A DNA stretch of 64,000 bases from a virus, in IMG/VR virus record IMGVR_UViG_3300019889_000007, positions 24,763 to 88,762 of that record, one strand, 5' to 3'. The notes under the pieces were generated by a model that searched no databases, was not told the DNA's origin, and worked only from the letters and a program-made list of their open reading frames with translations. Positions within the stretch are counted from its first letter, which is position 1. Every line of letters begins with the position of its first letter. This document shows positions 1-64,000 of this stretch, piece after piece. The position numbers and the translations under genes are program-made.

Positions 1-279
1 GACAAACACCAGTGGATACTGTCTATCGGCGATGGAACGGTTTCTATCCATTGCGCGGCAACGGATTGCTGGGATATCCGTACGCGCGCCAAGACCAGTG
101 CCGATGATGTTTTCCTGCTGTCTGAGTTCTGGGATCGGATCTACGGTGAATTCCCCGTCGACGTGAAACCGGTGAGCGAACCGGCTGGCCCCGACGGCGA
201 CGAAATGTGGCTTGAAGTAATCGTTCGGCGCATACCTGACGGAGGACCGGATGGCGTCACGTCCAGGACCGGCCCCTGA
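1..279 (+). CDS. Hypothetical protein, 5'-truncated by window edge
   Basis: Frame 1 is open from base 1 (DKHQWILSIGDGTVSIHC...) to TGA at 277-279, overlapping the next start. Confidence 0.55.
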   Translation, partial: DKHQWILSIGDGTVSIHCAATDCWDIRTRAKTSADDVFLLSEFWDRIYGEFPVDVKPVSEPAGPDGDEMWLEVIVRRIPDGGPDGVTSRTGP

Positions 280-637
280 GAGATCGGCCGCCGACAAGCT
301 TGCGGCACAACGTGAAGCCGAACTGACCGAACAGAAACGGATCGTCGACGCGTTGACCAAGTGGGCGACACCGTGCCAAGACTGCGGTGGGGAAGTGATT
401 TCCTGGCCCGGTTTCCATGGATACCCGTTTGTAATGGAGTCGCCACCTAATATCAAAGGTCCCCTGATCGGCAGGACTGTCACCTCAGGGGGAGAAGTCT
501 TCATCGGACACCGGAAAGCGAGTAACCGGTCGACGATGGGTTTCTACCCACACATCTGCCATAGAACCACAAAGGACACAGATGACGTTCGCCGCACCGG
601 GCAAACTGACCTTGACGATACAGGTGGGCCGCATTGA
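251..637 (+). CDS. Hypothetical protein with CxxC...HxC putative Zn motif
   Basis: GGAGGA SD upstream; CQDC and PHIC motifs. Confidence 0.6.
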   Translation: MASRPGPAPERSAADKLAAQREAELTEQKRIVDALTKWATPCQDCGGEVISWPGFHGYPFVMESPPNIKGPLIGRTVTSGGEVFIGHRKASNRSTMGFYPHICHRTTKDTDDVRRTGQTDLDDTGGPH

Positions 638-998
638 CCCCCAGATCGACGATCTGATCAACGCGACCCTGGCCGCCGACATAGCCGTCTACGGCCATCC
701 CGACCTCACCGTCGAAGACGACACCGAAGATGTCTTGTTGACACTGTGGAAATGGCTGAGCCTTTTGATGAGCAAACTCAGCGATCAAATCGCGCTCCGC
801 CAGTCCGCCGCCGACCAAGCGGGAATGTCCGACACCCAACTGTCCGATCTGCAATACGCCATCGGCGCCTACGAAGCGACCGAAAAGATCCGCACCATCC
901 TCATCGGCACCCTGTTGTCGTTGGCTCCCGATAACGTGGACCAAAACCAATCCAAAACAGCTGAAAGCGAGTTACCAAAGTGGCCGGTGAAACCGTGA
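582..998 (+). CDS. Hypothetical protein
   Basis: AAAGGA SD; overlaps ssb start. Confidence 0.6.
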
Positions 999-1468
999 TC
1001 ACGGTAGTCGGGAACCTGACCGAAGATCCCGAACTGCGTTACACCCCATCAGGTGCGGCCGTCGCGAAGTTCAAAGTCGCCTCCACCCCCCGGACCTTCG
1101 ACAAGCAAACCGGTCAATGGGTGGATGGAGAGGCATTGTTCCTGCCGTGCAACGCATGGCGCCAACTCGCAGAGAATGTCGCCGAAAGCCTCAAGCGCGG
1201 CAGCCGAGTAGTCGTACAAGGAGCTCTGAAGCAACGCACGTATGAAACCCGTGAAGGCGAGAAGCGCACCGTTTTCGAACTGGAAGTCGAAGAAGTTGGC
1301 GCCTCGTTGAAGTTCGCCACCGCGACAGTCAGCAAGGTATCCCGTTCCAACACCGGCCACGGTGGTGGCCACGCTGCCCGACCAGCGGCAGCAGCCGCAG
1401 CCCCGGCCGACGACCCGTGGTCTACCACACCCACAGGAAAAGGCTTCACCGAAGAACCACCGTTCTAG
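980..1468 (+). CDS. ssb: Single-stranded DNA-binding protein
   Basis: [31 protein letters not shown] start and acidic EEPPF C-terminus of actinobacterial SSB. Confidence 0.97.
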
Positions 1469-1507
1469 TCCACAGTTGTTGACACTCCCCCGAAAGTAAG
1501 AGAAGAC

Positions 1508-2557
1508 ATGGCTTCCAAGAAGAAGACACTTTCAATCAATCTGGTTGCCGAGCCCGGTCAAAAGCTTCCCAAAGAACTCAGGAACATCAAGATCTCCTGG
1601 CAGTTTCTCAACAATGAGTACGGCCGGAAGTTGTTGGAAAAGAACGAGGGCAACCGGAACATTTCCGAAGCGTCGGTACGTAAGTACAACTCTGACATGA
1701 AAGACGGTAAGTGGTGGACCAACGGCGACGCCCTCCGGATCGACAACACCGGGAACCTTATGGACGGCCAACAACGTGCCACCTCCGCTGCCCGGCTTGA
1801 GGACCCCGCCGTTGGTCACTGGACGTTGCAGGCCGCCGGGTTGGACCCCAAAGTAAGACCGACAATAGATGTCGGTCGACCGCGATCGTTCGCCGACGAG
1901 CTGAAGTTCGAAGGAGAAGAGAACACCACTGTCCTGGCGGCCGTCATCAAACGGGCTTACGCCTGGGAAGCCATCGGAGAACGATGGGACGTTTTCAGGG
2001 TCGCGCCGAGCCATCAAGCCATGATGGAGTATTTCAGGGGCGACGAAGAATACGGGCTGCCGGATAACCGTGAACTCCTGCGGTGGGCTGCCGGAGAAGC
2101 AGCGGCGGCACAAAGCCAGATCATAGGCAAAATGGCACAGTCCACATTCGGGTTCCTGCTGTATCTGACCACAATGTACGGCGACAAGGAGAAAGCCCGA
2201 CAGTTCTGGGTCGACGGGGTCCGCGAACTGGACGGCATACCCAAAAAACACCCGGCGCACCGCCTTCGTAAAAGGCTGGGAGAAATCACCGACAGCGATC
2301 TGACAGGTAGGAACCGGCGCCTAGACCAACCCGAGACCCTGGCCTACTGCATTCAAGCCTGGAATGAGTTCTGGACAGGGGAATGGGAGTCAGCCACCAC
2401 TATCAGCAGACCGCGCGGAGGATGGTCACGCGAGAACATGCCCATCCTGCTTCCCAAGGACAACCGTGGCTACCCGGACGGCCCGAACGCAAAGCCCAAA
2501 GATGGGTGGAGCCCCAACCGAGAATTCATCGTCGGTGACGAAGAAGGATGGGATTAA
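1508..2557 (+). CDS. Phage ParB/Srx-like N-terminal domain protein
   Basis: NRNISEASVRKYNSDMKDGKW...GNLMDGQQR resembles phage ParB-like DGQHR proteins. Confidence 0.7.
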   Translation: MASKKKTLSINLVAEPGQKLPKELRNIKISWQFLNNEYGRKLLEKNEGNRNISEASVRKYNSDMKDGKWWTNGDALRIDNTGNLMDGQQRATSAARLEDPAVGHWTLQAAGLDPKVRPTIDVGRPRSFADELKFEGEENTTVLAAVIKRAYAWEAIGERWDVFRVAPSHQAMMEYFRGDEEYGLPDNRELLRWAAGEAAAAQSQIIGKMAQSTFGFLLYLTTMYGDKEKARQFWVDGVRELDGIPKKHPAHRLRKRLGEITDSDLTGRNRRLDQPETLAYCIQAWNEFWTGEWESATTISRPRGGWSRENMPILLPKDNRGYPDGPNAKPKDGWSPNREFIVGDEEGWD

Positions 2558-2560
2558 CCA

Positions 2561-2881
2561 GTGAGGTTCTACAAAGTCATCGTCGACTACGGTGACGACG
2601 ACGAGACGATGGAAGGTTCCTTCTCCGACGTCAACGCGGCCCTGACCACTGCCGACGACAACATCGCCTGCGACGTTGACGAACTTCTCGACAACGAGAA
2701 GGACCCGTATATCTTCGCTCACCAGCATGCCCCTGACCGGCTCGACCGGCACGGGAAACTCCAGCTGGCATGCCCGGACGGCCGCATAATCACCGTCCTG
2801 GCCGAAGACATCGAAAAAAGCCCTACACAGACGGTTCAAACCGGTGCCGAACCGGCAGAAGAATGGCCGACCATGGGTTAG
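2561..2881 (+). CDS. Hypothetical acidic protein
   Basis: Starts 4 nt after the upstream stop; coding-like codon use. Confidence 0.6.
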   Translation: MRFYKVIVDYGDDDETMEGSFSDVNAALTTADDNIACDVDELLDNEKDPYIFAHQHAPDRLDRHGKLQLACPDGRIITVLAEDIEKSPTQTVQTGAEPAEEWPTMG

Positions 2882-2894
2882 ATAGTGACATTGG

Positions 2895-2932
2895 AAAAGC
2901 GCCGAGATTGAATATGGATCTCGGCGCTTTTT
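2895..2932. terminator. Intrinsic terminator, likely bidirectional
   Basis: AAAAGCGCCGAGAT-loop-ATCTCGGCGCTTTTT. Confidence 0.85.
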
Positions 2933-3001
2933 CGTACACTAAAATGTCGTACCTGCCCTGCATGCTCAGAGATAAGCTTCAATTTAGGAAGGATCGATCT
3001 G

Positions 3002-4042
3002 GTGACTATCGACACCGAGACAAAAGAATCTGAAGGCACACTGAGGTACATCATGCGGGGTTATGACGGACCCCGAGATATCCAGTCGCAAAGAGCACTG
3101 GCCACGATGTTGTCCGACTCCGATATGTTGGGCGACAGGTACCACAGGAAGCCCGCCAACATTGTTCGTATGATGTGGAAAGCCATGGCGATGGATATCC
3201 CATTGGATACCACGCTGGAACAGGTCGGTGAGTACAAGGGCAAAACCTGCGTCACCAACGCGTTGATGCTGGCGTTGATGCGTCGTGGCGGTTTGACGGT
3301 TGACGTTCAAAAACGTGATGAAACCGGGACGCTCCTTCTGATCACCCGGCCCGGTCACAAGCCTGAACAGGTCGGATACACGATGGAGGACGCCGAGAAG
3401 GCCGGGCTCGTGGATGACAAGAATGTACGTACCGGCGGGACCATCAAGTCTCAGTACAAGCTGCGTCCCAAGACGATGCTGTTCTGGCGGGCGGTGGCCG
3501 AGGCGTCACGAATGTGCGGGTCCGACATCACCAATGGTCTGAGCCTGTACACCAGGGAAGAGCTGGAGGCCATCCCCGACGAAGAGGTCATCGCACAGGC
3601 CGTCGACACACCCGGTGCGGCGCGATTGGACATCAACACCATCTTGGGTGAGGCTGTCACCGCGCAGAGCAAATTCGACAAGGCGATGTGGGAAGACGCC
3701 TGGCGTAAAGCAGCGGCGGCCGGGCTGATGGATCTGGCCGCTGACCTTAAAGACCCCGAGTCGTTGAAGGTCGGGGAAGAGCTGACGATCATCGGTAAGA
3801 ACATCGTGGAATCGTTGAAGGAACTGGAAGAATTCGGTTTCAACCACCTCCACACCGGTTCGGACAGTGAACTGTGGAATACCGCGATCACCGGTTGCAC
3901 CACGCTTCAGCAGATCGATCTGCTGAAGCTGTACTCCAAAGCCTGCGACATGGGCGACAGGTACAAGGCCGCGATCGGGAAGCAGCGTGAACAGCTCGCA
4001 TCCGCCGGGATGGTGCCGGAGGCCGATACGGTCGGGGCATGA
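3002..4042 (+). CDS. RecT/Red-beta-like ssDNA annealing protein
   Basis: KPANIV...YTMEDAEKAGL...PKTMLFWRAVAEASRM...GLSLYTREEL motif series; paired with an exonuclease. Confidence 0.8.
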   Translation: MTIDTETKESEGTLRYIMRGYDGPRDIQSQRALATMLSDSDMLGDRYHRKPANIVRMMWKAMAMDIPLDTTLEQVGEYKGKTCVTNALMLALMRRGGLTVDVQKRDETGTLLLITRPGHKPEQVGYTMEDAEKAGLVDDKNVRTGGTIKSQYKLRPKTMLFWRAVAEASRMCGSDITNGLSLYTREELEAIPDEEVIAQAVDTPGAARLDINTILGEAVTAQSKFDKAMWEDAWRKAAAAGLMDLAADLKDPESLKVGEELTIIGKNIVESLKELEEFGFNHLHTGSDSELWNTAITGCTTLQQIDLLKLYSKACDMGDRYKAAIGKQREQLASAGMVPEADTVGA

Positions 4043-5169
4043 ACTCAGTGCAGTCGGTCCACCACGCTTCGCAGGAGGCGTGGCGGGACCTCACCACCGC
4101 CCGGACGTTCGATCCGTTCGAGATCCATGTGACGTCTTTGGAGTCCTGCCTGCGGCAGTTGCATTTTCGCGCCACAGGCGAGGCGATCACCGATCCCGAT
4201 ACCTCAACGCCGTCGATGAAGATCGCCGCACACGAGGGCACCGCGATCGATGCCCTGTACGTCCCGTATTTCGCCGCCGCGTGGGCCAAAACCGACCCGA
4301 CATTGGAGGTCGTGCACCCGCACTTCAAGTTGCGGCACGCGCGCGACGGCGTGGCGATCATCGGGGAGTCCGATGTGGTGGCGTTCGGTCCGGACAACAC
4401 CGCGCAGGTGTGGGATCTGAAAACCTGCGAGTACAGCAAGTGGGACGCGTGCGCGGCCGGGGAAATCCCGGACGCGCACGCGTTGCAGGTCATCTGTTAC
4501 GCCCGGCTGATCGAACTTCAGACCGGGCGCCGGGTTACGGACATGCACCTGTACTACCTCGACCGGTCAGACCCCGAGGCGTACAAGGATTTCCGCAGGT
4601 CAGCCCGGTACTTCACGACCAGTCAGACATTCACTGATGCGGATCGTCAGATGGCCGATACACTGTTCGACCGAGTGTTTTCCGCTGCCAAGAGCACCGC
4701 CGAGGCTCCCCGATGGTTCGGGGACGAACGGGGGAAGATCAGCAGCCGGTTCTCGCCCTGCCACAAGTGCCTGTGGCAGACGCGATGCCTGGGAAAACCG
4801 GTTCACGGCCAGGACGCCACCCTGGCCGTCGACGTTGAGGCCGCCGGTCAACTGATCGGTGGCTGGGCCGAGGCACGCACCGACAAAGCGGAGGCGGTCG
4901 CCAAGCTCAAGGACTTCATCCGGGCCGAACTGGACAAAAACAAAAAGTCCAAAGTAGAAGGAAGGTTGAAGGAACTTGTCATAGCCTTGAACCTGGACCG
5001 CGATTTCTACGACGCCGGAAACGGCACCGTCTTGGAACTGTACGACAAACGCGGCGGCGAGATCAAAGACCAGGAAGCCATCGAAAAGATCCTCAGCGAT
5101 CTGGGAATCAAAATCCCCACCAAGCCCCGAGCGGACTCGCCAGCACTGCGCATCCGCAAGGACACATAA
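4039..5169 (+). CDS. PD-(D/E)XK Cas4/RecB-like exonuclease
   Basis: GESDVV...WDLKT, Q-x3-Y motif, N-terminal Cys plus CxxC-x5-C cluster; ATGA overlap with recT-like gene. Confidence 0.85.
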   Translation: MNSVQSVHHASQEAWRDLTTARTFDPFEIHVTSLESCLRQLHFRATGEAITDPDTSTPSMKIAAHEGTAIDALYVPYFAAAWAKTDPTLEVVHPHFKLRHARDGVAIIGESDVVAFGPDNTAQVWDLKTCEYSKWDACAAGEIPDAHALQVICYARLIELQTGRRVTDMHLYYLDRSDPEAYKDFRRSARYFTTSQTFTDADRQMADTLFDRVFSAAKSTAEAPRWFGDERGKISSRFSPCHKCLWQTRCLGKPVHGQDATLAVDVEAAGQLIGGWAEARTDKAEAVAKLKDFIRAELDKNKKSKVEGRLKELVIALNLDRDFYDAGNGTVLELYDKRGGEIKDQEAIEKILSDLGIKIPTKPRADSPALRIRKDT

Positions 5170-5176
5170 AAACACG

Positions 5177-5210
5177 CAGCCCACTGTCTGAATCGGACAG
5201 TGGGCTGTTT
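5177..5210 (+). terminator. Intrinsic terminator
   Basis: CAGCCCACTGTC / GACAGTGGGCTG stem followed by TTT. Confidence 0.75.
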
Positions 5211-5224
5211 CGTACCGATTCACT

Positions 5225-5782
5225 TTGATGGGAGTCTCGATGAATCAACCATATGGTATCAACCACGACGGTGACTTCTACCGATACGAGGCACAGGCCA
5301 ACTGGGAAGCCGACAACACCGGGACACCGGTGTGGCACATCCGGATCGTCGAGGTCAGCCAAGTCGAAGACGACGACGGCAACAGCACCTACTACGCCAA
5401 AGAAGTCACCGAGGTCGTCAGCGACCAGCAGCGCATCAACCGGGCCGTCGACATCACCAACTACCGTCCCGGTTTGGGCGCCGCCCTCAAAGACCGGAAC
5501 TGGGCACGCCTGTCGGGCCGCCCCTGGCTGTACGTCAGGCGGCGCCAGGCGCACGTAGCGCCCCTGGCGCCGCCGATGGTCCACCAGTGCGGGAACACCA
5601 CTGACGACGCCCTGATGGCCCGTATGGCGGCCCGCATCGACCGGTGCCCGGCCTTGAGCATCACCGACCTCCAGGAGGCCCGCAAAGCCGTCAAGCCCGC
5701 ACACCACCACGACCCCACCGTGCTGGCCGCCGCCATCACCGCCAAACACCTCCAGAACGCCACCATCCGCCAAGTAATCTGA
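5225..5782 (+). CDS. Hypothetical protein
   Basis: Long ORF with high GC3; start possibly 5240. Confidence 0.6.
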   Translation: MMGVSMNQPYGINHDGDFYRYEAQANWEADNTGTPVWHIRIVEVSQVEDDDGNSTYYAKEVTEVVSDQQRINRAVDITNYRPGLGAALKDRNWARLSGRPWLYVRRRQAHVAPLAPPMVHQCGNTTDDALMARMAARIDRCPALSITDLQEARKAVKPAHHHDPTVLAAAITAKHLQNATIRQVI

Positions 5783-5848
5783 CCGGTGTGGGGTGCGTCA
5801 GTTGTCCAGCGCACCCCACCCACCCCCCTTTTTCCGAAAGGCACCCCT

Positions 5849-6493
5849 ATGAGCGACATGGGCCAATCCAACTTCACATTCCGTGGAGATCATCTCCAGG
5901 CGCTGCGAGACTTCACCGCCACCCGGCCCGGCACCACGATGACCGACAACGCACGGGCGGCATTGGATCTGTTCATCGCGGTGCAGACGATCGACCCGGC
6001 CGCCGCTATCGGTGCCGCCACCGACGCCGAATACCCGTTGGCGATAAGCGGTGAGATCGACCCGGCCTGGCGGGAACGTCTGGCCGATCCGAGCTTCCAC
6101 GGCTTCATCATGGATGAATCCAGCATCGACGAACTGAAGTACAACCCGAACGCCCGATACATACTGTTCCAAGCGATCAGATCGTTCAAGTCCCCGGTAC
6201 GAATCGCCACCAGCGGCCCAAAAATGATTGCCGACCTCGGAATGACCAAAGCACAAGCCGTGATCACCTTGGCCCGGCATTCATTCCGACGCATCAGCCT
6301 GGCCGCCATCGACACCGACGCGCTGGCAGCGATCATGGAACTGTCCACCAAGGACCCGATGCTTCTGTTCTCCTGTGCGCACGCCGCCGTGGAGGCCCGG
6401 CGGCAGGACGGCTGGACGGTCTTGACCACCGCTGTTTATCTGGACACCTACACCCAATTGGGTGTACGGGCCATCGCCGTGCCGCATGCTTGA
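5849..6493 (+). CDS. Hypothetical protein
   Basis: GAAAGG SD before ATG AGC GAC; high GC3. Confidence 0.6.
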   Translation: MSDMGQSNFTFRGDHLQALRDFTATRPGTTMTDNARAALDLFIAVQTIDPAAAIGAATDAEYPLAISGEIDPAWRERLADPSFHGFIMDESSIDELKYNPNARYILFQAIRSFKSPVRIATSGPKMIADLGMTKAQAVITLARHSFRRISLAAIDTDALAAIMELSTKDPMLLFSCAHAAVEARRQDGWTVLTTAVYLDTYTQLGVRAIAVPHA

Positions 6494-6496
6494 GGC

Positions 6497-6907
6497 ATGA
6501 CGATCACCATTCCCGCACCGATCCGTGAAGTCACCGTCGAGTTTTTGATCAGCTGGCACTACGGCGTCCACATTCTGCCCGGCCAGACCGGGAAACCCTT
6601 GTCGACCCGGATGTCGTACACCGCATCGATCGCACCCCTTGACGGCGTCCGCATCGAATACCGGTGGATCACTCGCGGTGCCGACGCGGTGCTGTGGCTG
6701 GCCACCGACGACGGCCACCGGGTACAGATTCCGCTTGCCGGGCAGGGGCACGTGGTCGAACCCCAGTTCGACGACCTGTTCGACGCATGGATCGGCCTAC
6801 TTCGTAACTACCCCAAGGAGAACACCACATGCGAACCGTCCACACCAGACAACTTTGTGTCGGGGATGTCATCGACAGTCCGCTCTATAACCGCCGGGGT
6901 GAGCTGA
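6497..6907 (+). CDS. Hypothetical protein
   Basis: Starts 3 nt after the upstream stop. Confidence 0.55.
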   Translation: MTITIPAPIREVTVEFLISWHYGVHILPGQTGKPLSTRMSYTASIAPLDGVRIEYRWITRGADAVLWLATDDGHRVQIPLAGQGHVVEPQFDDLFDAWIGLLRNYPKENTTCEPSTPDNFVSGMSSTVRSITAGVS

Positions 6908-7047
6908 CCGGCCGCACTGAGGAAGTCATCATCGAATCGATCGCCGACTTCCACAACGGCATACAACCAGGCGTTCAGGTCGCCATCGGCGGCGGAGCGA
7001 TGCTCAACATCCCGCACGGCGACGTCACCGTCTACTCCCCGATCTGA
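6829..7047 (+). CDS. Small hypothetical protein
   Basis: AAGGAG SD; followed by a hairpin. Confidence 0.6.
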   Translation: MRTVHTRQLCVGDVIDSPLYNRRGELTGRTEEVIIESIADFHNGIQPGVQVAIGGGAMLNIPHGDVTVYSPI

Positions 7048-7062
7048 CCGACAAACAAATCA

Positions 7063-7090
7063 GCGGCCCGCTGCGCGAACAGCGGGCCGC
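7063..7090. terminator. GC-rich hairpin between convergent genes
   Basis: GCGGCCCGCTG / CAGCGGGCCGC perfect 11-bp stem. Confidence 0.7.
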
Positions 7091-7199
7091 CTCACTCTTG
7101 TCATTCAGATTTGGAGAACACACTCATCGTACAACCAGACACCATCGCTCCACCGGGAACTGACTCGTCCCGAGCAAGATGTTCTGGCACCGGAAGGTT

Positions 7200-8417
7200 T
7201 CAGGCCGCCACCAGGTGCGGCATTTGCGCACCGATCTTGCGACGCCGGGTCTCACACCGGTCCGACCGCACCTGGTCATACACCTCGATAGCGGCAGCCC
7301 ACTGCCGTTCGGCCTCGGCCTCTTCCCCGATGGCCAGTTGGGACTTACCCACCAGGTAGGAATCCATCGACCAGACTCGGGCATGGGTTTCCATGTTCCA
7401 CAGGTCCCGCGCGGTAAGGAAGTACTGCGCCGCATCAATGTGGGCACCCATCGCGGTCAGCGCGTGCGCCGTCTGTGTCAACAGGTTCGCCTTCTGCGGG
7501 CACCACGCCGAAACATACGACGGCGTCGAATCATCCGGGTCGGTGTTCAGGTGCGGCCCGGCCGCCGCGATCGCCTGGCGTGCCGACACCTTATCGCCGG
7601 TCTCGGCGTAACAGCGGGCGGCGGCGATCAGCATCAACGCCGCCACATGCCCGCCCATGCCCTTGGTGCGCCGCACCGCCTCTTCGGCGGCGGCCACACT
7701 GTTGCCCGGTTTCCCGATGTCCAGTCCGTGCAGAGCCTGCGCCCGCAACAGCCACGCATCGTGCCCCGGTCCTTGAGACTCCTCGGCCAGGGTCTGTGCC
7801 CGCCGGAACTGGAGTTGCGCCCGGCCGTCGTCGCCAGTGTCGTGTGCTTTCCAGCCACGCAGGAACGCCGCCTCGGCCGCCACGGTGAACATGTCGGTCC
7901 GTACCTGCGGGGTGTCGAAGTCCCCGGCACAGTATTCGGCCATGTCGCCGTATAGGAAACCGTCCAGGGCGCGGGTTCCCCGCGCCCCGCCGAACTGTTC
8001 GTCGTACTCCTGCAACGCTTCCAGGTGTTTTCGGGCCGCCACGACATCGTCGGCGGTGACTTTTACGCCCGATCCGGGGGAGATCGGTCGGTTCCCGGCG
8101 TCGGCCGGAAGTGCCAGATTGACGGCGGCGGCGCCGGTCATGAAGACCATTCCCCGCATCACATCTCGTCTGTCCATTTCGAAGCATCCTATCTGGAGTG
8201 CCATTTGAGGGGTGTGTACCGGCGTCATCCACAGCTGTGCCAGATATCGGCCGGTACCAAAGACTTTATCGAGATCTTCGGCCAGGACAAGAGACCCGAA
8301 TCGGATACCCGATTCGATCTGCGACAGGTTCGACGCCGTCGTATGCGCCAATTTCGCCAGGCCACGCAAGGTCAAACCACGCTGACCGCGCAACCGTTTC
8401 AATTCGATACCAAACAT
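7200..8417 (-). CDS. XRE-family HTH regulator with TPR-like C-terminal domain
   Basis: FGIELKRLRGQRGLTLRGLAKLAHTTASNLSQIESG HTH; MDRRDVM linker; Ala-rich helical repeats; GGAG SD before ATG 8417. Confidence 0.88.
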   Translation of the reverse strand: MFGIELKRLRGQRGLTLRGLAKLAHTTASNLSQIESGIRFGSLVLAEDLDKVFGTGRYLAQLWMTPVHTPQMALQIGCFEMDRRDVMRGMVFMTGAAAVNLALPADAGNRPISPGSGVKVTADDVVAARKHLEALQEYDEQFGGARGTRALDGFLYGDMAEYCAGDFDTPQVRTDMFTVAAEAAFLRGWKAHDTGDDGRAQLQFRRAQTLAEESQGPGHDAWLLRAQALHGLDIGKPGNSVAAAEEAVRRTKGMGGHVAALMLIAAARCYAETGDKVSARQAIAAAGPHLNTDPDDSTPSYVSAWCPQKANLLTQTAHALTAMGAHIDAAQYFLTARDLWNMETHARVWSMDSYLVGKSQLAIGEEAEAERQWAAAIEVYDQVRSDRCETRRRKIGAQMPHLVAA

Positions 8418-8429
8418 CGCCGCTCCAGG

Positions 8430-8460
8430 GAGTGAACAAGAGTGAACAAGACAACTCTTG
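8430..8460. promoter_or_regulatory. Putative operator between divergent genes
   Basis: Tandem GAGTGAACAA x2 and inverted CAAGAG / CTCTTG. Confidence 0.5.
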
Positions 8461-8524
8461 TGAGCACGGGGTATGTAGGCAAGGCTATCTGGTGACGGCG
8501 AAAACCGCTGATGAGGTGACTGCA

Positions 8525-8737
8525 ATGAGCACAATGGCGATTGAAGACACTGGATTCGACCTGGACGTTATCTCCGCGAAATTCCAGGAAAGATGGCACA
8601 TGCACGTCAACGACTGTCCCGACTGTGCCACCGCCTGGAGCCAGCACAAACGGGTGTGCCCCGAAGCCCAACAGATGTCATACCTCGGCCAGGCAATGCA
8701 GTATGCCCAAAAAGCCCTCGCCGGGCCACAAACCTAA
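8525..8737 (+). CDS. Small His/Cys protein divergent from the XRE regulator
   Basis: GAGGTG SD; H-x3-CxxC-x9-C motif. Confidence 0.6.
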   Translation: MSTMAIEDTGFDLDVISAKFQERWHMHVNDCPDCATAWSQHKRVCPEAQQMSYLGQAMQYAQKALAGPQT

Positions 8738-8804
8738 CTATCCCCACCCAGTTGGGGCCGTGAACGTGTCGGGTGAAGACGCACGTTCACGGCCCCACCC
8801 CCGT

Positions 8805-9212
8805 TTACCAGTCGGTACTGGTTTTCCTACGCCGCAACGACATCACCGTCAACAGCGCCACACCCACCACCAACAGCACCACCGCGCTGATGATCATGCT
8901 GGTCGCCGAGAACCCCGTAATCGGCAGACTCGGCACCGGGTCACTCTGCTGCACCGTGGCGGTATCACCGGCCGAAGCACTCACAGAAGCGCTGGCGCTT
9001 CCGGATTGGTCCGGCGACGGGGTGGCGACGTCATCGCTGGGGGAGATGGTCACCGAGGCGTCATCGGACGGTGAGGCCGTCGCCGAGTCGGACGGGAACG
9101 GGCAGGTATCGGGGTTGGTCAACGGATGCGGTGTCGGTTTGCATTCGGTCACCGGTTCGTCGTCAAACGTCGGGTCCTGCAACCACTGCGGGAAGTAATC
9201 AATCACTCGCAT
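8805..9212 (-). CDS. Ser/Pro-rich protein with LPXTG-type sorting signal
   Basis: LPITG followed by a hydrophobic helix and RRRK tail. Confidence 0.7.
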   Translation of the reverse strand: MRVIDYFPQWLQDPTFDDEPVTECKPTPHPLTNPDTCPFPSDSATASPSDDASVTISPSDDVATPSPDQSGSASASVSASAGDTATVQQSDPVPSLPITGFSATSMIISAVVLLVVGVALLTVMSLRRRKTSTDW

Positions 9213-9561
9213 ACAGTAATCGTTGGTGGGTCCACGGCAACGTCAGTCCATCTGCCAACCGGCGCGGAACGATATGAACGTGCAGGTGAGAAATCGTCTG
9301 CGTCGCCGCTGCCCCCACGCTGGTGATCAGGTTGCACGGTGGCCGCGCCAACCGGGCTGCCGCCGCCGCTACCATCGCCGTCACATCCGGATCGGCCAGC
9401 GCATCGGGCACATGCACCACCGGCGCCACCAGTAGGTGTCCGTCGCACACCGGTTCCAGCGGGATGAACGCCACCCAGCCGTTCCCGCGACGCATACCGT
9501 CGGGGTTGGCCCGGCCCGCGACGATGTCGCAGAAAGCGCACGGCGTCGACGGAGAACCCAC
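9199..9561 (-). CDS. HIT-family nucleotide hydrolase
   Basis: CAFCDIV N-terminus, GHLLVAP, QTISHLHVHIVPR histidine triad. Confidence 0.92.
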   Translation of the reverse strand: MGSPSTPCAFCDIVAGRANPDGMRRGNGWVAFIPLEPVCDGHLLVAPVVHVPDALADPDVTAMVAAAAARLARPPCNLITSVGAAATQTISHLHVHIVPRRLADGLTLPWTHQRLLYASD

Positions 9562-9758
9562 GCCACATTCTAAGCCCCAAATGTCCATATTTGTACGGTA
9601 TGGTCGGTTTCGGCGGCGGGTGACGGCGAACCATTCGGGGGAGAGGGGCGCCCACCCGCGTCAAGCGGTCCCCGCCGCCAACTCACCGAACTGATCCGCA
9701 CCCGGTCCAGGCGTGTCAAGATGATGGCCTCTTCACCCATCCCACGCTAGGTAACCGC

Positions 9759-10043
9759 ATGCATCATCCCGTCATACACGTCCGCTTGATCCGTGCCTCC
9801 ACGCTGACCTCGGGCACCACGATCATGTGGTACGGCCCCTACCAGCAGATCCACTGGGGACAATACTTGGGCACCGAGCCCGTCGACGAAGAATCCTGGC
9901 CCCGGATGCTCACCATCAAGATCGCCCCCGGATGCGCCGCATGGCCCAAGAAGGTCCAAATCCTTCTCGGGGCAACGGTGACTCAGGTCGTCAATCCCGA
10001 CACTCTTCCTCCGGTGTCCACGGTTCAGGTGAGTCGGTGCTGA
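9759..10043 (+). CDS. Hypothetical protein
   Basis: ORF with coding-like composition. Confidence 0.45.
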   Translation: MHHPVIHVRLIRASTLTSGTTIMWYGPYQQIHWGQYLGTEPVDEESWPRMLTIKIAPGCAAWPKKVQILLGATVTQVVNPDTLPPVSTVQVSRC

Positions 10044-10483
10044 TCAGCCTGGCCACCAGGCGTCTATTGTCGTCGGCGCCGATGGCCACGTCCCAGCGTT
10101 CGCACGGCAGGAAGCATCGGCACGCCAGCAGACATCCGCTGGGCTGTTGCGCCACGGCGAGGATGTACGTGGCCACACCGCACATCGGGCAGGTGACCAC
10201 CGGCCGAGAAGAGGTAGAAGAAGACACCCTCACAGCGTAATATCGCAGGCGATCATGTCTGTCCCGTTTATCGGGGTGAGGCGGTCCGTTCCAGGCGACG
10301 GGCCGCCGTTTTCGTGCCGCGACACCATCCGACAAATCACCGTAAAAGCCACATACCTCACATATCGTTCGGTGGGGCGTCGGCCGAGAGTGTTCTGTAG
10401 TGGTTCCTCATCTCCCTTCCGAGGCGGTTCGACGCCCCACCAATAAACCACCCAAATACGGACATTCCACATAAACTAGACAT

Positions 10484-10816
10484 ATGGGAATTTCCGATAA
10501 GTTCAAGAAGAAACCGACCACCGCCACCACTGTCGCCACCACCGGCGGTGTCGCCGCCCTCGGTGTCGCCGTACTCAACGCCAGTTCGTTCCTCGACCCG
10601 GACCTGGTCGCCGAACTGACCGAAAAGATCAGCACCGGCGGTCTGACCGTCAACTCGATCGTCACCGCCGTCCTGGTCTGGTTCATCGCCAAAAACCGGA
10701 AGAAGGCCCACGACCTGCAAAAGCAGCTCGATGAACTCATCATCGACGCCGACACACCACCGGAAGACCCCATCGAAGACGACGACATAGCCGGTCCCGA
10801 CAACAAGACCGTGTAA
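10484..10816 (+). CDS. Small two-TM membrane protein (holin candidate)
   Basis: Two hydrophobic segments and a charged C-terminus; TAAACT -10 box 6 nt upstream; own terminator. Confidence 0.55.
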   Translation: MGISDKFKKKPTTATTVATTGGVAALGVAVLNASSFLDPDLVAELTEKISTGGLTVNSIVTAVLVWFIAKNRKKAHDLQKQLDELIIDADTPPEDPIEDDDIAGPDNKTV

Positions 10817-10832
10817 CCGTGGGCAATAAAAT

Positions 10833-10870
10833 GGCGACCCGTTGATCGCGGCAACGGGTCGCCGATTCTT
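10833..10870 (+). terminator. Intrinsic terminator
   Basis: GGCGACCCGTTG / CAACGGGTCGCC stem then ATTCTT. Confidence 0.7.
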
Positions 10871-10988
10871 CCGAAGGACCGGAACAAACAGAACAAGGCA
10901 TGTTCAATCTCCGATACTACCTGTCCCACCATGAATGCGGTCAACACCCGCAAACGTTGCGGCACACCACTTCCCCGACAGGAGCACC

Positions 10989-11537
10989 ATGCCCCCGCAC
11001 TTCTCGATGCGCGAACGCGCCATCATGTACGTCCTCAAAGACAGCCCCGAACCCCTGACCACCCAAGAAGTCGGCGACCGCACCGTCACCGGCTCCTTCA
11101 ACGCGGCAACACTATGGACGCTAGAACGGTGTGGCCTGATCACCGGAAAATGCCGGGCCTGCAAACCCCCCCAAGGCGTGTCCACCTTCGACCGGTCACA
11201 CTTCGAACTCCCCAGTTCACATGTGGGACAAAAGGTTTGGTCACTGAACCTGCGCGGATCGATGACCGTCGACCAGATCGACCCCGACCCCCAATCGCGC
11301 GCCGAACTCGTCGACAAGTGGCGCCACAGGCTCCGCCGCCGCTACATCCTCTTCGAAGCCGGTCTGTGGGCTTTTCTGATCCTGTTCAGCTACGGGATCA
11401 TGTGGTTGTTGTTCGGCCGGTTCGACCCCGCATCGTTTTTTGCCAACCTCGGCGGTGGACTGGCCGGGTTGCTGGGATGCAAGCTGTTCATGAAAATCTG
11501 CAAAAATCGACGTAAAGTCGACAAAAAGACAGGATAG
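10989..11537 (+). CDS. Putative membrane-anchored protein (wHTH-like N-terminus, two C-terminal TMs)
   Basis: AGGAG SD before ATG CCC CCG; PLTTQEVG...TLWTLERCGLI; two hydrophobic helices. Confidence 0.55.
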   Translation: MPPHFSMRERAIMYVLKDSPEPLTTQEVGDRTVTGSFNAATLWTLERCGLITGKCRACKPPQGVSTFDRSHFELPSSHVGQKVWSLNLRGSMTVDQIDPDPQSRAELVDKWRHRLRRRYILFEAGLWAFLILFSYGIMWLLFGRFDPASFFANLGGGLAGLLGCKLFMKICKNRRKVDKKTG

Positions 11538-11541
11538 GGAC

Positions 11542-12102
11542 ATGCTGAACGCAGCGACGCTGTACACCATCCGGCGACTCAAGACCGGCACCACGATCAC
11601 CACCGAGCCCGACGCCATGTGGGTCATCGACGGCGACGGCCACCCCGGACCCCTGTGGGACGGCCTGAGCGTCCACGTCGACGGCTCCAGCGTGTACGTC
11701 GAGCACATGGTCACCCCCGGCGGCAAAGACCCGGCAGGATTCAAACCAGTGGTCACAGACGACCGAGGCACATGGGGCTGGCAGAAACTGTCCGACACCG
11801 GTATGAAGATCAAAACCGCTGTAGCCGCCGCCATCAAAAACCACCATGGCCTACCGGTCTCCGGCTTCTACGAACTCATCGGACCGGGCATCGCCCGCAA
11901 CCCGCACAAACTCACCAAGCATGTCCTCAAAGCACACGGCATCGACGCGGACGACGCCGACGCATTCCCACAGCCGTTCCCGCGCAACTATTACGCCCTG
12001 GCAGACTGGATGGCCACGCACGACCAATACCTTGGCGTCGCCTGGTTCCACCGGGCAGACCCGTACTCCACCGTGCTGATGCGCAAGAAAGATTTCAAAT
12101 AG
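11542..12102 (+). CDS. Phage RNA-ligase-like protein (DUF5565-like) with degenerate catalytic motifs
   Basis: WVIDGDG, PGGKDPAGF, YELIGPGIARNP, HVLKAHG and KKDF match the family; motif I reads HVDG. Confidence 0.65.
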   Translation: MLNAATLYTIRRLKTGTTITTEPDAMWVIDGDGHPGPLWDGLSVHVDGSSVYVEHMVTPGGKDPAGFKPVVTDDRGTWGWQKLSDTGMKIKTAVAAAIKNHHGLPVSGFYELIGPGIARNPHKLTKHVLKAHGIDADDADAFPQPFPRNYYALADWMATHDQYLGVAWFHRADPYSTVLMRKKDFK

Positions 12103-12119
12103 ATAGAAGGAGCAGTATC

Positions 12120-12350
12120 GTGCCCGTCTCCCCCGGCACCGTACCCGAACACACCCATCCGGCGGTCATCGACGGATATATGGCGTCCATTGAGGACTTC
12201 TCACAGCGAGTCCTGACCGCTGAACCCGGAAGCGTTTACCAGTGGGACAAACTCGCCCAGCTCAAACGCACCGTCGAATACCTGTGGAACCACATGACCA
12301 CCGAAGAAAACCAGTGGAAACCACCGCGCCCACAAGCGAGCGCCACATGA
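12120..12350 (+). CDS. Hypothetical protein
   Basis: AAGGAG SD before GTG 12120. Confidence 0.55.
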   Translation: MPVSPGTVPEHTHPAVIDGYMASIEDFSQRVLTAEPGSVYQWDKLAQLKRTVEYLWNHMTTEENQWKPPRPQASAT

Positions 12351-12619
12351 AAAAATGCCGCAGCCACACCAATGCGGGCCGCCTGGCCACCACCTGGAAG
12401 ATAGCCTCAGCACTGGGATATCTGTTCGGGATGTGGTTCATCATCCCGCAGGATGCCGCCCCGATGCCGGTGAAGAACACTGTGGCCATGTGGGTCCTGG
12501 TGATCCTGTGCGTGACGTCGACAATTTGCGCGGCGGCCCACACTGTCCAACTCAAATACGACAGTAGCCAATGCCAATCCTGCCACCCGGAAACCCGGAC
12601 GCAACGGGATGTCGGATGA
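12347..12619 (+). CDS. Small membrane protein
   Basis: ATGA overlap; two hydrophobic helices. Confidence 0.55.
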   Translation: MKKCRSHTNAGRLATTWKIASALGYLFGMWFIIPQDAAPMPVKNTVAMWVLVILCVTSTICAAAHTVQLKYDSSQCQSCHPETRTQRDVG

Positions 12620-12936
12620 CTTCAGCGCCAAGACTTCTCTCAATCTACCATCGTGTACAGTGGAGTAACCTGACCAAGGTTCTGTCCAAAATGGATATTC
12701 ATCCTGAATCGGCCGGGAAAATTTCCGACGACCCCGACGCCGTCTATGAACTCGTCGTCGAAACCGACAGCGCCTGGGAAATCATCACCAAAATCCTCAC
12801 ACTGATGCGGCTGCGCGTATTCCGCGTACCCGTCCCACACCCCACCAAGGACCACCTCATCCTGCCACCGGACCACGAGCCCGACGAAGACGGGTACCGA
12901 AACTACATCGTCCAACCCATACCGGAAGAAAACTAA
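12616..12936 (+). CDS. Hypothetical protein
   Basis: ATGA overlap with the upstream gene. Confidence 0.55.
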   Translation: MTSAPRLLSIYHRVQWSNLTKVLSKMDIHPESAGKISDDPDAVYELVVETDSAWEIITKILTLMRLRVFRVPVPHPTKDHLILPPDHEPDEDGYRNYIVQPIPEEN

Positions 12937-12942
12937 TCAACG

Positions 12943-13239
12943 ATGAAACACCTCGTACATTATGGAGACAAGATTCTCTACGCGATGGTGCCCCTGTTCG
13001 TCGTCATAGAGTTCGTGTCCTACTTCACCCTTATATTGACACCATTCTATGTACTGGTTGACTGGCTGGTCCCACCCCATTTCCAAAGTCTCGCCTACGC
13101 ACCCGTAATGACATGGATAATCATCTCGATGTCCCGCTTCTACCAACTCCAGCCATGGTGCGGCGCGTGCAACGCACACTGGAGCGGCGAAAACGAACTA
13201 TCCCCACCACGACCATTTGAAGCCGACCGATGGAAATAG
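12943..13239 (+). CDS. Membrane protein with CxxC
   Basis: Two hydrophobic segments; WCGACNAH. Confidence 0.55.
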   Translation: MKHLVHYGDKILYAMVPLFVVIEFVSYFTLILTPFYVLVDWLVPPHFQSLAYAPVMTWIIISMSRFYQLQPWCGACNAHWSGENELSPPRPFEADRWK

Positions 13240-13574
13240 AACAAACCCCACCCACCTGGCGCGGCCTCACCACCCGATACCGCCAAGCACTTCGCACCAT
13301 GGGCGCCGACCTTCCCAACTGCCTACCCGGCGAACCCGCCGAATGCGGCGACAACGACATCCAACACCTGACGTTCTACCTCGCCGCCATCACCGCATGG
13401 GCCACCATCGACATCGGCCGCACCTACGACACTTTCGGCGACGACGCCATCACAGACATCAACCGGCACTTCGCCAACCAACACACCTACCTGACCCACT
13501 CCGGCGAACGCACCCTGCAAATCGACGACATCCTCGCCGAACTCTCCATAGCCTGGCAAGAACATAACCGCTGA
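13230..13574 (+). CDS. Hypothetical protein
   Basis: Coupled ORF with high C3. Confidence 0.55.
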   Translation: MEIEQTPPTWRGLTTRYRQALRTMGADLPNCLPGEPAECGDNDIQHLTFYLAAITAWATIDIGRTYDTFGDDAITDINRHFANQHTYLTHSGERTLQIDDILAELSIAWQEHNR

Positions 13575-13648
13575 CCAGGCAAAACGCTCCCAAATCCACG
13601 CACAGCCCCGAACAGGCATCCCCCCGGACCCGAACAAGGAGAAACCTC

Positions 13649-13975
13649 GTGTTCCGACCCGACGATGACCGAAAACTCGCCAACCGAATATCCACCCGCT
13701 CCACCAACAAACAAGGCACCACCGGCCCCCTACGCCAACTCCTGATCCACCGGCTCCGCCCCGCATACAAAGCCATCTGGCGCGTCGGCCTCAAAGACAG
13801 AATCCACCTAGCACCCACCAAAGGCCACATCTACTGCGAACCATGCAACCAATGGTTCCCCGCCAACTCCGGCACCGACGAATTCACATGCCCTGTCTGC
13901 GATCGCATGTACGTCCAAGAACTCACCATCTACACCTGCTTCGACGACCCGGAAGAAACCGATGACACTGATTAA
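13649..13975 (+). CDS. Zn-ribbon protein
   Basis: AAGGAG SD; CEPC...CPVC. Confidence 0.65.
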   Translation: MFRPDDDRKLANRISTRSTNKQGTTGPLRQLLIHRLRPAYKAIWRVGLKDRIHLAPTKGHIYCEPCNQWFPANSGTDEFTCPVCDRMYVQELTIYTCFDDPEETDDTD

Positions 13976-14261
13976 CTGGTGGTACCGCACCTGGCACCGA
14001 TTCAACACCACCCCTATGCACACGAGCACTTGGGAAGACGTCCATCGCTATGCCTGGTGGGCTCTTGGCAACGGCGTCGACGCCATCAACCAGGAATGGC
14101 TGATCCTGTCCACCCACTCCGAACAAGCGCGACACCAAACCATCAGCGACAACCCGCGACGCGTACTGGAACTGGCCAAAGTCAGGCGCCGCAACGGATA
14201 CACCGTCACAATCTACCGGCGCTGCAAGATCATCTCAGACTGGAAAGAAACCACAGAATAA
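13962..14261 (+). CDS. Hypothetical protein
   Basis: Overlapping coupled ORF. Confidence 0.55.
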   Translation: MTLINWWYRTWHRFNTTPMHTSTWEDVHRYAWWALGNGVDAINQEWLILSTHSEQARHQTISDNPRRVLELAKVRRRNGYTVTIYRRCKIISDWKETTE

Positions 14262-14325
14262 CCACCAGCCCCAAAGCAACCAAGCACTGCTGTAACACCA
14301 AACCCACTAAGCTAAAGTAACCACC

Positions 14326-14835
14326 ATGGGAAACCCAATTAGCGTCCGCGCCGAAATACCAATCACTGAACAGGAAATGATGACCGTCAAAGAAGTTTCC
14401 ACCCAGTTGCGAATCTCCAAGATGACCGTCTACCGGCTCCTCGAACGGGGAGACATCCCCTCAATCCGAGTCGGCCGGGCATACCGAATCCCCAAATTCG
14501 GCCTTCAACGCTTCCTCACCCAGACAGCCACAAAGGACCCGAAGTTATGCCCAAAATCGTGTGCCCCACCTGCGAGGGAAAAGGCTTCATCGCAGAAGAA
14601 AAAGCAGGTAAAAGCCCATTCGACGGGAAAATCGAACCCGTCCACACCACCAAAACCTGTCCACAGTGCAAGGGAAAAAAAGAAGTCAAGTTCTAATGAC
14701 TGGCATCATGTGCCCCACCTGCGGTGGTCTAGGCGGAACCGCGCGAGAACGCGCAGCACTCGGCCCAATCCGAGACCCATACACCCGCGAACTACTCGTA
14801 GCCGCCGGAACCGTCGGAACGCTGCAAGAGTTTGA
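14326..14835 (+). CDS. Excisionase-like MerR/HTH_17 DNA-binding protein with long low-complexity tail
   Basis: MMTVKEVSTQLRISKMTVYRLLERGDIPSIRVGRAYRIP. Confidence 0.85.
   Translation: MGNPISVRAEIPITEQEMMTVKEVSTQLRISKMTVYRLLERGDIPSIRVGRAYRIPKFGLQRFLTQTATKDPKLCPKSCAPPAREKASSQKKKQVKAHSTGKSNPSTPPKPVHSAREKKKSSSNDWHHVPHLRWSRRNRARTRSTRPNPRPIHPRTTRSRRNRRNAARV
14547..14696 (+). CDS. 49-aa DnaJ-type Zn-finger miniprotein (not in ORF track)
   Basis: AAGGA SD; MPKIVCPTCEGKG...TCPQCKGKKEVKF. Confidence 0.7.
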   Translation: MPKIVCPTCEGKGFIAEEKAGKSPFDGKIEPVHTTKTCPQCKGKKEVKF

Positions 14836-14911
14836 CAGATGCCGCACCTGCAAAGGCGAGGGCACCATACCATCCAGGTCAGAAGAATCCTTAAAGGACA
14901 GCAATGGTTAG
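14696..14911 (+). CDS. DnaJ-type Zn-finger miniprotein
   Basis: TAATG coupling; CPTCGGLG...CRTCKGEG. Confidence 0.7.
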   Translation: MTGIMCPTCGGLGGTARERAALGPIRDPYTRELLVAAGTVGTLQEFDRCRTCKGEGTIPSRSEESLKDSNG

Positions 14912-15341
14912 GCACATCCAAGCCATACTCGCCTACGGCCACGCCCTCGGCGACAACTACGGATTCGGACACGACAACAAGGATGTACCGGCATGGATGA
15001 TCCACACACTCGGCCCAGAAATAGGTGCTGAACAGGCACTTCGTTCCGCAGTCGGCTTCACTGAAACCGACTGGCGCGTTGAAGGCTACAACGACCGGCT
15101 CCAAGCCGCCGACGAACGCGTCGGCATGGAACTTGTCATCCATGGCGACCTGCTCGGCGGCGACCCGAACTACATCTTGGCCGCCACCCACACCGTCGCA
15201 GACCTCGGTGCCCCCGCCAGCATCACCGACCTCGACCCATCGGACAACTCCGACCGCCGCCTGGCATGGGCGCTGAAGGTCTTGGGCATCACACCGGTGT
15301 CCCTGAAACCACAGTGGTATCTCGCAGCATTGACCGGTTGA
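14904..15341 (+). CDS. Hypothetical actinophage protein
   Basis: AAGGA SD; followed by a hairpin. Confidence 0.65.
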   Translation: MVRHIQAILAYGHALGDNYGFGHDNKDVPAWMIHTLGPEIGAEQALRSAVGFTETDWRVEGYNDRLQAADERVGMELVIHGDLLGGDPNYILAATHTVADLGAPASITDLDPSDNSDRRLAWALKVLGITPVSLKPQWYLAALTG

Positions 15342-15352
15342 CCAGCATAGAT

Positions 15353-15383
15353 ATGGCGCCGACTTTCGCACAGTCGGCGCCAT
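15353..15383 (+). terminator. Hairpin terminator
   Basis: ATGGCGCCGACT / AGTCGGCGCCAT 12-bp stem. Confidence 0.65.
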
Positions 15384-15697
15384 GAACTTCCTATCCAACG
15401 ATCATCACCGAAGCAGACACAACGAGGATGAGCCTTGATACTAACTAGTGAAACACCACTCAGCAACTCACGCAAATCCCCACGAACACCCCGAAACGGG
15501 CATAAAGTACAGGGTGTGACGGACCAACGCCTCGACACCACAAACGGTGACGGCGACCCCACCCACTGGTCATACTGGACCAGCATCGAAGCTCCATCCA
15601 GCTGCGATTTTCCCACCAAACCAGCAGACAGCTTCATCACCAACGACAACCCCCCTGCATTCCCCCACACGCCGAACCCGTGACCAGCACAGAAACT

Positions 15698-15720
15698 CTT
15701 TGATAAGCATCCTTATCCAA
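15698..15720. other. Candidate tyrosine-recombinase core site (GATAA-N6-TTATC)
   Basis: TTGATAAG-CATC-CTTATCCAA palindrome upstream of the recombinase operon, at a compositional skew switch. Confidence 0.4.
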
Positions 15721-15736
15721 GTGTTACCCTTGGGGG

Positions 15737-16099
15737 ATGAGCCTGTTCAAAAAATCCCCACAAACCCGCACCGAGACCGAGATCGGGAAAGCAGCCGTCG
15801 ATCTGGTCGCCTCGTATCTGGCTGTCGAAGATCGGGAAGAAGTTTCAACCGTCGACTTCTGGAAGTCGCATCTGAAACCCAAAACCGAAGCGCAGCGCCG
15901 CGAACAACTCAGCGTTCTCGCGCTCATCCTCGCTGAAGCCTTGCAGGGATACGAAGTGTTGAACGACTACTCGGATGAATCCGAACATCTGTGTGATCTG
16001 ATGGATATCCTCTTTCACTCGATCGACGGTGTCGAAAACCAGGACAGTGCCCGATGCGATGCATGTGGCAGTGAGTTCATCGAGCGGGGTGACAGATGA
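15737..16099 (+). CDS. Hypothetical protein
   Basis: First gene of a coupled run leading to the recombinase. Confidence 0.6.
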   Translation: MSLFKKSPQTRTETEIGKAAVDLVASYLAVEDREEVSTVDFWKSHLKPKTEAQRREQLSVLALILAEALQGYEVLNDYSDESEHLCDLMDILFHSIDGVENQDSARCDACGSEFIERGDR

Positions 16100-16407
16100 C
16101 GGTCAACCAGCCGTGTGCGTGTGGTTGTCATCCGGTTCAGGTCCAGCGACGGCTGTTCCCGTCGTTCGCGAATTTTCCAGTCCTTCACGCGGCGACACAG
16201 CAATCGATGCTGGCGGCCAGGAAGGTGGCGATGGAAACGTATGACCATCGGAACCTGGTGTTGGCGTATCGGTTCGCCTGCTATTCGTTGACCTACCTGC
16301 GGCAGCATGGTGAAGGCAGTGAGGCGGCTGTTAAGGAGTTGGTCTCGGTCAAGGAACGGCTGGCGACGTTGATTGTTCGCGACTATCTGGAATGGCTTTT
16401 CGCATGA
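16096..16407 (+). CDS. Hypothetical protein
   Basis: ATGA overlaps at both ends. Confidence 0.6.
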   Translation: MTVNQPCACGCHPVQVQRRLFPSFANFPVLHAATQQSMLAARKVAMETYDHRNLVLAYRFACYSLTYLRQHGEGSEAAVKELVSVKERLATLIVRDYLEWLFA

Positions 16408-17543
16408 CGACGGCAGAGGATGGTCTGCCCGAGTTGCCCGATCTTGACGTGGGTGGCGGTGAGGTTCTTTCGGGCGAGATCGTTGTCAGCTCGGTCGGGA
16501 AGGTGGTTGCTCGACGAAGGGTGTCGGATCGTCCTGAGCCGCCGAATGCGCTTAAGGCGTTGACGGCGGCGGGGTATGACCTTGTTGTGTCGGGGGTCTC
16601 GGCCAACACACTGCGGGCGTATGAGCGGTGTTGGGGTCAGTTCAATGAGTATCTGGATTCGCGGAAGCTGGGTCGGTTGGATATTGCGCCGACACCGGCG
16701 ACGGTGATCATTGACTGGATGGCGTTGATGCTTCGTACGCCGACCAAGCAAACGAAGATTCCGATGGCGCCATCGTCGGTGTCGCAGATGTTGGCTGCGA
16801 TCCGGTACAAGCATCGTGAGATTCAAGGTTCGGATAAGACGTGGACGGTGCCGCAGTCGTTGTTGCTGACTCAGGCGTATCGGGGGTATTGCCATCAGTG
16901 GCTCGATATGGGGCATCGGGTGCAACAGGCGGAACCGACGTCGTGGGAGGATCTTGAGGTTTATGCGGCGGGGATTGATACGTCGTCCCCTCGGGGTAAG
17001 CGTGATCTTGCGTTGATCTTGTTGTCGTTTTGGATGGCGGCGCGCGCTTCCGACATCAGTGCTTTGTGGACTTCTCCGGGTGTGGACAACATCCGGTTGA
17101 ATGCGACAACGATGCAGTTGTTCCTGCCGTATTCCAAGACGGACCAGGCGGCTGCCGGGCAGTGGGTGACAATACCGAAGTTTGACAAGAATCCTCCATT
17201 GTGTCCTGTCAGATCGGTGCAGGCGTGGCGAGCGGAACTGCTGCAAGTTCGGCCCGAGGCCGGTAAATTGTTCGTGGAGATGCCTGCCGGTTTGCGTTCG
17301 GACTTCTACGCTAAAGGATTTCCTGGCCTTCAGCCGATGGCCGTCAGCGACGTGACGAAACGCTGGGCGAGACGGTTGGGGTTGGGTCAAAGATCGGCGC
17401 ACTCTCACCGTCGAGGTGCTGCGACGCGGGCTCACGAAGCTGGGGCGGATATTCCGCAGATCAAAAAGCTCGGTCGTTGGAAATCTTCTGACACGGTCAT
17501 GAAGTACATCGACGACCAGGCGTTTGAACACCCGTTGGCTTAG
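16404..17543 (+). CDS. Tyrosine recombinase, Cre-like subfamily
   Basis: RDLALILL...ARASDI, SKTDQ, CPV, HSHRRG, GRWKS...Y catalytic set. Confidence 0.93.
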   Translation: MTTAEDGLPELPDLDVGGGEVLSGEIVVSSVGKVVARRRVSDRPEPPNALKALTAAGYDLVVSGVSANTLRAYERCWGQFNEYLDSRKLGRLDIAPTPATVIIDWMALMLRTPTKQTKIPMAPSSVSQMLAAIRYKHREIQGSDKTWTVPQSLLLTQAYRGYCHQWLDMGHRVQQAEPTSWEDLEVYAAGIDTSSPRGKRDLALILLSFWMAARASDISALWTSPGVDNIRLNATTMQLFLPYSKTDQAAAGQWVTIPKFDKNPPLCPVRSVQAWRAELLQVRPEAGKLFVEMPAGLRSDFYAKGFPGLQPMAVSDVTKRWARRLGLGQRSAHSHRRGAATRAHEAGADIPQIKKLGRWKSSDTVMKYIDDQAFEHPLA

Positions 17544-17559
17544 GAAGAAAGCAGGGGTC

Positions 17560-18150
17560 ATGCCCGAGGATGTCAAAACGTGTGTCCAGCAGTTTGTGCT
17601 GTCGATGCGTGGCCGTATCGGTGATGTGTCGCACATGGCTGCCTTGAATTTGTCGTGCGCCGGGGATCTTGATGGCGCGATGGATGCCGTGGTTTCGGAG
17701 ATTGTGGCAGGGAAAGTGCTGCTGTCTGATGAAGAACGTCGGGAATTGTTGCAGTTGTGGGGCGAGACCGGCGGCAACGAACGTTTCGGGCGGCTGCCGG
17801 AGTTGGCTGGAGCTGAGTCAGTAACACCGGTTGAAGAGAAGACCTGGCGTGCCGAGGCTCAGGACTTGATTCTGTTGGTCAGCCGAGGGTTCATCTGCGT
17901 TTGTGATCATGAATCGTGTTTTCTTGGGCGGGGTGTCGTGGGGCATCGACGGATCTGCGAGTGCCCGAAGGATGACGATTACTTGCAGATCACCGCGACG
18001 GATGACTGGGGCGATTCCGAGTACGACAAGACCGCGTTTTTGAGACCAGTTGATGCACAGGAGTTCGCGGCCGATCTGGTTAAGGCTGTGCAGGCTGCCT
18101 GTGAAGTAGTCGATGAAGGAGAGGGCGAGTCGAGTGTCGAAGCGTCGTAG
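17560..18150 (+). CDS. Hypothetical protein (MafI-like helical N-terminus, Cys-rich C-terminus)
   Basis: ORF after the recombinase; weak similarity to the 58633 protein. Confidence 0.55.
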   Translation: MPEDVKTCVQQFVLSMRGRIGDVSHMAALNLSCAGDLDGAMDAVVSEIVAGKVLLSDEERRELLQLWGETGGNERFGRLPELAGAESVTPVEEKTWRAEAQDLILLVSRGFICVCDHESCFLGRGVVGHRRICECPKDDDYLQITATDDWGDSEYDKTAFLRPVDAQEFAADLVKAVQAACEVVDEGEGESSVEAS

Positions 18151-18163
18151 GCGGGATACACCG

Positions 18164-18739
18164 ATGGAACGGTCGCGGGCGGCCATCGCGGCGAAGTACG
18201 TTAGTGATGGCCGTGGGGGGTTGCGGAAGGCGTCGCCGGGTGAGGTCGGTGGCACCATGGCTGAGCGGATGGAGTATTACTGCCGGGAGTTTGTGCGCCC
18301 TGATATTCAGAAGAAGGGGTTCGGGGTTCAACACGTTGGTGGTGGCGGTGACGGGTTCCAGTACACGATTGGTTTGAGTCGGCAGGCTCCCGGCGGTCGA
18401 GAAATCCTGATCAAAGGTTTTCACGCCGATCTAGGTGCGGGGATTCTGTCGTTCCTGGGGGATCAACTTGTGGCTGGCCGGACTCGGGCGGCCGAGGGGC
18501 GGGTGATCCGGATCGGCCTGTTCGACGCCGATTTCACGTTCGTGGAGCCCACGGCAGAAGAGCATCAGGCCACGCCTGCGGGCATCGCTTCGGCGTACTA
18601 CAAGCAGCCGATTGTGCCGTTGCATGTGATGACGGCGGGGTGGCCGTGCGCGAGGTGCCAGCCGGGCGACTTCGACCAGGCGTGTACGTGCGGTTTCCAG
18701 TGCACATTTCCCGGGTGCGGTCTCAATGAAGGACAGTGA
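18164..18739 (+). CDS. DUF4262-like protein
   Basis: IQKKGFGVQHV...FQYTIGLS...EILIKG pattern. Confidence 0.6.
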   Translation: MERSRAAIAAKYVSDGRGGLRKASPGEVGGTMAERMEYYCREFVRPDIQKKGFGVQHVGGGGDGFQYTIGLSRQAPGGREILIKGFHADLGAGILSFLGDQLVAGRTRAAEGRVIRIGLFDADFTFVEPTAEEHQATPAGIASAYYKQPIVPLHVMTAGWPCARCQPGDFDQACTCGFQCTFPGCGLNEGQ

Positions 18740-19166
18740 CATGGAAGAGGCATGGGGTCGACTACAGGCTTTCTGTGCCCGCCAGGCGTTCCGGCGAGAC
18801 GGGGTGGCGTTCCGCAGTGTGCTGGATTCCAGCCAGGTCGCTTTTGTTATTCGGCGTCGGTTTCCCGCTACGGCCATGATCAACGTATTTCAACAATTTG
18901 ACGGGAACAGCAGTGTCCTGATCGAAAAAATGTACTCGCTGTCGATGAAGGCACCGATCGTGATGTGTCATATCGATGGGCACAACATGGACGTCGAGGA
19001 AACCGCGATGGCGTTGGCTGGGTGGCGGAAAGCCGTCAGTGTCGCGGCTCGCGTTTGGACCAGGATGGGTCGGGATTTCATGACACCGTGCGTGGCGGAC
19101 CTTGATGCGCTGGCGGCGTGGCTGGAGTCGGCCGATGAGGTTGAGGAAGACTCGGCTGCATGGTGA
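18726..19166 (+). CDS. Hypothetical protein
   Basis: Coupled ORF. Confidence 0.55.
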   Translation: MKDSDMEEAWGRLQAFCARQAFRRDGVAFRSVLDSSQVAFVIRRRFPATAMINVFQQFDGNSSVLIEKMYSLSMKAPIVMCHIDGHNMDVEETAMALAGWRKAVSVAARVWTRMGRDFMTPCVADLDALAAWLESADEVEEDSAAW

Positions 19167-19564
19167 ACCGGGATTCGTCGATAACTCAACGGCGAGTGGA
19201 GGAGCTGCGTAAAGAGCGGGTCCTGATCGACGGGGTGTGGGTGCATCCTAGGGCTAAACACGGTACAACCTATGGGTACAACCGGTTCTCGTGCCACTGC
19301 GATCCCTGCCGGGAGGCCAACAACGAGTACCAACGGCAGCGCCAACGAAGGCGACGTATAACGTCGGTTTCGGTTGCGGCACCGGTGATTCACCGGCTGA
19401 GTGATCCGGTCACGCGCGACAACGGCGTCACGGTGGACCTGTGTTGCCATTGTTTCGAGAACTTCCCGTTGGACGAGATGGAACCAGACAGCGGCGGTGG
19501 CTCTCCGTGGGATGTGTGCAAACCGTGCGCGGCCAAAGACAAGACCTATGGTGGGCAATACTAA
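19160..19564 (+). CDS. Zn-binding phage protein
   Basis: HGTTYGYNRFSCHCDPCREAN motif plus a second CxxC pair. Confidence 0.65.
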   Translation: MVNRDSSITQRRVEELRKERVLIDGVWVHPRAKHGTTYGYNRFSCHCDPCREANNEYQRQRQRRRRITSVSVAAPVIHRLSDPVTRDNGVTVDLCCHCFENFPLDEMEPDSGGGSPWDVCKPCAAKDKTYGGQY

Positions 19565-19568
19565 AAGG

Positions 19569-19907
19569 ATGGAATCGATGAATATAGATGAAAGATGGTT
19601 CGGTATGCGGATCAAAGGCCAGGCCGAACCGGTCGAGCAAGACTCCATGACTCTCCCCAATGGAGACGTCTTGAGGTTTCACCCCCAGAAACAGTGCGCA
19701 GGCGGGACATGTTGCCTGCACAACCCGTCGGATCACCACATGAAAGAGTGGCCGCTGAACTGGCGTGACGACCGGGGCCTGATGGAACGCATCTGCGAGC
19801 ACGGCGTCGGCCACCCCGACCCGGACGGCCTAGCGCACATCGTGGCCGTACACGGCCAGAAAGCCGCCGACGTCGAAGCCGTTCACGGCTGTGACCTGTG
19901 CTGCTGA
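19569..19907 (+). CDS. His/Cys-rich phage protein
   Basis: CCLHNPSDHHM...MERICEHGVGHPDPD...HGCDLCC. Confidence 0.7.
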   Translation: MESMNIDERWFGMRIKGQAEPVEQDSMTLPNGDVLRFHPQKQCAGGTCCLHNPSDHHMKEWPLNWRDDRGLMERICEHGVGHPDPDGLAHIVAVHGQKAADVEAVHGCDLCC

Positions 19908-19918
19908 TCGGAAATCGA

Positions 19919-20281
19919 ATGAACACTAGATCTGAGTTCCACATCGGAGACATTCTGACGGTGCTGCACGGCTTCATGGTGTGCCCCGGCGGGATGCATG
20001 CTGTACAGGCTTTTGCCGAGTTCATGGCTGGTGAGGAAGTATGGACTCACCAAATGACTCGGGTTCACCGTGAAGCGGCCGAACCGCTGCGCCAACAGTT
20101 TCCCGACCTGGCAGCAGTGAAGATACCTCTTGGTTTGAACACCGAACAGGCCGTTCTTGAGTGGTTGACTTCCCTGGAACCGCAGTTCGGGGTCACCAGA
20201 ATGGTGGCACCGCTGTCGCCTGACCAGCACGAACAACGCGACCCGATTCTGGAACTGTTCGAAATGCTCAGTGACCGGTAA
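19919..20281 (+). CDS. Hypothetical phage protein
   Basis: FHIGDILTV...FMAGEEVWTHQ...QQFPDL pattern. Confidence 0.65.
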   Translation: MNTRSEFHIGDILTVLHGFMVCPGGMHAVQAFAEFMAGEEVWTHQMTRVHREAAEPLRQQFPDLAAVKIPLGLNTEQAVLEWLTSLEPQFGVTRMVAPLSPDQHEQRDPILELFEMLSDR

Positions 20282-20846
20282 GGAGCGGTACGTGGCGTTG
20301 ACGTTTGAAGAGGCGTATTCGATGGGCAAGGCGTCTCGACTGGCCATGGATCAGCATGGTTTGGGCCGGAACGAGTGCATCATCGGTACTCGTGTGGGGT
20401 TGGCCGTGGCGAAGTACTTCGGTACGACGGCGGTACCGGTGGCCGGGGAGGTGGTGGCACAGAACGCCGTCACCGGACGCCGGATCAGCGGCGGCGACAT
20501 CGAGTTCACCCCCGACGGAAACGGCGAATTCGATTCCACATGGGCGTTGCATCTGTGGATGATCTTGGACAAGCAGTGGCTGGTCGATGTCACCGCCGAC
20601 CAGTTGGATATCCCGGAGAAAAACTTCCACATCGGTGGACCACTGGTGGTAGACACGATGGGTCAAGCTCCTCGGGCGGGTACCAAGTTCGCAGCGATCC
20701 GGGAAGACCCCAAAGACCCGGATGCGACGGTCGGCGTGGAATACACGGTCGTCGGGGACGGCGTGTGGCGCCACTTCCGGCCGTGGAAGGAAACGCATCT
20801 GTGGAAACCTATCGCGGCGACCGCCATCAAAATGCTGACGGACTAA
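20271..20846 (+). CDS. Transglutaminase/papain-like Cys-His-Asp protein (putative)
   Basis: NECI...HLWMI...VDVTADQ. Confidence 0.5.
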   Translation: MTGKERYVALTFEEAYSMGKASRLAMDQHGLGRNECIIGTRVGLAVAKYFGTTAVPVAGEVVAQNAVTGRRISGGDIEFTPDGNGEFDSTWALHLWMILDKQWLVDVTADQLDIPEKNFHIGGPLVVDTMGQAPRAGTKFAAIREDPKDPDATVGVEYTVVGDGVWRHFRPWKETHLWKPIAATAIKMLTD

Positions 20847-20854
20847 ATCACCGG

Positions 20855-21040
20855 TCACATCGCGGTGCGGATGCGTTGCAGGATGGCCGAGAAGTCCCCG
20901 GTGACGGCCAGTTCGGCGTGCTCGGTGCACACCATGTGTCCGTTGACGATCGTCAACGGTAGACGGTCGGCCAGGGTTTTCCGGGTAACCGGTGGATCGT
21001 CGAACAGGCACAGGTAGCAGACGAAGTCTTCGGATTTCAT
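20855..21040 (-). CDS. Small Cys/His protein
   Basis: CYLC...CTEH. Confidence 0.5.
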   Translation of the reverse strand: MKSEDFVCYLCLFDDPPVTRKTLADRLPLTIVNGHMVCTEHAELAVTGDFSAILQRIRTAM

Positions 21041-21128
21041 CCGTTCATTGTGGCGCGCGGGCGGCCTGGACGCGCCCCGCTATCGCCAGAGCCACCCGCA
21101 TGTCCGATTCGTACCATAATATGTGGGT

Positions 21129-21833
21129 ATGGGGGAGAATGCACCGAAAGAGCTCGTTGATCTCGGCAAGACCATCGCCAAAACCTTCCCCGGCGGGCAA
21201 TTCTCCGGCGTCATCGGCGACCAAGCCCACGTCTACGGCTACCACCGGTCCCGCAACGCCCTCAAAGCCGCAGGTAAAACCGGTGACTACTCCCTCCAGT
21301 TCGCATTCGACAAATCCGGCAACGGCGACGACGCCGCAGGCGTCGACACCAACCTCAAACCGGCCGACATGCGGACCGCCACGTCCCGGCTCCTGGCCGC
21401 CGCCAAAGCCAAAGACCCACGCCTGGTCGCGCTACGAGAATTCTTCGGCACCCTCGACGGCAAGAACGTACGCGGCTTCGACCTGGCCAAACACCAAGAC
21501 TCCAACGGCGCCGACAACTCACACCTGTGGCACCTGCACCTGTCGATCAAACGCCGCTACACCCGCAACAAGACCGCACTGAACCTGATACTCGCAGTAA
21601 TCCGGGGGGACGACCTGATGAGCGCCAAAGACCTGTGGGCATTCAAAATCCCGCACACCGACACCACGCACCGCGTCACGTACTGGGCCGACCAGAAAGA
21701 CATGACCGCACAGTCATGGCTAAGGTCCGGCGCCTACCACGCCGCGCTCGGGCGGCAGGACATCCTGGCCGAACTCAAAGAAGTGCGGGCCGAAATCGCG
21801 GCACTTCGCGCCGAAATCGCCGCCAAGAAATAG
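21129..21833 (+). CDS. Endolysin, LAS/M15-like Zn peptidase
   Basis: IGDQAH..GYHRS, AAGVD, SHLWHLHLS motifs; coiled-coil tail. Confidence 0.72.
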   Translation: MGENAPKELVDLGKTIAKTFPGGQFSGVIGDQAHVYGYHRSRNALKAAGKTGDYSLQFAFDKSGNGDDAAGVDTNLKPADMRTATSRLLAAAKAKDPRLVALREFFGTLDGKNVRGFDLAKHQDSNGADNSHLWHLHLSIKRRYTRNKTALNLILAVIRGDDLMSAKDLWAFKIPHTDTTHRVTYWADQKDMTAQSWLRSGAYHAALGRQDILAELKEVRAEIAALRAEIAAKK

Positions 21834-21878
21834 CGCCAACGCGAGCGCAGACAGTTCACCACTGGGCTTTCGACATCG

Positions 21879-22172
21879 TCATGGCCCAGCCTGACGCAGC
21901 ATCTGGGCGTACGTGTACTGCCCGATGCTGGCGGTACCTGAGGGACTGACGATCGTGATCCGGTAGGTGCTGTTCTCCACGCTGCCAGTCGAGTAGATGT
22001 CTTTGCGGATTACCCACGGGGGCGTATCGAGGTGGCACCCGCATTCCAGGACGTACCCGGTGATGACATCACCGGCCACCGTTTGCAGGCGCGTCGTGGT
22101 GGCCTGCGGAAACCAGTGCTGGTTCCCGCAGGCCACACACAACTGGCCACTGGAGCAGGTCAGAACGGCCAC
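21879..22172 (-). CDS. Small Cys-containing protein downstream of Ro60
   Basis: Overlaps the Ro60 stop; CVAC...ECGC. Confidence 0.45.
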   Translation of the reverse strand: MAVLTCSSGQLCVACGNQHWFPQATTTRLQTVAGDVITGYVLECGCHLDTPPWVIRKDIYSTGSVENSTYRITIVSPSGTASIGQYTYAQMLRQAGP

Positions 22173-23815
22173 ACGGCGTCCTTACCACTCTCCAGGGCCG
22201 GGATCATTCCGAAGGCCGCATCGGAAAGTCCACCGAAAACGTACCGGTTGGGCGTATCGGGTAGATGCCCGAACTTGTATCCGCCCAAGTTCCACGTGTA
22301 AATCGGGATGTTCGCGGGCACGACGTCGTCGATCTTCTTCGGGACGTCCATGACGACCCGGCCCATGTGGTCGAAACGTCGCCGCGTCTCGGCCCAGTAC
22401 CGGCTGGCCACACTCAACGCCTGAGTCCACCCCGGATTGGTCTGCTCATCGGTGATGATGACGACCCGGTCATGCTTGTCATAGGTCATGACCACCGCCA
22501 GCTGCGTATCGGTACCGCCCATGTTGCTGAACTTGCCCATCGTGCGCAGCACCGAGTCGCCACGGGTGAACGGGATACGTTGATGGGCCGTGCCGTACTG
22601 GTACAGGTCAGCCGCCTCGGCACGCAACGCGATCACCGACCCGAACAGGCTGGCTTTCTCGTTCAGACCGAGCTGCTTATGGTTGCCGCCGTAGCCGTAC
22701 GGGAACATCGAGCTGGACTGGTCCACAAGCACCAGGGTCCGGCCATCGAAAGCTGGCACGCTCGACACTGACACCGCCAGGGCTTTCTCCAGGTACTCGC
22801 CCCATCGCAGCGACCCGACGTTCTTGTGCGCCGAGTAGAACCGGAACGGCAGCTGCCGGGACCGTTTGATCTGATCGGCGCTGGCCAGGCGGTCCTGCAC
22901 CTGCCGGATCGCGGCATCGGGGAGTCCGGCCTTGTCGAAGTTCGCGAGGTTACGGATGAGCGCCATGATCCCCATCGACGGGATCGTGGCTTCCCACATT
23001 TTCTTTTGGCTCGCACCGATTTGCCCGGCCATGGAAATGGAGTCTTCCCACGTCAATCCGGCGTCTGCCAGTTTCGTCGACAGGGTTTGCACGGTGACGT
23101 TGTCGATGCCTTCGGCCAGGATCGCTTTACGGACGGCCCGGTTGGTCCACACCTGCCCCAGGATGCCCAACGGCACGGGAGTGTCAGGGTTGGACCGGTG
23201 CTTGGCAATGTACCGGAACAGGGACGACTGCTCTGCTGAGGCGGGTTTTGGGTGGACCAACGCGATGACGTCGGCGAACCGGAACGTGTTGTTCCGGGAG
23301 TCCCACTTCAAGAAGTTGAACTGCGTGTACAAGCGCCGGACGGCATCGGCGATACCGCGTTTGATCGGCTGCGGGATCTTGCGGCCGTACTTCGTTGTCC
23401 AGTACGCCAGGGCTTCAGCGGGCTCGTCAGCGCGCACTATCACCGAATCGATGAGCTTTCGGCCGCCCGGCAGGCCCGCGATCCGCATCGCGTCGGCCGC
23501 CTCCACCGCACCCACCAACGACGCCGAACGCATGTTGGCCTTATTGCGTAGCCACGGTAGGAACCGGGCGATCCACTCCGGGTCCACCACGGCCACGGCC
23601 TGAATCAGATGCCGGTACCGGTTGTCACGATGATCGGCCGCCTCATAGAACGCTTCGGTGGACACCATGTTCGACACGGCCAACAGAAACAGTTCAGATC
23701 GGGGGTCCCGCGAATAGGCGGGCGCGTTGTGGAAGTTACGGCCGTCGGCGACCGCCGATCCCCTGATCGGTGACTTCTGCCGGACGGCAGCGCTGGCGGT
23801 GTTGAACTTACCCAT
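22160..23815 (-). CDS. rsr: Ro60/Rsr TROVE-domain RNA-binding protein with vWA domain
   Basis: SELFLLAVSNMV..EAFYE, RADEPAEALAYW...KIPQPIKRG, MALIRNLANF, SRQLPFRFYSAH, MIDAS DQSSSM, GGTD, IITDEQ. Confidence 0.97.
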   Translation of the reverse strand: MGKFNTASAAVRQKSPIRGSAVADGRNFHNAPAYSRDPRSELFLLAVSNMVSTEAFYEAADHRDNRYRHLIQAVAVVDPEWIARFLPWLRNKANMRSASLVGAVEAADAMRIAGLPGGRKLIDSVIVRADEPAEALAYWTTKYGRKIPQPIKRGIADAVRRLYTQFNFLKWDSRNNTFRFADVIALVHPKPASAEQSSLFRYIAKHRSNPDTPVPLGILGQVWTNRAVRKAILAEGIDNVTVQTLSTKLADAGLTWEDSISMAGQIGASQKKMWEATIPSMGIMALIRNLANFDKAGLPDAAIRQVQDRLASADQIKRSRQLPFRFYSAHKNVGSLRWGEYLEKALAVSVSSVPAFDGRTLVLVDQSSSMFPYGYGGNHKQLGLNEKASLFGSVIALRAEAADLYQYGTAHQRIPFTRGDSVLRTMGKFSNMGGTDTQLAVVMTYDKHDRVVIITDEQTNPGWTQALSVASRYWAETRRRFDHMGRVVMDVPKKIDDVVPANIPIYTWNLGGYKFGHLPDTPNRYVFGGLSDAAFGMIPALESGKDAVWPF

Positions 23816-23855
23816 CGTGAGTCCTTTGTGGCGTACACGGGGAGGTGCGGCATGA

Positions 23856-24007
23856 GCCGTCAGGGATCTGAGAAAAAATTGACCGGAGACACGAACCGCT
23901 CTGCCGCTGAGCTAACTGACGCTTACACGAAAGTCTTGGATTCGAACCAAGGACCTGTCTCTTGAAAGGAGAAGTAGCTCCGGTCGTCGCACCAGTGCCC
24001 TGACGGC
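23856..24007 (-). ncRNA. yrlA: YrlA-type Y RNA #1 (permuted tRNA mimic; Glu UUC-like loop)
   Basis: Terminal stem GCCGUCAGGG/CCCUGACGGC, GGUGCGA...UUCUC Ro-site region, UACUUC, T-arm CUUGG-UUCGAAU-CCAAG preceding D-arm UAGCUCAGCGGCAGAGC; adjacent to rsr. Confidence 0.9.
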
Positions 24008-24014
24008 ACAAGCC

Positions 24015-24173
24015 GCACATCCCGAGAAAAAAGTTGCCGGAGAACACGGTGGCTTTGGCCGCTCGCCCACACCGGCCTGTTACGGACCGGCGGCAGGATT
24101 CGAACCTACGAGACCTTTAGGGTCACCCATTTGTCAAGAATGAAGTAACTCCAGCTATCGCACCGGGATGTGC
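24015..24173 (-). ncRNA. yrlA: YrlA-type Y RNA #2 (Ser UGA class-II tRNA mimic)
   Basis: Terminal stem GCACAUCCCG/CGGGAUGUGC, GGUGCGA, UUACUUC, variable arm GACC-CUAAA-GGUC, T-arm GUAGG-UUCGAAU-CCUGC, closed acceptor-like stem, D-arm GGCGAGCGGCCAAAGCC. Confidence 0.9.
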
Positions 24174-24232
24174 AACACCGAACACCATACCCACACGGTT
24201 ACGTCTACGCCACGCATTTGCGTGAAGTGGAT

Positions 24233-24388
24233 GTCGCGCCCACCGAGAAAAGAGAATCGACCGGAGTTGAGAAACTTGCTAGCGGCCTGCCAATTAACCG
24301 ACAGTAGACTCGCGAAGGGTCTACCGGCAGGACTCGAACCTGCACAACCAACGGAAGTAACCCCAGCCTTCACACCGGCGAACACGAC
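24233..24388 (-). ncRNA. yrlA: YrlA-type Y RNA #3 (no anticodon-like arm)
   Basis: Terminal stem GUCGUGUUCGCCG/CGGUGGGCGCGAC, GGUGUGA, UUACUUC, T-arm GCAGG-UUCGAGU-CCUGC, closed stem CGGUAGAC/GUCUACUG, D-arm GGUUAAUUGGCAGGCC. Confidence 0.88.
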
Positions 24389-24395
24389 AACACTC

Positions 24396-24424
24396 ATAGT
24401 AGCCATGTCGTGTCTGCCTGTCAG
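24396..24424 (-). promoter_or_regulatory. Sigma70/HrdB-type promoter for the Y RNA-rsr operon
   Basis: CTGACA-N17-TACTAT, with 7 nt between the -10 box and the 5' G of Y RNA #3. Confidence 0.75.
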
Positions 24425-24472
24425 CTAGCGGTCCGTTGCCACCCCAAGAACCGTTGATACGAAAGAGAACCC

Positions 24473-24990
24473 ATGAAACCTCGTCTGGCCGTGACCATAT
24501 CGTCCTGACCGCGTTCCTGATCGCCTGTGGCGCACCCAACCGCGACGTCAGAAACGAAGGCCCCCAAGCCACCGACCCTGCCGACACCTCCAGTGCCACC
24601 ACGGCCGCCGCCGATACTGACGCGGCCCTCGGCGAAACCCTCAACATCGACGAGGAAGCCCGCGTCACCGTCACCGAAGTCGACACGTCAGTGGAGTCGG
24701 ACAACCAGTTCGATGAGCCTCGCTACGGTGGCTACGCCTCCGCCGCCGTCGAAGTCGAAGCACTCGAATCGATGCTGGTCACCGTGACCGACTTTAAACT
24801 GATCGCCAAAGACGGCACTGCCTACAAATCCATGCTGTTCGTATACGGGTTCGACGGAGTGCTCGAACATCAGACCATCAAAGCCGGGCAGAAAGCCTCG
24901 GGCCTGGTCATATTCGATGTCGACCCGAAAAACCTCGGCGACGGCGGCCAAATTGAATACGACGGCTCCGCGTACTGGAGCTTCAAATAA
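24473..24990 (+). pseudogene. DUF4352-like lipoprotein, 1-nt frameshift in signal peptide
   Basis: SD plus MKPRLAVT frame stops at 24508; adding 1 nt near 24498 gives MKPRLAVT(I)IVLTAFLIA-C lipobox joined to the DUF4352-like domain (GQKASGLVIFDV). Confidence 0.65.
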
Positions 24991-25179
24991 CTTACGCCGT
25001 ATGTCGGCGACGGCGACCCTCCGTGCGTTATCGTCGATGTCAGAAGACCCCGGATGACCTCTGCTTGCATGTCACCGGGGTTATTGCATTCTCGCCGCCC
25101 GGCCAGCCATCGGGATACTGCGGCACCTGCACCCCGCATGCCCCGCCACCTGTCCATCTACCAAGGAGAACACCACAAA

Positions 25180-25632
25180 GTGATACCCAAACGGGTAGTC
25201 GTACGTGAAGGAATTTCGTACGGATTCATCGCTGCGGTCACCATGGCCATCATCGCAATCCTGGCCATCGGATGGTGGGGCTTTAGCGTCCTGATCGCCG
25301 AACCCAAAGGCATCGGCGACGAACACAAAGCCGTCAACGACGTCGACAACCGCATCCAATCCCAAGAGTGGTTCTTCGACACCTACAACGACATCCTGGC
25401 CGCCGACATCAACCTGCAACAGGCCGCCGAAGACAAAGCCGACAACCCCGGCGACGACTTCCACGCCACCAACTACACCGGCCTGAAATCCCACTGCCAA
25501 GGACTCGTCAGCGACTACAACGCCGAAGTCCACAAAGTAACGTCACGGGACTACCTGGACGAGCAACTGCCCGACAAGATCCTCGACACCAACCCGGCCA
25601 CAGACTGCAAGGAAGACAACCCGATCCAATGA
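25180..25632 (+). CDS. Membrane-anchored protein
   Basis: AAGGAG SD; N-terminal TM; ATGA-coupled to a lipoprotein. Confidence 0.7.
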   Translation: MIPKRVVVREGISYGFIAAVTMAIIAILAIGWWGFSVLIAEPKGIGDEHKAVNDVDNRIQSQEWFFDTYNDILAADINLQQAAEDKADNPGDDFHATNYTGLKSHCQGLVSDYNAEVHKVTSRDYLDEQLPDKILDTNPATDCKEDNPIQ

Positions 25633-26237
25633 AAATCAGCATCGACATCACCAAACGCAGTCTCATCCGCGCCACCGCTTTGATCACCGTTGGCGCCGTA
25701 TTGACTGTCGCCATCACCGCGTGCACCTCGGCCAGCCCTGTGCAAGAGAAAAACCAGCAGATCACCGAAGAAGCGTTCGCCCAGCAAGAAGAAGCTGTTG
25801 GGTACCCGCTGGACGAGATGACGAACTCGCTGGAACGTCAGAACCTTCGCGAGCGTCTCCTGCGGTACAACAACCCGAACAAAATTTCCTACATCTACCT
25901 GCTGTCCGAAATGGGCGGCATCTACGCCTACTACACAGTCGAAGGCAAGGTCACGGCCAACGGCTCGCAAATGCTGGCCCAAGACCTGCTGACCAGGAAA
26001 TGCGACGGCGGCGGCGGTACATGCAGCGAACCCATGGTCACCACCGGTCCCGGTGACGACGGCTCCTACGGCCCCAGCGAACCCGGCATCTTCTTCTTCA
26101 CCACCGACGGTGTCATGGTGACCTGGTCAGGCCCATACCTGATGACCGACGCGCCCATGAAAATCGACGAAGGATCAGTCACCCTGGAATACCAAGACGG
26201 CTCCAAACCCTCTTCCACCAGCGGCGAACAAGACTAA
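25629..26237 (+). CDS. Lipoprotein
   Basis: Signal peptide with lipobox AITA-C; DDGSYGPSEPGIFFFTTDG. Confidence 0.75.
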   Translation: MKISIDITKRSLIRATALITVGAVLTVAITACTSASPVQEKNQQITEEAFAQQEEAVGYPLDEMTNSLERQNLRERLLRYNNPNKISYIYLLSEMGGIYAYYTVEGKVTANGSQMLAQDLLTRKCDGGGGTCSEPMVTTGPGDDGSYGPSEPGIFFFTTDGVMVTWSGPYLMTDAPMKIDEGSVTLEYQDGSKPSSTSGEQD

Positions 26238-26248
26238 AGATCCACAAA

Positions 26249-26280
26249 GGGGCCGGGCGTCGCGCGACGCCCGGCCCTTC
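26249..26280 (+). terminator. Hairpin terminator
   Basis: GGGCCGGGCGTCG / CGACGCCCGGCCC. Confidence 0.65.
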
Positions 26281-26324
26281 TCCTGCCATACCCTCACCCT
26301 AACAACCACTACCAAGGGGCACCC

Positions 26325-26642
26325 ATGGCACAAGAGACAGATCCACACAGGATCACCCACCAGGAGATACAGCGGCGAGTGCTGCTGCACGACGTCAACG
26401 ACGAAACCGGCAAGGTCATGACCGGCGTCAGGTACCACTTCCTGTCGCTCATGACCACCCTGGCCGACGTCCTGCCAGTGTGCAAAGAGACATCGCGGGC
26501 GATCAACAGCCTCGACGACGCCCTGCGTGAATCCATCTCCGCGCTGGCTCGTCACCAGGACGGCCTCGACCTGGATGCCAGCCACAAACGGCTGATGGAC
26601 ATGGTCAACGCCACCAACACGGACACGGCGACCAATAAGTAA
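26325..26642 (+). CDS. Acb2/Tad1-domain-like small helical protein
   Basis: EIQRRVLLH...VR..FLSL...LPVCKETSRAINSLDDALRESISALAR parallels the RF.YH...P.SREKSLA.TKLEEA.MWANAAIAR pattern. Confidence 0.6.
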   Translation: MAQETDPHRITHQEIQRRVLLHDVNDETGKVMTGVRYHFLSLMTTLADVLPVCKETSRAINSLDDALRESISALARHQDGLDLDASHKRLMDMVNATNTDTATNK

Positions 26643-26775
26643 AATCCCGAGTCGTAGCCGCTGCGGCGCCATTGGAAGTGTGCCAACCCCAATTGGCCGG
26701 GACGCCTGGCCCCGCAGCGGCTACCCCCAGACACAGAAAAAGCGGCCCGCTTGGGGCCGCCGCGTACCACCGGTC

Positions 26776-26994
26776 TTACGCGGTTCGCAACTCCGCGTAC
26801 CTGTCCATTCGGGCAGCCGCCTCAATCACCGCCGAATGATCCCCCTCGTGTTCGCTCTTACGCAGACACCAGGCGTCGAAAGCAACGGCGGTAGAGGCCC
26901 CACATTCGCCGCAGGCGGCCTGGCGGTGCTTGAACCTAGGTACGACCGCCGAGAACTCGTGCAGCTCTACGTTGGCCAACCAGGGCGGTGTCAT
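26776..26994 (-). CDS. Small Cys/His protein
   Basis: CGEC...CLRKSEHEGDH; ATGA coupling. Confidence 0.55.
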   Translation of the reverse strand: MTPPWLANVELHEFSAVVPRFKHRQAACGECGASTAVAFDAWCLRKSEHEGDHSAVIEAAARMDRYAELRTA

Positions 26995-27194
26995 GAGGTC
27001 CCCTTCTTTCGGATCGCGACGGCCGCGTTCATCGCCGCGCAGAACTGTGCGGCAACTTCGCCACTGAACATGACACCCATGAACTCACCCTCGGTGTCGC
27101 CATTGCGGTGCCGGTAGATGTTGCGGTCCTGGCTGCGGCCGACCCGCCACCATTCGTCGGGGTCAAGGATGTCGACAGCCGGTTTCTCAGTCAT
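26991..27194 (-). CDS. Hypothetical protein
   Basis: WRVGRSQDRNIY; ATGA coupling. Confidence 0.6.
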   Translation of the reverse strand: MTEKPAVDILDPDEWWRVGRSQDRNIYRHRNGDTEGEFMGVMFSGEVAAQFCAAMNAAVAIRKKGTS

Positions 27195-28150
27195 GTTTTC
27201 TTCTCCTGCTTTGGGCAGCTGAACGCCGGGTGCGAGACGAATGCCTTGTACGCGGCCATCTTCTCAGGAAACGGGTCACCGGCGTCGTCGTATCCCAGCC
27301 GTAGACCAGGATCAGCGTGAGTGCCCGGTGAGTCGAACACCATCCACGCTTTTATCTGCGGAAACTTGTCAAAGTTCAGGACCTCGGTGGCCTGGTTGAC
27401 GTATGACACCGCCGTATTGGAATCCACTTTAGAGATTCCCCATTCGATGACTCCCAACGGTTTTCCGCTCATCTCGTACTTGTCGAGTTGGGCCAAGAAT
27501 CCGTTGATGTTCACCGTCAAGTACGGCCGGGCGTTCGAACCATAGGCGTTGAACATGATCCAGTCGACCAGGCCATCGCCGGGATACAGCTTGGGGATCA
27601 GATGATCCCACTTCGGATAGTTCATGTAGTCGATGAACCACACCACGTTGTCGACACCGAGGTTGTCAAACCGAGCGCGAACGTTGGCCCACATCCCCCG
27701 GTACTGCGCCGCCGTCCCACACGAACCGCTGCTCTGATGACTGACGTCAGGATCTTCACCGACATCGTTCTCCGCCTCGTGGTGCAGCGTCAAGAACACC
27801 TTCTTCGGTGCCAACTGCTTGATCTTCTGGGCTGCTGCGTCGATACGGGTGTTGATCTCGGCGACGTCACCACCGGCGTCGCGCCACAACCGCACCGGCT
27901 TCCAATTGTGCACCACAATGGAATCTTGCGTGGTGGCCCAATCGACCACGTGCGAATCGGAGAACGGCAGCTCCCGACGCGATGCGAACGCGTGCACCAT
28001 ATCGAGCCGACGACCAATCCGCTCCTGGTGGTACTCGTGCTGGGCCTTGAAGTCTTTACCGACCTGCGGATACCCGGCGGCACGAGCGCCCAACCAGGGA
28101 CGACAGGAGTTGACCAGGATTTCGTTGACGTCGCAGACATGCTCGACCAT
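27191..28150 (-). CDS. Glycoside hydrolase family 26-like protein
   Basis: LTLHHEAEND acid/base, YPGDGLVDWI, KPLGVIEWG nucleophile. Confidence 0.8.
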   Translation of the reverse strand: MVEHVCDVNEILVNSCRPWLGARAAGYPQVGKDFKAQHEYHQERIGRRLDMVHAFASRRELPFSDSHVVDWATTQDSIVVHNWKPVRLWRDAGGDVAEINTRIDAAAQKIKQLAPKKVFLTLHHEAENDVGEDPDVSHQSSGSCGTAAQYRGMWANVRARFDNLGVDNVVWFIDYMNYPKWDHLIPKLYPGDGLVDWIMFNAYGSNARPYLTVNINGFLAQLDKYEMSGKPLGVIEWGISKVDSNTAVSYVNQATEVLNFDKFPQIKAWMVFDSPGTHADPGLRLGYDDAGDPFPEKMAAYKAFVSHPAFSCPKQEKKT

Positions 28151-28159
28151 CAGGACACC

Positions 28160-28453
28160 CTACAGTTCGGGAGCCTTTTTCTCGGTGATCGGCTTCTGGT
28201 TTCTCCGGGCTTCAGTCTCAGCGATCGCCCTGATCAGCTCATCCAGCTTCTTGACGCTCTCGGGGTCATCGATCCGGACTTTCATCTCCAGATCTGCCGG
28301 GCCGGGCTTACACATGTCGTACACGCGATCGTTGAAATCCGAGAGCCTGTTACCGGTGAAATCCAGTGAGTTCCTTATGGACAACAAAATCAACATGACA
28401 CCGATCAAAGCGACACACACACCGACGAACCCAAGGCCGACAACGATTTCCAT
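28160..28453 (-). CDS. Single-TM membrane protein
   Basis: Hydrophobic N-terminus. Confidence 0.55.
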   Translation of the reverse strand: MEIVVGLGFVGVCVALIGVMLILLSIRNSLDFTGNRLSDFNDRVYDMCKPGPADLEMKVRIDDPESVKKLDELIRAIAETEARRNQKPITEKKAPEL

Positions 28454-28703
28454 GCCGTCAAACCTCTCATGAGCACAGGGCGAGGGGCCAGGCTGGTGTG
28501 GACCTGGCCCCTCGTTTGGGTGTGTGCAGGCAATACATTGACGATGACAGTCACGGGGATGGAACCGGAACCGCCAGAGCGCAGTCTATCGTCATCACCC
28601 GTTCGCGCACGGTAGTTGCGTAACAAAATGTCACACAACCGTGGCAAACTTGATAAACCCTAAAAACCGTTGGGGCGTCTCTGAGCCGGGACGCCTCAAC
28701 GAC

Positions 28704-28886
28704 CTAGCAGCCCAGCTCGGTACGAGCAGCCTGCTTCAGGGCCTCGAAATCGCCAGCGGTCAAGGTCATGACCTGCGAAGTGTGCTTGCTGTCCCGCACG
28801 CGCGGAACACCATCGAGAAACCCGATCTCGACACAGTTGTTTGAAGGCTGGCTGCTCCGGCTTGCTTTCTTCCATTCAGTGTTCAT
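28704..28886 (-). CDS. DUF397 (Scr2-like) protein
   Basis: WKKASRS....NCVEI.....VRDSK. Confidence 0.92.
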   Translation of the reverse strand: MNTEWKKASRSSQPSNNCVEIGFLDGVPRVRDSKHTSQVMTLTAGDFEALKQAARTELGC

Positions 28887-29748
28887 TCAGATACTCCTTG
28901 AGTGTTATGCAGTGTTCAGCAGTTCCATCGAACATTCGTTGGAATTGATCTGCTGCGATCGGATGAAGGCTGGCGTCAATATATCGAGCCGACCTGCCAC
29001 CTTCTTCGTACACTGTCGTCGGATCATCGGGGTTGTCAAACTCCAAGATAATGAACCGGCGTTGAATGCATGGATGCGCCCCGAGCCACGGGGGGATCAC
29101 CGATATTGTGACATTTGGGTGCTCAGATTTTTCGATCAAGTGGTCGATCTGTTCCTTCATGACCTCTGGTCCACCGACCAGGTTCTCCACAGACGCGAAA
29201 CTCATCAAGTAGTTGATGACCAGGCCATCATCGACCCGTTTCATTATCTTCTGAGTGCGTCCCATCCGAGATTCCACGAACGTCGTGATGTCGGGCCTTG
29301 GGAGGTTGTTGGCCAACATCGTGTTTCGGACGCTACGAAACACCGCCTCTGTGTAGGATTTTGTTTGAAAGTATCCTGAAATGAGGGATTCCGAGTGCTC
29401 ATGCATCGTTGATGCAATCTGTTCAAGTTCCAAAAGCGTGAACATCCCCTGTGTGAACGCCCCGTCGATGAGCCGTTCATACGATGGTTTGATACCCGTC
29501 TGGACCGCCTGATTCTTCAGTTCGTCGCGTAGTGTGCCCGAGCCGATTCCGTAGAGATCCAACAGTGCCGAGACAGTGCCGACTTTGACTTTGGCTTTGC
29601 CGATACCGTTTTCGATGGTGTTCAGCGTGGATGTGCAGCACACTCCGGACTCTGCGACATCTTCTTGTGTTTTGCCAGCTTCTTTGCGCAATCGCTGCAA
29701 CGTGCGTCCGAGCTGGCGCTTATGCATTCGTGGTTGTGGCGCGGTCAT
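28876..29748 (-). CDS. XRE HTH-DUF5753 (Scr1-like) regulator
   Basis: RQLGRTLQRLRKEAG HTH; LISGYFQTKSY; PNVTISVIP; paired with DUF397. Confidence 0.92.
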   Translation of the reverse strand: MTAPQPRMHKRQLGRTLQRLRKEAGKTQEDVAESGVCCTSTLNTIENGIGKAKVKVGTVSALLDLYGIGSGTLRDELKNQAVQTGIKPSYERLIDGAFTQGMFTLLELEQIASTMHEHSESLISGYFQTKSYTEAVFRSVRNTMLANNLPRPDITTFVESRMGRTQKIMKRVDDGLVINYLMSFASVENLVGGPEVMKEQIDHLIEKSEHPNVTISVIPPWLGAHPCIQRRFIILEFDNPDDPTTVYEEGGRSARYIDASLHPIAADQFQRMFDGTAEHCITLKEYLNEH

Positions 29749-29982
29749 GCATCCACCGTACCTCCAATTTTTACCTCCAGAAACTGGAGCTTGGCATTAC
29801 GGTTGCGTCACGTTTAGCTTTAAGGGTGGCACCGCCTGTCGTGACAGGGTGAAGAGACATCTCCTGTGTGAAGACACGACAGACGGTGAGTCGGATGACT
29901 GGGAGTTCTCCGGCTCTATGTACCGAGGTTGCTAAGAGGTGCCTGGTACTGGGGTTCTCCTCCATTTTCGAAAGGAGAGCGC

Positions 29983-30258
29983 ATGCCTGTTTCTGTTTCT
30001 GAGCGGTATGTGAATCGTGATCTTGCGACGATGGAGCGATTCCTCGCTCACGGTGTCGCCGCCGATGGTTTCTGCCGGATGCAGAGCTGCGGTGAACGGT
30101 GGCCGTGTTCCACGCATCGTCATGATGAGCAGTACATCGGCACCCACATCATCGATTTCGTACAACCGTACCAGAGTCCTAATCCGGTGAATGTCGAGTT
30201 CCGACACTCACCGGATCGCAGACCAACACCTTTTCGACGGGACTACCGGACCGGGTAG
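29983..30258 (+). CDS. Small Cys/His protein divergent from XRE-DUF5753
   Basis: GAAAGGAG SD; H....GFC...CGERWPC. Confidence 0.65.
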   Translation: MPVSVSERYVNRDLATMERFLAHGVAADGFCRMQSCGERWPCSTHRHDEQYIGTHIIDFVQPYQSPNPVNVEFRHSPDRRPTPFRRDYRTG

Positions 30259-30328
30259 CCCTTCTCACAAAGGCGCGGCACGACACCCAGTGGCCGTATC
30301 CGCACCGCTGTTTGAATTGAGATCACTC

Positions 30329-30847
30329 ATGAGTGTGACACTGGCGCCCATCAGGCGCAAGAGCCGAACGACCGATGCAACACACATCACGCTCGGCGCC
30401 GTACCTCTGTTCCATACCGTCACCGACAGCAACACCGACACCAACATCCAGTTCGGTGTCCCGCACCGCAACCAGATCGGATCGCGAAAGTCCGACCCGA
30501 TCGATCTGCTGTGGGACGCCGGAGCGACCTTCATCAAGGTCGGCATCCTCAACGAGGTCAAAGTGACCGCCACGCACGTGGAGGTCGAAGGCTATATCGA
30601 GCCGGGCTCGTTTTCACAGGTCGCTTTGGGGAGCCTGCGCAGTAACACACCGGTGTGGGCGTGCCCGAAGCTGACATGGGAGCCATCCGACATCACTAAG
30701 GTCTACGGCGCCGCCAGCATCATCTCCGGGTGGCGTTTCGACCGACAGATCATGCTGACCACCAACGAGCGACACCAGGCGTGGCCGTACCGGTTGACAC
30801 CGATCATGATGCAGGTCGGCGCCGGTGGCGCCCCACTGACTCAGTGA
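30329..30847 (+). CDS. Hypothetical protein
   Basis: High-GC3 ORF. Confidence 0.55.
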   Translation: MSVTLAPIRRKSRTTDATHITLGAVPLFHTVTDSNTDTNIQFGVPHRNQIGSRKSDPIDLLWDAGATFIKVGILNEVKVTATHVEVEGYIEPGSFSQVALGSLRSNTPVWACPKLTWEPSDITKVYGAASIISGWRFDRQIMLTTNERHQAWPYRLTPIMMQVGAGGAPLTQ

Positions 30848-30874
30848 CGGCACGGGGGGCATACTGATCGGGAC

Positions 30875-31252
30875 GTGCCACGAGTTCTGTCACAAGTCCC
30901 CATGGCGCGCAACTGGGGACCGCATGTATCGCATGCGGTCCCCGACAACGTTCTCTCCCCTTTTTTTCAGGAAGTACTTTTACCCCCCGTGAATACCCAC
31001 CCTCGTCCTGTCAACGCGTTCTCCTTCTGGGAACAGCGCCTCTGGTTGGCGCTCAACACCGATGACCCCAACCCCACGATCAGGCATCTGGTGCAACGCC
31101 TTGAAACCGTCGCTGTGGCCACCGGAACGCCGGTGCGGTGGCTCGTCCCCAGAACCGCCACATACCTGGCCACCGGTGAGTCGGACAGGCTGGTGGGATT
31201 CATGACCGGAAGGACACATGACCTCTGCCTCGCCGGGCATGGACCTGGCTAG
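30875..31252 (+). CDS. Hypothetical protein
   Basis: ORF in a plus-strand run. Confidence 0.5.
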   Translation: MPRVLSQVPMARNWGPHVSHAVPDNVLSPFFQEVLLPPVNTHPRPVNAFSFWEQRLWLALNTDDPNPTIRHLVQRLETVAVATGTPVRWLVPRTATYLATGESDRLVGFMTGRTHDLCLAGHGPG

Positions 31253-31475
31253 CCTGGGATGCGCCGCCCTGATGGGCGGCATCATAATTTTCCTGCTCCT
31301 GGTAGTGGCCGGGAAGCACTACGGCATCACCGCGCGGTTCAGCGTCGCGATGTCCCGGTTGTTCGGATGGCTGGCTGCCGTCGCGGTGCTGATCGTGGTG
31401 CTGCTGGCACTGGTTCAGGAAGTGACCGGCATACCAGTCCTGAACGACACGATGAGCAATTTGTCCGATAAGTAA
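31218..31475 (+). CDS. Small two-TM membrane protein
   Basis: GGAAGG SD; two hydrophobic helices. Confidence 0.6.
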   Translation: MTSASPGMDLASLGCAALMGGIIIFLLLVVAGKHYGITARFSVAMSRLFGWLAAVAVLIVVLLALVQEVTGIPVLNDTMSNLSDK

Positions 31476-31644
31476 AAATTGTGTCAAGTAAGCGACATAG
31501 ATCCCTTTGACCGCTACAGTTGGTTACACCTCGTTGCCAACCGTTTACACCACGGGGGGTAGCGATCTTCAAAGGGGATCAAGATGCGGCCGGACGGGGC
31601 CAAACAATAATCCGGCCGCATCGACACTTCATCGGACCGGGACT

Positions 31645-32046
31645 ATGACCAAAAAGATCATCGCCGTACTCGTAGCTATCGCGGCCGTCACCGCGTTGGT
31701 CGCGTCACCAGCCCAAGCCCACGCCACCGCCGAAGCCACATCAGCACTGTTCCTGGCCGTGCAAAGCCACGACCGTACCGACACCGCAACATTGACCTGC
31801 CAGCCACCAGGCGGTACGCATCCGCGAGCAGCGGCATCGTGCCGGGCCATCACCCAGGCGGGTGGCGACTTGACGCAGCTGTCGGGATTGCCCGACCAGG
31901 TATGCACCGACCAGTACGAACCGGTCACGGCCATGGCCGTCGGTTCCTGGAAGGGGCGACCGATCTTCTACCTTCGCACGTTCGGCAACGACTGCGAAAT
32001 GGACCGCGCTACCTTCCCGGTCTTCGCGCTTACCAGGGGCGTGTAA
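31645..32046 (+). CDS. Secreted SSI-family (Streptomyces subtilisin inhibitor-like) protease inhibitor
   Basis: Signal peptide ending AQA; ATLTCQPPGGTHPRAAASC...VCTDQYEPV...GSWKG...TFGNDCEM. Confidence 0.92.
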   Translation: MTKKIIAVLVAIAAVTALVASPAQAHATAEATSALFLAVQSHDRTDTATLTCQPPGGTHPRAAASCRAITQAGGDLTQLSGLPDQVCTDQYEPVTAMAVGSWKGRPIFYLRTFGNDCEMDRATFPVFALTRGV

Positions 32047-32183
32047 TGACCGAGCAGCAGCAACAGGGCAAAAAAGGAAACCAGTTTCTGGCAGTGTTCC
32101 TGTTGCTGCTGCTTTTCGCGGGACTAGCCGCCATCTGTGTCGGCGCTGCCGCCGCGCTAGCTGCCCTCGGCATAATCAGCTAG
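32046..32183 (+). CDS. Small hydrophobic peptide
   Basis: TAATG coupling; single TM. Confidence 0.55.
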   Translation: MTEQQQQGKKGNQFLAVFLLLLLFAGLAAICVGAAAALAALGIIS

Positions 32184-32531
32184 CCCCGCTTCAAGACCAA
32201 AATCCATGTCCATGTCGGAGTGATCAAGTAGGACGTACCCGACCTCGGCGCCGTCCGTTCGGACTATCACCTCAGTGCCGGTCGGACGAATCTCGATAGT
32301 CGTACGGCCATCATCTGCGTCAATACCAAGCTCAGCCATGACTCCTGTGGTATTGATTCCCAGGGCCAGCGGAACCCACCGCTCACGGCCGCAACCGTCA
32401 TCGATGCGGAAAATCCCCTCGCCGGTGACGGCGATCGCATCCCACTGACTGGCCATGGTCACCCCGGCGCGCGACAGCGCGGGGTGCACGTGTCCAGTCA
32501 GCTCAAGTACCGCCGGATAGGTGATCATCAC
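32157..32531 (-). CDS. Hypothetical protein
   Basis: GGAAGG SD before GTG/ATG. Confidence 0.5.
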   Translation of the reverse strand: MMITYPAVLELTGHVHPALSRAGVTMASQWDAIAVTGEGIFRIDDGCGRERWVPLALGINTTGVMAELGIDADDGRTTIEIRPTGTEVIVRTDGAEVGYVLLDHSDMDMDFGLEAGLADYAEGS

Positions 32532-32731
32532 TGGCGTGTCCTTCCGTATGCAGGGGCAAACATTTGTTCCAGCATGTCCGATTAGATACGGATATGCAAG
32601 CGGCAAAGTGCTGTTGCATGCGGATTCAGCCTAATGATCACCATTCTCTGACTTGCAAGCCATAAAAGGAGAAAAGCCATCTAACGGACAAAACAAACAA
32701 TTCACCCGTTCATCCCTATTTAAGGATTTAC

Positions 32732-33466
32732 ATGTACACACGACCAAAACCCTTCATCGTTGCTGGCTTCTCCAGCAAGGCCAACGTCGGTAAAACCAGC
32801 TGGATCATCATCATGGCCTGGTACCTCAGCGCCAAATACAACGTCCAGGTCCACGACGCCGACCCCGAACACGAGTCACTGACCCGGTGGCTCAACACCA
32901 TCAAAGAGCTGCCCGGAATGCCGCCCGTGCCATTCGAGTGGAAAAGCGCCATCGGCGAAAGCCAGATCGAACAGATCCCCGCGACAGCCGAGGCCGCCAA
33001 AGCGGACATCGTGTTCGTCGACATCGGTGGAGGTAGAAGCAAGCTGGCCACGGCCGCCGCTAAGTTCGCTGACCTGATGGTCGTGGTCACCGGCGAATCA
33101 GTCCTGGAAAGCATCACCGTCGACGACGCATTCGATGCCATCGCCCTCGGTGAGAAGAAGCGCACCGACAAGCTGGCCAAGGCGGTTCTGCTGACCAAGA
33201 CACCACCCAACGCCACCAACATTGTCCGGACGCTCCAGGACGACTACCTCGAAGCGCAGGAACTGGACAACGTTCCCGAGGAAGACCGCATCGGCGTGTT
33301 CGATTACCCGTTCCCCGGCCGCAAGGCATACATGCTCTTGGGAATGCGCCACCCCGTCGAGGTGGGTATCGACCTGTCCGACGGCACCGACATCAAAACC
33401 ATCGAGATCGCCAACATGGCCAGGGAGATCGAAGAAGCCATGGAAATGGAGACGCCCAGTGCGTAA
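32732..33466 (+). CDS. parA: ParA-family partition ATPase (type Ib-like)
   Basis: Deviant Walker A KANVGKTS, HDADP, IVFVDIGG, ADLMVV. Confidence 0.85.
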   Translation: MYTRPKPFIVAGFSSKANVGKTSWIIIMAWYLSAKYNVQVHDADPEHESLTRWLNTIKELPGMPPVPFEWKSAIGESQIEQIPATAEAAKADIVFVDIGGGRSKLATAAAKFADLMVVVTGESVLESITVDDAFDAIALGEKKRTDKLAKAVLLTKTPPNATNIVRTLQDDYLEAQELDNVPEEDRIGVFDYPFPGRKAYMLLGMRHPVEVGIDLSDGTDIKTIEIANMAREIEEAMEMETPSA

Positions 33467-34139
33467 GACGACGTCGGCGGCGGCGGCCAAGGACCGGGTC
33501 GCCCCACGCACCCGGAAACCCGCGCCACGAGATGAGGAGCAGGGCACGCCGGAAACCGGCTCAGCGGCCACGCTCGCGCCCGAACAGGCGCCCTCGCAGG
33601 AACGGCCCACCCCCAAGGGGGAACAGCCCGCACAGGACGGCACAGGGGCGCCTGCGTCCGCTGTTGCCGAAGAGCCCACCGAAGCAGGCCGGAACCCGGT
33701 CACCCGGCAGAACGCAGAGGCGGCTCCGCCCGTAGGTGAACGGGTGCCTGCGCCACAGGGCGAAGACGCGGCCACACAACTGAGCGCGTTCCTCAGCAGG
33801 ATCGAACCCGACCAGCTGGCTCAGCTGGTAGCCGCACAGACGGGCACGGCGCCGCGAACCAACACCGGCACCGATGTACCGGCGCCACCGGCTGCGTCTG
33901 CTCCTACGACCGCATCGGCGGTCATGGATAAGGCCACCCGAAACCGGCTGCGTCACCACGTGCGTTCGGCGGCGGGCAAGTTCGCCCAAGCCAAGGCGGA
34001 TATGGAGATGGCCCGGCAGGAGTGGACGCAGGAATGCGCCACTGCCCGGAACCAGGGATTCCCCTACCTGCTCATTCAGGCACAGGCGGTCGATGCTGGC
34101 CTGGAAGAGACCGACATCCCCGCTGACCCGGCAACCTAG
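33459..34139 (+). CDS. Putative partition partner (disordered N-terminus, helical C-terminus)
   Basis: GTG overlapping the parA stop, GGAG SD. Confidence 0.6.
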   Translation: MRKTTSAAAAKDRVAPRTRKPAPRDEEQGTPETGSAATLAPEQAPSQERPTPKGEQPAQDGTGAPASAVAEEPTEAGRNPVTRQNAEAAPPVGERVPAPQGEDAATQLSAFLSRIEPDQLAQLVAAQTGTAPRTNTGTDVPAPPAASAPTTASAVMDKATRNRLRHHVRSAAGKFAQAKADMEMARQEWTQECATARNQGFPYLLIQAQAVDAGLEETDIPADPAT

Positions 34140-34143
34140 AACC

Positions 34144-34245
34144 GTGGGTGCCCGTACCGGTAAGTCGGTACGGGCACCCACCGGGTCGCGCGCAGGTACG
34201 CGGGTAGGCGCGCAGGTAGGCGCGTACCCGCGCGCGCCCGCGCAT
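34144..34245. repeat. 16-bp perfect inverted repeat plus short GGTA(C/G)G repeats; candidate terminator or centromere
   Basis: GTGGGTGCCCGTACCG-N6-CGGTACGGGCACCCAC followed by GCAGGTACG/CGGGTAGG/GCAGGTAGG units. Confidence 0.6.
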
Positions 34246-34397
34246 AGAGAGGTACGAAACCGGGTGGGCCGTCGGTTATGATGGCCGTTCGAGGACTGGA
34301 TTCCAACGTCAGCCGTTGCTAGGCTCGGAACGTCTCTTCACCCACCGGCGACCGGTCACCTTCAGGACCGGGCGCCATCCACCCTCGTGAGGTTTTC

Positions 34398-34769
34398 ATG
34401 GATCTCTCCATAGACTTTTCGAACCGTAAACCGGATCGAATGGCACGCCAGGAACCACCATCCGAATCGACAATCGTGCCGCCCCCGGTACAAACTCGTC
34501 AGCCCGAGCCGACCAAGACCAGACCCAAACCCGGATCGGTCATGAACCGGTCAAGGCCGCAAGTACGCCAAGCACCCGTGCAGCATGAGCAGCGTGATCC
34601 GAATCCGATCGTCGATGAAATCGTTCGCCGGTTTCCCGCAGACTGCTACGCCTGGCTGCACCGGCAGTGCGTGACACAGAACGTGACTCAGGCCGAGTTG
34701 GTCGAGTCGATGGTGCGCCGGGCGATGGCCAAGACCACCCAGCGGTTACCTACGGCACGAAAGCGGTGA
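34398..34769 (+). CDS. Ribbon-helix-helix-like DNA-binding protein
   Basis: Disordered N-terminus; C-terminal IVRRFPADCYAWLHRQCVTQNVTQAELVESMVRR. Confidence 0.55.
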   Translation: MDLSIDFSNRKPDRMARQEPPSESTIVPPPVQTRQPEPTKTRPKPGSVMNRSRPQVRQAPVQHEQRDPNPIVDEIVRRFPADCYAWLHRQCVTQNVTQAELVESMVRRAMAKTTQRLPTARKR

Positions 34770-35151
34770 TCCCGAAGACGACCCAGAACACGTCGTACTG
34801 GGTCGTGGAGTTCGCGCGGTAGGTGTACAGATCGAACTGTGTAGCACTGGCATTGACTGCCGTCGATCCGGTGACGCTGTCTGGACGGGTTGTGCCCTCA
34901 CGCAAGAAGCAGGTGAATACCTCACCGATCATGGTGGGATAGGTGACGACGTAGTGCTTGACGGCTGTCTCGCCTGTCCCGCCGGTGGGGATCGCACGGG
35001 TTACACCGAACCTGACGCTGCGGATGGGTCCGGCGATCTGAGACAGGGTCGTGTCGATCTGCTGGACGTGCGCGAAGTTGGCCGGTCCGGATACTGGGTC
35101 GGCACCGGAGTTGACGAAATCCCAACCAAAGTTGGTGGTTTGACCAGCCAT
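34750..35151 (-). CDS. Minor tail / fibre-associated protein
   Basis: MAGQTTNFGW start typical of actinophage minor tail proteins; last gene of the tail cluster. Confidence 0.6.
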   Translation of the reverse strand: MAGQTTNFGWDFVNSGADPVSGPANFAHVQQIDTTLSQIAGPIRSVRFGVTRAIPTGGTGETAVKHYVVTYPTMIGEVFTCFLREGTTRPDSVTGSTAVNASATQFDLYTYRANSTTQYDVFWVVFGITAFVP

Positions 35152-36999
35152 TTAAAACTCCTGGATCTCGTTGAATTGGCCCAGCCCCTCGGCCAGTTCA
35201 GCCCACGTTGGTTTAGAGGTGGCCATCTCTTCCCAGTCGGCGTACAGCTGCGCGAGCTGGTCCCACACGACTGCCCCGGTTCCGGCGTCGATGAACCGGT
35301 TGTTGCGGTAGCCGTGAACGAATGGAGCACCGGTGGTGGCGTTCTGGTCTTCCCACAGGTGGAACACGTACGGTCCGCGCCATATGGTGTCGTTGACCGT
35401 GACTTCGCCGATGGTGCCGTTGGTGCGCCGCAATGTGATGGATGTGTCGTCGACGACGACTTCCAGTTCGATCCACTCGTTCGGTGTGACGGGGCCGGTC
35501 GCGGCGACGGCAAGTTCGGTGAAAGCACCAGTGGGTTCGTATCGGCCGATGACCAGTTGCCCGGTTGATCCTGTGCCGACTCGGATGAAGCATCCGTAGC
35601 CATGGCGGGTGGCTTTGGCTGGTGTCCCAATGACCTGTGATGGGTCGAGGTCGTTGTCGGAGCCGATGATCCAACCGAGTTTGGGTACGGTCCCGGCCGG
35701 GAGGGTCCCTTGGTCGACCTGGCATTCCATGCTGATGGTGTACGCGGTGGGGTTGGGGATCGGACAGAACTTGCCGAGTAGCTGGTTGTTGCTGTTCCGT
35801 GGGAGTCCACCGGTCCAACCGAAGCGCAGGTTGAAGAACCTTCCGGCTTCAGCGAGTTTGGGGTAGCCGCGTGCGGCGACCAGGGCCAGAGTGTCCGTGG
35901 GCTGGGTCAGCATCCCGGTTTCGGTCATCCGGGTTTGGAAGCTGAGAACGTCGGTCCGGTACTGCTGCCAGTCGGGGCCGAATGCGCCGCGATGATAGAC
36001 CGGGTCGGCCGAGATGAGTCCGCGTGCTCCCATGCCGAGGAGGGTTTGACCGGTGGTTTGCCGCGCGGTGTACCCGGACAGGACTTGCAACCCCGCGTCG
36101 ATGAACTCTTGGACGCGGGCCATGCCTTGGGCTTCGTTGATCTTGACCCACGTCGCGCCGGAGTCGAAGACGGCGGCCGGGGTGATGGTGGTGTTGTTGT
36201 TGACGTTGACGCACACCCATTGGATTCCGCGATCCAGGAATTCGGTGGCCGTTCCGAGCGACTGGGTGCCGATGGACGGCATGACCCAGTCTTGGGCCTG
36301 AATCGACAGGATGGCGTTGATGTTGGCCTGGACGTCGGCCATGCCTTCGGTGGTCTGTTGCAAGATGACGCAGGTCCGGGCCGCGATGGTCTTGAGAGCT
36401 TCAGCGGTGGTCATCAGCCGGTATGGCTGCTGGAGAAAGCCGTACCAGCCGCCGTCTGGTTCCAGTTGGGCTGCTGGGGCACCGGAACCACGCCCGGTTG
36501 GGTTACCACCGGGTGAACCACAGTCGGCGACAAGGTTGACCCATATGTCACTGGTGAGTTCACGGGCCGGTGTACTGGCTGGGTTGTTGGTAAAGGTGTC
36601 AACTGGTTGGGTCGCGGTGAAGGGTCCCCATGCGGCGACATCGTCTTGAAGTGAGAAAGAAAACGAGTCGATGAAGTCGAGGCGGTTGGCCACGGCGTAG
36701 TCGATGGCCTGCGGTGAGGCATAGGACTGGACGAGTCCGGCGCCGCCGTAGGTTCCGGCTTGCACGGGTGTGGGGAGCCCTGCAATGGTTTTGCCGCCTT
36801 CGCCGGGCGGTGTGTCGCCACATTCGGCGTAGAGGCCGTCGTCGGAGCCGAAGCGTATGCAGTTGCCGCCGTCGCGTGACAGGCGTACTTGGAGGCGGCC
36901 GTTGGTGAACATGAGTCCGGGGCCGAGGTTGAGCGCGACGCATCGGACGATCGCTTCGCACGTGGTTGAGCCCGCGCCTTGGCAGCCACACCGTGCCAT
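35152..36999 (-). CDS. Minor tail protein with degenerate GDPD TIM barrel and beta-sandwich
   Basis: MARCGC start; GDPD-like spacing (SFSLQDDV, MGARGLISADP); lectin-like C-terminal domain. Confidence 0.7.
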   Translation of the reverse strand: MARCGCQGAGSTTCEAIVRCVALNLGPGLMFTNGRLQVRLSRDGGNCIRFGSDDGLYAECGDTPPGEGGKTIAGLPTPVQAGTYGGAGLVQSYASPQAIDYAVANRLDFIDSFSFSLQDDVAAWGPFTATQPVDTFTNNPASTPARELTSDIWVNLVADCGSPGGNPTGRGSGAPAAQLEPDGGWYGFLQQPYRLMTTAEALKTIAARTCVILQQTTEGMADVQANINAILSIQAQDWVMPSIGTQSLGTATEFLDRGIQWVCVNVNNNTTITPAAVFDSGATWVKINEAQGMARVQEFIDAGLQVLSGYTARQTTGQTLLGMGARGLISADPVYHRGAFGPDWQQYRTDVLSFQTRMTETGMLTQPTDTLALVAARGYPKLAEAGRFFNLRFGWTGGLPRNSNNQLLGKFCPIPNPTAYTISMECQVDQGTLPAGTVPKLGWIIGSDNDLDPSQVIGTPAKATRHGYGCFIRVGTGSTGQLVIGRYEPTGAFTELAVAATGPVTPNEWIELEVVVDDTSITLRRTNGTIGEVTVNDTIWRGPYVFHLWEDQNATTGAPFVHGYRNNRFIDAGTGAVVWDQLAQLYADWEEMATSKPTWAELAEGLGQFNEIQEF

Positions 37000-37018
37000 G
37001 CGCGTCCCCCCAAATGCG

Positions 37019-37219
37019 TTAAATGTCTAGTTTGTCAGCTTTCGTCTCTATCATGACACCATCTTTCCCCCATTTGCGGACAATTCGGTCACCGTGTTTG
37101 TTGGTGTACCCGATCCGCGACGTCACACGCCCCGTCACCCGCCCCGCCCGACCGATATGCCGACCCAACATGTCGGCCTGCCCGTTCTCGGTAGCCACCG
37201 ACCAAATCTCACTGCTCAT
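37019..37219 (-). CDS. Small hypothetical protein
   Basis: Fills the gap between tail genes in the same orientation. Confidence 0.45.
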   Translation of the reverse strand: MSSEIWSVATENGQADMLGRHIGRAGRVTGRVTSRIGYTNKHGDRIVRKWGKDGVMIETKADKLDI

Positions 37220-37220
37220 G

Positions 37221-38411
37221 TCACGCTCCTGTCACATCCGACAGCGTCGACAAACCGACACTGACCGTCTCGGTTCCCCGCGACTGCCACTCCACTTCCA
37301 ACGTCACCAACCGCATGCCCTGCCTGATCGGGACACACAAACCTTCGATGATGTAAACGTCCAACCGGATACCCGGAATCAGGTCCTCCATCGACAACGG
37401 CGCCGACGCGGTCAACGTCGCCTGCGACGGCATCCGCACAATCGTCGGTGGCGGGTTGCGGTTCCACACCGCGTTCTTGGCCGCGCGCCGCACATCGGCG
37501 GCATCAGCGTTGGAATCCTCCATATGCCGCAGCACGTCAATCCGGCCGTACCGGTAGATCTTCAGCTGAGAATCGGGTTCCTCATCCGGTGACGGCAGGA
37601 ACGTCTCAGTGATCCCCGGCCAATCCTCATCACCTTCGGAGTCACCCTCGCGCTGGGTGGTGGCCCAGCCGCGCACACCGGCTTCCAGACCGTTGACCAC
37701 GACATCGACATCACCGTCGAAGTGTTCGGTCGTCAACCGGGCCTGTGTCTGGTCCCTGGTGGTGACACGGCGCTGCAACCGCAACGACCGGTTGATGACG
37801 GTGAAGTCCAGGGCGTAGGACTGCGCCATCTGTCTCAAAATCGACCCGAGAGTGTCGACCACGGTGCCGCGCCGGTACCGGGTGATCTCTTCTGACGGGA
37901 CAACGACGATTTGGTCCATGATCAGGCTGGAGTCGACCGGGTCGTCGAACGCCGGGTCGAGCAGGTTGATGCTGATCATGTCGTAGGCGATCTCGGTGAT
38001 CGCGGTGGGAACGTCGAACCACAGGCGGTGAGCATTGACGCATTCGTCGAGGCGCTGCACGATGTCGCGGCACACCAGGGTTTTGATCGGGGAGCCGAAC
38101 GTTTCGATGCGTTGCATCACTTCGCCCTCCCAGACTTGAATGTTGTCGCGGAAGATCCGGATCTGCGCGACCCGCACCTCGATTTTGTTCCACAGTCGAC
38201 AGCATTCGGGTGAGGCGTTGACGAAGTCGATTTCGATTTCGGCTTCGGAGAAGTCCCGCAGGACACGACCCCACCGAAGCCGGTTGACGCCGTCGATGGC
38301 TCCGATGTAGAACATTTGTGCGCGGGGGGCCGGGGTGTCGTCGCCGACAACGCGTTTCATGGCGTGGACTTCGACGGTGTACTGCTCGGCGCATCCCAGA
38401 AGCGACGGCAT
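37221..38411 (-). CDS. Minor tail protein (baseplate hub-like)
   Basis: LRWGRVLRDFSEAEI, IFRDNIQVWEG, EDLIPG; second gene after TMP. Confidence 0.75.
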   Translation of the reverse strand: MPSLLGCAEQYTVEVHAMKRVVGDDTPAPRAQMFYIGAIDGVNRLRWGRVLRDFSEAEIEIDFVNASPECCRLWNKIEVRVAQIRIFRDNIQVWEGEVMQRIETFGSPIKTLVCRDIVQRLDECVNAHRLWFDVPTAITEIAYDMISINLLDPAFDDPVDSSLIMDQIVVVPSEEITRYRRGTVVDTLGSILRQMAQSYALDFTVINRSLRLQRRVTTRDQTQARLTTEHFDGDVDVVVNGLEAGVRGWATTQREGDSEGDEDWPGITETFLPSPDEEPDSQLKIYRYGRIDVLRHMEDSNADAADVRRAAKNAVWNRNPPPTIVRMPSQATLTASAPLSMEDLIPGIRLDVYIIEGLCVPIRQGMRLVTLEVEWQSRGTETVSVGLSTLSDVTGA

Positions 38412-39640
38412 TAAGCGGCCTCCTGCCGCGTGTACAGGGCGATCTCGACGGTCGCGTCAGGGGAGATGTTTTCGAACGCCGTCACTTCGATGCACAGTCC
38501 ATAGGCACAGGAGAAATCTGGCCACACGAACATTTGGCCGCCCGGCCCGTACAACGGTGGAACGTCAACGTCCTCACCGGTAGGCGATAGACACCTGGTC
38601 AATGCGCGTTTGATCCGGCCGTCGATCTCGGTGACAGAGTTCGGCGGCAGGTACGACACGGTGATGTCCGCGCACGCCGAACACGGGTCGAGTTGCAGTA
38701 CGTCGTCGCACGGGAAACCGAGCGCATTGACGTAGAACCTGACTGTCAGGTTCCGGACGGCCATGTCGCCGGTGGTCACGGTGATGACCGGGACCATGTC
38801 AAGCCATTGCGACATGTTGGCCGCGTCGATGGAGCCGATCACTCGGCGGCCGGGGAACGGCTCAGACGGGTAGCAAGCGTCCACCGGTGGTTGCGGTACG
38901 ACCGGGACGTCCGGGCGTGGACAGTCCGGGTCCTGGCCACATGGCGTGGGTGGCAGGCACCGTTCGAACGCGGCGGGCAAGTCGATGAAACGTTGGACAC
39001 CGGTGGCCGGGTAGACGATCATCTGGTTGCCGGACTTGGGGTCCTGATACAGGTTGGGGTTGCGGGCGCGCAGCGTGAACTCGACCTCCCACAGGACGTA
39101 CCCGGTCATGCGGATAACCCGTGTGACCTCGGGTTTATCGACCAGTTGAATGTCGAACATGGACCGGACGGGGTCGGGTGCCCACGGTGTCGGGCATGAA
39201 ATCGCGACACACGCTTGAGAGCCGGTGCAGCTGCCCGACGCACAAAACGATCCTTTGAGGACACGCGATAGCCATGACAGGCCGTACGACAGCGACGCCT
39301 CATCCAGCCCGGCCAGGACAGCGCGGACCGCGACGTCGCGGACGGTCTTGCCTTCGTCTTCGGTGTCGGGGTCGTTGGCCACACCGAGGATGTCGATACC
39401 ACCGATCCCGTAGAAGTACCGGGATTCGGGCCGAGACACGTCAAACCAGGGCGCGTCGTCCTGTTCAGGACTGATGTACGGCGGATTCGACACCAACGTG
39501 AACAGCTCGGGGCACGGCATGCAGATACTGCTGGGAATGCCACCGCATCCGGCGCGCGCCACATACGACGCCATCCTCATGGAGTTGATGACTTCGTTGC
39601 CGTCGACGGTCATCCAGCCGGATCGATCCGCGAAGCTCAT
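38411..39640 (-). CDS. Minor tail protein (distal tail-like), Cys-rich
   Basis: Immediately after TMP; DGNEVINS.R..Y, PEQDDAPWFD. Confidence 0.75.
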   Translation of the reverse strand: MSFADRSGWMTVDGNEVINSMRMASYVARAGCGGIPSSICMPCPELFTLVSNPPYISPEQDDAPWFDVSRPESRYFYGIGGIDILGVANDPDTEDEGKTVRDVAVRAVLAGLDEASLSYGLSWLSRVLKGSFCASGSCTGSQACVAISCPTPWAPDPVRSMFDIQLVDKPEVTRVIRMTGYVLWEVEFTLRARNPNLYQDPKSGNQMIVYPATGVQRFIDLPAAFERCLPPTPCGQDPDCPRPDVPVVPQPPVDACYPSEPFPGRRVIGSIDAANMSQWLDMVPVITVTTGDMAVRNLTVRFYVNALGFPCDDVLQLDPCSACADITVSYLPPNSVTEIDGRIKRALTRCLSPTGEDVDVPPLYGPGGQMFVWPDFSCAYGLCIEVTAFENISPDATVEIALYTRQEAA

Positions 39641-42054
39641 CGGGTTACCACCTGCCGCGACAGCATCCGCACCGCACGCGAGGCGATCAGGTGCGGATTG
39701 ACCGAGTTGGAATGGACATGCATTTCAATCGGCCGGACGTCTCCGCCACCAGTAGTCCCAGCGGGCACCGGTTGCGCTGCGGCGCGGCCCAACACCAGGT
39801 TCAACAGGCCCGACTGGGCCAACAGATCCATTGCCCGGTCCGGCCGGGTCAACGGGATAACGACTTCGGGTCGGCCGTCCTCGGCCAACCAACCGTATGT
39901 GGGTGACCGGATGACGCCACCCATCTTGAACGGGGTCGCCGCTGTACCGCCGGGGCGGTTCTGTCGGGCGCCTTCGAACTCGTTGATGTCACCGGCGAGC
40001 AGCCCGGCCAGTCGCAACAGGTCGATGACCGTGGTCAAGATGCTGATCCACGATCCGAATGATCCGGCAGTCGATCCGATCGGACCTTGCAGTGCCTGTA
40101 CGGCACCGGCAATGGTGCCGACGATGTCGAAAATTCCACCGAGCACACCATCAATGAAATTGATGATGTTGAGTATCGCGGCCCATATTCCTATCTGCGC
40201 CTGAAGGAGAAACACCAAGGCGCCCAACAGGGCCTGACCCGTTTTCGACTCGGCCCACGTGATGAAAGCGTCAAAGAAATTCGCGAATTCATTGGCGAAG
40301 TCGATCGCCAACTGCTTCAGGGTTTCCATGAGTTCTTGGCCCTCTGGGGAGGAAGCCCAGGCCACAAAAGTGGTGATGGCGTCTTTGATCGCGCCAGCAA
40401 ATTCCATCGCCTCGGTCGCGATGAACTCCATGAAGGTCTTGGCGTCGTCGGTCTCGGTCCATTCAAGGAAAGCCTGCGTCGCTGCTTCGATGTTTTCTAG
40501 GAACGTCAACGACTCATCTGTGATGAACCCGAACAAGTTCCCGAAACCCTCCACAATGTTCCCAACGCTGGCGCCGATGCTGGACAACGTGTCGAACATG
40601 GCGTCGAAGATCTCTTGCAGTTCCCCTGTAGCCTCTGTTTCCTCCACCCACGCCGCGAAATTCTCGAATAGGTTCCCGGCGGCAGCGGCCAAACGCTCCA
40701 GCACCGGCGCACCGGCCTCAGCCAACGTCCCGAACGCGCTGGTCGCGGCTTCCAATGGCCCGGCCAGGCCGGAGAACGCATTTCGTAGCGCTTCACCGAT
40801 CGCTGCCAAGCCACTGGCGACTTCTTCGGAACCCAGGCCGTCGAGGAGTCCTTCAAAAAGGTCGTTGAGTCCTTTCGCCGCGTCGTCAGCGGCCTGCGCC
40901 AGGGCGGGCATGAAGTTGTTGCCCAGTTCGCGGATGTTGTCCGACAGGTCGTCCCAGAAACTGTCCGAAATGACGTCGCCGAGTTCAGAGAACGCCTCTT
41001 TGAGGTTGAATACCTCGGTCGCGGCCTTCTGGGCTTCCGTCGACAGGCTGGCCATCGCCGCCGAACCGGGTCCTTCCTTAACGGCCTCAAAGAATCCGTC
41101 GAAAGCGGTCGTCAACGCGAGCACCGTGACACCGAGGCCCGCCAGGACCGCTGGAAGTGCGGCCAGCGCGCCGGAGACGATCGAATTGAGCGCGGCGCCA
41201 AGAAGCGCGAGGACGCCGAGCAGCGATTGGACCAGTTGGATGACCGCGCCGATCGCCACGATCACCAGGCCGAGTCCAAGTGCCGCCGAAGCGAGGGCGA
41301 CGGCGATGCCGATGATGATTCCGGCGGGTCCGGCCGCCGACTCGATCGCGCCAACGGCTTGGCCGAGGGTTTGCGCGGCGCGGGAGCCACCAGCCGCAAA
41401 ACTGGCTAGCTTTCCCTGGACAAAGTCCAGGCCATCCCCGAGAAAACTGACCGAATCGAACAATTGCCGGAGAATTTTTCCCAGCCCGGCGAGCGCCGCA
41501 CCGACGCCTTGGATTCCAGCCCGCAGCGAGCGACCGAGGAACGACGCGATGGAGAATCCGCCGCGCCCACCACCACCGCCGCCGGTGATGTCACTCAACG
41601 AGAAGACGGAACTGAAACCTTGGCTGAAAGAACGTCCGGCACGCGCGCCGAAGCCACGGAATCGGTTGGTGTCAACATCGACGTCCACATTGATCTTGCG
41701 GCGGGCCATAAAATCGCGGATGTCGTTGCTGAAGTTGCGGATCGCTTCGGTGGAATCAATCCTTACCGGGACGCCACGGCGTTGCAGGGTGTTACGCAGA
41801 TCCCGCATGAGCTTGTCGATGCCGCGTTCGCCGCCGCGACTGATGCCCTGGTCGATTGATTGGCTGATTTTGTCCGAATTGAATCGGAAGTTGCCGAGTC
41901 GGCCGCTGAGACTCTTGTTGATGCGGTCGGAGAGCTGTCGGCCGGTGTCGTCGCCGAGGCGGGCGAACTCTTGTTGGAGTTTTCGTCGAAGGTTTGCGAC
42001 GAATCGGCTGGTGTCGGCGATGACCTCGACCTCGGCGGTCGCGATTCTGGCCAT
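39637..42054 (-). CDS. Tape measure protein
   Basis: IATAEVEVIADTSRF start, Ala/Gly-rich helical body, C-terminal GGVIRSPT..WLAEDGRPEVVIPL. Confidence 0.9.
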   Translation of the reverse strand: MARIATAEVEVIADTSRFVANLRRKLQQEFARLGDDTGRQLSDRINKSLSGRLGNFRFNSDKISQSIDQGISRGGERGIDKLMRDLRNTLQRRGVPVRIDSTEAIRNFSNDIRDFMARRKINVDVDVDTNRFRGFGARAGRSFSQGFSSVFSLSDITGGGGGGRGGFSIASFLGRSLRAGIQGVGAALAGLGKILRQLFDSVSFLGDGLDFVQGKLASFAAGGSRAAQTLGQAVGAIESAAGPAGIIIGIAVALASAALGLGLVIVAIGAVIQLVQSLLGVLALLGAALNSIVSGALAALPAVLAGLGVTVLALTTAFDGFFEAVKEGPGSAAMASLSTEAQKAATEVFNLKEAFSELGDVISDSFWDDLSDNIRELGNNFMPALAQAADDAAKGLNDLFEGLLDGLGSEEVASGLAAIGEALRNAFSGLAGPLEAATSAFGTLAEAGAPVLERLAAAAGNLFENFAAWVEETEATGELQEIFDAMFDTLSSIGASVGNIVEGFGNLFGFITDESLTFLENIEAATQAFLEWTETDDAKTFMEFIATEAMEFAGAIKDAITTFVAWASSPEGQELMETLKQLAIDFANEFANFFDAFITWAESKTGQALLGALVFLLQAQIGIWAAILNIINFIDGVLGGIFDIVGTIAGAVQALQGPIGSTAGSFGSWISILTTVIDLLRLAGLLAGDINEFEGARQNRPGGTAATPFKMGGVIRSPTYGWLAEDGRPEVVIPLTRPDRAMDLLAQSGLLNLVLGRAAAQPVPAGTTGGGDVRPIEMHVHSNSVNPHLIASRAVRMLSRQVVTR

Positions 42055-42115
42055 CGTTTCCCCCAAACACCACTAAAGCGGACATATGGGAGCATCTTAC
42101 GCTTTTAGGGCATAC

Positions 42116-42649
42116 CTATCCGGTCATCCACCCCGGAGCAACCCCTCGGTCGTGCATCGGTAGGCGGCCGGGGATGGTCAATTCGCCCCACCGGGTGTTC
42201 CGGTCCTCTTCTTTGTGTCCGGCGGCGGCCAGCTCCCACGTGACGGCCGCGTTGACCCATTCGGCAGCCGAGAACGTGTTCGGATCGCGTGGAAGATTGT
42301 TCATTGCCCACAGACCGAACACAGTTTCATTGACCGCCAGCGTCGCCAGCGCCCGTGAGGCGGTGAAGAACGGCCAACCGTAGAGGTAGAGGCCCAAAGA
42401 TTGGACGATGACGTGGAGTTTCCCGGCCGTGAGCTTGTGGTCGGGGTCGGCCATGTGTTCTTCCATGAGTTCGGCGTCTTCATCGACCAGTGCGCCGGGT
42501 AGAAGTTCAGGCCAGGAGTACCTTGCCGCGATGTCGACCAAACTCCATGAGTCCGGTACTACCAGGCGGTAGGTGTCCTGCCCGATAATGAGTCCGACAA
42601 CCTCCGGAGAGACCCCTGGCCGGTGTCGGCCGAGGATGAAACTGTTCAC
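42116..42649 (-). CDS. Tail assembly chaperone (second)
   Basis: GTGA overlap with the upstream chaperone; directly precedes TMP. Confidence 0.6.
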   Translation of the reverse strand: MNSFILGRHRPGVSPEVVGLIIGQDTYRLVVPDSWSLVDIAARYSWPELLPGALVDEDAELMEEHMADPDHKLTAGKLHVIVQSLGLYLYGWPFFTASRALATLAVNETVFGLWAMNNLPRDPNTFSAAEWVNAAVTWELAAAGHKEEDRNTRWGELTIPGRLPMHDRGVAPGWMTG

Positions 42650-43089
42650 CGGCGGCGCTTGGCCGACCGGCGATCGGCCCGGTTGCGGCGACCGGGCCTC
42701 ATGGAGGTGTCGGTCAGTTCTTCGGTCCAGACTTCGACGGCGTCTTGAGCCATTTTGGAGATTTTCCGCAGACTGATCTCGCGTTTTTCGACTTTGTCCC
42801 ACAGATGCTTGAAGGCGTCTGACAGGGCCATGCCATCGGAGTCGGTGCCGGAGACCAGGGTTTCGGCGTAGAAGTTCTCATACAGGTCGAAGACATCGCC
42901 GTCGCGTGCCCATGCGGAGAACTCGGCCAACAGGTAGTCGTCTTTAAGGGACAGGACGTATACGTCGCCTCCGGCACGGCACACCTGTGGCGTGAATTCC
43001 GGTTCGTCGACGTCGTCAAGGTCGATGTCGACAACGACGGGGACTTGTTCGATTGCGGGCACGGCGGGGGAGTTGCTATCCGTAGTCAC
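42646..43089 (-). CDS. Tail assembly chaperone
   Basis: Acidic body with NRADRR basic tail; position; TATAGT 7 nt before GTG. Confidence 0.6.
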   Translation of the reverse strand: MTTDSNSPAVPAIEQVPVVVDIDLDDVDEPEFTPQVCRAGGDVYVLSLKDDYLLAEFSAWARDGDVFDLYENFYAETLVSGTDSDGMALSDAFKHLWDKVEKREISLRKISKMAQDAVEVWTEELTDTSMRPGRRNRADRRSAKRRR

Positions 43090-43129
43090 AAAATGGACTA
43101 TAAGGGCATTCAGGCGTAAAGCATGGCAT

Positions 43130-43621
43130 TTAGGGCACAAGTTTGATGACGGTCCACGTCTGCGCAGTACCCCGGACACCATCGCGAAGCCCTCTCCACA
43201 TGAACTCCTGCGCCTTCTGCCCCTTGACACTGCGGGCATACACCCAACCGGCGTCGGCCGGAGCGTGATGCCGGTCCGGACGAACCCCACCACGGTCGGG
43301 AAACCGCAGAAACTGCGACCGCTTCGGGAAGATCGGACCGGTGCTGCCATCCCGGTCGAAGATGCCAGTGCCCCGGTTGACCCACCAGGACGCACCGTCT
43401 TTGGAGATGACTTCACCCCGGACTTCCCGGAACGCCTGAATATTCACCGACGAGCCGATACGCGCCTCCATCTGGCCGGTGTCTTTAGGGCAGTACGTGC
43501 GCGCCAGCGAACGTACGCGCCGCACCCGCCGCGACACCAAACGCCCGACAGGGCCTTGCGGAGCGTTCAACAGTTGGCTGATCTCCGGCATGTTCAGCGT
43601 GATCTTGACGTTGGTCACCAC
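43130..43621 (-). CDS. HK97 gp10-like neck/tail completion protein
   Basis: CPKDTGQMEARI...VNRGTG...VKGQKAQEFMWRGL. Confidence 0.8.
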   Translation of the reverse strand: MVTNVKITLNMPEISQLLNAPQGPVGRLVSRRVRRVRSLARTYCPKDTGQMEARIGSSVNIQAFREVRGEVISKDGASWWVNRGTGIFDRDGSTGPIFPKRSQFLRFPDRGGVRPDRHHAPADAGWVYARSVKGQKAQEFMWRGLRDGVRGTAQTWTVIKLVP

Positions 43622-43627
43622 TGCGCA

Positions 43628-44299
43628 TCACCTGAACCACTGCGATGTCGTGTCTTCTTCGGCCCCGGCGGGTCCCGATACGAACGGCCCCTGCACGGTC
43701 CAGGCGGCCAGAGCGGTCATCCCGGTCGGGTCAGCGGGGTCGCCGGTCACCGTCATGAGTAGTTCTTGCGCGGCGCCGTCGGTGTCGGTCGGGTCGCCCT
43801 CGACGGTGATCTGGAGGACCGAGCCACCGCATGCACCGGATGGGCCGATCGGGTCGATGGAGGCGTTGACGACACTGACCTGCAATGTCGGGTCGTCCCA
43901 CGCGTCGCAGCACAAGACCTGGTAGAGGGTCTGTTTGTCGGCGTTGAACATGGTGCGGTCGTCGAGATACTGCTCAGGTGTGGGGGCCTGGCCCTTTTCA
44001 CCGGGGACGGCCGAGATGCACCGGTAGATACCCAGTTCGATAGTGGTCTGCCAGCTCCCGGAGGAGCATGTGCCGCCGCCGAACGTCGGCAGGGTGTTGC
44101 TGGTTCGCAGCACCGACACGTCCCGGCGCAGCCACGCTTGGCCGTTGCCGCCGATGTTGTTGGACTGGCACCGGTCCGCCGGGGGACGGGTGTCCCCGGC
44201 GTAGAAGTGGCAGACACACACCGGGCGCCCCTCGGCCGCCAGCATCGCGCACAGGCACGCCAACAGGCCGTTTTCGAGGTTGCCCAGAGTGAACGCCAT
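43628..44299 (-). CDS. Tail terminator-like protein
   Basis: Position; GQAWLR, IELGIYRC, GPSGACGG. Confidence 0.65.
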   Translation of the reverse strand: MAFTLGNLENGLLACLCAMLAAEGRPVCVCHFYAGDTRPPADRCQSNNIGGNGQAWLRRDVSVLRTSNTLPTFGGGTCSSGSWQTTIELGIYRCISAVPGEKGQAPTPEQYLDDRTMFNADKQTLYQVLCCDAWDDPTLQVSVVNASIDPIGPSGACGGSVLQITVEGDPTDTDGAAQELLMTVTGDPADPTGMTALAAWTVQGPFVSGPAGAEEDTTSQWFR

Positions 44300-45093
44300 C
44301 AGGTGACCGGGCCTTCATAGAAGATCAGTGGCTCATCGACATCGGGGGACCAGACGCTGGGGTATTCGGTCAGGCCGTACGGGTTGACCGAGGCGATGAA
44401 ATCTGAGACCGCGCGGATTCCGGTGTCCAGTGACGAGTCGTTGTCGCCGAACCGCATCGTCAAGCCCTCACGGCTGACCGACTCGACGCCTTCGGGTAGT
44501 TCACCGCAGTCGCCTCCGCCATCGGGCGGGCACTCGTCCAGGTATTTGCACGCCAGCTTCGATACGGCGGCGATGGCGTCCAGGCCAGGCGGGATTCCCC
44601 GCTGGTAGGTGATGGTGAATCCGTCGGCGTCCGGGACACGCAAGTCTTGGCAACTCGGCCAGCATCCGCCGTTAACTCGGGCGACCCGGTCACCGGTGAT
44701 CTGCCGCCAGTCGCTGGGCGGGACGACCTGGCCCGCCACGGTGATCGATTCGATCAAATGCACTGGTCCGGGAAGCGTGACAGTGCACAGTTCGCTGCAC
44801 GAGCAGCCGCTGGTGCAACCGCAGAGGCTGTTGAACCATTCGCCGTCGCGGATGTACGGCATCATCCATCCGCCCCATCCGGAGCCGCGCCCGGCAACGC
44901 ATTCGTCCAGGCATGGCCGCACCACGGAGCGGCACAGCCCGATCAGGCCGCCGGTGGCCCGCCACAGGTATGTGGTGGCGCGGTACTGCGCGTCACGATG
45001 CGCTTGAGTCCATTGTGTCGGGTCTGCGGGCCAGCCGGGGCAGCACACCGGATTGATCGGCCAGGGCGTGCATGGATACAGCGCATTGGCCAT
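44299..45093 (-). CDS. Head-to-tail adaptor, Cys-rich
   Basis: LWRATG...VRPC, LPEGVESVSREGLT, TGIRAVSDFIASVNP. Confidence 0.75.
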   Translation of the reverse strand: MANALYPCTPWPINPVCCPGWPADPTQWTQAHRDAQYRATTYLWRATGGLIGLCRSVVRPCLDECVAGRGSGWGGWMMPYIRDGEWFNSLCGCTSGCSCSELCTVTLPGPVHLIESITVAGQVVPPSDWRQITGDRVARVNGGCWPSCQDLRVPDADGFTITYQRGIPPGLDAIAAVSKLACKYLDECPPDGGGDCGELPEGVESVSREGLTMRFGDNDSSLDTGIRAVSDFIASVNPYGLTEYPSVWSPDVDEPLIFYEGPVT

Positions 45094-45192
45094 GTCCAGC
45101 CCCCCGTCCGTCGTCGATACACCCGATTCTACTCAAAGTACGACATAACGGGACGAATCGCTGAGCTACGCGCCGGACTGGCAGCAAACACG

Positions 45193-45226
45193 AAAAACCC
45201 CCGACCCGTCAGCCAGGTCAGGGGGA
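45193..45226 (-). terminator. Intrinsic terminator
   Basis: Minus strand CCCCCTGACC...GGTCGGGGG followed by TTTTT. Confidence 0.6.
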
Positions 45227-45353
45227 AACATCTTGTCCGCAAAAGAATAACCCATCGTGGGACAAACCGGGACCGCTACCCGGAGAAGCGGCGGCCCCGA
45301 TCGTGTTCATCCCTGCCCCGGACTCTACGTCACCGACCGGGCAAACCACATAG

Positions 45354-45387
45354 TCAGGGACCCCGAGCAACAGCTCGGGGTCCCTGA
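45354..45387 (-). terminator. Strong hairpin after the high-copy structural genes
   Basis: TCAGGGACCCCGAGC / GCTCGGGGTCCCTGA 15-bp stem. Confidence 0.7.
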
Positions 45388-45402
45388 ACCAGATCGCGGC
45401 TG

Positions 45403-45996
45403 CTAGGGGGCTACGGGCGTGGCATTCACCGAAGCGCTGTACGCGGAGTCGGTGTAACCGGTAGCCGAAGCCTTGACCTGGAACTCGTAGGGACTGCCGT
45501 TGACAAGGCCGGTGATGTTGGCGGTGGTTCCGGCGGCAGCGGTGCCTTCGGTCCACGTGCCAGCCGACACCAGCTTGTACCGGACGGTGTAGGTCTCGGC
45601 GCCAGGCACCGCGTCCCACGTCAGCGCGACGGCCGTGTCGCCGGGAGTGGCGGCCAGACCGGTCGGTGTGGACAGTTGGATTCCGTCGGTGGTGCAGGTG
45701 TTCGGGTCGATCGGCGACACGTCCGAGGCCAGGATCGTCCGGTCGAACTGGTCGGCCTCGGCGGCGTCACACACGATCGCCTCGCCGCGCGAGGTGAACG
45801 GAATCGCTCCGTATCCGGCGGTGCAGACTTCCGGCGGAATGTAGTAGTACCCGAGCTTGCAGCAGGAAAGGAAACGGATTCGTGGATCGGTGAGTCCGTT
45901 TGCCTGCTTGGCCCAGCACGCCAGCTGCTGCGCAACCGCCGTGCGGGTCGGGCCATCGACCGGGATGAGGCTAAGCCCCGCTCCAGGAACAGCCAT
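45403..45996 (-). CDS. Virion protein with C-terminal fibronectin type III domain
   Basis: PTGLAATPGDTAVALTWDAV..Y.VRY...ITGLVNGSPYEFQVKA. Confidence 0.8.
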   Translation of the reverse strand: MAVPGAGLSLIPVDGPTRTAVAQQLACWAKQANGLTDPRIRFLSCCKLGYYYIPPEVCTAGYGAIPFTSRGEAIVCDAAEADQFDRTILASDVSPIDPNTCTTDGIQLSTPTGLAATPGDTAVALTWDAVPGAETYTVRYKLVSAGTWTEGTAAAGTTANITGLVNGSPYEFQVKASATGYTDSAYSASVNATPVAP

Positions 45997-46022
45997 AGTG
46001 TTACCCCCTGTTAAATGGATGG

Positions 46023-47402
46023 TTAGGCGGCGGTTGTCGCCGTGATGGTCGTGGACCAGGCACTGTCGAGGTGCCCGGCAGCTTGCGACTTGACCTGAAT
46101 GTCGTAGCCGGTGCTGGCGGTCAGGCCGGTGATCGTGTCGGCCGCAGCGGTCACGACCGGACGTTCAGTCCAGGTGGTGGTGCCGGTCGGTGCCCATCGG
46201 ACGATGTATCCGTCGGCCGTTACCGGCGCGGTGACCGCATCCCACGTCAACGGGACGGTCGTGGCCGTAGTGGTTCCGGCGGCCACGTTGGTCGGTGCGG
46301 TCATGACCGGTGTCGCGGTGATCGTGATCGCCGTGGCGTCCACTGTCGTGGCACCGAACGTGCCCAACAGGTGGTACGCCCCGGCGGCCTGCGCGGCGGG
46401 AACGATCAGCGGCGTCGCCACGATCGCGCCAGCGGCGTCGGAAGTGACGTTGGCGCCGATGACTTCGGTGCCGCCAGAGCCGGGCGCGCCGGTGTTGATA
46501 CCGATGTGACCGGCCGTCGACACCGGGAGCCCGGCACCGGTGACGGTCACTGTGCGGGCAACGGCGTCGCCGTTGGATTCGACAGTGGTCTTGTCCGGGG
46601 TCAACGTCGCGGTGGCTCCGCCGGTGACGGCCAGTGCGGTGTTGTCCGATGTGGTCGCGCCTACTGTCGCCACGATGTGGTAGTCCCCGGCCGACTGGCC
46701 GACGGGTACGACCACGGTGGTCGCTGGGAATGCACCGGCGGCGTCGGTGGTGACCGGTGAGGACGCCACTGCGGTGCCGCCCGCCCCTGGCGCTCCAGGG
46801 TGGATCGCGACAGTTCCGGTGCCGGAGACGGCGAAGTTGACGCCGGTGACGGTCACGGTGCGCGCGGTGACGTCGCCGTTGGAGTCGACAGTGGTCTTGT
46901 CGGGTGTGATGGTCGGGACCTGCGCGCCACCGGTGACGGTGATGGCGGTGATGTCCGATGTGACCGCACCGACGGTGGCCAGCAGGTGGAACGGTCCAGC
47001 GGGCTGGTTGGCCGGTACCAACAGCACCGCACCGGTGAAGGCTCCGGCGGCATTGGTGTTGATGTTGGCGGTGACCACGACGGTGCCGCCGGAGGCCGGT
47101 GCACCGGTGTTCAAGGTGACAGTACCGGTGATGGACGCCGGGAAGCCGGTACCGGCCACGGTGATGGTGCGGGCTGTCGCATCTCCAGTGGAGTCGACGG
47201 TGGTTTTGTCCGGTGTGATCGCGGCACCGGTCGGTGTCAACGGCAACGCGAAGTTGACCGTCTCGGTTTTGGTGGGGTCCTGTTCGTTGGTCGCCACCAC
47301 CATTCCAGCGGTACTGCCAGGCGGGTACACCTTGGTATCGGTGCCCGAGTTCGGCAGCCCGGTCTTGGGCGGGTCATTGTCCCACTTGAGCGAGACCGTC
47401 AT
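46023..47402 (-). CDS. Virion decoration protein: three Ig-like repeats plus FN3
   Basis: Three ~100-aa repeats starting (I/L)TPDKTTV(D/E)S.GD..ART(I/V)TV.G; C-terminal FN3. Confidence 0.8.
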   Translation of the reverse strand: MTVSLKWDNDPPKTGLPNSGTDTKVYPPGSTAGMVVATNEQDPTKTETVNFALPLTPTGAAITPDKTTVDSTGDATARTITVAGTGFPASITGTVTLNTGAPASGGTVVVTANINTNAAGAFTGAVLLVPANQPAGPFHLLATVGAVTSDITAITVTGGAQVPTITPDKTTVDSNGDVTARTVTVTGVNFAVSGTGTVAIHPGAPGAGGTAVASSPVTTDAAGAFPATTVVVPVGQSAGDYHIVATVGATTSDNTALAVTGGATATLTPDKTTVESNGDAVARTVTVTGAGLPVSTAGHIGINTGAPGSGGTEVIGANVTSDAAGAIVATPLIVPAAQAAGAYHLLGTFGATTVDATAITITATPVMTAPTNVAAGTTTATTVPLTWDAVTAPVTADGYIVRWAPTGTTTWTERPVVTAAADTITGLTASTGYDIQVKSQAAGHLDSAWSTTITATTAA

Positions 47403-47417
47403 GGCCGTTTCTCCTTA

Positions 47418-49040
47418 CTACGCTTGAGTTGAGTAGGTGACCCGCGCGGTCATGCCAGTCGGATCGGATGGGTCGGCGTCGACTTCGGCGGTCATCCCGC
47501 CCGGTGTGCTGGTGCCCCAGGTCGCCAACGCGGTCATCCCGGTCGGGTCGGCGGGGTCTGCGGTGACCGTCAAGGTCAGCTCCCCGGCGCCGCCGCCGAT
47601 GACGGCGTCCGTGGTGGCCATGGCCAGCGGGTTCTGCACCGACCGGACGGTGATCTCGTAGGTGCCGTTGGCCGCGTAGGTGTGGGAAACGGTGCCGCCG
47701 TCAGTGGTCGGCCCGGACGAAGAAGTGCCGTCACCCCAGTCGACAGTGGTCAGGCCGTTGCCGTGGTTGTCGACGGTCAACACGACGTCCATACCGGTGA
47801 CGACTGCGGCGATGATCGGGTTTTCCTGCGTCGGCAGGATGACGGTCTCGGTGTCGTAGTAGACCGGCTGTTCGACGCGGGTGGCCTTGATCTGGTAGAC
47901 CCCGGCGCTGGCGTAGCAGTGCTGCATCTCCAGTGGAGTGGCGCCGTCTGCGGTGGCCAGGCTCGGTGGTGTCCCGTCACCCCAGTCGACGCTGACGCGT
48001 CCATCGGAGTGCGGCGGCATGACGATCGTGGCGTTGACGCACATGTTGTTGGTGGCGTCACCGGCGACGGTCAGCTGCGGGTTGTCGTCGGGCAGCGGAA
48101 TGATGACGTCGCGGCAGACCGAGATGACCGGGGTCTGCTTGTCGGCGACACAGATGGAGTAGGTGCCGTCGACGGTGTAGCAGTGGGTGGCGACCGAGCA
48201 GTCCGGGAACTCCTCGGGTGCCGATCCGTCGCCCCAGTTGACGGTGACCGGGCCGTAACCGTGGTTGTCGATGATGACGCGGACACAGTTGCCGGTGTCG
48301 TTCGACGGATCGCGGTCGATGATGAGGCTGGCCGGTTCTGGGATGGGGCGCGGCAGGTTGACACAGCCACCGGTCACCGCTGGCGGCTGAACGTTGGTGG
48401 TGATGTCCAGAAGCTGCGAGTTGTCGTTCATCGGGTCGCGCAGCACGCTGGGCAAACCATTGACGATGTCTACAAGGTACGGTCCCTTGCGCCATCCGAC
48501 GGGGGCCGTGGTCGTACCGTTGAAAGTGAAAGTGGTCGCGTCGTTGGCGATGATGATTTCGCCCGGCACCGCACCGACCAGGCGCGGCGTCAGCAGGTAC
48601 CGGAATCCGCCCTGCGCGCCAGGCCCGCACTGAACACTGGAAGATCCGGCCGAACCGGTGTTCCCCCAGACCTCAAGGGCGAATCCGGTGTCACAGACCA
48701 GGGACCCGACGACCTGGAAACCCTTGATGTTGCCGAAGTCGTCGTAGTACGGAATCCATGATGGATACATCATCAGGATGATGCAGGGGTCCACGGCGCA
48801 GAACTGAATCGCGACGGTCCAGTTCGTGATCGACGCGCACGGCGCCGGGGCGCTGATGCACTGCTCACCGGCGAAGTTCAGGACACTGATGCCCTCACCT
48901 TCTTCGGTGTTCGGCGTATAGGTGACCTGAATGAGCCCCTTGGTCACCGCCATGGAACCCGGCCCGTAGACGGGCCTTCCCAGTGCGTCGAGCTTGGTGA
49001 AACGCGCAACGCGTCCGCGTACAATGGAGCTTTCAGCCAT
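47418..49040 (-). CDS. Major tail tube protein with PKD-like repeats
   Basis: RGRVARFTKLDALGRP, FCAVDP, GFALEVW; three (D/N)WGDG...H.Y...G.Y repeats. Confidence 0.82.
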   Translation of the reverse strand: MAESSIVRGRVARFTKLDALGRPVYGPGSMAVTKGLIQVTYTPNTEEGEGISVLNFAGEQCISAPAPCASITNWTVAIQFCAVDPCIILMMYPSWIPYYDDFGNIKGFQVVGSLVCDTGFALEVWGNTGSAGSSSVQCGPGAQGGFRYLLTPRLVGAVPGEIIIANDATTFTFNGTTTAPVGWRKGPYLVDIVNGLPSVLRDPMNDNSQLLDITTNVQPPAVTGGCVNLPRPIPEPASLIIDRDPSNDTGNCVRVIIDNHGYGPVTVNWGDGSAPEEFPDCSVATHCYTVDGTYSICVADKQTPVISVCRDVIIPLPDDNPQLTVAGDATNNMCVNATIVMPPHSDGRVSVDWGDGTPPSLATADGATPLEMQHCYASAGVYQIKATRVEQPVYYDTETVILPTQENPIIAAVVTGMDVVLTVDNHGNGLTTVDWGDGTSSSGPTTDGGTVSHTYAANGTYEITVRSVQNPLAMATTDAVIGGGAGELTLTVTADPADPTGMTALATWGTSTPGGMTAEVDADPSDPTGMTARVTYSTQA

Positions 49041-49461
49041 TGCTCTCCCCCTCGTTACGCGCCCGCGTCTTGCGCGCGGCGGTGATCTTCTTCTTGGTCT
49101 TGCGGCGCGACTGCTCGGTATCGATGTCGCGCTCCGGTTCCGGTGCGGCGACGACCTCTACCGGCGGCGGCGGCCGGACAGGCGCGACCACCACTGGTGG
49201 CGGAGGCGGAGGCAGCACCGGTTCAGGCACCGGTTCTGGTTCGGGTACCGGCGGGGGAGGCACCAGCACCAAAGTCGGATCGGATTCATGCAGCGCCAAC
49301 GCCACCGGACGAGGCATCACCACAACCCGGTGCACGTCGGTGCGCGACAGCACCGGCACGAAATTGCCGACCTTCAACGCCTGAGCCTGCGCCGAAGCAC
49401 GCTCCAGCACATCGGGCAGCGACACGGTCGCCGGAACGTAGACACTGGTCAGATCGGTCAT
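49033..49461 (-). CDS. Pro-rich virion-associated protein
   Basis: Coupled between capsid and tail genes. Confidence 0.6.
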   Translation of the reverse strand: MTDLTSVYVPATVSLPDVLERASAQAQALKVGNFVPVLSRTDVHRVVVMPRPVALALHESDPTLVLVPPPPVPEPEPVPEPVLPPPPPPVVVAPVRPPPPVEVVAAPEPERDIDTEQSRRKTKKKITAARKTRARNEGESNG

Positions 49462-50909
49462 GGGGCCACCACCGGAGTCACATGCACCACGCCGGGGATC
49501 GGACAGTCGTCCAGGATCACCACGACCTGCTCGGCCAACGCGAACCGGTTGTTGCGTTCCTTATCGACGGTCTCGACGACTTCGATGCCGGTCCGGATGA
49601 TCGAAATCGACCCGGTCACGAACATCCAGAAGTCGCCGCCTGCGGCAGCCGCATCGGAGCCTTCGCGCGGGTACCCGTGGCCGACGACCACCGGTGTTCC
49701 GCGCCAGGTCCGTAGCCGCTCATCACCGGTGGCGGTGTCGTCGAGCAGTCCGGCGTTGGACAGGTACGCCACACCCCACGCAGAGGTGTGGATGACACCC
49801 ATGCCGTTGTAGACCGAAGCGATGTACTGCTCCAGCTCGGCAAGGGCACGGGTCGGGTCCACGGCGTTCCCGGCGGCAAGGGCCTGGCCGCGCGTGATCA
49901 GCGATTCCCAGTAGTACCGTTCGATGGTTTTGGCGGCTGAAATCTCCAGCGCGTTACGGGCGGCTCGCGAGGCGTTCTTGAACGCCATCGTCTGGCAGAT
50001 GACCTCGGCGTAGATCGTGAACGGATCGGCCGTCAGCGTCTGCCATGGAGCACTGTGGATGTCCTTGACAGGGCATGTCGCCTGCACGAACGTCGCGGTA
50101 CCGGTGTTGTCGTCACCGATGTACAGCCAACCCGACACAAACGACCACGACGCGACATCCCGGATGCCGATCCGATAGATCCCCGGCGCCAAGTTATTAA
50201 CCAGCGTCGACGCCGCCGCGCCCGTGGTCAACACGGCACGGGTCGACCCGATGTAGATCAGCAGTTGCCGCGCATCGGGTGCCGTCGTGGTCGCGGCGGC
50301 CGTGACCGTCGCGCCCCCGCCGGTCGCCGCAGGAGCGGCCGTCAGGACCGTGGAGATGGAGAAGCAGCCCTCGGGGATGCCCTGCTCGGGCACCGCGATG
50401 ACCACCGGAGCCGACGGCGCGGTCAAGATGCCGTCGACGCCCTGCGCCACCCTCACCGTGACCGAGGTCCCGGTCAACAGGTCGGTGATGGTGGCCGTGG
50501 CCACCAACGGCTCAGGAACACCGTCGGCGGCGGTGGCCGCCGCCGCCCCCGTAGAGGCGACGGCGGTAAACGAATCTGTCTGGGTTTCCACCCGCACCTG
50601 CACCTGACGGACAGGCCCGCCATCGACAGTCGGAGTGAAATCCAGGCCGTAGGTGAACGGTTCGGCGGCTCCTTCACGGGTGCCGGTCAACGTGACCGAC
50701 AGGGTCCGCGTGATCGTCACCGCATCGGGAGTCCCAGAACCAGTGCACCACTCTCCCCACACCTTCGCCTCGTGACAGGCGAACGTGTCGTACTCGACGC
50801 CGGTGCGCCAGTACGGAGTCGACTGGGTCTGCTCCTGAGCCACGTCGAGTAGCCCGTACAGCGGCGTGTTCAGCGCTGGCGGGTCTACGCGGGTACGGAT
50901 CAAAGCCAC
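49458..50909 (-). CDS. Capsid pentamer-type protein with an internal insertion
   Basis: YGLLDVA...W..GV, PFTIYA...C, ALAELEQ, RLRTWRGTPVVVGHGY, NNRFALAEQ; follows MCP. Confidence 0.72.
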   Translation of the reverse strand: MALIRTRVDPPALNTPLYGLLDVAQEQTQSTPYWRTGVEYDTFACHEAKVWGEWCTGSGTPDAVTITRTLSVTLTGTREGAAEPFTYGLDFTPTVDGGPVRQVQVRVETQTDSFTAVASTGAAAATAADGVPEPLVATATITDLLTGTSVTVRVAQGVDGILTAPSAPVVIAVPEQGIPEGCFSISTVLTAAPAATGGGATVTAAATTTAPDARQLLIYIGSTRAVLTTGAAASTLVNNLAPGIYRIGIRDVASWSFVSGWLYIGDDNTGTATFVQATCPVKDIHSAPWQTLTADPFTIYAEVICQTMAFKNASRAARNALEISAAKTIERYYWESLITRGQALAAGNAVDPTRALAELEQYIASVYNGMGVIHTSAWGVAYLSNAGLLDDTATGDERLRTWRGTPVVVGHGYPREGSDAAAAGGDFWMFVTGSISIIRTGIEVVETVDKERNNRFALAEQVVVILDDCPIPGVVHVTPVVAP

Positions 50910-50919
50910 GGTGAGGTCC

Positions 50920-52866
50920 TTACGGAGTAACCGGGGCGCACTGGGTGCGCTGGTCGGTTCCGGACAGACCGTTCGGGCAGAGGTTCAGTGTCAGGAGCAT
51001 CGACCGGCCACAGCGTGTGCAGACAGCGAAACCCTCCTCTGTGAACAGTCGAGTGTAGACGTTTCGCTCCAGGCCGACGGAGTCGTAGACCCCGGCCAGC
51101 GTGATGACGTCCTGCTGGAGACCGAAGAACGTGCCCGGCTCGTACAACAGGATCTGCACCTGAGTCGGCCACTGCGACGGCACCGATCCGCCGAAGGACG
51201 TGTCGTCCTGGTCGGCCATCGCGTCCTGCCAGTCGTAAACGTACTGAATGGACACTCCGCGATCCCTGAACCAACGGTCGAGCGCGGCATCAGCACCCGC
51301 ACCCCACCGATCGTCGATCCCGAGCTTCTTGGAGATATCGGCCCGCAGGATGCCTCGCAGCCAGTACGGCGCGATGGCCTCCAGAGTCGCCGAACGAGAC
51401 AGACGACCGGAGTACCGGAAAAACTCCACCTGGAGTTCCAGCACGGACAGGACAGTCTCGAAAGCACCGGGACCATGTGGGTCGAAAATCGACGCTTCCT
51501 GCGGGAACGCCGGTGCCGGAACGGTCAGCGAATAGGTCGCCAGCGCCGCCATCCGACGGATGCGTTCAGCATTCATCTTGTGGGCGTGGGCGAGCATCGC
51601 CAGCTCGACGAACTCTTCGACCTTTTCAGGCCAACCACGCTCAGTGAGGATGGGCTGACGCAAACAGATGCCCGAGATGTCCATGCGACATTCGTCGAGG
51701 TCAGCAGGGCACGGCACGTCATAGCACGGCTTCAAGACACCGGCGATGGCATCCACTTCGGTCTGAATGAAACCGACGTTCTGCCAGATCGCCGCGAAGT
51801 CAGGCTTACCGGAGTACTTGATGCCGCCCCGGCTGGCCGTGATCGTCGGAAGGTCGACCATGCCGTCATTACTGACAGTAATTGGGCATGTGTCGTAGAG
51901 GAATTCTGATGGCGCACACCAGCCTCCAGCTGCGATAAGACCCTTATCGCCCCCCGGCAGATTCCGGACATTGGTGACGGCGTCGACCTTGACGTGGTCA
52001 CCGTCACCCGAATAGAACAGGTGGTCCGGTGCTTCACGTCGGATCGATGCCAGCTGCTGCTGGATACCAGGCGCCTGCGAACGCGACACCATGGTCATAC
52101 CGGCCAGGACCGCTTCGGACACCTGCTTCATGTCGGAAAGCTCTTGGCCAGCCCGGTAACCCGGAAGGTCACCCGATGCCACGATGGAGTACTTGATCCG
52201 GCGCGGATCGGAAGAGGATTCGGCGGTGGGTGCGGGCACGACGTTGGCCAGCGGCACTGTCTCGCGGCGGCCGTCAGCGGTCACCGGCGAGTTGGCCGCA
52301 GCAGGTACAGGCTCCAACTCAACATCAACTTTCTGCTCGGCGACCACAGCAGGTGCCACGGGCGCGGTATCGGTGGCGGCAGGAGCGGGCGCCGTATCGA
52401 CGGCCGGTTCCTGTGCTTGCGGCGCGGCCTCGGTGACGGCCTGTGCCGTCTGAGGTGCGGGCGTTTGTACGGCGGCCGAGGCGTCGGCCAGTTTTTGAGT
52501 GGCGGCCTTGGCGCGCTCGGTGCGTGCGGGTACCTCTTCGACGACCGCCGAGGAGGCGGCTACCGGCTCGGCTGCGGCTTCTGCGATGTCCATCTCGACG
52601 GCGTCTTCGGCATCGCCGCTGTCTTGCTCGTCGATTCGCTCGGACACGATGGCGATCAGCTGGGCGACGATCTCGGCTTCAGCGATCTGCTCGTCGGTCA
52701 TGTCCTCCGGCGCGATCGTGGTCAGATCGGCAGCGCGATTGGACAGTTCTTCTTGGATGGCGGCCAGGTCTACATCAGGACCGGACAGCAGCTCATCGAT
52801 CTTGGTGGCCAGCTGCTCTGGATCACTGATCTCAGCCAGAGCGGCGAGGATGTCTGCCAGAGTCAT
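50920..52866 (-). CDS. Major capsid (hexamer) protein with N-terminal scaffold-like region
   Basis: LIAAGGWCAPSEFLYD, RGGIKY, QYVYDWQ, LFTEEG motifs of Rosebush-type MCPs. Confidence 0.9.
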   Translation of the reverse strand: MTLADILAALAEISDPEQLATKIDELLSGPDVDLAAIQEELSNRAADLTTIAPEDMTDEQIAEAEIVAQLIAIVSERIDEQDSGDAEDAVEMDIAEAAAEPVAASSAVVEEVPARTERAKAATQKLADASAAVQTPAPQTAQAVTEAAPQAQEPAVDTAPAPAATDTAPVAPAVVAEQKVDVELEPVPAAANSPVTADGRRETVPLANVVPAPTAESSSDPRRIKYSIVASGDLPGYRAGQELSDMKQVSEAVLAGMTMVSRSQAPGIQQQLASIRREAPDHLFYSGDGDHVKVDAVTNVRNLPGGDKGLIAAGGWCAPSEFLYDTCPITVSNDGMVDLPTITASRGGIKYSGKPDFAAIWQNVGFIQTEVDAIAGVLKPCYDVPCPADLDECRMDISGICLRQPILTERGWPEKVEEFVELAMLAHAHKMNAERIRRMAALATYSLTVPAPAFPQEASIFDPHGPGAFETVLSVLELQVEFFRYSGRLSRSATLEAIAPYWLRGILRADISKKLGIDDRWGAGADAALDRWFRDRGVSIQYVYDWQDAMADQDDTSFGGSVPSQWPTQVQILLYEPGTFFGLQQDVITLAGVYDSVGLERNVYTRLFTEEGFAVCTRCGRSMLLTLNLCPNGLSGTDQRTQCAPVTP

Positions 52867-53067
52867 GTGGCTTCCCCCGTAAGTGACTTGCGTCTGTGAG
52901 TGGGCACGGTGTGTCGACCCCGCACTCGGCCCTCTAGCCAGACAGTCACGGTGCGAGGAATGCAGTCACCCACGGCACCACATAACTCGCAAATCGGACA
53001 TTACCACATGAAGTGCGCACTTCAGACAAATGAACAGACAAATCGGGATAAATCAGCCGGGAACAAC

Positions 53068-53095
53068 GCCACAAGTTCACATGTATACTTGTGGC
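53068..53095. promoter_or_regulatory. Palindromic operator overlapping the TATACT -10 box
   Basis: GCCACAAGT-TC-ACATGT-AT-ACTTGTGGC, immediately before ATG 53096. Confidence 0.75.
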
Positions 53096-53608
53096 ATGTC
53101 CAAGAATGTTCGCCTAGACGAATCCATCTACGACCGAGTCATGACCATTCAGCGACCCGGCGAGTCCATATCCGACACCCTCGAACGAATCCTGAACGAC
53201 TACCGACCATTCGGAGAAAACATGACCACCAAACTGCGCCAGGGCGACGTTCTGAAGTTCTGCCCCACCGCCGTGGATGAGACAACCCCCGACACCGCAT
53301 ACGACCAACTCGGTGTCCTGATCTCCAACGAGATGCTGCACAGCATCGGCACCTTCATCGTGTGCCAACTGACGCGATCAGAAACCAAATACAACGAGCT
53401 CTACGAAGATCTGGATTCCAGCCAGCAGAAGTACAGCCACGGCGTCATCCGCTATATCGCCAACATCGACGACGTCGATTACGACGCAGTCGCCTACCTA
53501 GTGCATTCCATTGTCGACGACCAAATCGAGTCGGACATCGGATTCCAAATCGATGCCCAAGACATCGACACCCTCGGTAATGCCCTGACCATGGCTATCG
53601 GCAAGTAA
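53096..53608 (+). CDS. Fusion of VapB/RHH-like antitoxin domain and PemK/MazF-like domain
   Basis: MSKNVRLDESIYDRV...GESISDTLERIL plus LRQGDV...GVLISNE...IVCQLT. Confidence 0.65.
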   Translation: MSKNVRLDESIYDRVMTIQRPGESISDTLERILNDYRPFGENMTTKLRQGDVLKFCPTAVDETTPDTAYDQLGVLISNEMLHSIGTFIVCQLTRSETKYNELYEDLDSSQQKYSHGVIRYIANIDDVDYDAVAYLVHSIVDDQIESDIGFQIDAQDIDTLGNALTMAIGK

Positions 53609-53817
53609 CAGACAGACCGGGCCACCATCGTCTACAACCAGGCGAGTGGCCGCCACAAACTGCCAGGCTCCTCTGGCGTACAAAAAGTTCGAGCCGCGTC
53701 TACCGAAGACGCGAAACGAACATCGGGCCGCCCGGCTTTCGTAGGGTCAGCGGGGCGGCCCGTTCACGTCTGGAATGGCATCCTTGAAACTCATCCACCT
53801 CAAGGAGAAACGTCGGC

Positions 53818-53958
53818 ATGAAAACTGCGACCACCGATGACGGGAACTCGCATCTGTCGTGGGTCAGGACCATCCCGATGTTCCTGGCACTGGCCCTGGC
53901 CAGTCTCCAGATTGTCAGTTTCGTACTGGCCTGCTTGTTCACGTTGGTGCGGCACTGA
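53818..53958 (+). CDS. 46-aa hydrophobic peptide (not in ORF track)
   Basis: AAGGAG SD; MKTATTDD...WVRTIPMFLALALA; paralogue of the next gene. Confidence 0.65.
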   Translation: MKTATTDDGNSHLSWVRTIPMFLALALASLQIVSFVLACLFTLVRH

Positions 53959-54006
53959 CATCGATACCCCTGCGATATCCATCTACCTGAAGGAGAAACA
54001 ACGACC

Positions 54007-54228
54007 ATGAAAACCACGACAACCGACAACAAGGATCTGTGCCCGCCGTGGGTCAGGACCGTCCAAGTGGTGTTGTCACTGGCCCTAGGCGGTGTCCAGT
54101 CGGCAAACTTCTTGAACAGCGATGGCTACGATCAAGAGCTTGGCATGTTCGTCTGCCTCAACGCCGCCCTGGTACTGGCGGCACCCGCCGTCATCAACTT
54201 CCTGAAGGTCCTACGGCGTACCGACTAA
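54007..54228 (+). CDS. Small membrane protein
   Basis: AAGGAG SD; MKTTTTDN...WVRTVQVVLSLALG. Confidence 0.65.
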   Translation: MKTTTTDNKDLCPPWVRTVQVVLSLALGGVQSANFLNSDGYDQELGMFVCLNAALVLAAPAVINFLKVLRRTD

Positions 54229-54229
54229 C

Positions 54230-54457
54230 GTGGCCGACTTCGAACCCAAGCCAGCTAGGCGGGTACCGTGCCCGTTCTGGGTCTTGGTCACCGTCGGTGT
54301 CACACAGGTCGTCCTGGCCATCGGCCAGTCGATTCTCTTGCTCACCGAGTTCGGATACAAGTCGAATATCAAGTACGTGATCATCGCGATCATGCTGACA
54401 CTGTGCACGGTCATCCCGTTGACCAGTAAATGGTTGAACAGGAAACCCCGCCGGTAA
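54230..54457 (+). CDS. Small two-TM membrane protein
   Basis: Coupled; two hydrophobic helices, basic tail. Confidence 0.6.
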   Translation: MADFEPKPARRVPCPFWVLVTVGVTQVVLAIGQSILLLTEFGYKSNIKYVIIAIMLTLCTVIPLTSKWLNRKPRR

Positions 54458-54463
54458 CCACAA

Positions 54464-54558
54464 AGACCTGTGTTCCAGCTCCTGTCTGGGGAGCTGGAAC
54501 ACGGTCTAAAATGTTGATGGTGGTCCCACCGGTGTTGCTTAACGGTGGGACCACCATC
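54464..54558. terminator. Twin hairpins between convergent genes
   Basis: GTGTTCCAGCTCC/GGAGCTGGAACAC and GATGGTGGTCCCACCG/CGGTGGGACCACCATC. Confidence 0.7.
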
Positions 54559-54565
54559 TTCGTCT

Positions 54566-54748
54566 CTACGCACGGGAACCGGGCGTCACCAGTTTGATCT
54601 CGCCACCATGCGCGGCCTGATGCCGTTTCGCATCCGCCTCGGTGGAATACGACACGGTGAACCCGTTCGACACCACTTGGTACCGCAACCGGCCACCCGG
54701 CGTCCAGTTACTCCCCACACCTTGACTACTCGCATTACAACCGCACAT
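54566..54748 (-). CDS. Small MCGC-start head-associated protein
   Basis: MCGCNA...YSTEADAK...HGG; follows the maturation protein. Confidence 0.65.
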   Translation of the reverse strand: MCGCNASSQGVGSNWTPGGRLRYQVVSNGFTVSYSTEADAKRHQAAHGGEIKLVTPGSRA

Positions 54749-54762
54749 TCGTCCCCCCTGTT

Positions 54763-56448
54763 TTACGTAGCGCGGGCACGTGCCCGGTTCAAGTTCCATT
54801 CAGTGACCGCGATGCAGCCCCTGGCTCGCGTCTGTGGCTTCACCCGCTGCACACCCGGCCAGTTCAAACCGTCCGGCGCACCCCAGCACCACCGCTTCAC
54901 GACGTTCACCGCCGTGGCGATGGCATGCGATTCGTCGAAGCCTTTGGCTATCAAGTGGTCGGCGATCGACCGGATCGTGCGCGGCAAACCACCGGTCTGC
55001 TCCACCCAGTTACGTCCCCGCGCGTCCAGGAAACGATTGCCCTGCGCGACCAGTCCCGCTCGATCAGATTCGTCATCCATCCGCTTAGCGACAGCAGCGG
55101 TCAGACGCGCATGAACTTTGCGTGCCCGGCCGCGACGGACACAGTCGTGCATGACCGCGCTGGCGACCCTGGCCTTGGCCAACCGGGCAGATGCCAGCTC
55201 GGCCTGGCGTGCTTCGGCCTGGTGCCGCTCGGTGGCTTCAATGAGTCGGGACGCGAACCGTTCGACCTCTTCATCGCTGATGACGACGTTGACGACCGCA
55301 CCCGGCTTCTTGACTTCGGGCAGGACCGCCCCGGCGGCGACCATGGTCAGTTCGCGGCCATCGGCAACCTCTACGGCCGGGACTGGGAAACCCGGCACGT
55401 TGACCGCCAGCGCCGCGACAAGTTCCAGTGGTCCCCTCGGGCGGGTCTGCCGCCAGTCACCGGAGACCCCCGACAGCATCAACCGCAGCCGCTGCTCGTC
55501 GGTGATGTCGGGCAGGAGCGCCCCGGCCAACCAGATCCGGCCACCGTTTTCTTTGTCTTCGCCGACGTTGACGGCGGCCACGATCGCACCGGTGTGGTCG
55601 TAATGCTCCACCGCGGCTTGTGATCCGATGCCCATCCCGGCGTGGCCGGTGTCCATCGTCAGGACACCGACAGCGATCTTGTCGCCGTCGGCGGTGGTGA
55701 TGGTGCGTTGCCGGAACGACCGGTAGAGGCCGTCGGGGTCGCGGGGCGGGTAGATGTCGTTGCCTTCGTACCCGATGTGTCGTTGCCCGAACCTGGCGAG
55801 GTCGCCGTAGACCTGGCCATCGGCGGTGACGGTCAACGGTGCCGGTGCCTGCGCGGAGAACCAGTCGCGTGGTGGCGCCCAGTCGCTTCCATCAGCGGCC
55901 GATGCCCGAATCACCGGGTCATAGATCGGGAGGGTTTCCTTACCCTCGGATGCCAGAACGTCGTCGATGGCGTCGCCGCAGTCGCAGCCACAGTTTCCAC
56001 CGCACCCGGCTTCTTCGGTGTCGCTGTCGGGTTCAGCCGGGTCAGCGGCAGCAGCGGTTTCCGATTCCCACGGCGCCACGATCGTGTCGTCGTCGAACTC
56101 TTGGGCGAACCGGTCGTACAGAGTGGTCAGCGCGGAACGCATTCGTGTCAGGTCGGCCGCCGGGATTCCTTCAGCCGAATCGAGTCGGGATGCCGCAGCG
56201 GTGACGCCGGACCACACGATGTGTTTCTGCCCGCCGAAGATGTTCGCGACGGGAAACTTGTAGGCACCCATGGTGGCGGCGTCGGCGTCGGGGTCTCGCC
56301 ACAGGAATCCTTCCCCCATGCAGGTGGCGTTGAGGTTTTCGCCTCGGCCGCCGCATTCGCGGGCCATGGCCGCCGCTGCGGCATCGCCGTCCCATGTGGT
56401 GTCTCGGTTGTCGTGTAGTGGCAGCGACGTGTCAATCGTTACGGGCAT
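54763..56448 (-). CDS. Capsid maturation protease / prohead protein (cluster-B type)
   Basis: TAATG coupling to portal; TWDGDAA, AYKFPVA, PPRDWF, HYDHTG, SGDWR, ALAVNVPGFP. Confidence 0.8.
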   Translation of the reverse strand: MPVTIDTSLPLHDNRDTTWDGDAAAAAMARECGGRGENLNATCMGEGFLWRDPDADAATMGAYKFPVANIFGGQKHIVWSGVTAAASRLDSAEGIPAADLTRMRSALTTLYDRFAQEFDDDTIVAPWESETAAAADPAEPDSDTEEAGCGGNCGCDCGDAIDDVLASEGKETLPIYDPVIRASAADGSDWAPPRDWFSAQAPAPLTVTADGQVYGDLARFGQRHIGYEGNDIYPPRDPDGLYRSFRQRTITTADGDKIAVGVLTMDTGHAGMGIGSQAAVEHYDHTGAIVAAVNVGEDKENGGRIWLAGALLPDITDEQRLRLMLSGVSGDWRQTRPRGPLELVAALAVNVPGFPVPAVEVADGRELTMVAAGAVLPEVKKPGAVVNVVISDEEVERFASRLIEATERHQAEARQAELASARLAKARVASAVMHDCVRRGRARKVHARLTAAVAKRMDDESDRAGLVAQGNRFLDARGRNWVEQTGGLPRTIRSIADHLIAKGFDESHAIATAVNVVKRWCWGAPDGLNWPGVQRVKPQTRARGCIAVTEWNLNRARARAT

Positions 56449-58178
56449 TACTGCCCACCCCCTTGAAGAAATGTGGTCAGCACGTCGATGTCGTGCGCTT
56501 TCCGGCTGATCAGCCGGTTCCTGGTGTAGGCCGCGACCGGTGCGACGAGCGCTGGTTCGGCTTGTTCCAGTTCGGAGAAGGCGCCACGTAGGCAGGCGGC
56601 GGTGACGTCGCTGTTGCCGGGGGAGACGTGGGTGTGGATGTCGTGCAATGGCACGTCGCGATATTTGCCGCGCAGTGATCGGCCGCCGGAGTTCAGCAGG
56701 TAGGAACCGGCGCGGCCCAAGGCCCGGCGGGCGGCGACATCGGCGCACGCGACCCATCCGTTGCCGCTGGTGGGTGCCGTGGCCGAGGCGGGAAGCCGTA
56801 CTTGGCTTTCGGCGGTCGCAGCGGGTCCTTGGCCGTTCTGCCCGAACTCGACACGGTTGAGGCGGGCTTTGACGACTGGGGGAATCCAGCCTTCCGGTGG
56901 TGCGTCGGCCGGGCCGTAGCCGATGGTTTCTCGTGCGGCGTCGCCGGAGACCAGGCCGAGTTCGTAGGCGGCCAGCGCGACTTCGGCCTTGTTGGGGGTG
57001 TTTTCTAGGGACGAGTCGTCGTACCAGATCATGTACGACTCGGGGTCGGGGATTCCCATGGCGCGAAGCGCGGGCTGGTAGTACTTGCGGGTCAGTTCCC
57101 GGCAGATAAATGACAGGGAAGGCCCGACGTTCAGCTTCTGCCCGGCACTGTCCACTTGCCACGCTGTCCAGTGGTTCAGGTCGCCCATTCCTGAAAGGAC
57201 TTCAGGCGGAATATCCAAACCGATGGCGATCCGCCGCACCGCAGAAGTCCGCAGCTCATCGACCATTTCCGAGAACGGTGTCTGGAGGGAGAGGTGCCGG
57301 ACGGCGTTGAGCGCTTCTGCGTTTCCTTCGACCATGACCGGTAGGTGCCGGGAGATGTCTTGAGGACTGCGGAACGAGGCTTGCGCGGTGCGGGTCAACG
57401 CCCGCATCAGGCTGGAGCCTTTGGGCGGGTTGACGCCGGTGGATTGGCCCGGCGCGATCGGTTTGAGGCTGGAGGGCACCAACAGGATGCCCGCTCCGGC
57501 CAGGCGGGAACGGGCGGCGGTCTGGACGTGCCCGGACAGGTCTACCAGTTCGTGGAGGGTGTCGATCAACGCCCGTACGGGTGAGTCCGGGCAGGTCGAG
57601 TCCATCGGATGCGGCATCCACATAGGAATCACCCATGCGGCTCGTGACCGGTACTCCGCAGGCAGCCCTTCGATCAGGCGGTACATCTGCATCTGGGCGC
57701 CGGTGTCGGGGTGGTTGAACCGGATCTCGGCGCCGACTTCGGTGTACTCCCGATCGGACAGGACGATCCACCGCCGCCGTCCGCCGAGGACCGGGTCGTC
57801 GAATCCGACCATCCACCATTTGCCGACCAGCTTCAGCAGGGTCGTCATCCGGTGCAGCAGTGTCGCCTGCTCCGGCGCCGTGGGCGCCAACTCGTACAGC
57901 GGCAGTGCCGCACGTGAGTCTTCGTCCAACGGGATCGGTGGGGCCGCCGGGTGTTCGGGGACCCGCGCGGCGATCAGCGCCGCCCTCGACGCTGACGACG
58001 CCGACCAGGAAATCCCGTACCGCAGCTCGGGTACGACATCGAACATCTGCACGGCTTCGGCTTCCCAGCCGCGTGTGGCATTGGTCAGGGAAAACGGGGA
58101 GCCCTCATACGGGCCACGGATTCCAGTGCCACGGCCGACCGCCGCCGTCAGTGACGCCCACCAGTTTTTGACTCCCAC
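56448..58178 (-). CDS. Portal protein
   Basis: VPELRY, PHP...DSPVRA, SRLAGAGILLVP, RIAIGLDIPPEVLSG..LNHWTAWQ. Confidence 0.88.
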   Translation of the reverse strand: MGVKNWWASLTAAVGRGTGIRGPYEGSPFSLTNATRGWEAEAVQMFDVVPELRYGISWSASSASRAALIAARVPEHPAAPPIPLDEDSRAALPLYELAPTAPEQATLLHRMTTLLKLVGKWWMVGFDDPVLGGRRRWIVLSDREYTEVGAEIRFNHPDTGAQMQMYRLIEGLPAEYRSRAAWVIPMWMPHPMDSTCPDSPVRALIDTLHELVDLSGHVQTAARSRLAGAGILLVPSSLKPIAPGQSTGVNPPKGSSLMRALTRTAQASFRSPQDISRHLPVMVEGNAEALNAVRHLSLQTPFSEMVDELRTSAVRRIAIGLDIPPEVLSGMGDLNHWTAWQVDSAGQKLNVGPSLSFICRELTRKYYQPALRAMGIPDPESYMIWYDDSSLENTPNKAEVALAAYELGLVSGDAARETIGYGPADAPPEGWIPPVVKARLNRVEFGQNGQGPAATAESQVRLPASATAPTSGNGWVACADVAARRALGRAGSYLLNSGGRSLRGKYRDVPLHDIHTHVSPGNSDVTAACLRGAFSELEQAEPALVAPVAAYTRNRLISRKAHDIDVLTTFLQGGGQ

Positions 58179-58535
58179 TTAGTCCTCCTGGTCGGATTGC
58201 GCGCCAGGGGGAGAAAAGACCACCAGAGGCGCCACCGGTGTCACGTCGACTTCGTGGCGCTGCGGCATCCCAGCGAACAAGGTGGCTCCGGCCAGCCAGG
58301 AACCGGTCAATGCGATGGCACCGACCTGCCACCAGGCGTGATGCGACCACACCCACCACGACATCGCCACGGGGAAAGACAGCCATATTGAGGCGCACCA
58401 GCCGCAGGTGATGAGCTTGCCGACCCATCCCGACAAGTGCTTTCTGATGGGCTCGGTGATCGTGTCGAGGACGACCAGCCGCGTCAGGCGCAGCATCACG
58501 CCCATCGCCAGCAGCACGGTTATCCAGTCATCCAC
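58179..58535 (-). CDS. DUF1360-like membrane protein
   Basis: RLTRLVVLDTITEPIR...LITCGWCASIW. Confidence 0.8.
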   Translation of the reverse strand: MDDWITVLLAMGVMLRLTRLVVLDTITEPIRKHLSGWVGKLITCGWCASIWLSFPVAMSWWVWSHHAWWQVGAIALTGSWLAGATLFAGMPQRHEVDVTPVAPLVVFSPPGAQSDQED

Positions 58536-58632
58536 CCAAACAGCATAAAACGGACAACCAGAACAAAACGACTCGAACCCGATCAAATCTCAACAATTTG
58601 CCGATGCACCGACGGACGCTAACCTCAGCGGT

Positions 58633-58975
58633 GATGAATTACGAACAATTCAAAGCAACTCTCTACGGCATGACGATCGCCATGAGACACCGAATCGCTG
58701 AAGAAGATTTCCTCGAAATCACCTCGACGTTCTCATGTGGAGAACACCATCACGGTGCCGTAGACCTGATCTTCAGTATCTCGGCCAGCGGACTTGGGGT
58801 TTACGACATCGAGCACCGACACCTTGCCGCATGCTGGGAGTACATGAAAGAAGACAAATCGATGCCCCCCATCGCGATTCTGGAACCCGGTCAAGGCCCA
58901 TGGGGGCCGGTAGCCACATCCGTGTCAAGAAACCCCGAGGAGACATATGCCATCCCACCAGAGTTGGAAGATTGA
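58633..58975 (+). CDS. Hypothetical protein (MafI-like helical bundle)
   Basis: MRHRIAEEDF...CGE...A..LI...E..HL...W. Confidence 0.55.
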
Positions 58976-59264
58976 CCTCACCCTGGAAATTCGCGCCAGC
59001 ATCCCGATCACCGTCGATGACCTGATCAAACTGACCGCACTATGCGGTTCACGAGTCACCGTGGAAATGTGCGGCCAGACACTACGGTTCGCTACCACGG
59101 TGACACCCCATAGAAGAACACCACCCGCCACAATCCAGAACAACCAGAAGCTGCTGTTCAAACGCATCTTGGCCGAATACTTCGACGCTGACGTCCGCTC
59201 CATCGCACAACTGACCCGATTCACCATCGAACCAACAGAAGGCAACAATGACGACCATTCGTGA
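58947..59264 (+). CDS. Hypothetical protein
   Basis: GAGGAG SD. Confidence 0.55.
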   Translation: MPSHQSWKIDLTLEIRASIPITVDDLIKLTALCGSRVTVEMCGQTLRFATTVTPHRRTPPATIQNNQKLLFKRILAEYFDADVRSIAQLTRFTIEPTEGNNDDHS

Positions 59265-59565
59265 ACATCCCCTCAAAGGCGAGTTCGACATCACCACTGC
59301 CACCTGGACCCGCACCAAAACCGAAGACGGCACCCCCGGCCGTCTGGAAATCGGTGTCGCTACCAACGGCCTCTACGCGCTGCGGTACTTCGACGAGCCC
59401 TATGGCGTGATCCTGATCTACACCACCGACGAATGGGATGCTTTCGTCGACGGCGTCAGCGAAGGCGAATTCGATATGGACGTGCTGGAGCAGGACGCCC
59501 GCGACCAGGCCGCCGCGAACGCAGCGGCCATCGACACATCGACACCCACAGAACCAACCGTGTAA
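59248..59565 (+). CDS. Stand-alone DUF397-like protein
   Basis: ATWTR...LEIG...ALR...P..VILIYTTDEWDAFVDGVSEGEFD. Confidence 0.75.
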   Translation: MTTIREHPLKGEFDITTATWTRTKTEDGTPGRLEIGVATNGLYALRYFDEPYGVILIYTTDEWDAFVDGVSEGEFDMDVLEQDARDQAAANAAAIDTSTPTEPTV

Positions 59566-59695
59566 GCTTCACGACGATAGTCCCAGCCCGGTGATTCCAG
59601 TTTTAGCAGTATTTCTGGAATCACCGGGTCTTTCATTCCAGTTTCCACCACCGAACCGGCGCCTACAACCAGGCGCGGGTGAGACACTACCGGGC

Positions 59696-59968
59696 GTGCC
59701 GATCTACAAAACCCGTCCCGAAGTCACCATCGAAGCCCACCAATGGACCCCCGTCGACACGTTCGAAGCCGGGAAAGTCCTCGGCTGGCTCATGGAACAG
59801 AAAGTCCACTTCGTCCTGACAGGGTGCGGCCCCGACACGCAACTGGTCATCTCCACGCTCGAAGGCCCGATGACCGCGCCACCGAACTGGTGGATCATCA
59901 AAGGACTCATCGGCGAGTTCTATGCCTGCGATCCAGCGGCTTTCCGCGCCAAATACTTCCCGATCTGA
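59696..59968 (+). CDS. Conserved small phage protein (TLEG...IIKG..GEFY.C type)
   Basis: IEAHQW...ISTLEGPMTAPPNWWIIKGLIGEFYACDP. Confidence 0.8.
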   Translation: MPIYKTRPEVTIEAHQWTPVDTFEAGKVLGWLMEQKVHFVLTGCGPDTQLVISTLEGPMTAPPNWWIIKGLIGEFYACDPAAFRAKYFPI

Positions 59969-60101
59969 CACCGCCGGTACGCTACTATCGGTTGGCAGGA
60001 ACAAAACCCCCCTCAGGTGGCTTCTCTACACCTGAGCGCGTGGGCGGTGCCCGGCGGTTGGGGTTTTTCGCCGGGCACCATCTCTACCTAGGATGACTTC
60101 C

Positions 60102-60572
60102 ATGCCTGTCTCAAAAATCGCGCAAGAGCTTCGCACTGCCATGAAAGACACCTGGTCAAGGATCAGCGCTATCGCGCCGTACCCCGATACTGCTGAAGAG
60201 GCCACTGCCGAAGCGATGATTAAGTACGCCGCGTTGGAAGGCAGCACCCGGAACCATTTCATGGGGCTCCCGTTCTCCGGGTTCGACGCCAAGACAGATC
60301 AGGACCTGGCCATGGGCCTGGTATATCAGTTCTCGGTGGCGTTCCTGCTGGACCACATCCGTCAGGTCTCACCGGAAACCGCTGACGAGGTATCCCGCGA
60401 ACTGTGGGAGCACCTGGTCGCCGGGGACACACCAGCGGCACTTCTGCATGAACTACTGCGGGACATGGACATCGACACCTCGCCACTGTTCGAAGCGACC
60501 ACGGCGATCGCCAACAGCAACGGACCGACCAAGGCCGATGCTGTCGAAGCGGTAGAAGATGCCGGTCTATAG
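60102..60572 (+). CDS. Hypothetical protein
   Basis: TAGGAT -10 box 7 nt before ATG; high GC3. Confidence 0.6.
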   Translation: MPVSKIAQELRTAMKDTWSRISAIAPYPDTAEEATAEAMIKYAALEGSTRNHFMGLPFSGFDAKTDQDLAMGLVYQFSVAFLLDHIRQVSPETADEVSRELWEHLVAGDTPAALLHELLRDMDIDTSPLFEATTAIANSNGPTKADAVEAVEDAGL

Positions 60573-60849
60573 CTACCGGTACGCGGTGGTGGATCAACGG
60601 CAGCTGATAGCCGTATACGACGACTCTGCCGTGGCTTATGAACACGTCGACAGGGTGAACACACAACTGCCTCGGGTCAATGGTCGGGGAAAGCTCCGGC
60701 CGCGAGCCCGCGTCGAGCATCTGACCACACAGCTGTGCGATGTCTGCGGCACGCCGTTGCTTCTGGACCGGCAATGCGGATCTGACTGTCCATTGGGTAT
60801 GGGGCTTGAGTTTGTGCGTCGGTTCAAACCACGGTCGGATTTCCTGTAG
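60559..60849 (+). CDS. Hypothetical Zn-binding protein
   Basis: CDVC...CGSDC. Confidence 0.5.
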   Translation: MPVYSYRYAVVDQRQLIAVYDDSAVAYEHVDRVNTQLPRVNGRGKLRPRARVEHLTTQLCDVCGTPLLLDRQCGSDCPLGMGLEFVRRFKPRSDFL

Positions 60850-61123
60850 GCTCTGGCCCGGATACTGGTGGGCTGCGATCCTGGAATCATGCCAAACGTT
60901 TGAAGGTCTACTGGAGCGGACTAGGCCCGCCGGTGTTCACCATAGATTTTTCTCGTGGTCGGCCGCAGCAAAGGAACGGCCGACCACAATGAGTGTCTGG
61001 GCACTGCCCAGCATTTCCCTATCAAATCGGGCTGTGGACCCCTGTTGATGTGGCTTGATGCTAACAGCCGTCAGACCCCCGGAACGGTGTCATGGTTTGT
61101 CACAGTTTCGTTGCGTCGAAGGC

Positions 61124-62632
61124 TTACCAGAGGTCAATGGTTTCCCAGTCGTCAGGTTGATCATTAATCGATTCCCCAATGGACGGTTCTATGATGTTGG
61201 GTTTCTCCCACACCGTTTTCCCGATCAACCCCTGCACCAGATAAGTCGCGGCATCGATCCGGCCGGGCGACTCTTTCGCACCCTGCTGCCACGTCGTCCA
61301 TTCCTTGATCAGGTTCGCCATGGCCCCTACTACCCGCACTTGACCTTGCACCCATTTCTGGGCGACGGGGTCCGCCCTGATCCGTTTCCCATACTTGGCA
61401 CGCACTTCCTCAATCTTGGGTATCAGGTACCCGTCTTCGATGACACCGGTTTCTTCCAGGTGCTGCCACCCGGATTGGATCATCGCGGCGTTCATTTGCC
61501 CGCCGAAGTTCGTTTCCACAAAAATCACGTCAGCGGTCATCTCATACGCCAACAGCGCGACCTCTTTACCCCAGTCGGTGGGCGACAGCTGCGCGGTCTT
61601 ATCGGCGGTGATGAAGCACCGCCCGTCATCGGAGGCGAACCCCGCGACGATCCCGCATTCATCACCTCCGACGGTCCCGGACGGGTCGACCGCGATCCCC
61701 ACTCGCACCGCCGCCGGAAGCGCCTCACCCGGCGGCCACATCGACGCCTGCATCGCGGTCTCGCTCAGCAGCGTCCCCTCCACCGGCTGCGGGTCGCACA
61801 TATACATGGAGTGCCAGTCCCGCAACGACACGTTGCGGCGCATCTCGTTCCAGAAGTCGGTCAGCTCTTCGACGTCGTCGGCGATCTTGGGGTGGCCCAG
61901 TGGCTCACCGATACCCCGACCGAGCGGGTCATCGAGTGAGTCGGCAAACGCTGGAAGCCGAATCACCTGCCATTGCCCGGCCTCCCGTTCCAGGAGCCGC
62001 CCGGCGATATCGTCCTCATGCCACCGCGTCAACACCATGCACACCGGCGTCCCCGGTGACTGACGGGTGATGAACGTCGACGACCACCAGTCGTCGACCC
62101 GGTCCCGCTGCCCCTTGGATTCGGCTTCCTCACGGTTCTTGTGCGGGTCGTCGCAGATCAACAGGTCGGCGTCGTGCCCGGTCAGACCGGCCCCGACACT
62201 GGTAGTACGCATACCGCCGCCGGTCGACAGAATCCATGCCTGTGCTGTCCGGGCGTCGCCCGACAGTTCAAGCCCGACCCTCGGCCCGTGTTCGCGTACC
62301 ATCCGCCGGACGTCACGACCCCACTTTTTGGCCAGGTCTGTGGAGTACGCGGCGGCTACGACGTGGTGTTCGGGGTGGTGGGTCAACCACCAGAACGGCA
62401 GATTCTTCGCCACGAGTTCGGATTTCCCGGCACGCGGCGGCGCGAAGATCATGAGCTTCTTCGTCCCGCCCGGCCGGTTCAGGTCGGCCAGGGCGTCACC
62501 GATGACCTTGTGATGTGCCCGCACCCGATACCGGTGGTTCAACCAGCGGGCAATCGACGCCGGAGACCGCAACGCTTCCAGGTGCGCCGCGTACGCCTTC
62601 AACTGGTCAACGGACAACTTGGACAAATCCAT
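61124..62632 (-). CDS. terL: Terminase large subunit
   Basis: PPRAGKS Walker A, LLICDDPHK Walker B, TRWHEDD, IAVDPS nuclease, SPGRIDA. Confidence 0.95.
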   Translation of the reverse strand: MDLSKLSVDQLKAYAAHLEALRSPASIARWLNHRYRVRAHHKVIGDALADLNRPGGTKKLMIFAPPRAGKSELVAKNLPFWWLTHHPEHHVVAAAYSTDLAKKWGRDVRRMVREHGPRVGLELSGDARTAQAWILSTGGGMRTTSVGAGLTGHDADLLICDDPHKNREEAESKGQRDRVDDWWSSTFITRQSPGTPVCMVLTRWHEDDIAGRLLEREAGQWQVIRLPAFADSLDDPLGRGIGEPLGHPKIADDVEELTDFWNEMRRNVSLRDWHSMYMCDPQPVEGTLLSETAMQASMWPPGEALPAAVRVGIAVDPSGTVGGDECGIVAGFASDDGRCFITADKTAQLSPTDWGKEVALLAYEMTADVIFVETNFGGQMNAAMIQSGWQHLEETGVIEDGYLIPKIEEVRAKYGKRIRADPVAQKWVQGQVRVVGAMANLIKEWTTWQQGAKESPGRIDAATYLVQGLIGKTVWEKPNIIEPSIGESINDQPDDWETIDLW

Positions 62633-62673
62633 GGAATAACCATAGATCGGACATTCACGACATTACGGGTTTG

Positions 62674-63315
62674 TTACTGGTCGTCGGGGTCGGTGACTTC
62701 TTCATCGTCGCGCAGCGCCGCGACACCACCTCGGGCGTTGATCTCGTTCATGATCTCGTCGATCTGCCCCTCGATATAGGCGGTGTTCTGTCCGATCGGG
62801 AGACTGATGTCCACCCCCACACCGACACCGTTGTACCCGCCAGCGCCACGCTGGGCGATCCCGAGCAGGTTGTCTTCGGCGACCAACTGGATTTTCAGCA
62901 GCTCCAGAATGTCCCGGATCTTCCAGTCGGCCGGGTCCTTGTCTTTGAGCACGTCAAGAGTCAGGCCCCGGATTTCTTCCAACAGGTCGAGCCGGTCACG
63001 CATGACCTTGATCCGTGCGTCCGCGATCTTCCCGCCGAGGTCGGCCTCACGGTCCTCATCCCATGCCCTGGCCCGTTTCACCCACAGGTACTTCACCGAG
63101 ACGCGTTTCAAATGCCGGGGCGACCATTTGACGTCGTCGGCCATCTCCTGCACGTTGCGGGGCTTGGGTTCACCGGTACGGGAGTCCACCCGCATCGCCA
63201 GACGGATGTACCGCCGGAACGCCGCATAATGTTCGTCGGCCTCGGTCGGCTGCTGATCCCACGGCAACAGGTCGACATCCAGCTCGAAAACATCGTCGAC
63301 AACAACTTCACCCAT
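62674..63315 (-). CDS. Terminase small subunit (putative)
   Basis: PWDQQPTE...YAAFRRY...WVKRARAWD; directly upstream of TerL. Confidence 0.72.
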   Translation of the reverse strand: MGEVVVDDVFELDVDLLPWDQQPTEADEHYAAFRRYIRLAMRVDSRTGEPKPRNVQEMADDVKWSPRHLKRVSVKYLWVKRARAWDEDREADLGGKIADARIKVMRDRLDLLEEIRGLTLDVLKDKDPADWKIRDILELLKIQLVAEDNLLGIAQRGAGGYNGVGVGVDISLPIGQNTAYIEGQIDEIMNEINARGGVAALRDDEEVTDPDDQ

Positions 63316-63391
63316 ACGCCCCAGTTTAAACCGGTATGCCCGATTTATACACAAGGCGGTGCGGGCCACCAGGTACGCCACAATCAACCCC

Positions 63392-63610
63392 GTGCCACAA
63401 CTTCCCCGACTGACCCCCGTCCTGCGGCGTGCCCGACGTATCCTGTTCGTCCTGTCGATCCTCGCCGCGCAACTCTTCGCCGCCGCCGACAACAGCCCAC
63501 TGGCGTACATCGCCGGGCTCGCATCCTGCGGATTCTGTGCGCTCCTGTTCGCCACCTGGTGGTATGACAAGGGGTACGACAAACGCCACAGCATCGCTCG
63601 ACGCGAATAA
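63392..63610 (+). CDS. Small membrane protein
   Basis: Two hydrophobic segments. Confidence 0.5.
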   Translation: MPQLPRLTPVLRRARRILFVLSILAAQLFAAADNSPLAYIAGLASCGFCALLFATWWYDKGYDKRHSIARRE

Positions 63611-63630
63611 ACTGGACACGGGGGAACTAG

Positions 63631-63816
63631 ATGACACCACCACGACGTAGCTGCAACTGCGAATCGCCCAGAATCGACGAGTCAACAGAACAACCCGTCA
63701 TCCAACATTTTCACAAGGTCCTGATCGCCGGAATAGTCCTGTGGTCGCTCCTGGCCATATCCGCAACAATCCTGGCGATCTGGCTCATCCTGCGCCTCGT
63801 CTTCGAACTAGTCTAA
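63631..63816 (+). CDS. Small single-TM protein
   Basis: GGGGGA SD; hydrophobic C-terminus. Confidence 0.5.
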   Translation: MTPPRRSCNCESPRIDESTEQPVIQHFHKVLIAGIVLWSLLAISATILAIWLILRLVFELV

Positions 63817-64000
63817 AAAGGATACCCGTTTCATGCCGTACATCGTGGTCCTGGGAACCGGCCAAGGCAAAGAACCCCACCAATGCCACGCCGCCCTCGT
63901 CGGCCCACTCCTATCGACCGCCGACGCCCAATCCGCCCTCGACCTGTACCTGAAACAACGCCCCGACCTCAAACCCCGCATCGAAGAATGCACACCCATC

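What the first reader, a model, noticed from the sequence alone, without database searches (positions are those of the whole stretch)
22160..24424. Phage operon of three tandem Y RNAs feeding a Ro60/TROVE gene
Seen: one promoter (CTGACA-N17-TACTAT, 24396-24424, minus strand) precedes three ~155-nt units at 24233-24388, 24015-24173 and 23856-24007, followed by rsr. Each unit has its own long terminal stem, a shared GGUG(C/U)GA...U-tract-UUCUC Ro-binding region, an inner G/C stem with UACUUC, and a tRNA-like domain ordered T-arm, closed acceptor stem, D-arm. The stems differ in sequence but still pair, which points to selection on structure rather than recent duplication. Known: Ro60/Rsr binds Y RNAs, YrlA RNAs are permuted tRNA mimics encoded next to rsr, and some phages carry them. 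Inference: a diversified array lets one Ro60 form several RNPs with different tRNA faces, either to redirect host RNA decay/repair (Rsr-Y RNA-PNPase) or to absorb tRNA-targeting defences. No rtcB is adjacent here, unlike many bacterial loci.
Basis: partly seen in the sequence, partly recalled or inferred. Interest (0 to 1): 0.93.

Follow-up and report, generated by a model that had tools for sequence, protein, structure and literature searches.

The report
Three Y RNAs before phage Ro60
A soil phage of actinobacteria carries the gene for the ring-shaped RNA-binding protein Ro60 preceded by three different tRNA-like partner RNAs (Y RNAs); the locus is real, but this layout is the usual one for a family already described in bacteria and phages.

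Summary
On the minus strand, a promoter-like site (24424-24396) precedes three ~155-nt units (24388-24233, 24173-24015, 24007-23856) and a complete Ro60/TROVE gene (23815-22160).

- **Identity.** Rfam's YrlA model gives three full-length but sub-threshold hits (24, 18 and 15 bits; cut-off 69). A covariance model built only from relatives' RNAs hits exactly these three units in 64 kb (69.5, 55.8 and 38.5 bits; next best 7.8).
- **Divergence.** The units are 51-62% identical, keep 95% of pairs, and show compensatory changes at 16 of 29 pairs. They are old paralogues.
- **Novelty is overstated.** In 166 related loci, arrays of two to six Y RNAs beside rsr are the norm.
- **Already in print.** Chen et al. 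2014 reported YrlAs in 22 phages and co-processed YrlA/YrlB in M. smegmatis. A 2025 study showed that a phage Ro60 binds two upstream Y RNAs and host PNPase.
- **Earlier in this scan.** The scan has noted such arrays on other DNA before.

Function here is inferred, not shown. The verdict is a new member of a known kind. The side details are a rare unit with a long variable arm (class II tRNA-like) and a conserved long stem around the rsr-proximal unit.

The parts
24396..24424 (-). Promoter-like site: -35 CTGACA (24424-24419), 17-nt spacer, -10 TACTAT (24401-24396). The predicted start is near G24388, the first base of unit 1.
   Evidence: sequence; 9 of 12 matches, 2 sites where shuffles give 0.6. 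In relatives, a TANNNT at this distance precedes 49 of 151 first units but only 5 of 119 inner units.
24374..24421 (.). Inverted repeat spanning the -10 element, with arms 24374-24389 and 24406-24421 and an 8-bp perfect core ACACGACA/TGTCGTGT. It may be an operator, or an alternative hairpin that includes the 5' strand of unit 1.
   Evidence: repeat I3, 81% complementary. (a spurious mir-BART19 hairpin match at the same place). Function not tested.
24233..24388 (-). Y RNA unit 1, 156 nt. It has a 12-bp terminal stem, GGUGUGA (24376-24370), UUACUUC (24360-24354), a T arm (24343-24327), a closed 8-bp acceptor-like stem (24326-24302) and a D arm (24299-24284). It lacks a hairpin between ACUUC and the T arm; the linker is 10 nt.
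   Evidence: R1 55.8 bits, E 1.1e-11, with no non-canonical pairs. Rfam YrlA 18.1 bits..
24174..24232 (-). 59-nt spacer between units 1 and 2, with a small 5-bp hairpin (CACGC-AAAU-GCGUG). There is no Y-RNA model hit and no promoter-like site.
24015..24173 (-). Y RNA unit 2, 159 nt. It has a perfect 10-bp terminal stem, GGUGCGA (24164-24158), UUACUUC (24148-24142), an anticodon-arm-like hairpin (24143-24127, loop CUUGACA), an extra long-variable-arm hairpin (24124-24112), a T arm (24109-24093), a closed acceptor-like stem (24090-24072) and a class II-type D arm (24067-24051).
   Evidence: R1 38.5 bits, E 1.5e-7. Rfam YrlA 14.8 bits. ARAGORN calls the 5' part tRNA-Ser(tga) at 24084-24167, but the best tRNA-clan score is 20.9 bits against a cut-off of 47. 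The linker is 32 nt; the family mode is 18-19 nt.
23856..24007 (-). Y RNA unit 3, 152 nt, the one nearest rsr and the closest to the family consensus. It has a 10-bp terminal stem, GGUGCGA (23993-23987), CUACUUC (23977-23971), a hairpin with the 7-nt loop CUUUCAA (23972-23958), the variable loop AGGUC, a T arm (23951-23935), an acceptor-like stem with a GUAA loop (23934-23915) and a D arm (23912-23898).
   Evidence: R1 69.5 bits, E 5.5e-15. Rfam YrlA 24.2 bits, E 0.012.
23840..24023 (-). Extended helix enclosing unit 3, with arms 24023-23993 and 23870-23840: about 26 bp with 3 mismatches. Its 5' arm overlaps the 3' strand of unit 2's terminal stem. I infer it is a processing stem (an RNase III-type site) that separates the Y RNAs from the rsr mRNA.
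   Evidence: repeat I1, 31 nt, 84% complementary; flank pairing of -38.4 kcal/mol, z -7. rsr-proximal units in 105 related loci have median z -3.07, against -0.03 for other units. Cleavage not tested.
22160..23815 (-). rsr, a Ro60 orthologue of 551 aa (TROVE ring plus a vWA domain with the MIDAS motif D365-x-S367-x-S369). The ribosome-binding site AAAGGA lies at 23827-23822.
   Evidence: Pfam TROVE E 2.6e-15. phrog_850 E 3.4e-42. It is 47-54% identical over its full length to actinobacterial and metagenomic TROVE proteins. PDB 9KOP/9L5Y (Thermus phage phiLo Ro60), E 4.1e-28.
22099..22136 (-). 18-bp hairpin 24 nt after the rsr stop codon, terminator-like but without a U tract. It lies inside an unconserved 97-aa ORF (21879-22172).
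   Evidence: repeat I2, 94% complementary. The ORF has no Pfam or PHROG match and no tblastn match in the 176 loci held.

Best explanation
This is a phage copy of the actinobacterial-type Y RNA / Ro60 operon.

Shown by the sequence and by comparison:
- A tailed soil phage carries a complete Ro60 (Rsr) gene.
- It is preceded on the same strand by three diverged YrlA-type Y RNAs.
- Each has a terminal helix bearing the family's conserved 5' motif GGUGCG(N)AG, an inner helix ending in UACUUC, and a permuted tRNA-like module (T arm, closed acceptor stem, D arm).

Inferred from M. smegmatis YrlA/YrlB (Chen 2014) and Thermus phage phiLo Ro60-Yrl1/Yrl2 (PMC12135203):
- One transcript starts at about 24388 and is cut into three ~150-nt RNAs plus the rsr mRNA. 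The long helix around unit 3 probably serves as a double-strand-specific cleavage site.
- Each RNA binds the outer face of the Ro60 ring through the GGUGCGA helix.
- The tRNA-like end tethers a host factor, most likely PNPase or another protein that binds the tRNA elbow. The phage thereby redirects or damps host decay of structured RNA during infection.
- The three units offer different tRNA-like ends: elbow only, class II-like with a long variable arm, and class I-like.
For: - Three full-length hits with a model built without the window: 69.5, 55.8 and 38.5 bits, next best 7.8 in 64 kb.
- Three full-length sub-threshold Rfam YrlA hits.
- Family structure supported over 106 sequences: 96.7% of cells paired, 26 of 29 pairs with compensatory change, 0 of 500 shuffles as good, and slid controls at 37-49% paired.
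- Within the three units alone: 95.3% paired and 16 of 29 pairs compensatory.
- The same motifs are conserved in relatives.
- Ro60 is intact and full length, with the MIDAS motif, and is related to the solved phage Ro60.
- Y RNAs lie beside rsr in nearly all of 166 related loci: 211 and 153 hits.
- There is a promoter-like site at the first unit, and relatives show a -10 element enriched at first units.
- Long flanking helices are conserved at rsr-proximal units.
- The phage identity is confirmed by terminase, portal, major head, major tail and tape-measure genes.
- Published precedent: co-processed YrlA/YrlB bound by Rsr (PMC4201824); phage Ro60 binding two upstream Y RNAs and host PNPase (PMC12135203).
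Against: - No expression, processing or binding data exist for this locus. It comes from soil metagenomes, and a second sample carries the identical sequence, so there is no natural variation to use.
- Rfam's curated threshold is not reached.
- Folding energies of the single units are not better than shuffles.
- The strict CGAA / GNCGAAN0-1G motif is present in none of the three units (UGAA, CGAU, CGAC). These variants do occur in the family.
- Covariation counts come from model-fitted alignments of related sequences, which inflates them.
- The PNPase link is by analogy only. The record encodes no PNPase and no RtcB.
Confidence: 0.85

Rival explanations
1. Structured leader rather than separate RNAs. 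The three modules stay attached to the rsr mRNA as a long 5' UTR, which Ro60 binds to regulate its own synthesis. No free Y RNAs accumulate.
For: The units, the ribosome-binding site and rsr are contiguous, with no terminator-like site between them. The extended helix around unit 3 ends only 13 nt before the ribosome-binding site, so RNA structure and Ro60 binding could affect translation.
Against: In M. smegmatis the equivalent upstream RNAs are processed from one precursor and accumulate as Rsr-bound species (PMC4201824). Each unit closes on its own terminal stem. In some related loci the arrays lie downstream of rsr (L086, L044, L017, L090), where they cannot be a leader.
Confidence: 0.08
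2. Remnants of a tRNA gene cluster. The units are decayed or dimeric tRNA genes, as found around Ro genes in related phages, and have no specific tie to Ro60. Unit 2 may even be a working tRNA-Ser(UGA).
For: ARAGORN calls tRNA-Ser(tga) in unit 2. Related phages place Ro inside tRNA clusters. Chen 2014 warns that dimeric tRNAs can mimic YrlA. ARAGORN also calls 'tRNAs' in the 5' half of at least 23 related units.
Against: The best tRNA-clan score for unit 2 is 20.9 bits against a cut-off of 47, whereas true phage tRNAs score 42-75 bits. All three units carry the non-tRNA parts of the family (GGUGCGA helix, UACUUC, 3' UCUCGG, terminal stem), which are conserved and covary across more than 100 sequences. 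The T arm precedes the D arm within each closed unit.
Confidence: 0.04
3. Decoy panel. The array has been expanded and diversified in phages so that tRNA-shaped RNAs with different identity elements soak up or report host tRNA-cutting defences (anticodon nucleases). The main purpose would not be to tether PNPase.
For: The units differ mainly in the anticodon-arm and variable-arm region: linkers of 10, 32 and 19 nt. Units 2 and 3 have 7-nt loops with a U at position 2 and an A or C at position 6. At least 3 full tRNA-like units occur in 9 of 79 viral loci and in 0 of 78 cellular loci.
Against: Arrays of 2-3 Y RNAs are equally standard in cellular actinobacteria. Most family members have a short hairpin with a 4-nt loop here, not an anticodon-like loop. 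No defence or counter-defence gene is linked. Two loops matching a loose pattern is within chance.
Confidence: 0.1

Closest known systems
Mycobacterium smegmatis YrlA/YrlB-Rsr locus, and the YrlA family generally (Chen et al. 2014, RNA 20:1715, PMC4201824; Rfam RF02553)
   Same: The Y RNAs are encoded directly 5' of rsr on the same strand. There is more than one Y RNA per locus, and they are processed from a single precursor. The tRNA-like module has the T arm before the D arm and a closed acceptor stem. The RNA is about 147 nt. YrlAs were already reported in 22 phages, including mycobacteriophages.
   Different: Here there are three full tRNA-like units, rather than one YrlA plus a hairpin-type YrlB. 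The scores are far below Rfam's cut-off. The 5' motif is GGUG(C/U)GA rather than a strict GNCGAAN0-1G. One unit has a long variable arm.
Thermus phage phiLo Ro60 with Yrl1/Yrl2 and host PNPase (NAR 2025, PMC12135203; PDB 9KOP, 9L5Y)
   Same: It is a phage-encoded Ro60 with Y RNA-like genes immediately upstream. The phage has no PNPase of its own. The window's protein matches this solved protein at E 4.1e-28.
   Different: phiLo has two RNAs, described as stem-bulge-stem with a CGAA motif and no tRNA-like domain. The protein identity is only about 27%. Binding and PNPase attenuation were shown there, not here.
Salmonella rsr-yrlBA-rtcBA RNA repair operon (Chen 2013/2014; Hughes et al. 2020, PMC7790460)
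   Same: Ro60 sits with a YrlA-type tRNA mimic, whose tRNA-like fold was confirmed by crystal structure (preprint 10.1101/312249).
   Different: The window's record has no RtcB, RtcA or RtcR. The promoter is sigma-70-like rather than sigma-54/RtcR. An Rnl2-type RNA ligase (PF09414) lies about 25 kb away instead.
Deinococcus radiodurans Rsr-Yrn1-PNPase (RYPER)
   Same: The working model is the same: the Y RNA tethers the Ro60 ring to an exoribonuclease, and several Y RNAs are encoded upstream of rsr.
   Different: Yrn1 has a different order of tRNA-like arms and retains both strands of the metazoan-type Ro-binding helix (PMC4201824).
Cultured actinophages with unannotated arrays: Gordonia phages VanLee and Neville, Streptomyces phages Quantum and GiJojo
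   Same: Two or three R1 hits lie directly upstream of the 'Ro-like RNA binding protein' gene: VanLee 74.9 and 101.9 bits; Quantum 34.1, 49.1 and 121.6; Neville 42.3 and 85.8; GiJojo 95.3 and 57.2.
   Different: Their Ro proteins are only 38-42% identical to the window's. They sit next to real tRNA clusters. The RNAs are unannotated, or annotated as tRNA-Arg or as small ORFs.

Membership tests
YrlA-type Y RNA (Rfam RF02553; Chen et al. 2014) | Encoded within 4 kb of a Ro60 orthologue, on the same strand | tested here: met
   The units lie 41-573 nt upstream of the rsr start, on the same strand.
YrlA-type Y RNA (Rfam RF02553; Chen et al. 2014) | Score at or above Rfam's gathering cut-off (69 bits) | tested here: not met
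   The scores are 24.2, 18.1 and 14.8 bits, all full length. None of the related actinophage or viral RNAs I scanned reaches the cut-off either; the best is 50.2 bits. The model under-detects this whole branch.
YrlA-type Y RNA (Rfam RF02553; Chen et al. 2014) | Permuted tRNA-like module: T arm, then a closed acceptor-like stem, then a D arm, with T-loop UUCGA(A/G)U and GG in the D loop | tested here: met
   Present in all three units.
YrlA-type Y RNA (Rfam RF02553; Chen et al. 2014) | Conserved 5'-strand Ro60-binding motif GNCGAAN0-1G (CGAA) in the terminal helix | tested here: inconclusive
   The units have GGUGUGAAG, GGUGCGAUAG and GGUGCGACGA. The core (C/U)GA is kept but a strict CGAA is not. 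In 300 related units, the five bases after GGUG are most often CGCAG (98), CGAAG (31) or CGUAG (13), so the window's variants fall inside the family's range.
YrlA-type Y RNA (Rfam RF02553; Chen et al. 2014) | Match to a family-specific covariance model built without the query, with helices supported by covariation | tested here: met
   R1 gives 69.5, 55.8 and 38.5 bits. Across 106 sequences, 26 of 29 pairs are compensatory. Among the three units, 16 of 29 are. The alignments are model-fitted.
YrlA-type Y RNA (Rfam RF02553; Chen et al. 2014) | Bound by Ro60 in vivo or in vitro; tRNA-type modifications; RNase P or CCA-adding activity on the module | not testable with these tools
   No RNA data are available. 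No RNA holder was listed.
Ro60 / Rsr (TROVE + vWA) | TROVE (HEAT-repeat ring) domain | tested here: met
   PF05731, E 2.6e-15, 57 bits against a cut-off of 23. phrog_850 'RNA-binding protein', E 3.4e-42, covering residues 24-544.
Ro60 / Rsr (TROVE + vWA) | C-terminal vWA domain with the MIDAS motif DxSxS | tested here: met
   D365, S367 and S369 are invariant in the 17-sequence alignment; T435 and D456 are also invariant. The motif reads VDQSSSM in the DNA.
Ro60 / Rsr (TROVE + vWA) | Full-length homology to characterised Ro60 proteins | tested here: met
   100% coverage at 47-54% identity to actinobacterial TROVE proteins. PDB 9KOP/9L5Y (phage phiLo Ro60), E 4.1e-28.
rsr-yrlBA-rtcBA RNA repair operon | RtcB ligase (and RtcA/RtcR) adjacent to rsr | tested here: not met
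   There is no PF01139 match in the 88.7-kb record, though the record is only about 62% complete. The neighbours of rsr have no RNA-repair domains.

The most novel reading that the evidence does not exclude
Phage Y-RNA arrays could be expanded, diversified panels of tRNA look-alikes. This one has an elbow-only unit, a class II Ser-like unit with a long variable arm and a UGA-bearing 7-nt loop, and a class I unit with a UUC-bearing loop. Loaded on one Ro60 ring, they would act as decoys or sensors for host enzymes that cut or bind tRNAs, rather than only as tethers for PNPase. The long-variable-arm unit (1-3 of 219 units surveyed) would then be a captured class II tRNA identity.
Probability: 0.1. 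Interest if true: 0.7.

Novelty: new member of a known kind. Interest (0 to 1): 0.3.

Why it matters
The locus adds one more uncultured actinophage to a known class, so its own weight is small. Three practical points come out of the comparison.

1. Rfam's YrlA model misses the whole actinobacterial and actinophage branch at its curated threshold.
2. In deposited phage genomes these RNAs are unannotated, or are called tRNA-Arg or small ORFs.
3. Multi-RNA arrays are the rule, so studies of phage Ro60 should expect several distinct partner RNAs.

The conserved long helix around the rsr-proximal unit gives a testable handle on how the RNAs are released from the rsr transcript.

Tried and rejected
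- **Megablast** of the locus against phage records found no match.
- **The search for related loci** with the single protein found no relatives. The alignment-based scans worked.
- **MAFFT** alignment of the three units alone misaligned the 3' half, so it was not used for a model.
- **Single-sequence folding energies** were no better than shuffles and were not used as evidence.
- **Chen 2014 supplementary tables** (numbers of YrlAs per phage) are not held. The 2020 Annual Review (PMC10870794) is not held either. I therefore could not check whether three-unit phage arrays are listed in print.
- **Expression:** no RNA holder was listed.
- **Laying contigs** of a second soil sample gave an identical locus, with one SNP in rsr, so there is no natural covariation to read.
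- **ORF 21879-22172** downstream of rsr has no family match and no tblastn match in the 176 loci held. I left it as uncertain.
- **A first duplex-length count** for terminal stems was uninformative. I replaced it with a flank-only test against shuffles.
- **Mycobacteriophage Ro loci** did not appear in the phage protein search, so ET08-type YrlAs could not be compared directly.
Full report
**1. What is in the sequence**

All features below are on the minus strand of 22160-24424.

- A promoter-like pair, CTGACA (24424-24419), 17 nt, TACTAT (24401-24396), ends 7 nt before G24388.
- Three units follow: 24388-24233 (156 nt), 24173-24015 (159 nt) and 24007-23856 (152 nt). They are separated by 59 and 7 nt.
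- Then come a 40-nt gap containing the ribosome-binding site AAAGGA, and an ATG at 23815 that opens a 551-codon frame ending at 22160.
- The promoter scan finds this site at 9 of 12 matches. It is one of two sites in 2.9 kb, where shuffles give 0.6.
- Each unit closes on its own terminal stem of 12, 10 and 10 bp. The stem of unit 2 is a perfect inverted repeat (I7).
- Each unit contains, in the same order: GGUG(C/U)GA, (U/C)UACUUC, a T arm with loop UUCGA(A/G)U, a closed hairpin in the acceptor position, a D arm, and a U-tract followed by CUC(G/A)G.

**2. Is it more than chance?**

Single-unit folding energies are not better than dinucleotide shuffles (z = 0.30, -1.32, -1.58), so I did not rely on them.

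Rfam finds nothing at curated thresholds in the window. With E-value reporting it gives three full-length YrlA (RF02553) alignments at 24.2, 18.1 and 14.8 bits, against a cut-off of 69.

For an independent test I collected Ro60 loci:
- 80 from IMG/VR and 80 from actinobacterial genomes;
- six annotated actinophages.

I then took ten YrlA-like stretches from those relatives only. RNAalifold gave 29 pairs, 20 of them with compensatory changes. I built model R1 from that alignment.

R1 finds exactly three full-length matches in the 64-kb window: 69.5 bits (E 5.5e-15), 55.8 bits (1.1e-11) and 38.5 bits (1.5e-7). The next best is 7.8 bits. In the whole 88.7-kb record, the only other hits are weak partial ones (19.8 and 15.4 bits) at a genuine tRNA-Trp.

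**3. The protein**

The ORF is a full-length Ro60 orthologue.
- Pfam TROVE, E 2.6e-15.
- PHROG 'RNA-binding protein', E 3.4e-42 over residues 24-544.
- 47-54% identity at 100% coverage to actinobacterial and metagenomic TROVE proteins.
- Conserved N-terminus and an invariant MIDAS motif, D365-x-S367-x-S369.
- Its only solved relatives by sequence are 9KOP and 9L5Y (E 4.1e-28). These are the Ro60 of Thermus phage phiLo.

**4. The genome**

The window is part of a linear IMG/VR record that is about 62% complete. It encodes terminase, portal, major head, major tail, tape-measure and minor tail proteins, so it is a tailed phage. It comes from soil metagenomes.

The Ro60 protein is nearer to cellular actinobacterial proteins (about 50% identity) than to those of cultured phages (38-42%).

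The Y RNA-rsr block is a small minus-strand island between plus-strand genes:
- Upstream and divergent is a DUF4352 protein (24436-24990).
- Downstream and convergent are proteins of unknown function.

The record has no RtcB and no PNPase core domain. It does have an Rnl2-type RNA ligase (PF09414) next to a YspA/SLOG protein. That pair lies about 25 kb from the rsr locus and about 2 kb outside the window.

**5. Structure and divergence of the three units**

Aligned to R1 (A7):
- The units are 51-62% identical pairwise.
- 95.3% of pair cells form standard pairs.
- 16 of 29 pairs carry a change on both sides.
- None of 500 shuffles reaches these values, and partners slid by 1-3 columns pair at only 34-49%.

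The units are as similar to units of other loci (58-64%) as to each other.

Across 106 family members the same structure is 96.7% paired, with 26 of 29 pairs compensatory. One caveat applies to both counts: the alignments are fitted to the model and the sequences are related.

**6. How unusual is a three-unit array?**

It is not unusual.
- R1 gives 211 hits in 86 viral or phage loci, and 153 hits in 80 actinobacterial loci. Almost all are on the rsr strand and directly upstream of rsr.
- Counting only the best 150 hits per set, full tRNA-like units per viral locus are distributed 0:6, 1:40, 2:24, 3:5, 4:4. In cellular loci the distribution is 0:12, 1:37, 2:29. Extra short (~80-nt) YrlB-like units bring many loci to three or more.
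- Examples of long arrays: L019 (4), L029 (4), L080 (4), L079 (5), L085 (5), L086 (6, downstream of rsr).
- Cultured phages show the same layout. Streptomyces phage Quantum has three hits. Gordonia phages VanLee and Neville and Streptomyces phage GiJojo have two each.

The literature already covers the kind:
- Chen et al. 2014 report 355 YrlAs in 254 bacteria and 22 phages, and list all copies within 4 kb of rsr. They show that M. smegmatis YrlA and YrlB are cut from one precursor upstream of rsr and are bound by Rsr.
- Earlier notes of this scan also record many such arrays on other DNA.

**7. What differs between the units**

The units differ mainly between UACUUC and the T arm.
- The family mode for this linker is 18-19 nt (219 units).
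- Unit 3 has 19 nt, unit 1 only 10 nt, and unit 2 has 32 nt. Only three other units in the survey have a linker of 28 nt or more.
- Unit 2 has an anticodon-arm-like hairpin (loop CUUGACA), an extra GACC-CUAAA-GGUC hairpin in the place of a long variable arm, and a D arm of the class II type.

ARAGORN therefore calls the first 84 nt of unit 2 a tRNA-Ser(tga). The best tRNA-clan score there is 20.9 bits against a cut-off of 47, while real phage tRNAs score 42-75 bits. I read it as mimicry, not as a tRNA gene.

The same miscall is common in relatives. ARAGORN places a 'tRNA' in the 5' half of at least 23 related units. Two of these are the annotated tRNA-Arg genes of VanLee and GiJojo. Both score below the tRNA cut-off (26.9 and 24.1 bits) but fit R1 at full length (101.9 and 57.2 bits). 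This fits the published idea that YrlAs arose from dimeric tRNA transcripts.

**8. Processing**

The terminal stem of unit 3 extends to about 26 bp with three mismatches (arms 24023-23993 and 23870-23840; I1). Its 5' arm overlaps the 3' strand of unit 2's stem.

I tested only the 25-nt flanks outside each model hit, against shuffles:
- rsr-proximal units in 105 loci pair far better than chance (median z -3.07, median -25.3 kcal/mol).
- Other units do not (median z -0.03).
- The window's unit 3 gives z -7.

I infer a conserved double-stranded processing site that frees the Y RNAs and leaves a short rsr leader. This is not shown.

Two further observations bear on transcription:
- A -10-like TANNNT at the right distance precedes 49 of 151 first units but only 5 of 119 inner units. 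This is consistent with one promoter per array.
- An 18-bp hairpin 24 nt after the rsr stop (I2) may end the transcript.

**9. Mechanism and rivals**

Most likely (0.85 for identity, lower for each functional step):
1. One transcript is made.
2. It is cut into three Y RNAs plus the rsr mRNA.
3. Each RNA sits on Ro60 through the GGUGCGA helix.
4. The tRNA-like end recruits a host factor, with PNPase as the best-documented candidate.

Rivals:
- A purely cis-acting leader (0.08).
- A decayed tRNA cluster, or a working tRNA-Ser (0.04).
- A decoy panel against tRNA-targeting defences (0.10). This is a variant of function rather than of identity.

The decoy idea is weakened in two ways. Cellular genomes carry the same arrays, and most family members have a tetraloop hairpin rather than an anticodon-like loop. 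Viral loci do more often have three or more full tRNA-like units (9 of 79, against 0 of 78).

**10. Verdict**

The functional inference is untested, and the novelty is overstated. This is a new member of a known kind, with a few useful side observations.

Noticed in passing
window 24015-24173 (-): Unit 2 mimics a class II tRNA. It has an extra GACC-CUAAA-GGUC hairpin where a long variable arm would sit, a Ser/Leu-type D arm, and a 7-nt loop CUUGACA. Its ACUUC-to-T-arm linker is 32 nt, against a family mode of 18-19 nt; only three other units of the 219 surveyed have 28 nt or more. ARAGORN calls it tRNA-Ser(tga) at 24084-24167, but tRNA models score it below threshold.
   Followed up: partly
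L009 2204-2275 (Gordonia phage VanLee), L006 2269-2343 (Streptomyces phage GiJojo), L008 1963-2373 (Gordonia phage Neville): The deposited annotations call parts of Y RNAs 'tRNA-Arg' (VanLee tct, GiJojo cct) or small hypothetical ORFs (Neville genes 88-90). These stretches fit the Y RNA model at full length (101.9, 57.2 and 85.8 bits). The two 'tRNAs' are below Rfam's tRNA cut-off (26.9 and 24.1 bits).
   Followed up: partly
40 related loci (L006-L171 subset): ARAGORN places a 'tRNA' with varied anticodons in the 5' half of at least 23 Y RNA units, always starting a few bases inside the unit. The 5' ~72 nt of many family members can therefore also be drawn as a cloverleaf. This fits the published dimeric-tRNA origin model.
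   Followed up: partly
window 23840-23870 with 23993-24023; rsr-proximal units of 105 loci: A helix of about 26 bp encloses the rsr-proximal Y RNA. Flank pairing outside the model hit is strongly non-random for proximal units only (median z -3.07, against -0.03 for others). It is a candidate conserved processing stem.
   Followed up: partly
window 24374-24389 with 24406-24421: An inverted repeat with an 8-bp perfect core brackets the -10 hexamer and includes the first bases of unit 1. It may be an operator, or an alternative RNA hairpin.
   Followed up: no
window 22099-22136 and ORF 21879-22172 (-): An 18-bp hairpin lies just after the rsr stop, inside a 97-aa cysteine-containing ORF with high third-position GC (0.81). 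The ORF overlaps the rsr stop and has no family match and no counterpart in related loci.
   Followed up: partly
G000:C1:22288-23058 (+), about 2 kb before the window start (L177 1369-2139): The phage encodes an Rnl2-type RNA ligase (PF09414, E 4.1e-12) next to a YspA/SLOG-family protein (PF10686). It lies about 25 kb from the Ro60 locus. Streptomyces phage Kela has an RNA ligase directly upstream of its Ro gene.
   Followed up: partly
all related loci scanned with Rfam: Rfam RF02553 (cut-off 69 bits) reaches at most 50.2 bits on actinophage and actinobacterial-type YrlAs, so standard annotation misses this whole branch.
   Followed up: yes
L086 5845-7541, L044 5172-6192, L017 5467-6200, L090 4630-5652: In some viral contigs the Y RNA array (up to six units) lies downstream of rsr rather than upstream.
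   Followed up: no

What the first reader, a model, noticed from the sequence alone, without database searches (positions are those of the whole stretch)
23856..24007. Y RNA #1 displays a Glu(UUC)-like anticodon loop on a non-Glu body
Seen: hairpin UCUC-CUUUCAA-GAGA (loop at plus 23962-23968) has canonical C32-U33-UUC-A37-A38 geometry, at the same position as the Ser loop in RNA #2. Its D-arm (UAGCUCAGCGGCAGAGC) is a generic class-I type rather than the usual Glu type. GAGAC can alternatively pair with GUCUC after the D-arm, so two folds are possible. Inference: the anticodon-like loop is an exchangeable specificity module, so the array shows different anticodons.
Basis: partly seen in the sequence, partly recalled or inferred. 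Interest (0 to 1): 0.7.

Follow-up and report, generated by a model that had tools for sequence, protein, structure and literature searches.

The report
Phage Y RNA mimics an anticodon arm
The small RNA just upstream of this phage's Ro60 (rsr) gene is a YrlA-type Y RNA whose tRNA look-alike part includes a conserved copy of a tRNA anticodon stem-loop, although published work on the Salmonella RNA says YrlA lacks an anticodon loop; the "Glu" triplet it shows is probably one of many interchangeable triplets.

Summary
On the minus strand, UCUC-CUUUCAA-GAGA (loop 23968-23962) lies between the Y-RNA handle UACUUC and a class-I variable loop plus T arm. The RNA is the rsr-proximal one of three YrlA-like RNAs.

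In about 160 actinophage and actinobacterial rsr loci, the same hairpin recurs 9-10 nt before the T stem:
- 57 of 90 phage-set segments have it, against 9.5 expected from shuffles.
- The loop is almost always 7 nt: U33 95%, purine-37 93%, A38 93%. Positions 34/35 vary freely.
- Real tRNAs from the same loci give nearly the same figures.

Positions 42-43 covary with the two bases after the D arm, not with the invariant UU. The anticodon-like stem is therefore composite (2 + 3 bp), and the Ro60-binding stem branches out of it.

Among 23 near-identical Streptomyces orthologs, positions 34 and 35 are the main variable sites in this segment (two variable-loop positions vary about as much). The triplet therefore changes by point substitution, and "Glu specificity" is unproven.

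The hairpin was already drawn as the "V" arm of YrlA (Chen 2014). The anticodon-arm reading and its statistics were not found in the papers searched. No expression data exist. Earlier notes of this scan describe the two sister RNAs of this window, and Ro60/Y-RNA loci on other DNA, but not this feature.

The parts
23856..24007 (-). Y RNA #1, the rsr-proximal YrlA-type RNA. Its ends pair as GCCGUCAGGG...CCCUGACGGC.
   Evidence: Fold (z = -2.8). Rfam YrlA match over the full model at 23864-23996, 24.2 bits, below the 69-bit cut-off.
23978..23996 (-). 5' strand of the Y stem. It holds the conserved GGUGCGA motif (the presumed Ro60-binding strand) and CCGGAG (23983-23978).
   Evidence: The motif is shared by all three window RNAs and by the homologs. 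CCGGAG pairs with CUCCGG at 23888-23883. The Y-stem columns covary (helix 1).
23971..23976 (-). Invariant handle UACUUC. UAC pairs with GUG at 23892-23890. UU is the junction linker. The C is the first base of the hairpin stem.
   Evidence: Invariant in 82/82 aligned RNAs. It corresponds to the conserved YUAY of Chen 2014.
23959..23971 (-). Anticodon-like hairpin: CUC (equivalent to positions 29-31), the 7-nt loop CUUUCAA (23968-23962, triplet UUC) and GAG (39-41).
   Evidence: The inner pairs covary across homologs (AU 45, CG 21, UA 9, GC 2; CG 36, GC 18, UA 8).
23957..23958 (-). Positions 42-43 (A, C). They pair with U28 and G27 at 23895-23896 and form the top 2 bp of the composite anticodon-like stem.
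   Evidence: helix 3: 95.7% paired, with GC 39, AU 24, CG 10, UA 3 at one pair and GC 67, CG 10, AU 2 at the other.
23952..23956 (-). Class-I variable loop AGGUC (44-48). C48 can form the Levitt pair with G15.
   Evidence: NGGUY recurs at this place in homologs.
23935..23951 (-). T arm: CUUGG-UUCGAAU-CCAAG.
   Evidence: helix 4, 100% paired.
23915..23934 (-). Closed acceptor-like hairpin. It is 7 'pairs' long with two central mismatches and is capped by UGUAAG.
   Evidence: In homologs the matching 7-bp helix covaries strongly.
23898..23914 (-). U8-A9 followed by the D arm GCUC-AGCGGCA-GAGC.
   Evidence: helix 5, 99.4% paired.
23883..23897 (-). G26, then G27-U28 (pairing with C43-A42), the linker UC, GUG (pairing with UAC), U, and CUCCGG (the 3' strand of the Y stem).
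22160..23815 (-). rsr / Ro60 homolog (TROVE domain, 551 aa), directly downstream of RNA #1.
   Evidence: Pfam TROVE at 2.6e-15. PHROG 850, RNA-binding protein, at 3.4e-42. 37-50% identical to the 'Ro-like RNA binding protein' of actinophages.
24015..24176 (-). Y RNA #2, of the same type. It has the loop CUUGACA, a long class-II variable arm and a Ser-type D arm.
24235..24386 (-). Y RNA #3, of the classical type without a loop. Its 5-bp anticodon-like stem GUUGG:CUAGC is made with the strand after the D arm.
   Evidence: plus my reading of the sequence.

Best explanation
RNA #1 is the rsr-proximal YrlA-type Y RNA of an actinophage. Its ends form the Ro60-binding stem. Its other half is a circularly permuted, closed tRNA mimic that keeps a whole anticodon arm, unlike the solved Salmonella YrlA.

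The arm is composite. Two base pairs (27:43 and 28:42) are made with the strand that leaves the D arm. Three base pairs and the 7-nt loop are made by the strand that enters from the Y stem. The Y stem therefore branches off between positions 28 and 29 of an otherwise tRNA-sized 5-bp stem.

The loop keeps what a tRNA anticodon loop needs for its U-turn shape and for recognition of position 37: pyrimidine-32, U33, purine-37 and A38, with position 36 coupled to position 37. Positions 34/35 are free. The UUC triplet is one state of a fast-changing pair of positions and is not evidence of Glu identity.

Inferred function, not shown: the Ro60-bound RNA presents a full tRNA shape, anticodon loop included, to a tRNA-binding partner. 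The most likely partners are enzymes or nucleases that read the anticodon loop. The RNA would then act as a competitor for them, or as a tether to Ro60 and its exonuclease.
For: Locus and family:
- TROVE/Ro60 gene directly downstream.
- Full-length though sub-threshold Rfam YrlA match, in which the hairpin is an insertion.

Hairpin:
- 57/90 segments have it, against 9.5 in shuffles. Loop composition: C32 68%, U33 95%, R37 93%, A38 93%, and all four bases at 34/35.
- Of 176 unique segments, 98 have a 7-nt loop and only a handful of apparently homologous hairpins have 6 or 8 nt.
- 235 real tRNAs of the same loci give C32 69%, U33 95%, R37 97% and A38 74%, with the same coupling of positions 36 and 37.

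Composite stem, on a MAFFT alignment of 82 RNAs that was not fitted to any structure:
- 27:43 and 28:42 are 95.7% paired with compensatory changes.
- The invariant UU cannot explain the cases with C at position 42 or 43.

Geometry:
- 5 nt plus a 4-5 nt NGGUY variable loop precede the T stem.
- RNA #2 carries both this hairpin and a separate long variable arm, so the hairpin is not the variable arm.

Triplet:
- 23 Streptomyces orthologs differ mainly at positions 34 and 35: CAU 9, GAU 8, CUU 5, CCU 1.

Function idea:
- Hughes 2020 already proposed that the YrlA tRNA-like domain may compete with an anticodon nuclease.
- Phage rsr genes sit in tRNA arrays, and in one phage next to an RNA ligase gene.
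Against: - No transcript, probing, modification or binding data exist for this RNA, and no RNA run holds it.
- Single-sequence folding does not prefer the hairpin. RNAalifold predicts neither the 3-bp hairpin nor the 2-bp helix.
- The sequences used for the hairpin pair counts were chosen because they can form it. Only the enrichment test and the 27:43 / 28:42 pairs are free of that bias.
- The homologs are related, so conservation partly reflects descent.
- The in-silico permutation test with ARAGORN (82/82 called tRNA, RNA #1 called tRNA-Glu(ttc)) is weak, because 76/82 were still called after the hairpin was shuffled.
- The proposed partner is pure inference.
Confidence: 0.62

Rival explanations
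1. The loop is an exchangeable specificity module, and each Y RNA of an array displays a chosen anticodon (here Glu UUC). The triplet would aim the RNP at, or decoy it for, a triplet-specific factor such as an anticodon nuclease or a modification enzyme.
For: - Flanking loop positions are conserved while 34/35 vary.
- No triplet is repeated in the 10 loci that carry two such RNAs.
- The setting is phage tRNA arrays and the known conflict between phage tRNAs and anticodon nucleases.
Against: - Variation is by single substitutions on unchanged bodies and is no greater than at two variable-loop positions, so neutral drift is enough to explain it.
- With about 25 triplets in use, ten arrays without a repeat is expected by chance.
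- Body type and triplet do not go together. Glu-type bodies carry CUC, UUC, GCU, CCA and CAA, and RNA #1 has UUC on a generic body.
Confidence: 0.18
2. The hairpin is just the 'V' (variable-arm-like) stem-loop already drawn for YrlA. It would be a stabilising element or a relic of the tRNA(s) from which YrlA arose, with no present anticodon-loop function. The Y stem itself would take the anticodon-stem position, as in the Salmonella crystal structure.
For: - Chen 2014 model it this way.
- In the Salmonella structure the Y stem continues the anticodon stem.
- The dimeric-tRNA origin model predicts a leftover anticodon arm at exactly this place.
- Loopless RNAs such as RNA #3 coexist in the same arrays.
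Against: - A complete 4-5 nt class-I variable loop follows the hairpin, and RNA #2 has a separate long variable arm.
- Loop length and U33, R37 and A38 are kept across Rsr proteins only 37-50% identical while the stem covaries. A relic would not be kept in this way.
Confidence: 0.17
3. Two-state switch. GAGAC (39-43) alternates between the hairpin and GUCUC downstream of the D arm.
For: The complementarity exists in RNA #1.
Against: - Across 82 homologs these columns are 54.9% paired.
- They overlap the covarying Y-stem strand CUCCGG.
Confidence: 0.02
4. A permuted but functional tRNA-Glu gene that is processed into a decoding tRNA.
For: After in-silico permutation ARAGORN calls it tRNA-Glu(ttc).
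Against: - The acceptor-like stem is closed and has two mismatches.
- The Y stem interrupts the anticodon stem.
- The D arm and the 5-nt variable loop lack the Glu hallmarks seen in Glu-type relatives.
- The ARAGORN control is weak.
Confidence: 0.01

Closest known systems
Mycobacterium smegmatis YrlA (Chen et al. 2014, PMC4201824)
   Same: - An actinobacterial Y RNA encoded 5' of rsr and bound by Rsr.
- A permuted T arm, closed 7-bp acceptor-like stem and D arm.
- The published 5' probe, read as its reverse complement, implies the same hairpin CA[CUUCUAA]UG followed by a UGGUC variable loop.
   Different: - The hairpin was labelled a 'V' stem-loop, not an anticodon arm.
- The RNA is chromosomal, not from a phage.
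- Its acceptor-like stem is cut by RNase P and receives CCA, whereas RNA #1 has two mismatches in that stem.
- The triplet is UCU, not UUC.
Salmonella Typhimurium YrlA (Rfam RF02553; structure in bioRxiv 10.1101/312249)
   Same: - The same overall plan: a Ro60-binding stem plus a permuted tRNA-like L shape.
- The conserved YUAY element.
- tRNA tertiary pairs are possible.
   Different: - It is stated to lack the anticodon loop. The Y stem simply continues a kinked anticodon stem.
- RNA #1 has a 13-nt hairpin inserted there and scores only 24.2 bits against the 69-bit cut-off.
Deinococcus radiodurans Yrn1
   Same: A Y RNA with a T arm and a possible 'anticodon arm' with a 5-bp stem.
   Different: - The tRNA-like part has the opposite orientation.
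- The loop is 6 nt.
- There is no variable arm and no clear D arm. It is thought to have evolved independently.
Thermus phage phiLo Ro60 with Yrl1/Yrl2 (PMC12135203)
   Same: A phage-encoded Ro60 with Y-like RNAs upstream. A complex with the host PNPase was shown.
   Different: - In the passages read, the Yrl RNAs were identified by a CGAA motif and predicted folding; no tRNA-like or anticodon-like feature is mentioned there.
- The protein is only about 27% identical.
tRNA anticodon stem-loop; other tRNA mimics with an anticodon-domain mimic (TYMV TLS, tmRNA-SmpB)
   Same: - A 7-nt loop with U33, R37 and A38, and a stem 5 bp long in total.
- The same distance to the variable loop and T arm. 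The statistics match real tRNAs of the same loci.
   Different: - The stem is built from three strands, with a helix branching off.
- There is no free acceptor end.
- No decoding or charging is expected.

Membership tests
YrlA-type bacterial/phage Y RNA | Encoded next to an rsr/Ro60 (TROVE) gene | tested here: met
   The RNA ends 41 nt upstream of the rsr start at 23815.
YrlA-type bacterial/phage Y RNA | The 5' and 3' ends form a long stem carrying a conserved 5'-strand motif thought to bind Ro60 | tested here: met
   The stem is folded. A GGUGCG(A/C) motif is shared with about 200 homologs. Y-stem columns covary at 8 of 12 pairs. Binding itself was not tested.
YrlA-type bacterial/phage Y RNA | Permuted tRNA-like domain in the order T arm, closed acceptor-like hairpin, D arm | tested here: met
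YrlA-type bacterial/phage Y RNA | Reaches the Rfam RF02553 gathering score | tested here: not met
   24.2 bits against 69. Confirmed phage relatives also score 30-44 bits, so the model under-covers this branch.
YrlA-type bacterial/phage Y RNA | Bound by Rsr in cells; carries tRNA-type modifications | not testable with these tools
   No RNA data are available.
tRNA anticodon arm (mimicry, not membership) | 7-nt loop with U33 and purine-37 | tested here: met
   RNA #1 reads C-U-UUC-A-A. Homologs show U33 in 54/57 and R37 in 53/57. Loop length is 7 nt in 98 of the unique segments that have a hairpin.
tRNA anticodon arm (mimicry, not membership) | 5-bp stem placed between position 26 and the variable loop | tested here: met
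   The stem is a composite of 2 + 3 bp. Pairs 27:43 and 28:42 covary. The variable loop follows directly. Coaxial stacking of the two parts is inferred.
tRNA-Glu | Glu-type body: D arm GUCYAG.GGCCYAGGAC (U11:A24, U13:G22) and a 4-nt variable loop. This is the form seen in Glu-type Y-RNA relatives, and it matches what I know of the E. coli GluRS identity set. | tested here: not met
   RNA #1 has GCUC/GAGC and a 5-nt AGGUC loop. Its D arm is identical to that of a Streptomyces chromosomal YrlA that carries a CUU loop (L105).
tRNA-Glu | Free 5' end and 3'-CCA acceptor end | tested here: not met
   The acceptor-like stem is closed by a loop and has two mismatches.

The most novel reading that the evidence does not exclude
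Most actinobacterial and actinophage YrlA RNAs display a true anticodon stem-loop on a Ro60-bound scaffold. Its positions 34/35 would be kept variable by an arms race. The RNAs would act as triplet-specific decoys, or as cleavage sensors, for anticodon-loop nucleases of toxin-antitoxin and anti-phage systems, or as sponges for position-37 modification enzymes. Phage arrays such as this one (UGA, UUC and a loopless copy) would then be a counter-defence set. That would finally assign an effector to the tRNA-like domain of bacterial Y RNAs.
Probability: 0.15. Interest if true: 0.85.

Novelty: new member of a known kind. Interest (0 to 1): 0.58.

Why it matters
The partner and purpose of the tRNA-like half of bacterial Y RNAs have been open since 2014. 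The published structural picture comes from Salmonella YrlA, which has no anticodon loop.

Here the commoner actinobacterial and phage form keeps a loop with the same U33, R37 and A38 statistics, and the same coupling of positions 36 and 37, as real tRNAs. To my knowledge, U36-A37 and G36-G37 are the signals read by the t6A and m1G37 enzymes. This narrows the search to factors that read anticodon loops.

It also gives direct tests: map t6A or m1G at position 37, try anticodon nucleases, and swap the triplet.

There is a practical consequence as well. tRNA finders mislabel these RNAs. Thirty ARAGORN calls in the sampled loci contain the Y-RNA handle, and one deposited annotation, 'tRNA-Arg(cct)' of Streptomyces phage GiJojo, lies on such a Y RNA.

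Tried and rejected
- Rfam at gathering thresholds found nothing in the window. Only a permissive search showed YrlA.
- blastn of the RNA array against the phage collection found no match.
- A single-protein scan of IMG/VR found no relative. An alignment query was needed.
- In-silico permutation followed by ARAGORN is not discriminating, because the shuffled-hairpin control was still called in 76/82 cases.
- I considered arguing that G37 after Gln- or His-like triplets proves drift. I rejected this because real Gln and His tRNAs of these loci also have G37.
- The absence of a repeated triplet within arrays is uninformative at n = 10.
- Sequencing runs: no RNA holder is listed, only soil-metagenome DNA runs that may be the source of this contig. 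I did not lay reads.
- Two reviews (PMC6047535, PMC10870794) are not held, so I cannot exclude that the anticodon-like reading is mentioned there.
- PHROGs and Pfam gave no function for the genes downstream of rsr.

Full report
**What is in the window**

The window is part of an 88.8-kb IMG/VR virus record. On the minus strand a 551-aa TROVE/Ro60 homolog lies at 22160-23815 (Pfam 2.6e-15; PHROG 850). It is 37-50% identical to the 'Ro-like RNA binding protein' of Streptomyces, Gordonia and Arthrobacter phages.

Three RNAs precede it on the same strand, downstream of a promoter-like site at 24424-24396 (a consensus match only). All three match Rfam YrlA over the full model but well below the 69-bit cut-off, at 24.2, 14.8 and 18.1 bits. 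Nothing reaches gathering score. ARAGORN calls RNA #2 a tRNA-Ser(tga).

**Check of the observation**

RNA #1 (24007-23856) reads as follows on the minus strand:
- Y-stem 5' strand
- UACUUC (23976-23971)
- UC
- loop CUUUCAA (23968-23962)
- GAGAC
- AGGUC
- T arm (23951-23935)
- closed acceptor-like hairpin (23934-23915)
- UA
- D arm GCUC-AGCGGCA-GAGC (23912-23898)
- G, GU, UC, GUG, U, CUCCGG
- Y-stem 3' strand

Folding RNA #1 alone is ambiguous: the MFE prefers another small hairpin, while the centroid keeps CUC/GAG with the 7-nt loop.

**Homologs**

I collected four annotated phage loci, 80 IMG/VR loci and 80 actinobacterial chromosomal rsr loci. All carry arrays of Y RNAs with an invariant UACUUC handle. 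A pattern scan (UACUUC, then a T arm) found about 135 phage and 114 bacterial RNAs with a tRNA-like domain.

There are two architectures.
- Type I, which includes window RNA #3. The 5 nt before the variable loop pair with the 5 nt after the D arm. There is no loop, as in Salmonella YrlA.
- Type II, which includes window RNAs #1 and #2. A hairpin with a 7-nt loop sits there instead.

**Is the hairpin real and anticodon-like?**

- Of 90 phage-set segments of 17-22 nt, 57 have a stem of at least 3 bp and a 7-nt loop exactly 9-10 nt before the T stem. Shuffles give a mean of 9.5 and a maximum of 19.
- Over 176 unique phage and bacterial segments, 98 have the 7-nt loop. Only a handful of apparently homologous hairpins have 6- or 8-nt loops.
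- Loop composition: C32 39/57 (pyrimidine 47/57), U33 54/57, purine-37 53/57, A38 53/57. Positions 34 and 35 use all four bases.
- Positions 36-38 read UAA (30), GGA (12) or CAA (5, including RNA #1).
- 235 genuine tRNAs predicted in the same loci give C32 69%, U33 95%, R37 97% and A38 74%. Position 36 is coupled to 37 in the same way: U36 with A37 in 74/77, G36 with G37 in 47/60.

**Structure**

I aligned 82 non-redundant type II RNAs with MAFFT, without fitting to any structure (A2). Pair counts were:
- T arm: 100% paired.
- D arm: 99.4% paired.
- Y stem: 8 of 12 pairs show compensatory changes.
- Inner hairpin pairs: AU 45, CG 21, UA 9, GC 2 at one pair; CG 36, GC 18, UA 8 at the other. These sequences were selected for being able to form the hairpin.
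- Positions 43 and 42 with the two bases following N26 after the D arm: GC 67, CG 10, AU 2 and GC 39, AU 24, CG 10, UA 3, which is 95.7% paired. This helix was not a selection criterion. My own parse gave the same result, with shifted-register controls at chance level.

Extending the hairpin with the invariant UU of UACUUC is compatible in 83-88% of sequences. It fails exactly where position 42 or 43 is C, as in RNA #1.

The best model is therefore a composite 5-bp anticodon-like stem. Two pairs are made with the strand after the D arm (in RNA #1, G27:C43 and U28:A42). Three pairs are made with the strand entering from the Y stem (C-U-C with G-A-G). The Y stem (UAC:GUG, then CCGGAG:CUCCGG) branches off between positions 28 and 29. 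Coaxial stacking of the two parts is my inference.

RNAalifold recovers the Y stem, the T arm, the D arm and a strongly covarying 7-bp acceptor-like stem. It does not recover these two short helices.

**Why the hairpin is not simply a variable arm**

Chen et al. [quoted passage not shown] The structure paper states that YrlA 'lacks the anticodon loop'.

Here a complete class-I variable loop (NGGUY, 4-5 nt) follows the hairpin. RNA #2 has both the hairpin and a separate long GACC-CUAAA-GGUC arm, together with a Ser-type D arm.

The reverse complement of the published M. smegmatis YrlA-5' probe implies CA[CUUCUAA]UG followed by UGGUC. The experimentally validated RNA is therefore of this type. 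The hairpin is thus known. The anticodon-arm reading and its statistics were not found in any held paper that mentions YrlA. Two reviews could not be read.

**The triplet and the body**

RNA #1's D arm has the stem GCUC/GAGC. It is identical to the D arm of a Streptomyces chromosomal YrlA that carries a CUU loop (L105). Its variable loop has 5 nt.

Relatives with a Glu-type body (GUCYAG.GGCCYAGGAC and a 4-nt NRAC variable loop) exist. They carry CUC, UUC, GCU, CCA or CAA. Body and triplet are therefore not linked, and 'non-Glu body' is correct.

In 23 Streptomyces orthologs with almost identical bodies, positions 34 and 35 vary (CAU 9, GAU 8, CUU 5, CCU 1). So do two variable-loop positions, and the stem varies slightly in a compensated way. 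The change is by single substitutions, not by exchange of a module. This rate is no higher than at two variable-loop positions, so neutral drift cannot be excluded.

Arrays never repeat a triplet, but with n = 10 this carries no weight.

**Function**

Nothing has been measured for this RNA, and no RNA run holds it.

Established knowledge:
- Y RNAs tether Ro60 to PNPase.
- The Salmonella rsr-yrlBA-rtcBA operon is switched on by tRNAs cut in the anticodon loop. Its authors suggested that YrlA may compete with that nuclease.
- Phage tRNAs can evade anticodon nucleases.

In relatives, rsr sits inside tRNA arrays, and in one phage beside an RNA ligase gene.

My preferred mechanism is that the Ro60-bound RNA presents a full tRNA shape, anticodon loop included, to a protein that reads anticodon loops. 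It would act as a competitor or as a tether. This is inferred.

From my own knowledge, not a tool result: the UAA and GGA endings match the U36-A37 and G36-G37 signals used by the t6A and m1G37 enzymes. That makes modification mapping the cheapest decisive test.

**Verdict**

- The anticodon-arm reading is supported and extends to about half of the sampled actinobacterial and phage Y RNAs that have a tRNA-like domain.
- The proposed second fold is rejected and replaced by a composite stem.
- 'Specificity module' is unproven.
- RNA #1 is a new member of the known YrlA kind. The property it shows is under-described and makes the question of the effector testable.

Noticed in passing
window 24084-24167 (-); L006:2269-2343; loci L006-L169: tRNA finders mislabel these Y RNAs. 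ARAGORN makes 30 'tRNA' calls that contain the UACUUC handle. They include window RNA #2, called tRNA-Ser(tga). The deposited 'tRNA-Arg(cct)', gene 29 of Streptomyces phage GiJojo, scores only 24.1 bits on Rfam tRNA and lies on a Y RNA.
   Followed up: partly
window 24015-24176 (-): RNA #2 looks like a permuted class-II (Ser-like) tRNA. It has the loop CUUGACA (UGA, but with C at position 37), a long variable arm GACC-CUAAA-GGUC and a GAGCGG-type D loop. CC after the D arm can pair with G42-G43, as in the composite model.
   Followed up: partly
window 24235-24386 (-): RNA #3 is the classical loopless type. GUUGG before a 4-nt variable loop pairs with CUAGC after the D arm.
   Followed up: partly
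L008:1963-2373 (Gordonia phage Neville): The annotated small hypothetical CDSs gp88-gp90 overlap Y RNAs (YrlA match of 44.1 bits at 2254-2370). They are probably not genes.
   Followed up: no
L034 from about 2046; L074 from about 2165: These are Y RNAs whose tRNA-like part is not permuted. After UACUUC come a closed stem, a D arm, a short anticodon-like hairpin, a variable loop and a T arm.
   Followed up: no
L084 from about 2212: This type II Y RNA has a second T arm (GGGGUUCGAAUCCCC) inside its acceptor-like hairpin.
   Followed up: no
alignment A2, columns 56-62 with 87-93: The acceptor-like stem is 7 bp with strong covariation in most homologs. That is the length that makes M. smegmatis YrlA an RNase P substrate. 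Window RNA #1 has two mismatches there.
   Followed up: partly
type I RNAs in many loci, e.g. L018:2333, L067:2022, L073:1994: A conserved ACAGGGAAC / GGAAAC motif follows UACUUC in a subclass of loopless Y RNAs. Its role is unknown.
   Followed up: no
window 24396-24424 (-): A single sigma-70-like promoter match lies upstream of RNA #3. The three RNAs and rsr may form one transcription unit.
   Followed up: no

Follow-up and report, generated by a model that had tools for sequence, protein, structure and literature searches.

The Y RNA locus

The window, a 64-kb stretch of phage DNA, belongs to an IMG/VR record of 88.8 kb with 61% G+C and an estimated completeness of about 62%. It includes an orthologue of the Ro60 gene (rsr), and upstream of this, all on the same minus strand, three Y-RNA-like units, which are here called the rsr-nearest, the middle and the promoter-nearest Y RNA (Table 1). 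The middle Y RNA is located about 200 nt upstream of the TROVE-domain open reading frame. The phage Rsr was 42% identical to the Ro-like proteins of actinophages and 54% identical to its best database relative, and the closest relatives overall were actinobacterial or actinophage proteins (42-54% identity). The promoter-like pattern was found once, with 0.2 occurrences expected. A gene of the PF09414 RNA ligase family is present on the phage fragment outside the window, and neither RtcB nor a CCA-adding enzyme was found on the fragment, which is about 62% complete.

The Y-RNA region was identical in soil DNA contigs from two studies, and therefore no natural variants of the middle Y RNA are at hand for testing its pairing. 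The Y-RNA region had no nucleotide match in the phage collection, and a scan of viral contigs with a single Rsr protein was also negative; the loci used below came from a scan of the viral contigs with an alignment of Rsr proteins. No close orthologue of the middle Y RNA was found, the nearest Rsr being the one with 54% identity, and thus its variable arm and its 4-bp cis stem rest on one sequence, without covariation support.

Table 1. Features of the Y RNA locus and elements of the middle Y RNA (window positions; A2, the family alignment described in the next section).
Feature	Position	Strand	Remarks
Integrase-family gene	16392-17543		
rsr (Ro60 orthologue, TROVE domain)	22160-23815	minus	551 aa; Pfam PF05731, E 2.6e-15; directly downstream of the three Y RNAs
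rsr-nearest Y RNA	23862-24000	minus	Class-I-shaped YrlA; loop CUUUCAA; compensated G27-C43 pair
Middle Y RNA	24016-24171	minus	YrlA-type with complete class-II-shaped permuted tRNA module; 156 nt
Lower Rsr-binding stem, 5' strand GCACAUCCCGG	24163-24173	minus	Pairs with 24015-24025
Internal-loop motif UGCGAUA, then upper stem 5' strand GCUGGAG	24149-24162	minus	Conserved motif
Junction UUACUU	24148-24143	minus	Conserved; UACUUC invariant in A2
Anticodon-like hairpin CAUU / loop CUUGACA / AAUG	24142-24139 / 24138-24132 / 24131-24128	minus	At the position of the family hairpin, which covaries
GG, positions 42-43	24126-24127	minus	Partner CC 24048-24049; completes the anticodon stem
Long variable region: U, GACC-CUAAA-GGUC, UC (C48)	24110-24125	minus	One sequence only
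T arm GUAGG-UUCGAAU-CCUGC	24109-24093	minus	
Sealed acceptor stem CGCCGGU (24092-24086) with GCCGGUG (24076-24070), loop CGUAACA	24070-24092	minus	7 bp, tRNA register
U8 G9	24069-24068	minus	
D arm GGCGAGCGGCCAAAGCC	24067-24051	minus	GGC-GAGCGGCCAAA-GCC, G13.A22; A26 follows (element 24050-24069)
CC, positions 27-28	24048-24049	minus	Directly after A26; partner GG 24126-24127
Rsr-stem 3' half: junction GUGUU, CUCCGGC, U-rich bulge, UCGGGAUGUGC	24015-24047	minus	
Promoter-nearest Y RNA	24237-24383	minus	YrlA without anticodon-like hairpin
Promoter-like site upstream of the first Y RNA	24396-24424	minus	Consensus match 9/12, pattern match only
HTH/DUF5753 regulator gene	28876-29748		

Membership in the YrlA family

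Loci encoding relatives of Rsr were gathered from viral (80) and actinobacterial (80) sequences, with six GenBank actinophages in addition, and a regular-expression parse of these loci gave 237 non-redundant YrlA-like units. Alignment A2 and the covariance model R1 were constructed from 36 diverse units, none of which came from the window.

When the 64-kb window was searched with R1, exactly three RNAs were found: the rsr-nearest (86.9 bits, E 7e-18), the middle (67.1 bits, E 2e-13) and the promoter-nearest Y RNA (56.8 bits, E 4e-11), the best match outside the Y RNAs reaching 13 bits (E 0.29). The model accounts for all 156 nt of the middle Y RNA. With the Rfam YrlA model (RF02553, gathering score 69 bits) the same three RNAs reached 24.2, 14.8 (E 7.2) and 18.1 bits, respectively; the middle one misses the gathering score by a wide margin, and the YrlAs of the GenBank actinophages also stayed below it (25-47 bits). 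The R1 result in the window together with the low Rfam scores assigns the middle Y RNA, as judged from its sequence, to the YrlA-type Y RNAs, and more precisely to an actinobacterial and phage subclass which the Rfam model covers poorly. That the RNA is a Y RNA had been claimed in the first-pass annotation of this DNA, and its position next to rsr, its strand and the 67.1 bits with R1 bear this out.

As encoded, the middle Y RNA gave no match at the threshold of the Rfam tRNA model (RF00005, gathering score 29 bits). Its best match within the tRNA clan was to tRNA-Sec, with 20.9 bits against 47.

Structure of the middle Y RNA

In the middle Y RNA the T arm is located 5' of the D arm, and the two are linked through the closed acceptor stem. 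Both hairpins, the T arm, the sealed acceptor stem and the D arm were recovered at the same places on the minus strand as in the first-pass annotation, which had further put UUACUUC in front of the anticodon-like hairpin; of this motif UUACUU is indeed present, while its final C is the first base of CAUU and had been counted twice. The motif GUGCG lies 16 nt before UAC, and the family motif GYGCG has the same spacing in 149 of the 237 units. The helix homologous to the lower Rsr stem is 95% paired in A2, with compensatory changes present, and the upper stem, in which 24155-24149 pairs with 24042-24036, covaries in the same alignment. In the helix homologous to the acceptor stem, compensatory changes were found at 7/7 pairs, and beyond the seven pairs the middle Y RNA has an extra one between C 24085 and G 24077 (C73:G-1).

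The layout is that of a class-II tRNA. The variable arm is long, the D stem comprises 3 bp and has G13.A22, and G15 could pair with C48. The 7-nt loop contains U33 (24137) and UGA (24136-24134), and its position 37 (24133) is C. The anticodon stem comprises 6 bp, including one extra cis pair. The variable-arm hairpin consists of GACC (24124-24121), CUAAA (24120-24116) and GGUC (24115-24112), and a centred 4-bp Watson-Crick hairpin of this kind arises in 6.4% of shuffles. The nearest-neighbour energies were between -56.7 and -57.0 kcal/mol with the hairpin, -57.1 with a rival pairing and -55.5 with neither, all within 1.6 kcal/mol. The unconstrained energy minimum of the middle Y RNA was -63.2 kcal/mol. 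The energies neither tell the rival pairings apart nor favour the tRNA-like fold.

A composite anticodon arm across the family

Directly after UAC, the best perfect hairpin had a loop of 7 nt in 98 units, compared with 12.7 expected from shuffles. Within the family this loop carries C32 (85%), U33 (90%), U36 (71%), A37 (80%) and A38 (88%), and the hairpin is followed by a variable loop of 4-6 nt. The three inner pairs of the hairpin covary: pair 30-40 is C-G 63, U-A 17 and G-C 15 times, and pair 31-39 is A-U 55, U-A 23 and C-G 17 times. The outer positions of the 3' strand pair with two bases following position 26, beyond the D arm, and not with the invariant UU. A rival pairing of these positions with the invariant UU was considered and rejected, as it would give 11 U.C mismatches. 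The pairs 27-43 (C-G 55, G-C 11) and 28-42 (C-G 45, U-A 19, G-C 1, A-U 1) are both Watson-Crick in 66 of the 66 non-redundant units. RNAalifold alone missed the hairpin as well as pairs 27-28/42-43, and both were seen on explicit counting. The whole A2 structure is 95.1% paired and comprises 37 pairs, of which 26 show compensatory changes; its covariation score was 0.434, as compared to 0.136 in shuffles and 0.06-0.10 in slid controls.

The outer pairs, intact in all 66 units, and the covarying hairpin together indicate that a full 5-bp anticodon stem with a 7-nt loop has been kept in these YrlAs. As this stem is composite, positions 28 and 29 flank the point at which the Rsr-binding stem leaves it. 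When the units that could be rearranged (62) were joined at 28/29, ARAGORN recognized all 62 as tRNA at 115% of its threshold, and 57 still passed at 120%; after shuffling of the hairpin these counts fell to 5/62 and 0.8/62, respectively.

The middle Y RNA is in the register of the family, with the GUGCG spacing, the UU spacer, the cis hairpin CAUU/AAUG and GG facing CC. It departs from the family in its extra cis pair, in a variable region of 16-17 nt with a hairpin of its own, and in the G13.A22 D arm. As this RNA has, in addition to the family hairpin, a second one of variable-arm type, the former is not its variable arm, and the two-hairpin layout favours reading the hairpin as a putative anticodon arm throughout the hairpin-type class. 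The only other unit with two hairpins (L043) combines a CAU loop with a D arm of class I, and of the 237 units only the middle Y RNA has a G13.A22 D arm together with a long variable arm. In the promoter-nearest Y RNA just 13 nt separate UAC from the T arm.

tRNA likeness in canonical order

The middle Y RNA was rearranged in silico by a script that joined the stretch from the acceptor 5' strand through A26 to the stretch from the anticodon hairpin through the acceptor 3' strand. The rearrangement, suggested already in the first-pass annotation, produced a clean class-II cloverleaf of 86 nt, which ARAGORN called tRNA-Ser(UGA). Its acceptor stem has 7 bp, U8 G9 are present, the D stem has 3 bp and a loop of 11 nt, the UGA loop has 7 nt, the variable stem has 4 bp, and the T arm is standard. 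The tRNA-Ser(tga) call persisted up to 114% of the ARAGORN default threshold, or 116% with the 28/29 join, and 20 real class-II tRNAs of Micromonospora and Streptomyces survived up to 114-122%; with the anticodon-like hairpin shuffled, 1.5% of the sequences reached 114%. The unrearranged sequence also included a tRNA-Ser(tga) call at 24084-24167, surviving to 100% of the threshold only. At the level of the predicted secondary structure, the class-II tRNA mimicry of the middle Y RNA is real.

As a separate observation, annotations of phage genomes list the 5' half of a Y RNA of this kind as a tRNA gene.

Isotype of the tRNA-like module

Isotype was analyzed using nhmmer profiles of 20 Ser, 16 Leu and 5 Tyr tRNAs as a stand-in for the isotype models of tRNAscan, and in a leave-one-out check all 41 real tRNAs were assigned correctly. 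The expectation of the first-pass annotation that Ser would score best among the isotypes did not hold: the middle Y RNA scored 14.4-15.1 bits with Ser, 14.1-15.0 with Leu and 13.0-14.0 with Tyr, and the global identity of the rearranged RNA was about 0.6 to Ser, Leu and Tyr tRNAs alike. As a positive control, 13 chromosomal YrlAs of Streptomyces scored 20-42 bits with Leu, 7-16 with Ser and 6-10 with Tyr, from which it follows that isotype-specific class-II YrlAs exist and that the profile test is able to see them.

Single features gave a mixed picture. The variable region has 16-17 nt and ends in UC, the real tRNAs having 14-20 nt (Ser), 12-14 nt (Tyr) and 11-17 nt ending in U (Leu). In the D loop, 10 of 11 positions agree with the loops of real actinobacterial Ser and Tyr tRNAs, while Leu loops are unlike it; with a real Streptomyces Ser(UGA) the identity is 10/11. 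In its predicted architecture the middle Y RNA fits Ser best, better than Leu or Tyr. At position 37 it has C, where 218 of the 220 tRNAs from the same loci have a purine, and all nine real Ser(UGA) tRNAs carry CUUGAAA or UUUGAAA. The acceptor GCCGGUG/CGCCGGU with C73, closed by a loop, is not Ser-like (mean acceptor identity to real Ser tRNAs 0.43), and pair 11:24 is G:C as against C:G in the real Ser tRNAs compared.

The anticodon loop, the variable arm and the D arm had been presented as three independent Ser features, which does not agree with their distribution in the family. The hairpin is family-wide and its loop triplets range widely, the Ser-type triplet GCU sitting on short-armed bodies. 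The D-loop motif AG[CU]GGCC is present in 21 family units, and in four of these, with short variable loops and non-Ser triplets, it takes the G13.A22 form; being common to tRNA-Tyr and these four short-armed YrlAs, the G13.A22 D arm does not single out Ser. UGA on a class-II body with G15:C48 agrees with Ser, and a Ser triplet on a class-II-shaped member was estimated to have a chance of roughly 0.1-0.15, which is suggestive but short of decisive. A specific tRNA-Ser identity of the middle Y RNA was not supported by the sequence tests, and of the coherent class-II mimic of tRNA-Ser(UGA) described in the first-pass annotation the class-II permuted tRNA layout thus stands, while the profiles give the Ser identity no support and C37 and the acceptor speak against it. 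A role as a decoy or as a ligand of SerRS is possible, as a candidate only.

A recent copying of the host tRNA-Ser was also considered. When five actinobacterial genomes were searched by BLAST with the half that begins at the anticodon hairpin and ends with the acceptor 3' strand, T arms were the only matches, and the middle Y RNA is thus not a recent copy of the tRNA-Ser of those five hosts.

Interpretation and alternative explanations

The explanation we prefer, with a probability of about 0.7, is that the middle one of the three tandem Y RNAs is a YrlA-type RNA of a temperate soil actinobacterial phage that carries a complete permuted tRNA on its Rsr stem, without an isotype-specific role. 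It would probably be transcribed together with rsr (Ro60) of the phage, and its two ends are predicted to pair into the conserved Rsr-binding stem. The remainder would fold as a circularly permuted tRNA, its acceptor stem of 7 bp being sealed, and would have D and T arms and a long variable arm of class-II type. Its anticodon stem would be composite, with positions 27-28 provided by the 3' half after A26 and the other pairs and the 7-nt loop by the 5' half, so that the Rsr stem would emerge from the 5' strand of the anticodon stem, between 28 and 29. By analogy with the YrlA literature, the RNA may dock on Rsr and offer its tRNA-shaped module to partner proteins that bind tRNA. It is Ser-shaped by virtue of its class-II arm and UGA loop, which look like lineage-specific variation in a family where the loop triplet is free and fall short of proving a tRNA-Ser identity.

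That the RNA would instead be a functional mimic of tRNA-Ser, selected for Ser recognition, for example as a SerRS ligand or a bait for nucleases of tRNA-Ser, seems unlikely. The UGA loop, the variable arm ending in UC and the D loop shared at 10/11 with Streptomyces Ser(UGA) jointly fit Ser best, ARAGORN calls the rearranged RNA tRNA-Ser, and no other unit of the 237 has both the long variable arm and G13.A22. Neither the profiles nor the global identity show any Ser preference, however, and C37 is set against 99% purine in real tRNAs. The acceptor and base 73 are not Ser-like, and the G11:C24 pair and the 6-bp anticodon stem also speak against Ser. In the family, the triplets vary freely, Ser-type GCU occurs on short-armed bodies, and the YrlA L043 joins a CAU loop to a long arm, a combination absent from real isotypes. 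An ordinary tRNA-Ser(UGA) gene, used by the phage in translation, would explain the ARAGORN call at 24084-24167 but is hardly credible. In that fold the D loop has 4 nt and lacks G18 G19, the first acceptor pair is mismatched, and the 5' strand coincides with the conserved motif of the Rsr stem. In addition, the Rfam tRNA model gave no match at the gathering score (the best being tRNA-Sec, 20.9 against 47 bits), the Y-RNA model explains all 156 nt, and position 37 is C.

It is quite improbable that the RNA is a degenerating relic, either a drifting tandem tRNA-Ser dimer or a duplicated Y RNA without a role of its own, the native ARAGORN call being what remains of the first tRNA copy. The call on the unrearranged sequence agrees with this, as do the presence of CCGGUG in both the 5' stem and the acceptor 5' strand and the published model which derives YrlA from dimeric tRNA transcripts. 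The native call lies just at the 100% threshold, though, as compared to 114-116% after rearrangement, all helices and tertiary-pair positions are intact, and the sequence is identical in the soil metagenomes of two studies. As for an origin from dimeric tRNA, the complementarity of the family sequences upstream of UAC to the acceptor 3' strand was 5.39, the same as in shuffles (5.39).

It had been stated that the RNA cannot be charged, which overlooks the precedent of M. smegmatis, in which RNase P opens YrlA and CCA is added to it in vivo (Chen et al. 2014, PMC4201824); with opening and CCA addition of this kind, charging of the middle Y RNA would become conceivable. A long shot, argued by analogy, would be that the hairpin-type YrlAs are permuted tRNAs on Ro60 which RNase P and CCA addition turn into two-piece tRNAs with a working anticodon arm, the class-II copy being bound or charged by SerRS, or cut in place of tRNA-Ser by anticodon nucleases of the host, which would provide the phage with a sensor or decoy, linked to Ro60, against attacks on tRNA.

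Significance

The results bear on the question of which proteins read the tRNA-like half of bacterial Y RNAs. Chen et al. 2014 and Wang et al. 2018 described no anticodon loop and took the hairpin as variable, while here the covariation in 66 RNAs points to an anticodon arm. If the anticodon-arm reading is true, partners may be sought also among proteins that recognize an entire tRNA together with its anticodon loop, namely synthetases, loop-modifying enzymes and anticodon nucleases. The short-armed, Leu-like and Ser-shaped YrlAs, together with copies lacking the hairpin in one operon, are ready-made constructs for comparison. The middle Y RNA is of value mainly because it brings to light the complete anticodon arm present in a large subclass of YrlAs.

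Comparison with known systems

The YrlA of Salmonella has been described as having no anticodon loop and a short variable loop, and long variable loops in other YrlAs have been likened to the variable loops of class-II tRNAs (Wang et al. 2018, bioRxiv 10.1101/312249). The first-pass annotation had known of no class-II YrlA. Class-II-like long variable loops had already been published in that study; the anticodon-type hairpin with a separate long variable arm is a variant on them. Like the middle Y RNA, the YrlA of Salmonella Typhimurium (RF02553) adjoins rsr, its ends form the Rsr stem, and it has the T arm 5' of the D arm, a closed acceptor stem and conserved positions for the tertiary pairs of tRNA. 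The middle Y RNA differs from it by the 7-nt anticodon-like loop, the long variable arm and the exit of the Rsr stem within the anticodon stem. In the circularly permuted tRNA genes of algae and archaea (cited in Wang et al. [quoted passage not shown]

The chromosomal YrlAs of Streptomyces (for example L168 of S. scabiei, L107 and L139) share the class-II body and the long variable arm with the middle Y RNA. They differ in their tRNA-Leu-like sequence (20-42 bits), in having no anticodon loop, and in a 5-bp anticodon stem formed wholly between the halves.

The YrlAs of M. smegmatis and mycobacteriophages are, like the middle Y RNA, actinobacterial, located upstream of rsr and provided with a closed 7-bp acceptor (PMC4201824). 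In M. smegmatis YrlA a hairpin was labelled V, for variable arm (Chen et al. 2014, PMC4201824), and the published 5' probe implies a hairpin with the loop CUUCUAA right after UUAC; the middle Y RNA adds to this a second hairpin, of true variable-arm type, and the G13.A22 D arm. The hairpin-type YrlAs known from actinophages and prophages (Gordonia phage VanLee, L009:2202-2342; IMG/VR loci L012-L091) agree with the middle Y RNA in register, UACUU junction, composite anticodon stem, 7-nt loop and sealed acceptor. Their variable loops are of 4-6 nt and their D stems mostly GCUC/GAGC, in contrast to the arm of 16-17 nt, the extra cis pair and the C37 of the middle Y RNA.

Actinophage tRNA annotations and related elements

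What GenBank annotates as tRNA-Arg(tct) in Gordonia phage VanLee and as tRNA-Arg(cct) in Streptomyces phage GiJojo is in each case the 5' half of a YrlA-type Y RNA. The covariance model R1, built from 36 YrlA-like units, none of them from the window, scored 121.6 bits in VanLee (L009:2202-2342) and 59.7 bits in GiJojo (L006:2263-2412). The Rfam tRNA scores of the two annotated features were below the cut-off (26.9 and 24.1, respectively).

The phage studied here also encodes an RNA-ligase-family protein; the Ro-like gene of Streptomyces phage Kela has an RNA ligase gene as its immediate neighbour. In two contigs from metagenomes, 7 nt (CGGCTGC) are inserted after position 24500 of the window, at a point outside the Y RNAs. 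The manA RNA match of Streptomyces phage BRock, slightly below the gathering score of 55.2, is flanked by tRNA genes and lies on the downstream side of the Ro-like gene.

Features detected in the window, its record and the collected loci (L-numbers) encoding Rsr relatives
Feature	Location	Strand	Remarks
Y RNA copy nearest rsr	window 23862-24000	-	loop CUUUCAA
RNA-ligase-family protein gene	G000:C1:22420-23013	+	PF09414, 47.3 bits; about 2.3 kb before window start
tRNA-Arg(tct), GenBank feature	L009:2204-2275		VanLee; just upstream of Ro-like gene
tRNA-Arg(cct), GenBank feature	L006:2269-2343		GiJojo; just upstream of Ro-like gene
manA RNA match	L011:4579-4742		BRock; 49.7 bits
Streptomyces chromosomal YrlAs	L107, L129, L139, L141, L150, L154, L157, L159, L161, L168; about 2280-2450 in each		
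Second two-hairpin YrlA, in L043	about 4225-4400		two hairpins between UAC and T arm
Three class-II tRNA-like genes	L114:803-1767		Catelliglobosispora koreensis; upstream of rsr, close by; ARAGORN

Class-II and two-hairpin RNAs near rsr

The Streptomyces chromosomal YrlAs have a class-II body resembling tRNA-Leu, with the D arm GCGGAA..GACGC and a variable arm of the type UGNNNN-GAAA-NNNNGU. Their anticodon stem of 5 bp covaries and is built between both halves, without an anticodon loop. With the isotype profiles, constructed of real tRNAs, these RNAs scored 20-42 bits for Leu versus 7-16 for Ser.

The second two-hairpin YrlA, in locus L043, combines a 7-nt loop containing CAU and the long arm CCCU-GUUGG-AGGG with a class-I D arm (GCUC/GAGC), a combination present in no real tRNA isotype. 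Of the three genes of C. koreensis, one was called as Ser(gct); the other two, an odd 81-nt Ser(tga) and a Tyr(gta) that is likewise odd, scored poorly with the isotype profiles (14.1 and 11.3 bits, respectively).

Anticodon-like loop

The loop of the window copy nearest rsr includes the Glu-like triplet UUC. This copy has the pair G27-C43 where the majority of the family has C27-G43, a compensated pair; reading the hairpin as formed in cis only would leave a U.C mismatch at this site. Across the YrlA family the loop consensus is CU-NN-U-AA, the most frequent triplets being CUU, GUU, GCU, CAU and GAU. U36 occurs together with A37 and A38 in 71% of the family loops, and this is the pattern of tRNAs decoding codons with A as the first base. 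The loop pattern may hint at a partner that reads such loops.
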